DNA of 63,485 nt, filler included, from Octopus bimaculoides (Eukaryota): assembly GCF_001194135.2 (NCBI RefSeq). It is 6 parts of 5 records of this genome, joined end to end, with 100 filler letters (N's around TTAATTAATTAA, not from the genome) between each part and the next. Parts side by side here need not be neighbours in the genome. Positions count along the whole stretch, not along the records: positions 14,769 to 26,299 come from NC_068989.1; 5 more parts are not named here. The stretch is one strand, 5' to 3'. A program made the position numbers and the translations under genes. Shown piece by piece: positions 1 through 63,485 of this stretch; positions within the stretch are counted from its first letter, which is position 1, and each line of letters begins with the position of its first letter. Below the pieces are notes generated by a model. The model saw nothing but the letters and a program-made list of their open reading frames with translations, was not told where the DNA came from and did not search any database.

Positions 1-368
1 TTGTTTCAGTCATTTGACTGCGGCCATGCTGGAGCACCGACTTTAGTTGAAGAAATCGACCCCCCCCCAGGACTCATTCTTTGTATGCCTAGTACTTATT
101 CTATCGGCACCCTTTTGCTAAACCGTTACGTTACGGGGACGTAAACACACCAATATCGGTTGTCAGGCAATGGTTGGTGGGCAAGCTCACACACACGCAC
201 ACATATGTATACACGACGGGCTTTTTTCAGTTTCGGTCTACCAAATCCACTCACAAGTCTTTGGTCGGGCCGAATCCATGATAGAAAACACTTGCCCATG
301 GTGCCATGCAGCGGGACTGAACACGGAACCATGGCAGTGTTGCAAGCTTTTTACAACACAGCCATGTC
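1..368 (-). mobile_element. Octopus-type tRNA-derived SINE, family A (window-local label), near full length
   Basis: Reverse complement matches the copies at 41790-42195, 52415-52620 and 39625-39797 (GGTTC..GTTCAGTCCC head; GGCGGTGCTCCAGCATGGCCGCAGTCAAATGACTGAAACA tail). Confidence 0.85.
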
Positions 369-692
369 CGTTATATATTAGTTACATATAAGGTAAACAG
401 GATTAAGAACCGAATGAAGGCACTCGTCTTCGTTCTGTTGGTTGGTTGCACACATCAGACATAAGTGAGACGTGGACGACTTACGTATACAGCTGACCTA
501 AACACCGATTGAATGAAAGCTAGATTTGTCTATATAATCCTGTTTACCTGTCAAACGAGAAAGATGTATAAGAACGCACACACCATTACCATAAGATTGT
601 ATGAAACATTTATATAATTTTTGTGACTAAAAATAAGCAACGCTTAGACGCATAAACATGAATATACACTCACAACAGAAAATAAATACGTT

Positions 693-885
693 GGCGGTGA
701 GGTGGCAGAAACGTTAGCACGCCGGGCGAAATGCTTAGCGGTGTTTCGTGTGTCTTTATCTTCTGAGTTCAAATTCCATCGAGATCGACTTTGCCTTTCA
801 TCCTTTCGAAATCGATAAATTAAGTACCAGTTGTGTACTGTGTCGATCTAATCGACTGACCGCCGCCTCCCCAAAAATTGCTATT
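693..885 (+). mobile_element. tRNA-derived SINE, family B (short-tail variant)
   Basis: Head GGCG..GCTGGCAGAAACGTTAGCACGCCGGGCGAAATGCTTAGCGG plus GCCTTTCATCCTTTCG..TCGATAAATTAAGTACCAG core; about 15 copies in the window. Confidence 0.9.
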
Positions 886-1835
886 GCTATTTCACGGATT
901 TTCACCTATCGCGGGGGCTTTTGGAACGTAACACTCACGATAGTCGAGGGATTACTGCATATATATATATTTATATGTATATATATATATATATATATTA
1001 TTAATTTATTAATAAATTAATAATCCTTTACCCTATGAATTAAATTAATGAATTCAACGGGATACACCGTCTGCAAGTAGTTGGGTTCAGCATATTATCC
1101 TCCATTTTCTAATTGTTACACAAATTTTGGGTAAAACTTCCACTTTTACCCGCTCCCATTGATTGCACCTAGTATAGCACTAGCGTAGCAATAATTGGGT
1201 ACCCTCCCAGCAGTATACTGGATAGACACTATCCCTTAGTGGGTTCACAACACACGCTCATGACCACGCACACGCACACAAATATGCAAAAACACGCGCT
1301 CGCCCACGCTCACATACAAACATACACACACATATACATATACACGATCATACACACACACACACACATATATATTCATAAACGATTCTATCTTGCCGTT
1401 CATTCACCCATTCCCGCAGACGTGTATCTAAAGGAAACCAACTTGTCAGACAGTCTGGAAGTCGCACAGTCTCTCCGCCAGACGGCCAGACTATTACACC
1501 CACACTTCCCCAGGCACTCAAGCAAAAGGCGTATGTGNNNNNNNNNNGGACGTGAACGTTGATTAAAAACGATCTGTAAGTTGCAGAAATTCGACCATCA
1601 GGTGCTTCTCGGTGGTAGATAACATGCCTTGATAAGACGTACACCAACCGCAAAGATACCCAAATATATATTCATGTATGTATGTATGTGTGTGTGTATA
1701 CACACACACACACATATATAAAGAGAGAGAGAGAGATGCTTATGCTTTTAGTAACCCACTATCAATTCCTGTTTGTGCATGTTCCTGTCTGTGTGTGAGT
1801 ATGAAGGCGTGCATGTGTTTGTATGTGTTTAGCTA

Positions 1836-1920
<85 letters not shown>

Positions 1921-1936
1921 CTAAACATAATGTTTA

Positions 1937-2177
1937 CTTCTCAAACTCTCTTTCATGGGGTCGAAGAGATGATAGTCCAGTGACGATGATAGTCCAGTGA
2001 CGAGGAATTGAAAACTGTAGTGAAGAAGTGGCTCAAAGAAGAGTCAACAGAATTTTACGGGGCAGGGATACAAGCTCTCATTCGAAGTTGGAACATTGCT
2101 ATTGACAGAAACTGTGACTATGTTGAGAAGTAGGGATGTGATCCACAGAGTACCGGCTTCATTTTGATGTATGATAC
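1937..2177 (+). mobile_element. Mariner transposase 3' fragment (degenerate)
   Basis: Translates to SDEELKTVVKKWLKEESTEFYGAGIQALIRSWNIAIDRNCDYVEK*, a mariner C-terminus; close paralog at 44285-44573. Confidence 0.85.
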
Positions 2178-2344
2178 AACATATGCTTGCATATGTATGC
2201 CCAAGGTTAACATAGGTAATTACACCGGTAGTAAAACGGATATTTTTATCACTTAGACGGTTATTCCAACATCTAACTCAACTAACCTTATATATATACA
2301 TATATATTTATATATACACACACATAAATATGTGTCTGTGTGTG

Positions 2345-2590
2345 TGTGTGTCTTCGTTCCTGCTTTTGTTCCCCACTTCCTCTTGATAATCAGTGTTAGT
2401 GTGTTCACACCGTGTTACTTTGCGGTTCGGCTAAAGAGACCAATAAAAAAATTCACCAGGCTTTAAAAAGATAATAATAATAAAAGAAAAAGAATTAAAT
2501 ATTGGGTCGATTCGTTCGAATAAGATTTTCAAGGCGTTGCCTAAGCATAGCCACAACCAAATGACTGAAGAAAATAAACGATAAAAGATC
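2345..2590 (+). mobile_element. Degenerate family A SINE 3' half
   Basis: GCGGTTCGGCTAAAGAGACC and CCAAATGACTGAA motifs shared with the other family A copies. Confidence 0.65.
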
Positions 2591-2768
2591 TATTCATTCT
2601 TAAATTTGTCTTCAAATTGGCCAGGAAAACCTCTGCTGTTTATTTTATTATTCCTCCACCCACTGCATTAAATATTCGAAAGCCTTCAGTATATTATACA
2701 TATCATGCGAAACGCTAGCTCGAGGCGTTTCCCTCTTCCTATTGTATGTACATACATAAATACATGCG

Positions 2769-2841
<73 letters not shown>

Positions 2842-3419
2842 GTATGTATATGCATATACGTTTGTATACATTCGACCATATTTAAGAAATAGAATAAAAT
2901 GCGAACACTTATGAAACATAAGTGTTACGGGGGAAAAACATATAAATATTGGCATAAACAAAACAGAAATCTAATTGACTCTATCATATGGGAAATTCTC
3001 TTAAAAAAAAAAAATCAAATAAGAAGTGTAATGAAAGAAATCAGAAAATATCGGAAAAAAATATAATAAAAAAACTGCATTGAAAAATAATAATCTAAAA
3101 GAAAAAAAATTGTAAACACGAAATAAAAAAAAAAGAACGTGCGTAATAAAACTCAACAAAAAATTTTAAAAATATAAATGAAATATTAAAAATGTATTGA
3201 TAATATTTCTAAAAATTCTGAAACATCAAAAATATCAAAAATATACAAGGGCACTATATTGTAAGGAAAGAAATAGATAAAGCAAAAAACATTAAGCAGT
3301 AAATAAAAATATGCGTATTCTATGATATAATATATATATATGGATATGTATGCATCATACATGTAGATGTAGGTATGTACATACATGTACGTATATATGC
3401 ATATACTCACATATTATTT

Positions 3420-3422
3420 GTA

Positions 3423-3484
<62 letters not shown>

Positions 3485-3616
3485 TATGTGTGTGTATGTA
3501 TATAAGCATATATATGCCTTTTAAAAAGTATTTAAAAAATAATTAACAGCTATGTATAAGTACAATAAAGATTTTTTATAAATTTAAACAAAAGAGAAGG
3601 AAATGTTTACAAATAT

Positions 3617-3653
<37 letters not shown>

Positions 3654-3890
3654 GAAGAAGAAGAAGAAGAAGAACAACAACAACAACAACAGCAACAACA
3701 AACAGAAGGGAAAGAAGAAAAAGAAGATGATGACGATGATGAGGTGGATGAGGAGGAGGAGGAGGAGGAGGAGGGAGATGATGAGGAGGAGGAGTAGAGA
3801 GACGATGACGACAACGAAGATGATGTTAATGAGGATGATGATGGAGATGATCCTGATGCCAATCATAATAACACTATTAACCATAGGAAT
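3420..3890. repeat. Compound trinucleotide microsatellite (ATT; AAT-AAG-AAC-GAT-GAG blocks)
   Basis: Directly visible; explains the poly-S/Y/L/R ORFs in the track. Confidence 0.95.
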
Positions 3891-4426
3891 AATAAAGGTA
3901 ACAAAAAAATAACAGTAAAAAAAAATATACATAAAAAAATGAAATAAAGGAGAAATATAAAATAAAAACAATAATACAATGTAGAAATTATCAATTCCAT
4001 AAAAAAAAACATCGAAATAAATTGTATACACAAATATTAAACATTAAACAAAATTATAAACACAGAAAAAAATATTAAAAATATACATGAAAAATAAATA
4101 CAATAACATTTCTAAAAATGCAAATTATAAACACAGTAATTAAGAAAATATTTAGGGAAAAATTTAGAAATTATATATATAATTAAAGACGTATAAACGA
4201 TCTATATCAATAAAAAAGGTAAACACAATAAATAAGGAATAATAATTAGGAATATGAGAAAAATAATATTTTGAAGAAAATATTGTAAACAACAAAATTT
4301 TTATGAATAGAGAAGTTAAGCTTCATTTTTTAAGCGATTTATGAATAGATATATAATACCGTCCAGACATTCCCCAAGCAATGTAAAACTCTTAATCGAA
4401 ATACATTAAGATAAGCTATACGTGTT

Positions 4427-4457
<31 letters not shown>

Positions 4458-4464
<7 letters not shown>

Positions 4465-4548
4465 CTCTCGTTCCCTCTTCGTCTCTTTATAAATGTAAGT
4501 ATGAATATAGACATGTAGATGTCTATATATATATATGTATATATATAC

Positions 4549-4610
<62 letters not shown>

Positions 4611-4694
4611 CTCTCGTTCCCTCTTCGTCTCTTTATAAATGTAAGTATGAATATAGACATGTAGATGTCTATATATATATATGTATATATATAC

Positions 4695-4730
<36 letters not shown>
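4458..4730 (+). repeat. Tandem duplication, period about 146 bp, units joined by (TA)n
   Basis: CACACACCTCTCGTTCCCTCTTCGTCTCTTTATAAATGTAAGTATGAATATAGACATGTAGATGTC occurs identically from 4458 and from 4604. Confidence 0.9.
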
Positions 4731-4733
<3 letters not shown>

Positions 4734-4912
4734 GATAGATAGATATATATGTAGATAGATAGATAATTAGATAGATAGATAGATAGATAGATATGTGAGT
4801 GTGTTCATGTGAGCAAGTGTGGGCAATGTTATTTGCATTTGCTTTTTCTGTTTTCTTTTGTGTATATGTATGTGTGTGTGAGACTGTGCGCATATGTGTG
4901 TGTGTTTGCGTA

Positions 4913-4943
<31 letters not shown>

Positions 4944-6060
4944 GCATTGTTTGCAAGTAGATTCTTGAAAAATCAAAGACACGTATGTGGTCTGACTTTG
5001 CCAAGATGATGCTTCGGGCGATGGAATCGTAAACTCTGCGTAATATATATAAATACACATACATATATATACTTACACAAACACACACACGTATATGAAT
5101 GTATGTTTGTTTGTGAATTTTGTATTCATGTATGTATGTAAGTATATATATATATATATATATATATATNNNNNNNNNNNNNNNNNNNNNNNNNNNNNNN
5201 NNNNNNNNNNNNNNNNNNNNNNNNNNNNNNNNNNNNNNNNNNNNNNNNNNNNNNNNNNNNNNNNNNNNNNNNNNNNNNNNNNNNNNNNNNNNNNNNNNNN
5301 NNNNNNNNNNNNNNNNNNNNNNNNNNNNNNNNNNNNNNNNNNNNNNNNNNNNNNNNNNNNNNNNNNNNNNNNNNNNNNNNNNNNNNNNNNNNNNNNNNNN
5401 NNNNNNNNNNNNNNNNNNNNNNNNNNNNNNNNNNNNNNNNNNNNNNNNNNNNNNNNNNNNNNNNNNNNNNNNNNNNNNNNNNNNNNNNNNNNNNNNNNNN
5501 NNNNNNNNNNNNNNNNNNNNNNNNNNNNNNNNNNNNNNNNNNNNNNNNNNNNNNNNNNNNNNNNNNNNNNNNNNNNNNNNNNNNNNNNNNNNNNNNNNNN
5601 NNNNNNNNNNNNNNNNNNNNNNNNNNNNNNNNNNNNNNNNNNNNNNNNNNNNNNNNNNNNNNNNNNNNNNNNNNNNNNNNNNNNNNNNNNNNNNNNNNNN
5701 NNNNNNNNNNNNNNNNNNNNNNNNNNNNNNNNNNNNNNNNNNNNNNNNNNNNNNNNNNNNNNNNNNNNNNNNNNNNNNNNNNNNNNNNNNNNNNNNNNNN
5801 NNNNNNNNNNNNNNNNNNNNNNNNNNNNNNNNNNNNNNNNNNNNNNNNNNNNNNNNNNNNNNNNNNNNNNNNNNNNNNNNNNNNNNNNNNNNNNNNNNNN
5901 NNNNNNNNNNNNNNNNNNNNNNNNNNNNNNNNNNNNNNNNNNNNNNNNNNNNNNNNNNNNNNNNNNNNNNNNNNNNNNNNNNNNNNNNNNNNNNNNNNNN
6001 NNNNNNNNNNNNNNNNNNNNNNNNNNNNNNNNNNNNNNNNNNNNNNNNNNNNNNNNNNNN

Positions 6061-6069
6061 GCTAATTTA

Positions 6070-6112
<43 letters not shown>

Positions 6113-6775
6113 GTTGTTGTTGTTGTTGTTGTTGTTGTTATCATTATTATTATGTCTACTCATGAAAGTAATCTTAGATTCCTTTAAATTCTGCTAATGA
6201 TCAATTCCAGCATTGCTTCGTCATTTCTCTTCGATCCCCGCCATTATAGTTTTCTGATGCATATAATTCCCTCCTTATATTTTTCATATATTTCTTCCTT
6301 TCCCCTTCATCCCCTGATGTTGCTTCTTGTTCTTTCTCATGCATACCATTCTTATCTCTCTCTTTTCGTCCTCCTTCTACATCACGATCATAATGGCAGC
6401 CATTACTATAATCATTATCAGTTTTACTACATACATAACGACCACCACCACTACCACAACTACCACCACCATCAACAATGTCATCACCATCACCAACATC
6501 ATCATTGTCATCATCATCGTCATCATTTCTTCTTCTTCTTCTTCTTCTTCTTCTTCTTGTGCTTCTACGAATAGTTCTTCCTTTCTTCTTCTCTTCAGAT
6601 TCACTTTCTTCTTCTTCTTCGTTTTCATCGTCGTCGTCGTCGACATCGTCATCATCATCATCATCACCTTCTTCTTCTTCTTCATCCTCCTCCTCATTCT
6701 CTTCCTCTTCCACAACCTCCTCTTCCTCCCCTTTCCCTTCCCCCTTCTCTTCCTTCCACCGCCCACAGACTAACC
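6061..6775. repeat. Compound trinucleotide microsatellite region (ATT/GTT; ACC-ATC-CTT-GTC-CTC)
   Basis: Directly visible low-complexity triplet blocks. Confidence 0.95.
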
Positions 6776-8001
6776 ACAAGCAGCTGTGACGACAAACATT
6801 CCCAGTAAATGTTGTTCCCATGTCTTACATTAAGAGGATTAAGTCGGTCATCAAATCCGATTCTGATCCCATCTTTCTGCCGTTACACACACACGCACAC
6901 GCATATATATTCATACACACGCACACACACACAAACACACAAACACCCATATATATTCACACAGGACACGCACACACACGTATACCTATATATNNNNNNN
7001 NNNNNNNNNNNNNNNNNNNNNNNNNNNNNNNNNNNNNNNNNNNNNNNNNNNNNNNNNNNNNNNNNNNNNNNNNNNNNNNNNNNNNNNNNNNNNNNNNNNN
7101 NNNNNNNNNNNNNNNNNNNNNNNNNNNNNNNNNNNNNNNNNNNNNNNNNNNNNNNNNNNNNNNNNNNNNNNNNNNNNNNNNNNNNNNNNNNNNNNNNNNN
7201 NNNNNNNNNNNNNNNNNNNNNNNNNNNNNNNNNNNNNNNNNNNNNNNNNNNNNNNNNNNNNNNNNNNNNNNNNNNNNNNNNNNNNNNNNNNNNNNNNNNN
7301 NNNNNNNNNNNNNNNNNNNNNNNNNNNNNNNNNNNNNNNNNNNNNNNNNNNNNNNNNNNNNNNNNNNNNNNNNNNNNNNNNNNNNNNNNNNNNNNNNNNN
7401 NNNNNNNNNNNNNNNNNNNNNNNNNNNNNNNNNNNNNNNNNNNNNNNNNNNNNNNNNNNNNNNNNNNNNNNNNNNNNNNNNNNNNNNNNNNNNNNNNNNN
7501 NNNNNNNNNNNNNNNNNNNNNNNNNNNNNNNNNNNNNNNNNNNNNNNNNNNNNNNNNNNNNNNNNNNNNNNNNNNNNNNNNNNNNNNNNNNNNNNNNNNN
7601 NTATATATATATATATATATACATGTATATATGTATATATACGTAAATATCTATCTATCAATATATTTGTCTGTATGTATATATGTATATATATATATAT
7701 ACACATATATATGTATATATGTATGTATATATGTAAGTATATATTTGTTTTATATATGTATACATGTATGTGTTATACGTATATGTGAATATATATATAC
7801 ATATGTACCTACAAACCCACAGGCACGCACACACGCGCGCACGCACGTACACACGCAAATATAACACATGCATCTATATATAATACACACACGCATGTAT
7901 AACTATACATATATACGGATAAACAACAGATAAACATACACATATCAATACAGGCATATAGATATATATGCATCTGCATATGTGTGTGTATGTGTGTGTG
8001 T

Positions 8002-8036
<35 letters not shown>

Positions 8037-8204
8037 TACAGTATACGACATCATATCTGCGTAAGCATAAATTTAAGATTCCCAAGGGAAGGTAGCCAAC
8101 AGCCGACCGACTATGTATCAATCATCTCAAACAATATAATTTAAAAGACTAGATTGGTCGTCCGTCGACATACTTTCACACCGAATACACGCATAAGTAC
8201 AAGA

Positions 8205-8415
8205 CGGCGAGCTGGCAAAATCATTAGCACGCCGGGCGAAATGCTTAGCGGTATTTCGTCTGTCTGCACGTTCTGAGTTCAAATTCCGTCGAGGTCGACT
8301 ATACCTTACATCCTTTCGGGGTCGATAAAATAAGTACCAGTTACATCCTGGATTCGATCTAATCGACTTACGCACTCTCTCGAAATTGCTGGCATTGTGC
8401 CAAAATTTGACACCA
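8205..8415 (+). mobile_element. Family B SINE
   Basis: GGCGAGCTGGC..TTAGCACGCCGGGCGAAATGCTTAGCGG head, GGGGTCGATAAAATAAGTACCAG core, AAATTGCTGGCATTGTGCCAAAATTTGA tail. Confidence 0.9.
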
Positions 8416-8846
8416 TTATTATTTATTGCTGTTGCGATTATTTTTTCTTTTTATCATCGTTGGTGTTTTTATAGCTGTTATTGATAGTCTTGCAACTTGT
8501 TGTTGTTGTTGTTGTTGTTGTTGTTTCTATTAATGTGTGTTAGGAAATTTCAGTATCAACGTTGATATTTTTCTGCCTCGTCAGCGTGTAAGATGAGTTG
8601 GCTTTGGGTAGATGTCTGGACCTCTTCCAACACGTCTCCCATTTCACTCAGCTTAGATTTCACTAAAGCAATCGAACCCCGTTCTACCGTCATTCTGTGT
8701 AAACAAACCCATACCGTATTTGTCGACACACACACACACATGTATGTATATTTGTGAATATATATATATATATATAGACACAAGTATACATATAGATGTA
8801 CTTGTATGTGTGTGTGTAGACAAATACGGTATCGGTTTGATAGCAC

Positions 8847-8934
<88 letters not shown>

Positions 8935-10519
8935 TTAAACCTGCATACGGCACGCTCGCCAACGAACATGCGAATACGTATTCATACATACATTCATACA
9001 AACTTATATACATACATGCAAACATACATATATATAGATTGCATATGTAAATGTATTTAAACACACACGCACACATACACACATAAACACATATACACAT
9101 ACATATGCATATGTGTATATATACACAGAAAATCGATGTATGTATGTGTCTGTGTGCAAATGACTATAGTCATATTTCTGTATGTATTTCGAAGTAAATT
9201 CCTAAAATACTATTTTCTTCCGAATTGTAATTAACGCTTCTTCAAGAAAAAAAAAGAAAAGAAAAAAGAAAAAAATTCAACTCTAATACCAGCAATTCGA
9301 CACGAACAGAGATCAATGAATTTCTAACTAATCTTAATATTGCGTTCGATTAAAAATTACAAATCGAAGTACTTGAAATCGCGATTAGAATATCTAAATA
9401 CCTGAAGCAACCTAAAATTCCACGTAAACGCGTTGCTACAGCATGGTCGAGTTCCACTTCATCTCAGTTTCATTTCTCCTCCTCACCCCAGCTTCATTAT
9501 TCCTTTAGTTCCTAATTTTCCCCCTCGCTCTATTTAACATTTTTACCCTATACAAATACCCTAAACGGTTCAAAATGCTCAGCCCTCCTCTGCATTTATA
9601 AAAGAGTTCATTTACTATTTAGTGCTTCTTCATCTGTCAGTGTATTGTGTCGATATTTTGCCAGATTGCACTCCATTAGTTGCATTAAAAAACATCAATG
9701 AAATTCCCCCGTATCTACGTAAGTACACAGCCTAATGCCAACAAATATCTATTATAATTAGAAAACCCAATTACTCAGAGGAACACAAATACATACAGAC
9801 AAATGTATGTATGTGCGTGTATAGGTTATGTATGTGTATCTGTAAGTATGTATACTTACGTGTATGTATGTTAATGTGTCGTAATTTTGGAACAAGACAG
9901 CCATTACCACATCGTTATTATAACGCACAATTGAGTAGAAATACATCTTAGACAAATGAAATTATCATTTCTGGCATTATTAGTTTTTTTTTTAATATAA
10001 ATATATATTTATTATATATTATTTATTGACAACAGCAATGACTTTATTGAATAAACGAATCATTTAATTACACGTTCGTTCTCTATTATAATCAAACCAT
10101 TTGATATACATACATATACACACACACATACACTCACATATATGTACGTATAAACAGAATTGATGTTTTAATTGTAAATTATATTGTTTTCCGTTTTGAC
10201 ATTTTTTGCTCCCTCTCTCTGTCTCTCTCTTTCTCTCTGTCTCTGTCTCTTTCTCTGTCTCTCTGTCTCTCTGTCTCTCTCTCTCTCTCTTCATCTTCCT
10301 TGCTCTCTCCATCTCCCTTGCACTCTTTTCATATGGAATTGATTCAATAAAAGCTAAGCGAAGCTCTATATTTATTCGTGTCATCTATCGATATGGCGAC
10401 CATCATAGAATTCAGTCTGTAATTAAGTAAGGACTTAATTCTTTCTGCCAGAGAAAAATGAATGTTTCCAAAGATAAGCCACATGAAAAAGAATAAAAAT
10501 ATTTGTCTCAAATATACTG

Positions 10520-10968
10520 AAATATTGGTTTGGTTGCGGATGCGGAGGGCGGAGGGGGTTAAATCGATTACATCGACACGAGTGTTCAACTGTACTTGGG
10601 GGGGGGGGGCAAAGGAAGAAAGGCAAGGCCAACCTCAGCGAAATTTGAACTCGGATTGTATAAACGGACTAAATGCCGCTAAGCTTTTTGTCGGGCGTGC
10701 TAACGATTCTGCCAGCTCGCTACTTGAATAATAATAATGATAATAATAATAATAATGATAAAAATAATAATAAAAGCACAAGGCCTGAAATTTGGGGGAG
10801 GGGGCTAGTCGATTACATTGACCTCAGCGTATCACAGGTACTTAATTTATTGAACCTGAAAGGAAGAAAAGCAAAGTCGATCTCGGCGGAATTTGAACTC
10901 AGAACACAGCCTCAGACGAAATGCCGCTAAGCATTTCGCCCGGTGTGCTAACGATTCTGCCAGCTCAC
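10520..10968 (-). mobile_element. Two tandem family B SINEs (about 10520-10722 and 10775-10968) separated by (AAT)n
   Basis: Both end in GCTAACGATTCTGCCAGCTC, the reverse complement of the B head. Confidence 0.85.
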
Positions 10969-10969
10969 T

Positions 10970-11335
10970 ACGTGAATGTGCATCTCTGATCACGAGCAGA
11001 AGTAGTTGGGGAACATCATAGCCATGTGTTGAGAGGAATTCTTTGGGGTTTGAATAATTCACCTCTGGAAACATGGGTGTTTCGTTCAATATCCTTAAAC
11101 AACCCTTATTCAAGGACCGTTTGAGCGGCATGGTCTACTCGACTTGAAGAAAATTCTAACTGGGCCCCACCTGCGAGGTCATGCGCTGTTTATCTTGATA
11201 TGAGATCACCATGTCATGCACATATGGTTGTGATGCATGTGCCTGGTGTACCCTTATCAGACGGGTAGTCATGATGGGTATACTGGGCTTCGTATATTTT
11301 ACCCCAGTGTCACTTCGATGGCATGCACTGCTCTA
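10970..11335. mobile_element. Probable interspersed repeat (LINE 3' end or SINE-like), family unassigned
   Basis: GC-richer block abutting a SINE head and ending at an A-rich run; resembles a common octopus repeat from recall, but no second copy is in the window. Confidence 0.4.
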
Positions 11336-12085
11336 AATAAAGAAATAAATAGATAAATAAATGAATAGATAAAAAAAACAACAGTGTCCCCGCATCCAAG
11401 TGGTGGAGTGGCGATTAATTATGGTTATAAGCTAAAAAGTAGCCAAAGTAGACGCAGCGCTNNNNNNNNNNNNNNNNNNNNNNNNNNNNNNNNNNNNNNN
11501 NNNNNNNNNNNNNNNNNNNNNNNNNNNNNNNNNNNNNNNNNNNNNNNNNNNNNNNNNNNNNNNNNNNNNNNNNNNNNNNNNNNNNNNNNNNNNNNNNNNN
11601 NNNNNNNNNNNNNNNNNNNNNNNNNNNNNNNNNNNNNNNNNNNNNNNNNNNNNNNNNNNNNNNNNNNNNNNNNNNNNNNNNNNNNNNNNNNNNNNNNNNN
11701 NNNNNNNNNNNNNNNNNNNNNNNNNNNNNNNNNNNNNNNNNNNNNNNNNNNNNNNNNNNNNNNNNNNNNNNNNNNNNNNNNNNNNNNNNNNNNNNNNNNN
11801 NNNNNNNNNNNNNNNNNNNNNNNNNNNNNNNNNNNNNNNNNNNNNNNNNNNNNNNNNNNNNNNNNNNNNNNNNNNNNNNNNNNNNNNNNNNNNNNNNNNN
11901 NNNNNNNNNNNNNNNNNNNNNNNNNNNNNNNNNNNNNNNNNNNNNNNNNNNNNNNNNNNNNNNNNNNNNNNNNNNNNNNNNNNNNNNNNNNNNNNNNNNN
12001 NNNNNNNNNNNNNNNNNNNNNNNNNNNNNNNNNNNNNNNNNNNNNNNNNNNNNNNNNNNNNNNNNNNNNNNNNNNNNNNNNNNNN

Positions 12086-12148
<63 letters not shown>

Positions 12149-14668
12149 CGTGAGCACTCATTCACAGAAGCGCACTATCTATCTATTTATCCTTAAGTAT
12201 GTATGTCTGTATGTATGTATGTATGTATCTATCTATCTATCTACCTTTATCCATTGATTAATGTCTTGCTATCCACTCTTGTTTTATCTCATATCTTTCT
12301 CTCTCTCTACTCTCTCTCTCTCCTTTTTTCTCTCACTCTCTCATATCTCGCATCCTTTTTCTCTCGGTTCCCCAAATCTCTCAACGCTCTGCTTCGTTTC
12401 CACCCCCTCCCCACTCATATTTATATACCTTCTTCTTTTGCTCACCACCCTCCGCTCTTCTCTCTCTTTCCCTCTATTTACGGGTCTCTAATGGCTTCAC
12501 TCTTCCACCCCGACCACCACCACCCCAACCACCGCTCCTACTAGCTCAAGTTACAAATCATCGTTGGAGGTAAAACGACACTGACTATTCGGCAACGTAT
12601 CATCTTACATTAACATCCAATCAAATGTCAGTCAATACCAATGATCAGGTTCCCACCCGGAGTGACGATATCCAAACAATTTCGTTACAATACAAGACAA
12701 CGATAAAAACACAAACACAAACAATAAATAAAATTAGTCTCAGGCCAAAGGGTCGGGTACGGCCGGGTGGCAAAGATTTTCTGTTCGTAAACATGTGGGT
12801 CTGATTTGCGGTTCGTTACCTCTGTGCAACTCTTTGCTAAAGCGTTTTACTATTTTTTTTTTTTTTTGCTTTTAATTTAGCTACGGATTGTCCAATGTCC
12901 TTGAGAGTAAAATTGTGGAGGCGGAAATTTACTGAAGCCTGACCCGACCGAAACTTTGCTGTGACCTTAATTCGAGCCCTCAGTTCATTGGTGAAGTTGT
13001 AGGAGAGCCGTTGTGACTTATGATGCGTTTTGATCACTGTTAGTCCTAGCAGAGCCCATCCCTCATTGGATTTGACCCCAGCTGGTTTCTTCAAGAAAGA
13101 AAGAAAAAGAAAAAGGAGAGGAAGAAAGAAACTGATCAATCTACCCAAGTANNNNNNNNNNNNNNNNNNNNNNNNNNNNNNNNNNNNNNNNNNNNNNNNN
13201 NNNNNNNNNNNNNNNNNNNNNNNNNNNNNNNNNNNNNNNNNNNNNNNNNNNNNNNNNNNNNNNNNNNNNNNNNNNNNNNNNNNNNNNNNNNNNNNNNNNN
13301 NNNNNNNNNNNNNNNNNNNNNNNNNNNNNNNNNNNNNNNNNNNNNNNNNNNNNNNNNNNNNNNNNNNNNNNNNNNNNNNNNNNNNNNNNNNNNNNNNNNN
13401 NNNNNNNNNNNNNNNNNNNNNNNNNNNNNNNNNNNNNNNNNNNNNNNNNNNNNNNNNNNNNNNNNNNNNNNNNNNNNNNNNNNNNNNNNNNNNNNNNNNN
13501 NNNNNNNNNNNNNNNNNNNNNNNNNNNNNNNNNNNNNNNNNNNNNNNNNNNNNNNNNNNNNNNNNNNNNNNNNNNNNNNNNNNNNNNNNNNNNNNNNNNN
13601 NNNNNNNNNNNNNNNNNNNNNNNNNNNNNNNNNNNNNNNNNNNNNNNNNNNNNNNNNNNNNNNNNNNNNNNNNNNNNNNNNNACACACGCATATATATAT
13701 ATATATATATATATAATAAACAGAAAGTGGAGAGAGAGAGAGATGGATAGCTGAATAGAGAGACAGATAAACAGATATATACATGTAAATATAAATGTAT
13801 ATTCAAATACACACACACACACATAAAAACATGTAATCGTTTGTATACATACACACATACACACACATACGTATGCACACATACACGTAAACAAAAAAAA
13901 AACTATCACATGCTCTCTTAATGCTTGGTGGATTTTAGCATCCAACTCGTCACATCGCATTTCTCCACACTGATTGCTTTCAAGCATTTCGTATTACACC
14001 AACAATCGCTCCATCGCGCATCAACACCGAGGACCAACATTAGGTTGCCGGAAGTGTTAGCATTCTCCAATGAAATTTCCTAATTTCTCAGCTATCCGAT
14101 AGCGTCTCCTTTCACTCATCTCAAATGTTTACCCATGTTGCACTTGGGAAAACCGCCGGATATCCGATGTCTTCCTATGCAGTTAATTCAATGTTTTCAC
14201 AGAGTCAACCAAATATGTTTTATTGTTTTGCTAACAGATCTTGCATAGATTCTATTTACAGAAACTTTCTTTTCTTGTCATAGTCATCTCTGTTGGATCT
14301 ATCTGCCTGTAAGTCTGTCTGTCTGTCTGTGTGTCTATCTGTCTGTCTGTCTGTGTGTCTGTCTGTCAGTCAGTCAGTCTGTCTGTTATCTATCTGCAAT
14401 ACTACGTATCGAATTAAATAACTAAGTAACTATTCTATTCTTTGTCTTTCTCTGTCTCTCTGTCTTTGTCTTTCTCTGTCTCTCTGTATTCTGTGTGTGT
14501 GTGTGTGTGTGTGTGTTTGTGTGTGTGTGGATGTACTATATACGGTGGAAGGCACCACGTGATTTCCCTAAACTCAGTAAATCCGTGTAAACGTACCCAG
14601 GGTCCCAAATTCGCTTGCATGAATTTGTTTTGAGTGGTTGTTAAAGTATTGTGCAACACGGAATCACA

Positions 14669-14768
14669 NNNNNNNNNNNNNNNNNNNNNNNNNNNNNNNN
14701 NNNNNNNNNNNNTTAATTAATTAANNNNNNNNNNNNNNNNNNNNNNNNNNNNNNNNNNNNNNNNNNNN
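14669..14768. other. Artificial scaffold-join spacer N44-TTAATTAATTAA-N44
   Basis: Identical 100-nt structure five times in the window; the 12-mer has stop codons in all six frames. Confidence 0.95.
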
Positions 14769-15046
14769 AATTACTCTTGTGAGGATATTCACGTAAATAA
14801 TTTTTTTCATTTAATCCCCATTTTAATTTTCGTAAAAGTTTCCAAGTATCAATGAGGCATTTTGGCACATCTTCAATTTTCCCCATTCATGAGAGGCGCC
14901 CAGCCATCATTCATCTGAGAGTCCATCTACAGAATGTCCTCTCAAATTTCTATACAGCATATTTTGCTTTTTTTCTTCAAGTATATAAGCAACAATTTCA
15001 TTCCCAAGCAACGCTGGGTGCCTCTGCTAGTATATATATATATATA

Positions 15047-16296
15047 TCAGGCTGAGTAAAAAGTAAGCAACATTTTGAAACAAGAAATTCATCACAATAT
15101 ATTTCAACAAAGTGGAAATTTTATTCATCAAAATAAGTACCATTAAAATCAACACATTTTTGCCAACAAGTTACAAGTTAGATTATTCCGGTAACATAAA
15201 AATCTGGAGTTTTGGAGCTGATGAACTCTTTGAACACACTTTCAGCATTGGTTTGATTTTTGAACTTCTTCTCTTGCAGGAAACCATCAAGATACTTGAA
15301 AAAGTGGTAATCAGTAGGAGAAAGGTCTTGGGAATAAGCTGGATGGAGAAGAACTTCGTAGCCAAGTTCCTTCAACTTCTGGAGTGTCAGTAGTGGAATG
15401 TGTGGTTGAGCATTGTCTATTAACCAATCTGAGATGGAGGAGTAGGAGTTTTTCACTCATTTTGGCAATTTCATTGCAATGTTTCTGCAGTAATGGTTTT
15501 ATTGGGTTTTGAGAAGTTATAGTGGATGAGTCTAGCAGTACACCACCAAACAGTCACCATAACCTTTTTGAAGTGTTTGGGTTTAGGGAAGGTTTTCAGT
15601 GCTTCATTTTGGTCTAACCACTGTGAAGAATGTTTTTTATTATTGTACAGAATCCACTTTTCATTGCAAGTTACAATATGTTTGAGAAATGGATTGGTCT
15701 GCTTACAGAAAAGAAGCAATGAGCAAATTTCATATCTTTCTGATTTTCATTCAAATCATGTGCTACCTATTTGTCAAGCTTTTTTGATTTTCTGATCGCA
15801 TGCAAATGGTTGCAGACAGTTTTCTGGCTAACTTGAAGTTCTTTTGCCAGTTCTCAAGTGGTTTTACATGGATCTTTCTCAATTACGGTCTTTAACTGAC
15901 TGTCATCGATGACAGATGGGTGTCCACTACGCTCACGATCTTCAAGGCTCAGGTCACCACTGTGAAATTGTTTAAACCATTTTTGAGCTGATCACTCACT
16001 GGTCATTTCCTCACCAAACGTTTTGTTGATATCACAAGCAGTTTCAGCTGCTTTACATCCTTTTTTGAAGTTGAATAGCAAAATTGCTCCAATATTGTGC
16101 TTTGACAGTACCTTTTCAGATGATTGTAATAACTGTAAAAAAACATCAATGTTAATTTATTGACGCACTTAGGCAAGTTAATGTCTGTATTATCAGACAA
16201 TTGCAAAAAAATGTTTAAAAACAATTCAAAACTCTGCAAAAGTCCGGTACAAATTCTTCATGGCTCAAAACGTTGCTTACTTTTTACTCAGTCTCA
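15047..16296 (-). mobile_element. Full-length decayed mariner (DD34D) transposon, about 1.25 kb
   Basis: TIRs TCAGGCTGAGTAAAAAGTAAGCAACATTTTGA / TCAAAACGTTGCTTACTTTTTACTCAGTCTCA with TA on both sides. Minus-strand fragments IVTCNEKWILYNN, KKVMVTVWW, IDNAQPH and HPAYSQDLSPTDYHFF, interrupted by stops and frameshifts. Confidence 0.95.
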
Positions 16297-16317
16297 TATA
16301 TATGTATATATATGATG

Positions 16318-16437
16318 GACTTCTTTAGTTTCCATCTCCCAAATCCACTCATAAACATTTTCCCAAGGTGCCATGCAGTGGGAACCTGGAACCATGTGGT
16401 TGGGAAGCAAGCTTCTTACCACACAGCCACACCTGCA
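16318..16437 (-). mobile_element. Family A SINE 5' fragment
   Basis: CCAAGGTGCCATGCAGTGGGAACCTGGAACCATGTGGTT..CTTACCACACAGCCAC is the reverse complement of the A head. Confidence 0.8.
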
Positions 16438-17474
16438 CCTATCTATACACACACACACATGAAGGGCATCCAGCCATAGAAGCCAAACACCAAATAACTT
16501 GAGCAACAATTTATGGAAGCAGTGGCTCCAAATAACAATAAATAATTACTCAGATGGTGACATCCAACCAATGCCAGCATGGAAAGCAGGCACAAAATGC
16601 TGCTGACACATGCATGCATGCATGCGCGCATGTGCACACACACACACACACGCAATTTATTAAAATATAATGAATTAATTTTTATTAACAAAGTTCATAA
16701 ATTTATGGTGTTTAACATGTAATTAATTTTAACACTTTATTAATTTCTCATTTTAGAGCATAGTATTAACTGGTTTTACCAACTGGAGAACTAGAAGTTA
16801 GCATTCACTTATGTTTCTTTTCATCTCATTAAGTTCATGGAACAGGATAACCACAGTTAGGCTCTCTAGCCCTACATATAATACATGAAGATAAGACTTG
16901 TTCATAGTAGTTAAATTAACTTATAGATCATATTTATAACTCAGATCTCTCTGGTTTTTTGATAATTAAATTGTTTAATTACAATTAATTATAAAAATAT
17001 CAAAATGGGATTTGATCCATTTGAAATAAAGTTGAAAATAAATGTATTGTCTTTCGAGAGTTTATTAAAACAAAAAATTGTGTTGACTTTTCATTTATCA
17101 ATAACCAACTGCTAGATAATTAATACACATGAGACCTTTAAATATAGGACCATGGTCAAGAATTAATTTTAATATTATTATTGTTGTTTTAGCCCGAGGC
17201 AAACCCTGATTGAGCAGGCCTATGAGCAAAGACATTCTACTCATGACTATCCCTTTTTAGGGGTATGTAGGACTACATTATTTAATGGTATGATGTGATT
17301 TCAGAGAAATTTTGTTGAGGGATTGCATACAGGGTGTGTGTATGTGTGTGTGTGTGTGTTTTAGTGTGGGTCAATATGTGTAAATTTTAAAATTCTTTAT
17401 ATTTATATAGGAGAAAATTGTACATATGAAAATATTAAAAAAATCTCTTGTGAGAAAATATCCCCAGTTTTTAA

Positions 17475-17788
17475 TCAAATTTCAAGGTTTTCATTTTTGA
17501 GGAGGTATTTGTTATATATAAAACTTTCAGTATTAGTGTACATCCTTCTTCTGCAGAGAATCCAACACAAACATCCTAACACAATGCAGATCAGAATCAG
17601 CAATGCCATGGTAATGTAAATCCAGTATGGTATTGTAGTTTCAGTAACTATTTTTTCTTTACAATGTAACATCATACTTTTGTTTGAATATGGCTTCATA
17701 GTAGGTATTTCCTTTGTCCATGTACTCATGGAAGTTATTGTTGATAACTGCTCTGTTTGTGTAGTTGAAGGTGTTTCATCTTGGACTA
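17475..17788 (-). CDS. Terminal coding exon of a putative single-pass type I membrane protein: S/T-rich stalk, TM helix, short tail
   Basis: Acceptor tttttcag| at 17789, phase 1. Reads VQDETPSTTQTEQLSTITSMSTWTKEIPTMKPYSNKSMMLHCKEKIVTETTIPYWIYITMALLILICIVLGCLCWILCRRRMYTNTESFIYNKYLLKNENLEI*. AATAAA on the minus strand at about 17061 and 16656. Confidence 0.8.
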
Positions 17789-17986
17789 CTGAAAAATTTG
17801 AATGAACAATATAAGAGTGTGAAGCAATTGACTTGACAGTATTTTGAAAGTGTTAAAGCTTGTACAAATTTATAGTTAATATATTTTATGAGTAAGTAAA
17901 TTGGGAAGTTTAATAAAGTTGATGACTTGTAGCAGAGTTTAGAATTAAAACCACAGTAGCTCAGTAACAAGATAGGCCACAGAATA

Positions 17987-19195
17987 TCAGGGTAGGCTGA
18001 AAAGTTCATAGGCTGACTATGAAGGAGTGGTGCTACAGCTGTGAAATCTTGTATGTATTATTTTCAACTCTTCTTATTAATAACTGCATTGTGTCTTTCC
18101 AGGTAATCTGATATCTGACTGTTCAAAAAAAGACTTCAAAAGTAACTAGTAGCAAATTCTCTTGAAAATGGTCAAAATTTGGCATCATGATGTTATCAAG
18201 TACTTGCAGAAAATTTTTTTAGCTCCCAAGGATATTCATGCTGACATGGTTTCTACATTTGGGGGATGACATTTTATCAACATTATAAAAATAGGCAACT
18301 GAATTTAGGAGGTGGATGGAGAGTCTTGAAGATGACCCAAGGTCTGGATGCCCTGCAGCTGCCTCCATCAAGGAAAGCATTGATTGTGTTCACTACATGG
18401 AATTAGATGGCAGACAATTGACTATAAATGAAGTAGCTAATGCTATTAGCATGTCTCGTAAGAGAGTTGAGAATATTCTGCACTTGGCATGATAAAGGTT
18501 TCTGCTTGGTGGGTACCATGTCTTTTGACACCTGATCGAAAATGTGCACCAGGCTGATCACACCATAGGAAAATCTGACATTGTTTGAGGCACATCCAGC
18601 TGGACTTGAACATTTCCTAACCCAGGATGAGTGTTGGGTTCATTACTTTGAGCCAGAGACCAGGAGACAATCCATGCAGTGGAAACACCCCTCCTCACCT
18701 GCTCCAAAGAAGGCCAAGGTCGTCTGATCTGCAAGGAAAGTGATGGCCTCAAGTTTTTGGAATGCAAAAGGCATTGTGTATATTGACTATCTTCAGAAGG
18801 GCCATATCATCAATGGAGAGTACTATGCCAACTTTATGAAGCAATTATGAAAGGCTATCAAGACCAAATGCAGAGGAAAACTGATGAAAAGAGTCTTGTT
18901 TCATCAGGACAATACTCCGGTACACAAGCCATTGGTTTCAGTGGCTGCTGTGCATGACTGTGGCTTTGAACTGCTTGATCACCACCCTTATTCTCCTGAT
19001 TTTGCCTCATCTGACTATCATCTGCTCTCCAATATGAAAAAACACAAGTTTTCTCACCAATGGGATCTAAGCACTGCAGGAGTGATGGAAGAAGTATGAG
19101 GACTGCAAGGGGGACTATGTTGAAAAATAAACCAAATTTGGTCTCATTCCATGAGAGTATCTTAGTCAAACTGTGAACTTTTCAGCCAACCAATA
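17987..19195 (+). mobile_element. Full-length decayed mariner (DD34D), about 1.2 kb, in the last intron of the gene, antisense to it
   Basis: TIRs TCAGGGTAGGCTGAAAAGTTCA / TGAACTTTTCAGCCAACCAATA with TA flanks. Motifs TQDECWVHYFEPE, GKVMAS-FWNAKG, FHQDNTPVH and HHPYSPDFASSDYHL. Confidence 0.95.
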
Positions 19196-19460
19196 TATTT
19201 TGGCTGCAATTATTTGATTATACAATTTCAAACAGAAATTTCCATGATTTCCCACCAAAACATGGCTATAATTGAAGAAGGACAGTCAGTGCATAGTATT
19301 CAAGGGTTCCTGAGAGGACAGTGTTTTGGTTGCTGCTTGATTCTGGGTTAAAAGGAATCATTTGTCCATTATGAGCATATAACTTTCCTACCTCTTGTCT
19401 CACAAATATGTAGGTAGCCAATTCTTAGCCTAACACAACATATATTCTAGATTATCTACT

Positions 19461-19479
19461 GGTTAGGGTTAGGGTTAGG
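19461..19479 (+). repeat. Short interstitial (TTAGGG)n-like array
   Basis: GGTTAGGGTTAGGGTTAGG. Confidence 0.7.
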
Positions 19480-20668
19480 TTTCAGGTAATACAACCTCTG
19501 GCAAATAACTGTTGTCTATATTGTAATGTTATATATAAATAAATAGTTTCATCAAAAATCTAAAATTGATTTGGCTGTACTTGGGAAGCAGCATGCAGCC
19601 AAATTCAACCCTACCAATCATTTAGCATCCAGCTAATTAAACCTTCCACACTATGTTTGGAGAGAAAATATGGTTGGAAAGAAAACATAGAAAGGGATGG
19701 GGTTTTCCAGTTGGAGATGCAACAAAATAGTTTTAAATGTATTCATTTGGTTCATGTTATAGTGGTTGTTATAGACTTGACAAATTTAGCAAAGGTTGTA
19801 GTAGTATTGACTGAAGATTCAAAGCAACAAGACAGCTCTGTACATTAATGGATTTAGAATGTTGGCGAAGGAGGGTGTAGTTTCCAGAATATATGTGTGC
19901 TGCAAGAATGCATATATTGTTATTTATGTAAACTCCTTCCCATAACAGTAACAACAATGACAACACAAAAATTTGATGGTGTCTCAAGAGGTAACAAAAA
20001 TATTAAACAAGTTAGATACTCTGAGTTAGGTATTCTAAGATATCAATTTTACACTAATTTGATTCTCTGTGTATATAGTGGATGGTTTGTGCATTCAAAT
20101 CTGAAGCTAGTAATTTATTTGTAATTTTGAGTCAGTTACTTTAGATGTGAAGAATAATATTAAATTCTTCAAGAAAAGTTTACCTGTGAAAGATTAGCAT
20201 CATATCCAAGTGGACACTTTTCTCTCATAAATATTCAACTAAGAGTCAATGCTAATTTGATGATACACTTTGTGTATGGCTGCTGTGATGTATATATGCA
20301 TTTGCATGTGTGAATACAGTTGTGTGTATGTATGTGTAAAAGCAGTGACATGTATTTAGTATTATGTGTATCTTTATAAATACATGATTATGTATTTATA
20401 GATACTGTGATAAGTTTGTGTACACAAATTTTTATGTATAAATAGATTCAGTGATATGCATAAATGTATAGCTGTCTTGTGTGCAAACAACTACATCTTG
20501 GTTGCAGTAGTATGTGTCCAAATTATGTCCTTTTCATCACAGCTTCTTAAAATCCATCCTTCCTTTTTAGGACAGTAAGATGATATATGTATATATATAT
20601 GCATAGGTAGTTGTGTGTATCTGTCAATGTGGATATGTGCATGCTACTGTGTGTGCATGCATTGCATG

Positions 20669-20983
20669 CCCCAAGTTGACATCACTTCTCTGGCAGAGTC
20701 TCCAACAGAAGCAGAGGTCCAGAAAGCAATTAAGCTTCTCACAAAAGGCAAGGTATCAGGTTCTGTCTCCATCCCAGCTGAAATATACAAGGCAGGGGAC
20801 CAGTCTTGGCACAGAAGCTCACCAATCTCTTTCAGACCATGTGGCAATAGGAAGTCATTCCTCAGGAGTTCAAAGATGTTTCTACCATTCATCTCTACAG
20901 AAAAAAGGGAAACAGGCAATCTTGTGATAGCTTCTGAGGAATTTCACTCCTTGTCATTATTAGCAAAATACTCACAAGAATCC
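20669..20983 (+). mobile_element. RTE-clade LINE ORF2 fragment
   Basis: PTEAEVQKAIKLLTKGKVSGSVSIPAEIYKAG, then (frameshift) LFQTMWQ*EVIPQEFKD..IHLYRKKGNRQSCD..GISLLVIISKILTRI, the typical pre-RT and RT-start region of RTE elements. Confidence 0.85.
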
Positions 20984-21484
20984 TGTGTGCATGTGTGTGT
21001 GTGTTTGAGATGAAAAATATATCTCCTTTGTGGGTGTTAGTTATCAAATTATCCTAAAAACTGTTGTATAGTACACTATTAGCTAACTTATGTTGGTAGC
21101 ACTGCTTATGTTGGTAGCCATTATGATTTATTTATGTTCGAGTTTGTATATGCTATAAACGGCTATCAGCATCTATCTGTGGACAAAACATGAGGAAGTG
21201 GTTTCTGTTGAAAGTTTAACAAACCATGATGCTAGTTACATTGATACCTTTCTTTACATAAGCACAAATAAAGCTATGCTGTAACCACTTTGTTTACTTT
21301 TCATATTGTGTGTTTATTAAAAGCACACAAGTTGTGTACTATTAATCATAAATATATAAATATGTACAATTAAATTATAAATCATATGAAATTTGTGCTT
21401 TTCTGCTGTTTTGTATTCTAAATACATATATGTTAGTGTGTATATGTATGTCTTGAGCATGTATATGTGTTTATTGGTGTAGCG

Positions 21485-21600
21485 TGTGTATGTGGTTAAG
21501 AAGTTGGCTTTGCAACTATGTTGTTTCAGATTCAATCCCACTGTGTGACATTTTAATCAAATGTTTTCTACCATAGCCTTGAGTTGACCACAGTATTAAG
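21485..21600 (+). mobile_element. Degenerate family A SINE 5' fragment
   Basis: GTGGTTAAGAAG..TTCAATCCCACTGTGTGACA..TTTTCTACCATAGCCTTGAGTTGACCA aligns to the A head. Confidence 0.65.
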
Positions 21601-21775
21601 AATGAAATTTGGTACAAAGACTGTTGTTGCTTTGGAGTATTACATTTCATCTGTTGTCCAGTTTAGTTTAGAATCCCTACCTGACTTTGGGTACCTTTAT
21701 CAAAATCCACTTTGCTGCAAACATTCAATCCAGAACATGTTTGTTGCATTTTTTAGAGATGCCAATTCAACTTAC

Positions 21776-21907
21776 CAGAATTATAGCTAATTATCATATT
21801 TCCAAAATCTTTTGAAGTTTTGTATTTTGGGTTTATGATATACTCTAATGGAAATGTGGTCTGGGATGTGTTCATTTTACTATTCGTTAATAGTTGCCAT
21901 GATTTTC
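21776..21907 (-). CDS. Internal coding exon (132 nt, phase 1-1), second half of the CUB-like domain
   Basis: Acceptor atttatttttcag|GA and donor TCTG|gtaagt. Open frame (G)KSWQLLTNSKMNTSQTTFPLEYIINPKYKTSKDFGNMIISYNS; phases match both neighbouring exons. Confidence 0.8.
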
Positions 21908-23119
21908 CTGAAAATAAATAAATATATCTATTAATCAGAATTGGTCATTTACAATTGAAAAAATAATTTTTACTTTTTAGGTATTAATGTTAAAATAAAG
22001 TTGGTTTTAATGAAAAAAAACAAAAACATCATTGAGTGCAAAACCTACATCTAAGATTTGTTGTGTAAGAGTCACAGCAAACAAGACCTGATCAGACATT
22101 ATTCCCAATGAAAATATAACTGCAGTACATAGATATTTTAAGAGCAAAGGATCAAATTGTTTGGGTACTGGAGACAAATTGATATGAGTAGTTTTGATCT
22201 GTGGACTTGGTTAGCTGCTACTCCCAAAATAAAATCAACCATGATATTTAGATTTTATTAACATTTTTACAATTCTTATTTTAAAAAGCTGTTATACTGA
22301 ATACCAATAGCTAGTGTGTGAGAATGTATGTTTGGTGAAAAGAGATCTTTTAATATAAGGTCAGAGTGGCTGCTAGTTAACCAAGAAAACCTTTGCAATT
22401 GTATATCTCATGCATCTCAATTTATAACCATGATTTGGTGTGAAACTGCATAGAATTTTCCATTACTCTTGCTGCCACACAAATGCACCAGAACAATGAA
22501 TGACTGTAGTATGGACTAAGATCACCTGATAAGGACCATTGTTGCCATATCTGGAAACTGATATGCTGTGGCCTTTGTCTATTACATAACTGACACGGTT
22601 TTGAATGCTAAGCACTGTTAAAGATCCAAGAATCAAAAGTTATTATCACCATATCACAATTTGTGTACAAGAGTGCTGTGAATTATAGGTTTGCAATCAT
22701 TAGTTCACTGCATTTCTGTCAGCTATGTGAAGAATGTAAACTTCAGCAAAAAATTGGTACCCATTTACAGATGCTCTCTTGACTCCCTTGTTGGATGCCA
22801 GCCTGCCAGCCAGCCAGCTTGCATGTATATGTGTGTGTGTATTTCTGTACATACATATGTTTTTCTTTGGGATTTATTCAAATTTTTATCTTTGCAAACT
22901 TCAAGGTAGTCGCTAAAAAAGTGATAAGGCTCTTGGGTTTAAGACAAGACAACTCTTGGGGTTTGTGAGTGTCTGAATTGATTGGTGTGTATGGCTATGG
23001 ATAAATTTGCACTTATGAAGTGTGTGTGTGTGTGTTAAATTACTGTTTATATGTGTATATGTGTACACATTCCATATACAGGGTGCAGACAGAATTAACA
23101 CGGCCAACAAAGTTCAAGA

Positions 23120-23850
23120 AAAAAAAGCTTAAAATCTCAGAATTCTAAGGAGAACTACATGAAGAGGGCCAAGAAGGTGTTGAACATGTTGAAGTATCCC
23201 TGGAATCAAACATGTTGTGGTCTTTCTCTGATGTAAAAACATTTTACCAGAAAAAGGCGCATAAGTAGAATAACAAGTGGTTAGTCCACATGATCAGCAG
23301 TGAAGGACATGTCATGATTCCTCACATCTTTAATGTGGGCCTGAAGGTGAACCAGGATATGTACTAGGGGTTTATGGAGACTGTAGTGAAGTCCTGAATT
23401 GAAGAGGTTGCAGGAGAAAAATCTTATGAGTTCTAGCAAGATTCTGCATCTGCACACATGGCCAGGAACACACTAAAGTGACTCTCAGACAACTTTTACA
23501 ACCATGTCATCCTGGACTACTTTGTTTGGAGTGCAGTTGAGAGAGAGTCATCAACAAGTCTGCTTGTAATATCAAGGATGAGTTGAAGCAGCACATCTGC
23601 CAGGCATTCCAAGATTTGTCAGCTGCAACTGTGAAACACCTGGTTCCCAATTCTGCAGTCATCTGAGGAGGTTATCAAAGCGTGCATGCATTATATTGAA
23701 TAATTATTAGTATGTAGGTCCAGTAACTGTATTTTGAATTTTCAGTAAATCTTAAAAAAATAAATGCAATCTTACTCATTCAGTGTTACTATAAATTTTA
23801 TAAAGGGATTTTTTTAATACACAGATATCAGTTTCTTTCAATTAGCACCT
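23120..23850 (+). mobile_element. Decayed Tc1/mariner-superfamily transposase 3' part (maT/DD37D-like)
   Basis: Fragments KRAKKVLNMLK, FSDV/EK-F, GLKVNQDMY, *QDSASAH and LDYFVWSAVERE. Family assignment is an inference from motif style. Confidence 0.75.
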
Positions 23851-23966
23851 CACTTGTTAGCATCTCTACATGCAAAATCTTGTCTTTTGATGTGTTTAGT
23901 TGAAACCTGGGTATAGTTTGTATAAATTAAAGCAAGCAAACCCCAAACATGATGATGATGACCATG

Positions 23967-24275
23967 ACATTTTACCAGAAAAAGACACATAAATAGAATA
24001 ACAGGTGATTAGCCTATATGATGTTCCCAGGTTCATGAAAACCAAGTTTCCTGTTCACATCATGGTTTTTGGCAAGTTCAACAGTCATGATTTCTCACAT
24101 CTTTAATGTGGGCCTGAAGGTGAACCAGGATGTGTACCAGGGATTTCTGGAGACTGTAGTGAAGTCCTGGATTGAAGAGGTTGCAAGAGAAAAATCTTAT
24201 GAGTTCTAGCAAGATTCTACATCTGCACACATGGCCAGGAAGACACAAAAGTGACTCTCAGACAACTTTTACAAC
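23967..24275 (+). mobile_element. Second partial copy of the same maT-like segment
   Basis: Aligns to 23239-23502 with long identical stretches. Confidence 0.85.
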
Positions 24276-24541
24276 TTAAGGAGATAGAGTGGCTGAAACA
24301 GGGGAGTGTGGGAGTCAGCATTCTCATGGTATTTATTTTCAGCCTTCAGATTTAGATCTAAACAAAATTCACTTTGCAATTCATTCTCTTTAGCATTCAC
24401 AGGATTGATAAAAGAAGCATCAGACATATTTTAGTGTTGATCCAATCCAACAAATTTGTGACCTTGACCCAATATAAGAAATCATTATCATGCTTAAAAC
24501 ATTTTTCAAAAATCTTAATCCTGACTTCTGAGTTACCTTAC

Positions 24542-24654
24542 CATCATAGTATGAGAAAGAGGAATACGTTGGCTTTGCACTTGTGATTGTTGTTATAATA
24601 TCAATCTGTAAAATATGCATTGGTTTAATTTTGAATGTCCATTTACATGTTTTC
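24542..24654 (-). CDS. Internal coding exon (113 nt, phase 2-1), first half of a divergent CUB-like domain
   Basis: Acceptor ttttgtttgtttaacag|G and donor GATG|gtaagg. Frame KTCKWTFKIKPMHILQIDIITTITSAKPTYSSFSYYD(G) shows CUB-like C-x-W-x-F/I and terminal YDG. Confidence 0.8.
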
Positions 24655-25222
24655 CTGTTAAACAAACAAAAAGAAAATACTGAGAATTTTAAGCTATTGT
24701 ATAAGTTACATTACAATTAATCAATCAATGGATGATTCGGGCTGTATTTTTTTTATAATGCGGGGGAGGTAGTAGTGAGTAGTATTGTTGGTAATGTTAT
24801 AGTGGTCATGACTAATGACAACTTTGTTAGTGATGATGGTTAATGATTGTCATTGTTGTTAGCTAATTTAAGTTGGCTTCACTTTTCTTTTTGAATGATT
24901 CATAAAATTTCTCATAATTGTATGTTATCTGATTCATGTAGAGGAAATAAAGTCTAAATTAAATATGATGATGAAAATGGTCAGTGAACAGCAATTGAAC
25001 AAATGGTTCCTATATATCTTTCCCCAAACACCTTTGCTAATGGTGATACTTTCTTATAATTGAGGACTTGTGTAATTATCATAAACACAACAATTATTAA
25101 TGCAGATTTACAATTATATTTCTCTAATCAGCTAAGAATACTAAGATGGAATCTAATAAATAAATTTATAACACATAAGAAGCAGATGCATGGCTATTAT
25201 AGTTTAACTTGAAAACTGCATA

Positions 25223-25897
25223 TAAGAGGTGCATTCAAAAAGTATCTGACTTCATTTTTTCCTGCTAAAACAAATCCCCATGAGCAAAATCCTTTGGGTG
25301 GGAGATTATGCCACCCTTCCTGCACATGCATGAAAACTTTTGGGCTGGTAGGTAGGTGGCGTGAGCTCCAGGCTATCATGCCTAGAATACAGATGTGTAG
25401 TGTGTCCTTGTTGGATTTTTGTTTTTACTGAATGCATCAAGTTTTGCTAAAAGCCTGGTGATACTCAAACTCAAACCATCCAGAAGATTCAGCAGGCTTT
25501 GGCAATGATGCCATGGGCAAAACTCAGATCAAGGAGTGGTACAACTACTGCAAACATAGCTGCTCTTCAGTAGAATGTGAAGCATGCTCAGGCAAGCCAT
25601 TCACAAGCTGAAATGAGGAGCCAACTGAGAAGGTTTGGTGAATAGTCATGGAAGACCATCATGTAACAAACCAGAAAATTACTCATGAAGTGGGAATAAG
25701 CACAGGATCAGTGCATTCCATTTTAACAGAGGATTTGTGCATGCAGAGATTGTTGGTGAAATTCACCCCGCAAGGTGCTGGCAGAGCAGCAGAAGCAACT
25801 TTGCATGAAAATTGCTCAGAACATGCTTGACTGAGCAAACCACAACTCAGACTTCATGAAGGCCATCATCACTGGTGATGAGACATGAGTTTATGGT
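25223..25897 (+). mobile_element. Mariner 5' half (TIR, leader, transposase up to the first catalytic D)
   Basis: TIR-like AGAGGTGCATTCAAAAAGTATCTGAC; CIKFC*KPGD..., HSILTEDL, ITGDET*VYG, then abrupt end. Confidence 0.85.
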
Positions 25898-26045
25898 CCC
25901 TGCTCAATGCGTTTGGTTAACTTGCTTGAAAATGAAAATTTGAAGAGCATCCACTACATGTCTGGGAACTGACGTGTAATAGCTGGGAACCAATGTGGCC
26001 TTCTGACCAGTGGCCCGGGAACAAAATTTGCTTAGCGGGTGCAAA
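25898..26045 (-). mobile_element. Inverted mariner 5' leader and first codons
   Basis: Minus strand ends ACC AAA CGC ATT GAG CAG (TKRIEQ, a mariner N-terminus). The upstream CCCAGCTATTACAC..CAGACATGTAGTG aligns by eye with the leader at 25340-25420. Confidence 0.55.
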
Positions 26046-26200
26046 CTCAGTTTCAAAATTTGGCACTACTGGAGAAGTGAGGAGCCGAGTTCTGGGAGTA
26101 TGCATGTCACAAATTTGCGCATGTGCCCGTGTTAGTCGTAAGTAGTCAAATTTAGCACACAGGTAAAAAACGAGACGCTCGCTACTTGCTGTAAATGGAG
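26046..26200. promoter_or_regulatory. CpG-rich promoter-like patch at the 5' side of the minus-strand gene
   Basis: Seven CpGs between 26086 and 26181 after about 9 kb of CpG-poor DNA; NRF1-like TGCGCATGTGC at about 26116. Confidence 0.4.
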
Positions 26201-26299
26201 GGTGGGTTATCCATCTAATACAAGAAGAAAATTGCAGATTAATTGAATAAAAACATGAAAAATAACAAAATGACATTTCACTGAAAAGTAAACCATTCT

Positions 26300-26399
26300 N
26301 NNNNNNNNNNNNNNNNNNNNNNNNNNNNNNNNNNNNNNNNNNNTTAATTAATTAANNNNNNNNNNNNNNNNNNNNNNNNNNNNNNNNNNNNNNNNNNNN
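26300..26399. other. Artificial scaffold-join spacer
   Basis: N44-TTAATTAATTAA-N44. Confidence 0.95.
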
Positions 26400-26932
26400 A
26401 TTAACTAAAGGCTTGTTTTGTTTATGCTTTTCCCTCCGGTTTTTTGTTCTATGTGTGCCATAAATATCGCCATCCGTTTTAGAGAAAAATTTGTAGTTTA
26501 GAATCAGTAGTTCTTTGACTGCTATTTCTAAATTTTCAGTATGTTGGAGAAGCAACTCAATTGCTAATCCCTTATATTTATGATGATATATATATATATA
26601 TATATATATATTAAATATACATATCTATACACGTGCATACAAATGTTAGTATTCCTGAAGACAGGTAAATCAACCGAACTCACGCATGATGACTTCAAAG
26701 AAACGAAGAAAATTGGTAACACGCCACGACCAGTATCAAAAATAATTATTCTACTCTGAATTTCGTCCCAAAATATTCGAGACTGAGGTAAATACCGTAG
26801 TTCAATACTGTCGTTCTTAAGACTTCGTTACCAATACTGCTAAATCTCGTGATAATTATACTGCATACTACAGGTACGGATGATGAAATGAAGTAGTCCA
26901 GAATGTAGGTTTCCATATCTAGGTCATGATAA

Positions 26933-26963
<31 letters not shown>

Positions 26964-27941
26964 TGTGCACAGGTACCCCCCCCCCACACACACTTGCATA
27001 TGTATATATGCATGCCTGTATCCATGACTTCTGTGTGAGAGACTAACTCAAATTTAGATGTTTTGCACGAGTCCACTTTCTGCTAAAAGATAGTTCTAGC
27101 AAGAACGATAAGTCCTTTATTCTTAAGGTCTTCGTGCTAACCAACCCATATCTGGGAAACAAAAAGGAGTGATTATTTCGGGTCAGAGTAGACATGTGAG
27201 TATAGGGGTTATGCCGTGATTCCACAATCAACAAAACATAGCAACTCCCGAACTATGGTCCGTCTACCGGATGTAGATTAAAAGAAAGCCATATCCACGT
27301 GCATATACATACATATGTACATGCGCACATGTCTTCATATGCATATATATATATATATATATATATANNNNNNNNNNNNNNNNNNNNNNNNNNNNNNNNN
27401 NNNNNNNNNNNNNNNNNNNNNNNNNNNNNNNNNNNNNNNNNNNNNNNNNNNNNNNNNNNNNNNNNNNNNNNNNNNNNNNNNNNNNNNNNNNNNNNNNNNN
27501 NNNNNNNNNNNNNNNNNNNNNNNNNNNNNNNNNNNNNNNNNNNNNNNNNNNNNNNNNNNNNNNNNNNNNNNNNNNNNNNNNNNNNNNNNNNNNNNNNNNN
27601 NNNNNNNNNNNNNNNNNNNNNNNNNNNNNNNNNNNNNNNNNNNNNNNNNNNNNNNNNNNNNNNNNNNNNNNNNNNNNNNNNNNNNNNNNNNNNNNNNNNN
27701 NNNNNNNNNNNNNNNNNNNNNNNNNNNNNNNNNNNNNNNNNNNNNNNNNNNNNNNNNNNNNNNNNNNNNNNNNNNNNNNNNNNNNNNNNNNNNNNNNNNN
27801 NNNNNNNNNNNNNNNNNNNNNNNNNNNNNNNNNNNNNNNNNNNNNNNNNNNNNNNNNNNNNNNNNNNNNNNNNNNNNNNNNNNNNNNNNNNNNNNNNNNN
27901 NNNNNNNNNNNNNNNNNNNNNNNNNNNNNNNNNNNNNNNNN

Positions 27942-28016
<75 letters not shown>

Positions 28017-28589
28017 TACGAACACACAAGAATATACATATATATGTATATACGTTTAGATTAATGTTTCTTAACCCGCCTTTAGTTCTTGAATGTAAAT
28101 TTTGAGTGGCAATAGATCATACTTTTTTATTTATTTGATATATAAATGAAGTTTGTGCTAGCGTGTCAGATTTCTGATATTTTGTTTGTACGCTTGTTTC
28201 TTCACATGTGTACTCAAATGTCGATGTGTATATCATTTTGTATGTATGTATATAAACATAAACGCATAATTACATAAAGATATAATGTATGAATATTTAT
28301 ATACTCATATATCTATATACATACATTCATATATATACGTCTATATATAGGTAAATGTGTGTCCATGTGTGTCAGCGTGTGTACACGTTTATGCGAGTGT
28401 TTTATCTACATATATATATATAAATCCAAAGATGCGTAAATGTGTTTGTGTTTGCACCTGTATATATNNNNNNNNNNNNNNNNNNNNNNNNNNNNNNNNN
28501 NNNNNNNNNNNNNNNNNNNNNNNNNNNNNNNNNNNNNNNNNNNNNNNNNNNNNNNNNNNNNNNNNNNNNNNNNNNNNNNNNNNNNNNNN

Positions 28590-28634
<45 letters not shown>

Positions 28635-28654
28635 GTATATACATACATGTATAG

Positions 28655-28688
<34 letters not shown>

Positions 28689-29689
28689 TTATTCTGTCTA
28701 TGTTTGTATGTGTGTTTGTGTGTGTGTGTGTCAATGTGCATCCGCGTACGTGCATGTGTGTAACAGTTATATATGTATATGTGTTTTGCAATTTCGTTAT
28801 TATTTCCCTTGAGGCATATGCAGTAACTCTAAAGTAAAGAGAAAAAATTGTTTTCATTCTGTAAAAAGACTACAGGCAGGAATTGTTTCTACGATTAATA
28901 AATTGATATTGCCAAGAGCAATATTATACACAAGGTTCATGATCTTCAGAGTCGGCTTTCACTTTAGGTCGTAAGAAAAGATAAATTAATTTAGTCTAAG
29001 AAAGAAAATACAGGAAAAATACTGGCACAAATATATTGTTTATGAAGAAATATTCGTTGTCAAAGCAGATACCAAAAATCATTTTATATTGTAGAACTAT
29101 CATATTTTAGTTGTATGTGAACAAATTGCTGATGCATTTCGCTGATTGTGAACAAAACCGTGACTAACTAAATGCAATTAGAATGCTACTACTGTTCAGT
29201 TGTTCATTCTTTGTTTGCAAACCTATATGCATTGCCACTATTTCTGTAAAATCGTGATGTGGGGAAAATGTTGATGTTTCGGCTTATTGAAACAAATCAC
29301 TATATTCTTCGTTGGTTGTTAGCTATAAGGTAAAAGCAAAAAAGAGCAAGAAATAAAGAAAAACAAATATAAAATGAAATATATAAAAAATTAAAATAAA
29401 ATTATATAACAAAGCATGTAACATACTTATCTCAATAAAGATTCAGAAATAGTAACTACGGCTACTATATCTGAACTCTGCTTTCTAGGTTTTCGTGCAA
29501 ACCAGTACGACTGTAAACTTATGAGTTCATGCAAAAGGCGCGTGTTTTACTTTGTGCATGTTGTTCCCTTTAGTAACAGAGAACCTGCCATTAACTGTGA
29601 GGCGAAGTTGAACCACAGACTATTATGATTCCAATGAGAAAAAAAAAACTCTTTTGTTTTGGTGTTCAACTGTATAACTTCATTCATGG

Positions 29690-29830
29690 ATTTTTGGTTG
29701 AGAATCTCTCTTTGAAAACACGTGGTCTCAGGTTCCATTCCACTATGTTATAGTTTGGGCATATATGTTCTACATCTACTAGCAGTGAAATGCGTTGTGA
29801 GTGAATTTGGTAGATGGGCATTGTGCGGAT
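29690..29830 (+). mobile_element. Degenerate family A SINE 5' fragment
   Basis: CAGGTTCCATTCCACT and TTGTGAGTGAATTTGGTAGATGG motifs. Confidence 0.6.
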
Positions 29831-29853
29831 GTCCGTTCTATATAGACACATAA

Positions 29854-30450
29854 ATAGAGGGGTTGGACAAAATAATGGAAACACCTAGCATCGTAGCATT
29901 ATAATTTTGAAATATCTATAAAGACGTTAAATGTTTGTTTATTTTTATGTTTTTTTTTTTAATTATTAGTGTTGCTTAATATGTTTTGTTAAATTGCTGT
30001 TTCTTTCGAGATATCATCAGGAAAAAGGTAATTAAAATTCCTTAAAATGACAGATCTATCGGACTTTCAAAGAGACCAAATTGTTGGTGCTCATATGGTA
30101 GGCCCTAGTGTAACGAAAACAGCCGAAACGTTTGGTGTATCAAGAAGTACTGTCTCGAAAGTAATGACAGCCTTTGAGAAAGAGGGAAAAACAGCCTCAT
30201 CGAAACACAACTCCTGAAGAAAACCAATCCTTTTAGACAGAGACCGTCGGATTCTTACGCGAATTGTTAGAAAGGATTACAAGAGTACAGCTCCGAAAAT
30301 TACTGCAGAACTTAATGACCACCTTGAGAACACAGTTTCCGCAAAAATTGTTCGTCAGGAGCTGCACAAAGCCGGATTTCACAGTAGGGCTGCAATCAGA
30401 AAACCACTTTCAAAGACAAATGTTGCAAAGTGTTTAGAGTGGAGTAAAAA
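29854..30450 (+). mobile_element. Tc1-like transposon 5' half (TIR plus paired/HTH region), truncated
   Basis: TIR-like GAGGGGTTGGACAAAATAATGGAAACACC; ATG at 30047: MTDLSDFQRDQIVGAHMVGPSVTKTAETFGVSRSTVSKVM..HNS*RKP..RILTRIVRK..KITAELN..AAIRKPL. Confidence 0.9.
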
Positions 30451-31944
30451 TCGTTGGCTGTAGTAGTACTACTACAACTACTGCCAACGATTCAAGTCAA
30501 CGCACTAGACAGCCATTATGTACCCACACAAAAAACGCACCCATGTGGACTATGTAAGAAATGTTCATAGATACCAGAAGAAACAGTTACAGAAACAATA
30601 GAAATTATGATAGTGAACGTACAGTATCACTTTAAAATAAGCCACCCGTGTACTAGCAAACAGATGTGATTTTACATTGCTCACAGTGTGTGGCCATTGT
30701 CACCATTCTAAGACCATGTTCAGTATTTTAGCTGTCCTCAATAGAAAACAGTATAATGCCAATAGAAAACAGTAAAATACACCCGATAAATAGATGATAT
30801 TATTTGTTGCAATGGATTCACTTAAGGATGTTGACAGACTAAAATAAGCCTTAGAAAACAAGTTTCTTCTAAATGTACTTACAGAGTAATACAAATGAAT
30901 CCCCGTGTCTTAGAAAGCATAGAAATAAAAAAAAACACAGTTACGTTATATTTATATACACCAAAGTAGCATGCAAATGCATATGCATTCATGGAGACAG
31001 TGAACACCCAGACAATTATGAGAAAAACATTTATATTTCAGTTCACAAACAAATCACTAAAGAAAGATACACCACACTCTAACTTACATTACCATGCACA
31101 CTTGTAAAATGAATCTATTGCACAACATTACACTGCGTGCATAAGACAAAATAGGAGAACGTTTACATAATTTATATATAATTCCATGCAGACAGAAGGT
31201 AAATTATGGAAAATATACTTCACATCGCAATACAATGCCATGATCAACATGTAAACGCACTCACATCAAAAAATCATCACGTAGTTACTGATATGCAAAA
31301 GGAAAAACGAAATGGTCAAACCCTTAACCGCAACGAACAAATCAACTCGTGACTTCTGATGCAGAACGCTAATAGCCTACAAACCATTGGTGTCAAAATG
31401 TACACCGATTTAGCCAATACCATAAAAAACAGTACAGTCTCTAAATATATTCAATACTTGAAAATAAGGCTATAAAGTTTTGGAAACTATATTAAAAAGC
31501 ATGAGAAAATACATTTTAAATGAAAAAAAAAATAGATAAAACTTGAACATTGTAGTGTATTTAATGAAGCACATACATACACACACACGCACACACACGC
31601 ACACTCAAGCGCAAACAAGCACACACAAACAATATGTGAATGTAACTTGAAAATAAAAAAAATATATATATAAAAGAAGCGTTACATGAAATAGTTATTT
31701 GAATGAAATTAAGAGAGATTTTATAATTATAAATTCTCGGATAATTAATTTGAAAAAACTCCAAAAAGAAAACAAGAACAATCTATTTCATATAATATTT
31801 TTATAATTATCTAAAATAATTAAAAATTAAATAAAATGAAGAAATAATTTGAGCGATAATTTCGAAATACTAATTAAGACAATTTCAGATTTATACTTCC
31901 TTCTTCTGTATAATTTAGTCATTCATTATTTACTGATTATTGAT

Positions 31945-32340
31945 TTGGTGGAGAAGCAGCAGATTAAAATCTGTGAATATCTAGAGGGTGGATATTGGAA
32001 AGTGCGTTGTTCTAGGTTTTTCAGTACTGGTATTGTTGTAGATGAAGTGGATTCGGTCAAGCGGATATTAATGTTGAGCTCGTTCATTTCGAGTTCTGAC
32101 AGTTACTATGATTTAGATCTCGAGGGAAATATAATTTTGCAACGTCTATACATCTGTAATCTTTTGTCATTGTCTGTGTGACCGAAGTAAATTAGAGCTT
32201 TACTGGGAAGTGTCTGACATATAGTTCTATTGCGGATCAGCCCTCATTGAAGTGACGATGATCAAATGTATTCCCTCCGTGATCAGGCTGTGATATATTA
32301 CGTCTTGATAAGATATAATATAGAAATATTGTCTTGAACG
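31945..32340 (-). mobile_element. Penelope-like reverse transcriptase relic
   Basis: Minus-strand RCIDV (decayed RYIDD) followed by EMNELNINIRLTESTSSTTIP, resembling the N.lhp.IkfT...s...ipFLD segment of Penelope RTs. Confidence 0.55.
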
Positions 32341-32649
32341 ACAATATTTTAAAAACTTCATTACCCGGTGTGCACTTCCTCTCGTCTAAAAGTTGTATAG
32401 TGTTGTTTATGAGATATTTACCTCGTATTTATTGTACCCACGAAGAGGCTCACATGTTGGCTTGTGCTCACGTAGATGACTTCTACGCTTGGGTGATTAC
32501 TTATTCTACAGTGATAATTTGTTTTGTCATGACGCATCGTATATGGTCTATTCAATGACCATATCCAACGTGTGATTTGCAGAACAACTTATAAGGTTGT
32601 TTAAATTTTCATCCGATATATATTTACTTAGTTCCTGTTGGCGCGATCT

Positions 32650-33050
32650 TCAGTAGGCTGGACAAAACGTTTGGCGGCATTCCGTCCGTCCTTACCTTTC
32701 TGAGTTCAGACTCTACCGAAATCGACTTTGCCTTTCATTCTCTCGGGGTCAATAAAATAAGTACCAGTTGAACACTGATATACAACCTCAATCCCCACCG
32801 AACTTGCGCCAATCTCTGAAATCAATATTCTAGGGAAATTACGCCGGCGAGCTGGCATGATCGTAAGCACGTTGGACAAAATGCTTGGTAGCATTTCGTC
32901 CTCCTTTATGTTCTCGGTTTATATTTCACCGAGGTCGACTTTGCCTTTCATCTTTTCGGCGTTGATGAAATAAGCATCAGTCTTGCACTTGGGTCGATGT
33001 AATCGACCAGCTCCCTCATGAAAAATTGCATGTCTTTCGCCAATAGTGAA
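32650..33050 (+). mobile_element. Two tandem family B SINEs (older, diverged)
   Basis: Two GACTTTGCCTTTCAT cores at about 32724 and 32937. Confidence 0.85.
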
Positions 33051-34021
33051 AAAGAATATCCTTGGTAAATCAATGAACGCTAGGTCATTATTTACTCATT
33101 TTCATGCTAACACTGGGTCTTACAACTGTTTTGCTTCAGTACGTTCAATTATTTCTTTAAACAGAGTTCGCTTTATTAATCGATTTAGGACAGTTTAAAG
33201 CAACTTGTGTATAACTTGCTTGTCACTGTTCAGTCTTGACCGAAATAATACCAAGTACTACGGCTAGTGCGCAGATATCGAACTTCTGTCGGGAAATGTA
33301 GCTAAAATAAGTTATTCTTTCATCGTGTACTGTATGTATAGGACCGGAAGGATCGCTTTTTTATGCCATGATATTTGCACAAATATTGGTAGCTCTCAAG
33401 GGTTGTAAACAGAGTTGAATGTGTCACATATACCACGGCTTAACGATCCGTTGTCTATCGATTTGTATATTTCTGACATATACACCATGATCTACTGTTA
33501 TAATTTTTCTTAATACGTTGTAACTATTTGTGACAAGATACAAATTAGCATGACTGTAACTTTCTCTACAGGAAATGAATCAGAGTTAGCGTTGCCTTTA
33601 TTTACCGTAGCCTGCCCTTTGGCATATCATACACGATCCAGAATGTTCCAATGTCCTAGGAGGCGGATATCGCGCATAGTATTTTATAACTTAGTGTGAT
33701 TAATTTTACGCAAGTATATTTGGAACTGTTTATTAAGGGCTTTCGCTGGGAGTCATTATGTCATCTGAGCCAGAAGCACTGTAGGTACTTCAGGGCCTCT
33801 ATCATATCTACAAACCGTGGCTGACAGCGCGCGAAACAACTGGCGATGCTGTGACACCAGCTAAGAGTGTAGAACAAATGACCTATGTACTCGTAGGCTA
33901 CGACTAAATAGTTTATCCCTTAAATCAAACTCAGCGTGACATAATATCAACTGATAGGGGAAAGAGTGGAACAAAGTTTTGATTATATGTTTATCTATCA
34001 TTATTAAGCTTGTAGGTAAGG

Positions 34022-34215
34022 GGGCGAGCTGGAAAAATCGTTAGCACTTTGGACGTGATTCTTGCTCGTCGTTATGTTCTGAATTCAATTTCCGCCGAGC
34101 TCGACATTATCTTTCATCCTTTCGGTTTCGATAAATTAAGTACTAGTGAAACACTGGAGTCGACCTCATCAACTAATCACCTTCCCCAAAATTTCAGGTC
34201 TTGCGCCTTTATTAT
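34022..34215 (+). mobile_element. Family B SINE
   Basis: GGGGCGAGCTGG head, CTTTCATCCTTTCGGTTTCGATAAATTAAGTAC core, CCCCAAAATTTCAGG tail. Confidence 0.85.
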
Positions 34216-34289
34216 AATAAATTATAATGGTGTATGTAGAAAAGTATCCATTGTAAATAGAGGTGTAAAATCAGTATAAAGCCTTTGTT

Positions 34290-34612
34290 CTCTGGTCAGA
34301 AGTTGTGTCCGGTGCTGAAACTTATCGTAGGCTTTTAGGACAATACGGGGTCAGTGCACTACAGCGTAGATGTGTGTTTGAGTAGTTTGAGAAGTTTAAA
34401 AGTGCTTGGACATGAGTGATACACGAAGAGGGAAACTCCACCACTGACGAGAAGATTCAGCAAGCTCAAAAGATAATAATGGTCAACCAGCGAGATATCG
34501 CCGATGAAGTAGCTCGCTCTCTGCAGATTAATCCTGGTTCTGCCTCTCAAACTATCTACGATGAGCTCAGCTTCCATAAAGTATGTGCAAGATAATTTTT
34601 TACTTCCCCTCG
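34290..34612 (+). mobile_element. Internally deleted mariner derivative
   Basis: YRRLLGQYG..FEKFKS..DEKIQQAQ..IYDELSFHKVCAR joined directly to the right TIR TTTTTTACTTCCCCTCGTA. Confidence 0.8.
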
Positions 34613-34661
34613 TATATATATATGTGTGTGTGTGTGTGTGGGGGGGGGGGCTGTGTATATA

Positions 34662-34739
<78 letters not shown>

Positions 34740-35464
34740 CAGTTGTATGTGTGTCTATCACACACATAAATACACATAGATACGCACATACGGACATAGG
34801 CTTATGTATATATAAATATAGACATATATATGCAGGTGTGTCTGTCTATGTGTATGCGTGTGTGTACCTATTTATACATAGATGCGTATGCATGTATGTA
34901 CCTCAGGTTTTACTTCATACTGTTTTCTATATATAGACACACATTCTTTCATCTAATCTTTGTTAATGATTCGTGCCTTTGACATGCCATTGAAAATCCA
35001 CTAATCTACACCATTTCATTCGATAATTATAGATCTGTTAGTGGACAATGACCGACCATTCGGAATCTGCGCTAAATTTGCACATCCATCCAATTATATT
35101 GAACGTGAATCTAGACTTGCTCACTGAATAACCATAGAGCAGATATATGAAATAGGAGATAACTCGTTTTATATAACTTATATAATGCTGATTTTGTATA
35201 GAAAATCTAGATCAAAATCATTTCCAAACTCCAAGCGATTTGCTGTTTGTGAGTACAATCATAAATGAACTTTTATGACGATTACCTACAAACCTCATAG
35301 TTAATATCCTATCATAACTGATGTATTCCTTTTTACAGGCAGATAACAGCATATTTCCCACCCACATGTTGTTTTGTCACTACTGATAAAGTACTCATTT
35401 CTTTGTAGCTTTTAACAGCCCCAACAAAATTTCTGAATGCATCAATCTGCCGTATTATTCCAGT

Positions 35465-35600
35465 GAATTGGCAGAGATGAAAATGCATCAAACAAAATAA
35501 TCTATAACATTTATTCCAGCATCTTGCATTCTGAGTTCAAAACCTGCTGAGGACAGTTTTGCCTTTCATCTTGTTCCGTGTTGTACCAGTGTAGAGTAGC
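35465..35600 (+). mobile_element. Highly degenerate family B SINE
   Basis: TTCTGAGTTCAAA..TTTTGCCTTTCATC..GTACCAG. Confidence 0.6.
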
Positions 35601-37178
35601 AGGATGTTGAAACTTTTGATAAATCGAGGTACGTGCCGTCTGTTATTTGTTTCAGCTCTTTATGATCTGCATTCAAATCCATGGTTTTTAAACTTAATAC
35701 ATCACCCTTAGTTTAACGCCACCAACTTGCTTGTAAGTAACATCTTCTATATTGCGTATAATCAGGTGAATCTCACCAACCTCAAAGTCAGGAAAATACC
35801 ATGACCAATGCCTTCCATACGCGTTAAAAAGTGTTACACATCCCATATGGTGTTCCCCCTCCAAAACTGTACATGCTGTCTACATGTACGAAGAAGACCA
35901 TTTTTCTGATACGTAAGCTTTGATTCAGCAACATAATTCAGTCCACTGACCAACGAACCCGGTTTCTTTTTTTGATTCTTCAACGTCCTAGAGAGATTAC
36001 TGAATAAGGTAGAATAAAGAATACATTATCCTACCATATTTTCCTGCCAAAATGTATATACCCACATCGCATTATCAATCCCTCTTCTTCATTACTCATT
36101 CTTCTAGGACTCTAGTCGAGATAATCTCTTTAAACTTCAAATATTAAATGAAATATGAGTTAAATTGAATATCAGATGTATCAAAACTCCATAGGTATCC
36201 CCTTACATACGTTGTATGAGACAATGCACAAGGTGTGATCATTCGAGAACCTACTGAAACTAGCTTATGATATCTCTTCACATTATGAGCTATAATGATC
36301 TGCTATTTCGTAAGTCATTCACCATTTGGTTTTCTCTGATTATCTATTATAGTCATCGTGATGTGTTGCATTTTTCTCTCGAACAATCTCAATACCGCAG
36401 CATGTTTTATACTCCTTTCTCTCGGCAGCTTAATTTATTCTTATTTTGAACGCACTAATTACTGACTGCAATTACCTTGTATCCTGCCATTAACTTCATC
36501 CTCCCTTGAAATCTTTGCTGAACCCTATTGGAGTCAATAATGCAGTTTTGAGTAACATTTCATAAGAGCGATCCATAGAGGGAGCCGCTGTGTGTGTATT
36601 TTTTTCTCCTAAATGTAGCAGCGATTTTTCCCACAACCGACACCCTGCCGTCCCCCACCCCAAAAAAGCAAAGGGATACATAAATTAATGTGGTAGAAGA
36701 TACACTGAGGAAAAAAGTAAGTTAGGAATTTCACGTTTGAATACTTCTGATCATAAGACTAATTGTTCTTAGTTCACTTTGGGCTAACAAAGCGAGAGCA
36801 ACATAACCAGAGTAACAAAGCCAGAGCAACAAAGAAGCATTTGAAAACTAAATGTGATTTAAATTTGATTTTTATAGCTTTTGAACTGTTATGAGGGAAT
36901 GTGGAAGTTAGTAGTAATTATCTTTGTAACTTTGTGTACAAGCTTCATTGCATTTTAATATTTCTATACGTAATATTATCGGTATTTTTCCTTAGAGGAC
37001 GGGAAAATTTCCCAGAAGACGGCTACGGAGAATCGATCTCTGCATCACCTAAATACTGGTTGAATGCCTCTGACCCACCAATTACCGTCAATTTTAATAC
37101 TAATTAATACATTTTTGGAATATGGGAAAATTAAAAATTTTGTGAACAACTTTTATGAACTCTGAGTGTGTTGCTATG

Positions 37179-37278
37179 NNNNNNNNNNNNNNNNNNNNNN
37201 NNNNNNNNNNNNNNNNNNNNNNTTAATTAATTAANNNNNNNNNNNNNNNNNNNNNNNNNNNNNNNNNNNNNNNNNNNN
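37179..37278. other. Artificial scaffold-join spacer
   Basis: N44-TTAATTAATTAA-N44. Confidence 0.95.
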
Positions 37279-37486
37279 GTGGTGGTGGTGGTGGTGGTGG
37301 TGGTGGCGGTTGTGGTCTTGGTGGTGGTGGTGGTGAGTTTTTAATGTGATATTGATCGCTATGATGTTGAGTGTTAGTGGGAGATGTGGTGCTTAAAATG
37401 CCGACGATGATGACGATGACGACGATGATGATGATGACGATGATGATGATGATGACGATGATGATGATGACGACGACGACGATGAT

Positions 37487-37517
<31 letters not shown>

Positions 37518-37700
37518 TTGATGATGATGATGACGATGATGATGACGATGGTAGTGGTGGTTGTTGTGATGATGATGATGACGACGCTTATGATGACGGT
37601 CACGACCAGGTTATTGATGACGACGACAACGACAACAACGAGAACCTCGATACTGCCGCTGCTGCTGCTGCCGGTGCTGCTGCCATTGGAAACGGTGAAT
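37279..37700. repeat. Compound trinucleotide microsatellite (GGT, GAT/GAC, GCT)
   Basis: Directly visible. Confidence 0.95.
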
Positions 37701-38193
37701 GTTTTGTTTGTTGGCGATCGTTGTTGCGCTGGGTGGTGGGGGTGATGCTGACGGGTGTGGCTGTGATGGCGACGAACCCGCAAACGTGTGAACACAAATG
37801 TGTGTCTGTCTGTGCGTACACACACTTAAAAGCTGAAGGTATAAAACAGAGCGGTTACGGCGAGGGCGACGGGGCCGTTTGATACTTCAGGATAAGGTTA
37901 GGGACAGGAGCGATCTCATATAATTTTGGCAGCGTTCGACTAACTGTCAGTGGCCCCTATTCAAGCACACACACACACACACCCACTCTCCGCTGCTTTT
38001 AGCAGGCTCTGGCAAGGTTCTTTACGGCCGTGTAAAGATAAAATGCATCGTTGTAATGGGACTTGAAACGCTTTACCTGCATCTAGACACACTGAATACA
38101 CGTGTGTACGCGCATGCATACATACATATGCATACATACACTCATGCACATACATACACACACACATGCACTTATATATATATAGATATATAT

Positions 38194-38242
<49 letters not shown>

Positions 38243-38501
38243 TACATACATACATACATACATACATACATACATACACACACACTCTCCACATACATGT
38301 ATACCTCCTCACATACACACGCGCACACTCACAAACACACAAACACACACACACATATACATATGCCTACACACGCACATGCATTCATACATCCATTTAT
38401 ATACATATATAAATATATATATACATACATATATATACATATATGTACATGCATATATACATACATATATATATATACATACGTATATATACATATATAT
38501 A

Positions 38502-38578
<77 letters not shown>

Positions 38579-39384
38579 NNNNNNNNNNNNNNNNNNNNNN
38601 NNNNNNNNNNNNNNNNNNNNNNNNNNNNNNNNNNNNNNNNNNNNNNNNNNNNNNNNNNNNNNNNNNNNNNNNNNNNNNNNNNNNNNNNNNNNNNNNNNNN
38701 NNNNNNNNNNNNNNNNNNNNNNNNNNNNNNNNNNNNNNNNNNNNNNNNNNNNNNNNNNNNNNNNNNNNNNNNNNNNNNNNNNNNNNNNNNNNNNNNNNNN
38801 NNNNNNNNNNNNNNNNNNNNNNNNNNNNNNNNNNNNNNNNNNNNNNNNNNNNNNNNNNNNNNNNNNNNNNNNNNNNNNNNNNNNNNNNNNNNNNNNNNNN
38901 NNNNNNNNNNNNNNNNNNNNNNNNNNNNNNNNNNNNNNNNNNNNNNNNNNNNNNNNNNNNNNNNNNNNNNNNNNNNNNNNNNNNNNNNNNNNNNNNNNNN
39001 NNNNNNNNNNNNNNNNNNNNNNNNNNNNNNNNNNNNNNNNNNNNNNNNNNNNNNNNNNNNNNNNNNNNNNNNNNNNNNNNNNNNNTATATGTATAAAACT
39101 TAGATATGTTTCGACCAAAGATTGGTCCAGGCCATGTCTAACTTAATAGCACCACCTGATAGGATTATCTAAATCATTTTAAAGTTTTGTTTATGGTCCA
39201 TTCAAGTAGTGAGTTCTTGTTGAGTGAGTTGCATCCAGGTATGGGTGGCTTATCGGCTATTCCTTGAAGAAATCTATCCAGACTCCGTTTAAAGGTGATG
39301 GGACCCTACGCTGGTCCTAGGGACAGTTGTTTTTGTAAGCAAGATTCTTACCACGTAGCCACTGTTACTCCTGTATATATAAAC

Positions 39385-39597
39385 ATCATCATCATCATTA
39401 TCATCATCATCATTATCATCATCATCATTTAGCTTTCGTTTTACATGCTGGCATGAGTTAGACGGTTTGAATGGAACCGGTAAGTCGGGGAGCTGCACCA
39501 GGCTCCAGTATTTCTTTACCCACGGCTGGATCCCCTTCCTAACGCCAACCAATCCATGGTGTGTCTGGATGTCCATCACGTGTCACCGGCACGATAT
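39385..39597 (-). mobile_element. SINE/RTE-tail-type repeat with (GAT)n tail, family D
   Basis: (CAT)n then CGTTTTACATGCTGGCATG..GGCTGGATCCCCTTCC; a related plus-strand relic lies at about 16460-16600 (GAAGGGCATCCAGCC..ATGCCAGCATGGAAA). Confidence 0.65.
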
Positions 39598-39624
39598 ATA
39601 TGGGTGTGTGTGTGTGTGTGTGTT

Positions 39625-39797
39625 TACTCTTTTACTTGTTTCAGTCGTTTGATTGCGGCCATGCTGGAGCACCGCCTTTAGTCGAACAAATCGACCCCAG
39701 GACTTATTCTTTGTAAGCCTAGTATATATTCCATCGGTCTTTATTGCCGAACCTCTAAGTTATGGGGACGTAAACATACCAACACCGGTTGTCAAGC
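39625..39797 (-). mobile_element. Family A SINE 3' half, cut by an N-gap
   Basis: TTGTTTCAGTCGTTTGATTGCGGCCATGCTGGAGCACCGCC; matches positions 1-170. Confidence 0.9.
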
Positions 39798-40952
39798 NNN
39801 NNNNNNNNNNNNNNNNNNNNNNNNNNNNNNNNNNNNNNNNNNNNNNNNNNNNNNNNNNNNNNNNNNNNNNNNNNNNNNNNNNNNNNNNNNNNNNNNNNNN
39901 NNNNNNNNNNNNNNNNNNNNNNNNNNNNNNNNNNNNNNNNNNNNNNNNNNNNNNNNNNNNNNNNNNNNNNNNNNNNNNNNNNNNNNNNNNNNNNNNNNNN
40001 NNNNNNNNNNNNNNNNNNNNNNNNNNNNNNNNNNNNNNNNNNNNNNNNNNNNNNNNNNNNNNNNNNNNNNNNNNNNNNNNNNNNNNNNNNNNNNNNNNNN
40101 NNNNNNNNNNNNNNNNNNNNNNNNNNNNNNNNNNNNNNNNNNNNNNNNNNNNNNNNNNNNNNNNNNNNNNNNNNNNNNNNNNNNNNNNNNNNNNNNNNNN
40201 NNNNNNNNNNNNNNNNNNNNNNNNNNNNNNNNNNNNNNNNNNNNNNNNNNNNNNNNNNNNNNNNNNNNNNNNNNNNNNNNNNNNNNNNNNNNNNNNNNNN
40301 NNNNNNNNNNNNNNNNNNNNNNNNNNNNNNNNNNNNNNNNNNNNNNNNNNNNNNNNNNNNNNNNNNNNNNNNNNNNNNNNNNNNNNNNNNNNNNNNNNNN
40401 NNNNNNNNNNNNNNNNNNNNNNNNNNNNNNNNNNNNNNNNNNNNNNNNNNNNNNNNNNNNNNNNNNNNNNNNNNNNNNNNNNNNNNNNNNNNNNNNNNNN
40501 NNNNNNNNNNNNNNNNNNNNNNNNNNNNNNNNNNNNNNNNNNNNNNNNNNNNNNNNNNNNNNNNNNNNNNNNNNNNNNNNNNNNNNNNNNNNNNNNNNNN
40601 NNNNNNNNNNNNNNNNNNNNNNNNNNNNNNNNNNNNNNNNNNNNNNNNNNNNNNNNNNNNNNNNNNNNNNNNNNNNNNNNNATCTAGAGCATATAGTTGA
40701 TGGAATCCTTACAGCGTCCTACGGGTACCTTACGGTATTCATTCTCGCACTTTCTATTCCGAGTTCGAATTATACCGTGGCCTGTTTGAGTAATTGATTG
40801 ACTTTGTCCCTCGATGTGGCTTGGGTACAGGCAAGGTTTCTGGTTTCAATGTAGTTGGAAAGGGCCATAATTCTTCAGACTATGCTCTTAAACATACGAG
40901 CGCGCACATACATTCATATACGCTCGCACGCACATACACACGCACAAACAGC

Positions 40953-41000
<48 letters not shown>

Positions 41001-41198
41001 CATACGCGCGTACATACAAACATTGAAGCAGACACCAACGCATACGACTACATCATACAAACAAGCACTAATACACTCACGCACATACACACACGCACGC
41101 ACATATACACATGCACATACACACACACATACACACACGCATGACGCAAACACCCTCATTCACATACACACGTACAATATATAAGCGATATAAGCAAC

Positions 41199-41425
41199 GG
41201 AGACGTGTGGCTTAGTGGTTAAGAGTGTTGGATTCATGATCGTAGCGTTGCACTTTCAATTCCTGGACCAGGCAACGCGTTTTTTTTTTGTTTTTTTCTT
41301 CTTCAAGACACTTCGTTTTACGTTGCTCCGGTCCACTCAGTTGGTAAGGATGAGTCATCCCAAGTAGGGAAATATATACATCATGAAATCGGGAAACCGG
41401 CCCTTATGAGTCGGCATGGCTCATT
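41199..41425 (+). mobile_element. tRNA-derived SINE, family E
   Basis: GTGGCTTAGTGGTTAAGAG A-box, TTCAATTCC B-box, CAAGACACTT..CGTTGCTCCGGTCCACTCAG central domain; relative at 44665-44810. Confidence 0.75.
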
Positions 41426-41789
41426 AATATAGCTTGTGAATACGTATGTATGGATATAAAGACAATCACCCTGTACGTTCATCCAGATATGCACACAGTA
41501 CGCCCTACAAACACGCTGTCATACAATCAAACATAAACACATAGAAATACAAAAACACAATCACACACACGCATACATGCAAACATTAAAACAAGCACCA
41601 ATACATACGACTCCATCATACAACCATGCACTCTTGTGCACACGCACATACACACACGAATAATACAAACACCCTCTTTCACATACATACATACATACAT
41701 ACATACATACATACATACATACACAAGCACATACATACCTACATACATACATATACATGCCAATAGTCATTAATTCACATTCATACACA

Positions 41790-42040
41790 GGAGTGGCTGT
41801 GTGGTAAAAAGCTTGCTTCGCAACCACATGGTTCTTGGTTCAGTCCCACTGCGTGGCACCTTGGGCAGTGTCTTCTGTTATAGCCTCGGGCCGACCAATG
41901 CCTTGTTTCCGTCTACCAATTCCACTCACAAGGCTTTGGTCGGCCCGAGAGTATAGTAGAAGACACTTACCCAAGGCGCCACGCAATGGGACTGAAATCG
42001 GAGCCATGTGGTTGGTAGGCAAGCTTCTTACCATACAGCG

Positions 42041-42071
<31 letters not shown>

Positions 42072-42195
42072 CGTCGCTAGTGTGTTTATATCCCCGTAAC
42101 TTACAAAGAAGTCCTGGGTTCGATTTCTTCGACTAAAAACCCCGTTTAGGCGGTGCTCCAATATGGCCGCAGTCAAATGAGTGAAACAAGTAAAA
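41790..42195 (+). mobile_element. Family A SINE with internal (TA)n and deletion
   Basis: GGAGTGGCTGTGTGGTAA..GGTTCAGTCCCACTGCGTGGCACCTTGGGC head; tail GGCGGTGCTCCAATATGGCCGCAGTCAAATGA. The middle is partly rearranged (GTCTACCAA..CTCACAAGGCTTTGGTCGGCCCGAG reads as the reverse complement of the upstream part). Confidence 0.8.
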
Positions 42196-42837
42196 CAAAA
42201 TATGAATATCACATACACAGACACAAAAACACACACACACACACATATATATACATGCCAACACATGCACACAAAAGCAGATACCCATATATGCACAGTT
42301 ATACAATCACACATGTACACGAATGAAAGTACATACGTTCACACACGCATAGGCGTCAACAGCCACCGCCACACACACACACAGACACACAGAGATACAC
42401 GATTATATACACACATACACACGACCAAAGAACACAAACTCACACTGCAGAGACGTTAACAAACAGCCCCCACCTCACTCATAACACATGCTCATATACA
42501 CATACACACAATCTTATACACGTATAGTCACGAACAAAATAATATACGTTCACACACACATAGGCGTCAACAGACACCCACTCACGCGCATATACACGGC
42601 AGTATACACATATACACACGTTCTCTACTTTACTTTAAATCAATTGAGCCTTTTGTATAAGAATTGTTTGATGTAATTTTATTAATAAACTCAAATTATC
42701 TTGGTTCTGGTGACTGCCACCACCCCACCCCCACCTTCGCACCGCCTTCTTCTCCTCCTCCTGTCCCTCCTCCTCCTCCCACTCCTACTCTACGATAGCT
42801 TAGTCTCGATTTTGTCATTACGTTCCAACCATATGTA

Positions 42838-42876
<39 letters not shown>

Positions 42877-43039
42877 ACAAATAATACCATGTTGACAAAC
42901 GCACGCACACACATACACATACACACACATACAATTGCAAAACCAGACCCCCCCTTCCATATACACACATACACAGACTCAAATACATGTGTAAAAGAAA
43001 ACCTATGTATTTACGTATTTGAAATATAAATGTGCGTGT

Positions 43040-43078
<39 letters not shown>

Positions 43079-44284
43079 CAAGCGCGTATACGTGGATGTG
43101 TGGCCGTGTGTTGCTTGTGTGGTAATGTTTTAAGCATATACACAAATTAAATATGAAGAGATCTCACACGCACACACACAAACATACATTCACACACATT
43201 ACACACATACATAGACATACAGGCATCTTTATATATATGCATGTATGTATTTTTATATATCTATATGCATGTGTATATTTATATATACAATAACTGCTAC
43301 TGCTAAAAACGTATGCATCCACAACACACGGGTAATAATCTTATTTTAAAGCAAGTCTGTGTTTTGAGCAAATAACTGTTTTAGACATATATATAATATG
43401 CTGTGAAATATATGAAAATCCTCTTAACGGCCATTTGTAGACAGATTTCTCTCCCTCTTTGTCTCTCTCTCTCTATCTATCTCTCTCCCTCTACGTATGT
43501 ATGTGTATGCATATATGTATATATTTGTGTGTTCATGTATGTCTGTATGTACGTATGTTCTCTTCTATTTTTAATTATCTGAAGTCTTCCTGTTACGAAG
43601 GAGCTGGTTTCAAATAAAGATACAAAGCTTCCTCGTTGAAATGTAGTCAACAAAAACCAATGTCACATTTTAAACTTTAAAAAAGTCTTGCATATTTTTA
43701 CTGTGCCGCTTACAGATTGTATATGTATGTATGGATGGATGTAATGGATGGATGGATGGATGGATGGATGTCATTATTCAGTTTATTTCAAGATTTCTTG
43801 CCAATAGAGAAAGAACCAGTTCTGCCCTTATATATTTTACGTTACGTTACGTACAAGAGAGATAATTCTTGGCATTCATCATTCTGCAATTGGCCATGGA
43901 ATACTGAACCCCAGAAATATTTTTGTCTTATTTTTTTCAAAATAATTCAACGCAAATATTCAACGTAAATATAAATATTCATAATTTAAAATAGACGTAG
44001 CTTTCTATATTTTTAATTTATTCTAATGTCAAATTTAAAGTATTTAAGCAATACATCTGTGGTCATTTTTCTGACTCGGATGCACTAAATCCATAAAACG
44101 CAGCCGCATCCAATTAAAATATTGTTAATTTATTTGTCAGTAACAATGAGCTAAAAGTGAGGATGTATACCACATCTACCCTCGCGTCGCTAATATCTTT
44201 CTTCTGTTCGTGGCCAAGTTCTTTCATAGAGCCCAATCAGCCTAGCTGTAAGTTCCGTAATATACGTCACTGGAATAATGTTTA

Positions 44285-44573
44285 CCTCTCAAACCCTCTT
44301 TCATGAGGCCGAAGAGAATAGTCCAGTGATGAGGAAGTGAAAACTGTAGTGAAGAAGTGGCTCAAAGAACAGTCAACAGAATTTTACGGGGCAGGGATAC
44401 ATACTTTCATTCGAAGGTGGAACATTGGTATTGAGAGAAGCGGTGACTATGTTGAGAAGTAGGGATGTGATCCACAGAGGACCAGCTTCATTTTCATGTA
44501 TGATACATGTTCCTGTGTTGGTAATTATACCTGCCCTAAACAAAATGGCATTACTTTTTGACTCACCCTCGTA
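44285..44573 (+). mobile_element. Mariner 3' end with right TIR
   Basis: SDEEVKTVVKKWLKEQSTEFYGAGIHTFIRRWNIGIERSGDYVEK* followed by TTACTTTTTGACTCACCCTCGTA. Confidence 0.9.
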
Positions 44574-44664
44574 GTAACAAATTCACTGCACCAAGAAACT
44601 GTTCGACAGTTAACAGTACTGAGTTCAACTCCTGTCACAACCAGGATCAATTAAACGGTGGGGG

Positions 44665-44810
44665 GAAAGCATGTGAGCGAGTTGTAAGGTGTTGTAGTCA
44701 CCAACGTAAGAACGTGGTTTCGATTCCTGGACAAGGTAGTGCATTGTCCTTGAACAAAATACTTCATTTCACGCTGCTCCAGTCCTCTCAACTGTAAATG
44801 AATCTCAGCA
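44665..44810 (+). mobile_element. Degenerate family E SINE
   Basis: GGTTTCGATTCCTGGAC..GTCCTTGAACAAAATACTTCATTTCACGCTGCTCCAGTCC. Confidence 0.7.
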
Positions 44811-45479
44811 ACATCTGGTAAGTTAACTCTGCGATAGACCGTCCAGAGTGAGTGCTATAGCCTCAGTCATTTATACGTCATGGAGCGCAGGTTGTGCTCG
44901 AGCCTTGAGTCCTTAAGTTCTTGACAGACCTAAATTAAACGAAGGCGGAGCGTTTGGTTTTATATCTAGCATTATGCGTTGTAGGACGCCCCACAACATT
45001 CAGCGAACAGAAGTGACATTACAATACTACAATCCTTAACCGACCAATTGCGCTAATCGATTACTATCGAACTTCAGGTCAAATGATAATGTTCTTTAAC
45101 AACATTCAGTGGTGATTTATCTGAATTATAAACAAACGTTCATCCAACTACGACCACTGCGTAGATTCGAGATTTGGCTGCTATTTTAGCAACTTCCAAA
45201 ACTACGTAATAGCCCCGCCACCTCGTAGTTGTGCTATCGTTCTAGTTGTTCGTTGTTCGAGTATTTTCGGGTCAACTTGACTGAGTAGATCTATGATCAA
45301 AAGTGTTCCGGCCATGACCTACCCCAAAATGTTCTCAGTCAGAGCGTCTCTACGATTGCATCAGCTAATTGATATTTTACTTATTTATTCAGGGTACGAT
45401 TTGAGTTAAATTTGACTGCTATTTCCTGCAGGTAATAAAACCACGTAAAAGTTCCTTCTACTGGTGATGGATGAGATCG

Positions 45480-45712
45480 GAGGTAATGGTTGCGGTGGTG
45501 GTAGTGGAACTGACGATGACGATGGTTGCGGTGGTGGTAGTGGTGATGGTGGTGAAGGGTAATGTGATGATGATGGTAGTGGTGATGGTGGTGACAATAT
45601 GGTGGTCATGGTGGTGGTGGTGGTGGTGATGGGTGATGTGATGATAATGATGATGGGATGGGGGTACTGCTACGGCTACTGCCTCTGCTGCTGCTGTCGC
45701 TGCTGCTACCGC

Positions 45713-45753
<41 letters not shown>

Positions 45754-45840
45754 ATGATGATGTTAATGTTGGTGATGATGATGATGATGATGTGATGACG
45801 ACGACGTTGACGACGACGATGATAAAGACGACGACGGCAT

Positions 45841-45887
<47 letters not shown>

Positions 45888-45890
45888 GGG
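45480..45890. repeat. Compound trinucleotide microsatellite (GGT, GAT, GCT, GAC)
   Basis: Directly visible. Confidence 0.95.
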
Positions 45891-46319
45891 TTGGGGGCCG
45901 GGGCGTAATGGCGGCAGAGTGACGATCGTGCTTGTTTTGGTGCCAGTGCTTTACTCTGATCTGATGCGCAGAGAAAATTTCTCATGTAGGTGGCGTTGCT
46001 GCAACAACAGCGGCAGCGCAGTCCAATCGAGAAGAGTCCAAAACGACATCTTTAATAAGATGGCAGCGGATGAAATCGCCGCTCATTTGTTATCGTCCAA
46101 ATGGAGATGTTATCTCTTCATTTGTCAGCGAAATATGATTGCAGTGTGTATATGGTAGAGGTTAATTGTATTATTGTATATAACAAGAAATCTAGTCGGG
46201 CATCGTGTCATTTTGTCACCAATATATACTCAGTTGGTTTGTCACCTCGTCAACCTGTCATCTTGTCATCTTGTCGCCATGTCTTGTATCGCTAACATCA
46301 AAGCGATTTGTGTCATTGA

Positions 46320-47300
46320 AAAGGATGAGAAGAGAGAGAGAGAGAGGATGCGGGGGTGGATTTTTAAGAAGTTAGAGACAGAAAGGGGAGAGAGATGGGG
46401 AGGAAGGGATTGAATGATGGCGATAATGGATGAGTTAGTATTTAGGGAGGGGGAAAGAGGGACAGAGAAAGAAAGAGTAAGTGAATGAGTGAGTGATGAG
46501 AAGGAAAGGATTCGTTGACGGGAGGAGATAAATGATGAATGAATGAAAAAAGGCAATGATGGTGAGGTTTGAAGACTGATGAAGTTCAGGGAGTGAATGA
46601 GTGAGAGAGGGAGTGAATGAGTAAGAGAGAGAGAGTGAATGAGTAAGAGAGGGAGTGAATGAGTAAGAGAGGGAGTGAATGAAGGGGAGAATGAATAACT
46701 TAGAGTTTAGGGGAGGGAAAGAAAGAGTGAGTGAGTGAATGAAGGTGAGAATGAATAACTTAGTTTAAGGGAAAGAAAGAGAGTGAGTGAATGAGTTCGC
46801 AATGGAATGACTGTGTAGAAGAATAAACAAATAAGTGAGAGTGCGCGAACGAGAGTGATGAAAGAAAACTGATTTAATGAATTATTGAATAGTGAATGAG
46901 TATATGAGTGAACGGGTGTTGGTGGCAGAAAAATAGTTGAGAATGAATTTGGAACAAGGGGAATAAGAGAGAAAGAAAGAGAGAGAAGGAGAGAAAAAGA
47001 ACGAAGGAGGAAACGTATCTGAGAAAGAAGACGGAGAGAAAGATTTATAAAGTGTTGGACACGGAGAAGGAGCGAGAGAGAAAGAGGGGGAAGGAAAGAA
47101 AGAGAACGAAGGAGAAAATGTATTTGAGGAAAAAGAGGGAGAAAAGTATATGTCCTAAGTGTAAGAGAGGGAGAGAGGGAGGGAGAGAGAGAAAGATACA
47201 GAAAAGAGAGAAAAAAGACAGAACGAACAAGAAAACGTATTTGAGAAAGAAGAGAGAGAGAGAGAGAGATACAGGGAGAGTGAGAGAAAGGTTGTTGCTG
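46320..47300 (+). repeat. About 1 kb polypurine (GA-rich) tract containing minisatellites
   Basis: 20-bp GAGTGAATGAGTAAGAGAGG units at about 46590-46680, a roughly 58-bp duplication at about 46675-46790, and three GAACGAA..GTAT(T/C)TGAG units at about 46995, 47103 and 47220. Confidence 0.85.
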
Positions 47301-48257
47301 TGAACGTCTGCGTCTAAAGAGACAGGGCGCGTGCGCAGAAGACACGACAACTGTCAACTGTCGGGTTAAAACAATGGCAACGCCGTGGCTAAGCAGTACT
47401 TCTGGGGTGCATAGATCACTTGGCAATTGTCAGTTCGCCTGGTTGTATGTCTGTTGACATGAAGCAGGCTGATTAGTTGGCTGGCAAACATAAAGTTGTC
47501 ATCTAAGGAACAGCGCGGCGTAATGAGTCGGGAGTGCAGGGAAGAGGTAGAAAGTGGGAAAGGAAAAGGGAGACGAGCAAAATAGCGAGAGAGAGAGGGG
47601 GGGAGAAGGAAAATAAATAAAAAGAAAAGCAGCCGGATAAGGGTTGTAATAAAAAAACAAAAAGTGGGGGTAGGTGATATGAAGGAAAAGAAAGAATTGA
47701 GAAGAGAAAAGAAAGAGAATGAAGAAAAAATCTCTGAAATGATAACGTTGAGGGACAGGCACGTGTGAGACATACAGCAATTGTCAGTCACTTTATTATC
47801 TCCCTTCCTTTCGCTCTTTCATGCCTCTTTTCTTTTTTCGTTTTACTTGCTTTCTGCTTTTTTTACGTTGTTGTTTTCGGTCCTTTCTTTCTCTTTAATG
47901 AACGTCAAAAACAATAATGGTGTCAAGAATCATAACATAATTGTATGCAATTGTCATTTAATTTCATCTTAATTTCTGGCTCAATGAAAAAAACGGTGGC
48001 TTCTATGAACAGCCTCTCGCGCCATGTTATAACGTCGTGATGTTGTTATTCAATGTTAGTACTAGAAATGATAGAGTGACAGTAACATGGAATACTAAAG
48101 AGAGTAACATAACCCCGCCTACTCCCTCACTAATTCATTTGATCCCTCTCTCATTATTATCCCATTTGTAGCTATCTATCTGTCTATCTATCTATCTAAC
48201 TATCTATCTAAACGCCGACGTAAGCGCTTCAGCAGTTGTACAAGGCGGAAAATATTG

Positions 48258-48690
48258 TTTTCTACTCTAGGCACAAGGCCCGAAATTTTTGGGGAAGAGG
48301 CCAGTCGATTAGATCGACCCAGTACGCAACTGTTACTTTATTTATCGATCCCGAAATGATGAAAGAAAAAGTTGACCTCGGCGGAATTTGAACTCTGAAC
48401 ATAAAGACAGACGAAATATCGCTTAGCATTTCGCCCGGCGTGCTAACGTTTCATATTTCTTTACTGCCCTCAAGGGGCTACACAGAGAGGGGACAAACAT
48501 GGACATACAAATGGATTAAGTCGATTATATCGACCCCAGTGCGTGACTGGTACCTATTTAATCGACCCCGAAAAGATGAAAGACAAAATCGACCTCGGCG
48601 GGATCTGAACTCACAACATTAAAAACAGACGAAAAACCGCTAAGCATTTCGCCCGGCGCGCTAACGTTTCTGCCAGCTCGCCGCCTTACA
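48258..48690 (-). mobile_element. Two head-to-tail family B SINEs (short-tail at 48258-48451, long-tail at 48452-48690)
   Basis: Two GCATTTCGCCCGGCG(T/C)GCTAACGTTTC heads, with different 3' tails. Confidence 0.9.
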
Positions 48691-48912
48691 AGTCGGAAGA
48701 TATTGCATCAGCACTCTTCAAACCTCTTCCAACCACTTCAAGTCTTTCGAATCTTCGCTAGATTATTTCCGAAAAATGTAGTTCCTATGTAGTTTTGCAT
48801 TTTGATGGCAAAAATCACATTCATTTTTCAAGAAATTAATAATTAAGCCTTCATTTGATAACCAATCGTCTGTACTGATTTCCAGAAGATCAGCATGCTC
48901 AAACCTTTACAT

Positions 48913-49128
48913 AAGTGGTTCTCAATCCGGGTCAATTTAGGATTGATGGGCAATGAATTGGTTACACTTGTACGATACACAAAATATTTTAACAAATTTT
49001 TTATGCTAATATTTAATTATCAAAATATAGTGCGATATTTTAAAACACCGAATGGCTAGGAGCCTGCATACGAGTAAAATAGTAATCAAAGAGGTCTATA
49101 GAAAAATAAAATTGATTGAAAATCACTG
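48913..49128. mobile_element. Short TIR element (hAT/Charlie-type MITE)
   Basis: AGTGGTTCTCAA ... TTGAAAATCACTG inverted termini; a related right end GTTGAGAACCACTG occurs at about 52714. Confidence 0.6.
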
Positions 49129-62439: not shown

Positions 62440-62870
62440 AAAGGGTTGGTCGGAGTATCGGACAAAATGCTTAGTGTTATTTCTTTTAGCACTTCATTAT
62501 CTCAGTTCAAATTCACCGCGGACGACTTCGCCTTTCATCCATTCAAGGTCAATGAAAGAAATACCAGTTGAGCACTGATGGCGCCGTCATCGACTAAATT
62601 TCAGGTTTTTTCTAATGGTAGAAATGATCATAGGCTTGCTGAAGGTAGCGATCTGGTAGAATCGTTAGGGACTTCGGACAAAATAAAATGCTTAGTGGAA
62701 ATTATTCGGGCGCTTTACGTTCTGAGATCAAATTCCATTTTGGTCGGCCTTGCATTTCATCTTTTCGAAGTCAATATAATAAGTACCAGTTGAACACTGG
62801 GGTCTGCGTAATTGACCTGATCCCTCACTTAACATTGCTGGCCTTGTGTCAAAATTTGAAACCATTATAT
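62440..62870 (+). mobile_element. Two tandem degenerate family B SINEs
   Basis: Two AAAATGCTTAGTG heads (about 62463 and 62686), each followed by a core. Confidence 0.8.
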
Positions 62871-62905
62871 GCTTGTTAGAACTTGTTTAACTCAGGGATA
62901 AACAA

Positions 62906-63174
62906 CATCATCATCATCGTTCAACCAACCTATAGTTGGTCGGAAATCCATTGACAATCCCCTTCCACACTACACGGTCCTGCATTGCTGTGTTCAGATC
63001 TCTAGTATCCAGCCCTGAGTCCCGAGATATCGTATGTGAAAATGTCAGTTTCCTGGAGAAAACACTTCCAGAGAGATTCTATGGGAGCAGGGATGAGATA
63101 ACCTCTTTCTCTGCTGGACAGTGGCCAGCAAACTGTAGCCGTTTCTGCTTAAGCTTGACGGATATTGGTATCAA
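62906..63174 (-). mobile_element. 5'-truncated RTE-type LINE 3' end with (GAT)n tail
   Basis: ISVKLKQKRLQFAGHCPAEKEVISSLLP*..TISRDSGLDTRDLNTAMQDRVVWKGIV..ER** then GATGATGATG. Confidence 0.8.
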
Positions 63175-63196
63175 ATTTCTGTTTATTGATACCAAT

Positions 63197-63485
63197 TGTT
63201 GTTGTTGGCACTCCGTCGCTTACGACGTCGAGGGTTCCAGTTGATCCGATCAACGGAACAGCCTGCTCGTGAAATTAGCGTGCAAGTGGCTGAGCACTCC
63301 ACAGACACGTGTACCCTTAACGTAGTTCTCGGGGATATTCAGCGTGACACAATGTGACAAGGCTGACCCTTTGAATTACAGGCACAACAGAAACAGGAAG
63401 TAAGAATGAGAGAATGTTGTGTTGAAAGAGTACAGCAGGGTTCACCACCATCCCCTGCCGGAGCCTCGTGTTTTCGCTCAATAAA
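63197..63485 (-). mobile_element. Family G SINE (runs off the window end)
   Basis: Reverse complement of about 58560-58860, with a 13-bp deletion at about 63473. Confidence 0.92.

What the first reader, a model, noticed from the sequence alone, without database searches (positions are those of the whole stretch)
17475..24654. Unannotated-looking spliced gene for a divergent CUB-like single-pass membrane protein
Seen: three minus-strand exons with strong GT-AG sites and matching phases give ...KTCKWTFKIKPMHILQIDIITTITSAKPTYSSFSYYDGKSWQLLTNSKMNTSQTTFPLEYIINPKYKTSKDFGNMIISYNSVVQDETPSTTQTEQLSTITS...IPYWIYITMALLILICIVLGCLCWILCRRRMYTNTESFIYNKYLLKNENLEI*. The ORF track shows only pieces of it. Established: CUB domains carry C-x-W-x-I, a YDG turn and a terminal GF-x-x-Y strand; the C-x-W and YDG motifs are clear here and FGNMIISY resembles the terminal strand, but the second Cys pair is missing. 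Inference: a lineage-divergent surface receptor or auxiliary subunit with N-glycan sequons (NTS, NKS), a mucin-like stalk, palmitoylatable Cys before RRR, and Tyr/di-Leu sorting motifs in a 25-aa tail.
Basis: partly seen in the sequence, partly recalled or inferred. Interest (0 to 1): 0.7.

Follow-up and report, generated by a model that had tools for sequence, protein, structure and literature searches.

The report
Annotated octopus CUB-like membrane protein gene

Summary
The minus-strand exons 24654-24542, 21907-21776 and 17788-17475 have AG/GT borders and join in frame into 185 codons.

The gene is not unannotated. The piece is 100% identical to O. bimaculoides CM046609.1, and the 185 aa are the exact C-terminus of RefSeq XP_052826515.1 (LOC106881348 isoform X1).

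They are exons 15-17 of a 17-exon gene found only in octopods here. It is full length in O. sinensis LOC115216771 (654 aa). In O. bimaculoides an assembly gap splits it into two models.

Architecture: signal peptide, MIB/HERC2 domain, four CUB-like units, Ser/Thr-rich stalk, one TM helix, 25-aa tail. Each unit is an exon triplet with identical intron phases. e1 and e2 are two thirds of unit 4. Its first exon, which holds the partner Cys, lies 11.5 kb upstream, outside the piece.

Unit 4 misses Pfam CUB. It models at pLDDT 80 as a beta-sandwich whose best PDB matches are nearly all CUB domains.

Argonauta has the same exon structure, and dN/dS against it is 0.22.

An alternative last exon (16132-16116) gives a TM-less isoform.

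Function is untested, and no paper mentions the gene.

The parts
24542..24654 (-). e1: exon B of the fourth CUB-like unit (coding exon 15 of 17). It encodes KTCKWTF...SFSYYD(G). The upstream intron is phase 2 and the downstream intron is phase 1.
   Evidence: sequence, AG/GT borders. (identical to P0006 and P0008). (same exon in O. sinensis and Argonauta).
21776..21907 (-). e2: exon C of the fourth CUB-like unit (coding exon 16). It encodes (G)KSWQLL...GNMIISYNS. Both flanking introns are phase 1.
17628..17788 (-). First part of terminal exon e3: a Ser/Thr-rich extracellular stalk (aa 82-135 of the 185). It is 34% S+T and contains the NKS sequon and one Cys.
   Evidence: It is the fastest-evolving region, with 29-35% identity to Argonauta.
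17553..17627 (-). Transmembrane helix in e3 (YWIYITMALLILICIVLGCLCWILC).
   Evidence: Mean Kyte-Doolittle hydropathy 3.0 over 19 residues. It is the only hydrophobic segment besides the N-terminal signal peptide in the full-length homologues. Identity to Argonauta is 48-63%.
17475..17552 (-). 25-aa cytoplasmic tail (RRRMYTNTESFIYNKYLLKNENLEI) plus the TGA stop codon.
   Evidence: The motif NTES..(Y/C)N..LLK.EN.E(I/L) is conserved in both Octopus paralogues and Argonauta P0004. dN/dS for TM plus tail is 0.17 against Argonauta.
16116..16132 (-). Alternative terminal coding exon (TT ATT ACA ATC ATC TGA, giving ...NS-VITII*), used by RefSeq isoform X2, which skips e3 and lacks the TM helix.
   Evidence: peptide located at L002 60267-60281. 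(acceptor ttttttacag). (P0008 is XP_052826516.1). The O. sinensis counterpart P0002 ends VITIIWSGTVKA.
21908..24541 (-). Intron between e1 and e2. It contains a 192-nt direct repeat (23311-23502 and 24084-24275).
17789..21775 (-). Intron between e2 and e3. It carries ORFs that look like mariner and reverse-transcriptase fragments.
   Evidence: Pfam did not confirm the transposon-like ORFs.

Best explanation
The three exons are coding exons 15-17 of one Octopus bimaculoides gene. RefSeq splits it into LOC106875589 and LOC106881348 because of a 10-N assembly gap.

The gene encodes a type I membrane glycoprotein of about 650 aa:
- a signal peptide;
- one MIB/HERC2 domain, here on the extracellular side;
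- four tandem CUB-like domains;
- a Ser/Thr-rich stalk;
- one transmembrane helix;
- a conserved 25-residue cytoplasmic tail.

e1 and e2 encode the last two thirds of the fourth, most divergent CUB-like domain. e3 encodes the stalk, helix and tail. A downstream alternative last exon replaces e3 and yields a secreted form without the anchor.

Shown here: gene structure, homology, predicted fold, topology features and long-term purifying selection.

Inferred: the protein acts as a cell-surface binding protein or co-receptor. Its CUB and MIB/HERC2 ectodomain would bind extracellular partners. Its short tail (invariant LL, C-terminal hydrophobic-Glu-hydrophobic) would couple to trafficking or scaffold proteins. 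The soluble isoform would act as a free or competing form of the same binding module.
For: Identity of the locus:
- The piece is 100% identical over 11,531 nt to CM046609.1.

One gene, not two:
- LOC106875589 ends in exon B of unit 3, and LOC106881348 starts in exon C of the same unit. A run of 10 N lies at that exon's 5' end.
- O. sinensis has a single 654-aa model.

Architecture:
- Pfam MIB_HERC2 E=1.7e-20 and CUB E=1.2e-9 on P0002.
- Unit 3 alone scores 22.6 bits, above the gathering threshold.
- Intron phases are 2,1,0,1 followed by 2,1,1 four times, in both O. sinensis and Argonauta.
- Two Cys are invariant across all 19 unit sequences.
- hhalign of unit 4 against unit 2 gives E=3e-5.

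Fold:
- AlphaFold2 of unit 4 gives pLDDT 80.3 and pTM 0.75, all-beta.
- Foldseek top hits are spermadhesin, TSG-6 CUB, neuropilin-2, C1r/C1s, MASP, PCPE-1, Neto2 and Kremen.

Topology:
- An N-terminal hydrophobic leader plus a single C-terminal hydrophobic segment, with 9-11 N-x-S/T sequons, almost all before it.

Constraint:
- dN/dS is 0.22 against Argonauta.
- Domains, TM and tail are 50-80% conserved, the stalk about 30%.

Isoforms:
- X1/X2 pairs exist in both O. bimaculoides and O. sinensis.
Against: - No transcript evidence could be retrieved. Exact look-ups of the 174-aa and 84-aa products found no assembled RNA contigs. Use of e3 versus the alternative exon therefore rests on RefSeq models and conservation.
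- Unit 4 does not match Pfam CUB even at E<=10, and PDB sequence searches found nothing.
- The AlphaFold alignment included units 1-3, which may pull the model towards a CUB fold. TM-scores are only about 0.5 with rmsd 5-7 A.
- Between O. bimaculoides and O. sinensis the split is 27 nonsynonymous to 6 synonymous changes (omega about 1.2). Exons are not significantly better conserved than introns (96.7% against 95.2%, p=0.10). Recent constraint looks weak, or the counts are too small to tell.
- The beta paralogue in the O. vulgaris assembly has a frame-breaking deletion in its terminal exon.
- The functional part (co-receptor, tail motifs) is inference only.
Confidence: 0.88

Rival explanations
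1. The exons are relics. The fourth unit and the TM exon are decaying and make no functional protein in O. bimaculoides. The gene models only reflect an open frame that has not yet been lost.
For: - Omega is about 1.2 between O. bimaculoides and O. sinensis over 364 codons (27 N to 6 S).
- Exon and intron identity are not significantly different.
- The O. vulgaris beta copy has a frameshifting deletion in the homologous terminal exon.
- Unit 4 is the most divergent unit and fails Pfam.
Against: - The open frame, splice sites and stop codon are intact in O. bimaculoides, O. sinensis (alpha and beta) and two Argonauta genes.
- dN/dS is 0.22 and third-position changes are in excess against Argonauta.
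- Conservation is patterned: the linker evolves fast, while domain, TM and tail evolve slowly.
- There are no indels in 576 exon columns, against 259 gap columns in 9,151 non-exon columns.
Confidence: 0.06
2. The main product is the secreted isoform. e3 is rarely or never used in O. bimaculoides, so the protein is a soluble multi-CUB factor rather than a membrane receptor.
For: - Isoform X2 models that skip e3 exist in two species, with a strong acceptor at 16133/16132.
- The O. vulgaris alpha model (P0007) also lacks the TM helix.
Against: - TM plus tail is under purifying selection (omega 0.17).
- It is present in frame in six gene models from three species.
- The X2 exon encodes only 5-12 residues and differs between species (TGA in place of TGG).
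Confidence: 0.12
3. The e1+e2 domain is a generic beta-sandwich that is not evolutionarily a CUB domain.
For: - No Pfam CUB hit for unit 4.
- hhalign against units 1 and 3 is not significant.
- Foldseek also lists non-CUB jelly rolls (ColG collagen-binding domain, PliG) with similar TM-scores.
- The second disulfide is missing.
Against: - Unit 4 has the same three-exon layout and intron phases as units 1-3. Unit 3 passes Pfam CUB and unit 1 scores just below its cut-off.
- The Cys1 and Cys2-x-W positions are invariant across all four units.
- hhalign against unit 2 gives E=3e-5 in the correct register.
- The top 28 Foldseek hits are all CUB domains.
Confidence: 0.1

Closest known systems
SOL-1 (C. 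elegans auxiliary subunit of GLR-1 glutamate receptors); comparison from general knowledge
   Same: A type I membrane protein with four tandem CUB domains, one TM helix and a short cytoplasmic tail. This is the nearest overall layout.
   Different: No detectable sequence relationship: searches returned only octopod proteins. SOL-1 has no MIB/HERC2 domain. No link to any ion channel was tested here.
Neto1/Neto2 (kainate-receptor auxiliary subunits) and LEV-10
   Same: CUB ectodomain, single TM helix and short tail. Neto2 CUB domains are among the Foldseek matches (7f59_E, 9n4q_E).
   Different: Neto and LEV-10 carry an LDLa module, and none was found here. They have two or five CUBs rather than four. 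There is no orthology.
Neuropilin-1/2
   Same: CUB-containing single-pass co-receptors with a short tail ending in a scaffold-binding C-terminus, and with soluble isoforms made by alternative 3' ends. NRP2 CUB domains are ranks 3-5 in Foldseek.
   Different: Neuropilins also have FA58C and MAM domains and only two CUBs. There is no sequence-level relationship.
Spermadhesins and the TSG-6 CUB_C domain (single CUB domains)
   Same: They are the best structural matches to the unit 4 model (1spp_B E=1.8e-4, 2wno E=2.6e-4).
   Different: They are soluble single-domain proteins. Identity is 12%, TM-score about 0.5 and rmsd 6-7 A.
Mind bomb (MIB1/2) and HERC2 E3 ubiquitin ligases
   Same: They share the MIB_HERC2 domain (PF06701, E=1.7e-20). 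The O. vulgaris orthologue is even named 'E3 ubiquitin-protein ligase MIB2'.
   Different: No ZZ, ankyrin, RING or HECT domains were found. The domain follows a signal peptide and precedes CUB domains, so it should be extracellular. The MIB2 name is a misnomer.

Membership tests
CUB domain (Pfam PF00431) | Sequence match to the CUB profile at or above the gathering score (21.4 bits) | tested here: not met
   Window protein: no CUB hit at E<=10. Unit 4 from four species: none. Sister units in the same protein: unit 3 scores 22.6 bits (passes), unit 1 scores 19.6 bits, and whole P0002 scores 38.9 bits.
CUB domain (Pfam PF00431) | Jelly-roll beta-sandwich of about 110 residues that superposes on solved CUB domains | tested here: met
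   The AlphaFold2 model of unit 4 has pLDDT 80.3, pTM 0.75 and nine strands. The top 28 Foldseek PDB hits are CUB domains with probability 1.00, but TM-scores are about 0.5. Caveat: the input alignment contained units 1-3.
CUB domain (Pfam PF00431) | First disulfide pair (N-terminal Cys with the Cys of C-x-W/F) | tested here: met
   C4 and C35 of unit 4 are the only invariant columns across 19 sequences of all four units. C4 lies on exon A at L002 40187-40279, outside the window piece.
CUB domain (Pfam PF00431) | Second disulfide pair (Cys3-Cys4) | tested here: not met
   Unit 4 has no further Cys in any species. Unit 2 lacks the pair too. Units 1 and 3 have extra Cys.
CUB domain (Pfam PF00431) | Homology to bona fide CUB repeats in the same protein (shared exon structure) | tested here: met
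   All four units are exon triplets with intron phases 1|A|2|B|1|C|1 in O. sinensis and Argonauta. hhalign of unit 4 against unit 2 gives E=3e-5, probability 73%. Against units 1 and 3 it is not significant.
CUB domain (Pfam PF00431) | Ca2+-binding acidic triad of the cbCUB subset | not tested
   No residue-level structural comparison was made.
CUB-type auxiliary subunits of ionotropic receptors (SOL-1, Neto, LEV-10) | Multi-CUB ectodomain, single TM helix and short tail | tested here: met
CUB-type auxiliary subunits of ionotropic receptors (SOL-1, Neto, LEV-10) | Sequence orthology to SOL-1, Neto or LEV-10, or presence of an LDLa module | tested here: not met
   Only octopod proteins were returned. 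Pfam finds only MIB_HERC2 and CUB.
CUB-type auxiliary subunits of ionotropic receptors (SOL-1, Neto, LEV-10) | Physical and functional association with a ligand-gated channel | not testable with these tools
   This needs co-expression electrophysiology or co-purification.
Mind bomb / HERC2 E3 ligases | MIB_HERC2 domain | tested here: met
   PF06701 E=1.7e-20, residues 36-95 of P0002. The domain is encoded outside the window piece.
Mind bomb / HERC2 E3 ligases | Catalytic RING or HECT domain with ZZ or ankyrin modules, and cytosolic location | tested here: not met
   No such Pfam domains were found. The N-terminal signal-like leader and C-terminal TM helix place the domain outside the cell.

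The most novel reading that the evidence does not exclude
The family could be an octopod-specific auxiliary subunit or co-receptor for ligand-gated channels or other surface receptors, working like SOL-1, Neto or LEV-10. It would use an extracellular MIB/HERC2 peptide-binding domain, otherwise known from cytosolic E3 ligases, together with four CUB domains. It would be regulated by a switch between membrane-anchored and secreted forms through alternative last exons.
Probability: 0.1. Interest if true: 0.6.

Novelty: new member of a known kind. Interest (0 to 1): 0.25.

Why it matters
The main value is as annotation.
- LOC106875589 and LOC106881348 should be merged.
- The O. vulgaris orthologue is wrongly named an E3 ligase (MIB2).

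Biologically it defines a small family of type I surface proteins. The family was seen only in octopods here. It was duplicated independently in Octopus and Argonauta.

The family combines an apparently extracellular MIB/HERC2 domain with four CUB domains. No paper in the searched library discusses it. It is a reasonable candidate for lineage-specific cell-surface biology, but nothing here points to a new mechanism.

Tried and rejected
1. The word-indexed protein search with the 185-aa product found only O. vulgaris P0001. Searching with P0001 found only itself. I first treated P0001 and its locus L001 as the orthologue and computed conservation and dN/dS on it. It is the beta paralogue, so those numbers describe paralogues. 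The '43-nt deletion' is a defect of the O. vulgaris beta copy, not of this gene.

2. The index-free profile search found P0002. That led to the true matches.

3. The search for the unit's first exon inside the piece (24655-26299) with blastn, tblastx and pattern scans found nothing. The exon lies 11.5 kb upstream of e1.

4. AlphaFold2 of P0001 without an alignment failed, with pLDDT 29.5.

5. PDB sequence searches with the protein, with P0001 and with the unit 4 and unit 2 profiles gave no meaningful hit.

6. Rfam found nothing in the piece. Pfam on 18 intronic or flanking ORFs confirmed only one mariner fragment.

7. Exact look-ups for transcript contigs carrying the 174-aa or 84-aa products found nothing. 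DNA for the O. bimaculoides beta gene could not be fetched because its range is too long.

8. Literature searches for the LOC identifiers and for MIB-HERC2 with CUB or octopus returned nothing relevant.

9. The O. vulgaris model's extra terminal exon (KIQRDLNSKYDL) is alignable at window 16924-16962, but the acceptor AG is AA here. I rejected it as an exon of this gene.


Full report
**Observation**

On the minus strand, 24654-24542, 21907-21776 and 17788-17475 are bounded by pyrimidine-rich AG acceptors and by GTAAGG and GTAAGT donors. The intron upstream of e1 is phase 2 and the other two are phase 1.

ORF length alone is not remarkable in this 33% GC piece. Four unrelated ORFs of 103 aa or more are present.

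**Where the piece comes from**

The piece 14769-26299 is 100% identical over all 11,531 nt to Octopus bimaculoides CM046609.1 (assembly GCA_001194135.2; locus L002 61631-50101).

The 185 aa are identical to the last 185 residues of XP_052826515.1, 'uncharacterized protein LOC106881348 isoform X1' (P0006). An older model, XP_014787192.1 (P0011), already contained most of them. The gene is therefore annotated, though uncharacterised. No paper in the searchable library mentions the LOC identifiers.

**How this was found, and a false start**

- The word-indexed search with the 185 aa returned only an O. vulgaris protein, P0001, covering e2 and the start of e3.
- I first treated its locus L001 as the orthologue.
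- An index-free profile search then found P0002.
- A search with P0002 and a look at its cluster members gave the full set.

There are two paralogues in Octopus:
- Alpha: this window; O. sinensis LOC115216771 X1 (P0010) and X2 (P0002); O. vulgaris CAI9728266.1.
- Beta: O. bimaculoides LOC106877781; O. sinensis LOC115210489; O. vulgaris P0001.

Argonauta hians has two further genes.

L001 is the beta paralogue. Its 43-nt length difference, which puts the TM helix out of frame, is a defect of that O. vulgaris copy. The O. sinensis beta protein P0014 is intact.

**Whole gene**

The O. sinensis alpha gene has 17 coding exons:
- two for the signal peptide;
- two for a MIB/HERC2 domain (Pfam E=1.7e-20);
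- four triplets of exons (A, B, C), one per CUB-like unit;
- a terminal exon for stalk, TM helix and tail.

Intron phases are 2,1,0,1 and then 2,1,1 repeated four times. They are identical in O. sinensis and Argonauta.

The window's e1 is exon B and e2 is exon C of unit 4. e3 is the terminal exon. Exon A of unit 4 (IPSCFLNPIVDVISGPKRFLNVPQTAPVDLDV) lies at L002 40187-40279, about 11.5 kb upstream of e1 and outside the piece. This explains the negative searches inside the piece.

In O. bimaculoides, LOC106875589 (P0009) ends by reading through the donor of unit 3 exon B. LOC106881348 starts at an internal Met of unit 3 exon C. Ten Ns sit at that exon's 5' end. The two RefSeq models are one gene split by an assembly gap.

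**Is the e1+e2 domain a CUB domain?**

At sequence level, no:
- Pfam CUB does not match the window protein or unit 4 of any species.
- PDB sequence searches are empty.

Other evidence says yes:
- Unit 3 scores 22.6 bits, above the gathering score. Unit 1 scores 19.6 bits, just below it. The whole protein is significant.
- All four units share the exon-triplet layout.
- A 19-sequence alignment of all units has two invariant Cys (Cys1 and the Cys of C-x-W/F). It keeps the Y-D/E-G turn and the terminal G-F/M-x-I-x-Y strand in register.
- hhalign of unit 4 against unit 2 gives E=3e-5 over 75 columns. Against units 1 and 3 it is not significant.
- With that alignment AlphaFold2 gives an all-beta model with pLDDT 80.3 and pTM 0.75. 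Its top 28 Foldseek PDB matches are CUB domains: spermadhesin, TSG-6, neuropilin-2, C1r/C1s, MASP, PCPE-1, Neto2 and Kremen. TM-scores are about 0.5.

Caveats: the alignment included the other units, and the structural similarity is moderate.

The first pair is complete only when exon A is included.

**Topology**

Full-length homologues have an N-terminal hydrophobic leader and a single C-terminal hydrophobic segment. They carry 9-11 N-x-S/T sequons, almost all before that segment. In the window, the TM helix has mean hydropathy 3.0 over 19 residues and is followed by RRR. This fits a type I membrane glycoprotein with the MIB/HERC2 domain outside the cell.

**Selection**

| Comparison | Result |
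|---|---|
| Window vs Argonauta, 132 ungapped codons of e1, e2 and TM+tail | dN 0.28, dS 1.29, omega 0.22 |
| Same, TM+tail only | omega 0.17 |
| Same, differences by codon position | 34/29/60 |
| Same, aa differences | 54 observed, 75.6 +/- 3.8 in neutral simulations |
| O. bimaculoides vs O. sinensis, 364 codons | 27 nonsynonymous, 6 synonymous; omega about 1.2 |
| O. bimaculoides vs O. sinensis, exon vs intron identity | 96.7% vs 95.2%, p=0.10; exons have no indels |

By region, identity to Argonauta is as follows:

| Region | Identity to Argonauta |
|---|---|
| Exon A of unit 4 | about 0.8 |
| Exon B | 0.55-0.61 |
| Exon C | about 0.5 |
| TM helix | 0.48-0.67 |
| Tail | 0.56-0.64 |
| Stalk | about 0.3 |

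Long-term purifying selection is clear. Recent constraint is weak or unmeasurable with so few differences.

**Isoforms**

RefSeq isoform X2 (P0008) skips e3 and splices e2 to a short exon at window 16132-16116 (acceptor ttttttacag; VITII-stop). O. sinensis has the matching X2, which ends VITIIWSGTVKA. This predicts one anchored and one secreted form. I could not retrieve transcript contigs to verify either.

- The NTS sequon is present in alpha and in Argonauta (NTT) but lost in beta (STS).
- The stalk is 34% Ser/Thr here and much richer in Argonauta P0005.
- The Cys before RRR is not conserved. It is Tyr in O. sinensis alpha, in beta and in P0004, and His in P0005.
- The LL of the tail is invariant.
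- Y-N-K/R-x-L-L-K-x-E-N-x-E-I/L is largely conserved, with the Tyr replaced by Cys in beta. The C-terminus is hydrophobic-Glu-hydrophobic in all complete models. Reading these as sorting or PDZ-type signals is inference.

**Mechanism**

Shown: a secretory-pathway, single-pass protein with a multi-CUB ectodomain and an alternative soluble form.

Inferred from established knowledge of CUB proteins (neuropilins, Neto, SOL-1, LEV-10, Kremen): the ectodomain binds extracellular protein partners, and the short conserved tail links to trafficking or scaffolding. I put about 0.1 on the specific auxiliary-subunit idea.

**Comparison with known families**

- The layout is closest to SOL-1 (four CUBs and a TM helix).
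- The pairing of membrane and soluble isoforms resembles neuropilins.
- There is no sequence relationship to any of them. No LDLa, FA58C or MAM modules were found.
- The MIB/HERC2 domain is otherwise known to me from cytosolic E3 ligases. The 'MIB2' name on the O. vulgaris orthologue is a misnomer, because no RING, ZZ or ankyrin domains are present.

**Verdict**

The gene is an octopod-restricted member of the CUB-domain single-pass membrane proteins. Interest is low to moderate. The points of note are the annotation fixes and the apparently extracellular MIB/HERC2 domain.

Noticed in passing
window 16116-16132 (-): A short alternative last coding exon (VITII-stop) with a strong acceptor. RefSeq isoform X2 uses it, and the result is a product without the TM helix. 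The O. sinensis counterpart reads on to VITIIWSGTVKA (TGG in place of TGA).
   Followed up: yes
L002 9958-9967 (O. bimaculoides CM046609.1; outside the window piece): A run of ten Ns sits at the 5' end of exon C of CUB unit 3. It splits one gene into two RefSeq models, LOC106875589 and LOC106881348.
   Followed up: yes
L001 about 51393-51403 (O. vulgaris OX597817.1, beta paralogue): A frame-breaking deletion in the terminal exon puts the conserved TM helix and tail out of frame in the O. vulgaris assembly. The annotated model P0001 patches this with a different last exon and also skips unit 4 exons A and B. The O. sinensis beta protein is intact. The cause could be an assembly error or recent pseudogenisation.
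   Followed up: partly
P0007 (O. vulgaris CAI9728266.1): The alpha orthologue is named 'E3 ubiquitin-protein ligase MIB2', apparently only because of its MIB_HERC2 domain. It has a signal peptide and CUB domains and no ligase domains.
   Followed up: yes
window 23311-23502 and 24084-24275: A 192-nt direct repeat, 95% identical, with starts 773 nt apart, in the e1/e2 intron. Both copies align to a single site in O. sinensis (L003 80507-80654). This suggests a duplication specific to O. bimaculoides or a collapse in the O. sinensis assembly.
   Followed up: partly
window 16639-16811: This 173-nt stretch downstream of e3 is single-copy here but aligns to five consecutive tandem copies in O. sinensis (L003 88566-89234).
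   Followed up: no
window 15471-15719 (-), 15178-15456 (-): A mariner-type transposase fragment. Pfam Transposase_1 scores E=5e-16 on 15471-15719. The adjacent ORF looks like its continuation, but Pfam did not match it.
   Followed up: partly
window 18316-19169 (+) and 20615-21013 (+): ORFs in the e2/e3 intron look by eye like mariner transposase and reverse-transcriptase fragments, but Pfam did not confirm them. The block 19721-20644 also aligns at 74% to the beta-paralogue locus, just upstream of its terminal exon (L001 50073-51039).
   Followed up: partly
window up to about 16801 (+); L002 59599-70284 (-): A called gene on the opposite strand, whose product matches DUF7083, overlaps the 3' end of LOC106881348, including the alternative last exon.
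   Followed up: no
L004 (Argonauta hians BAAFZT010000031.1:5237919-5263027): The two Argonauta family members lie tail to tail about 2.4 kb apart. In unit 4 and unit 2 they are more similar to each other than to either Octopus paralogue. This suggests independent duplications or gene conversion.
   Followed up: partly
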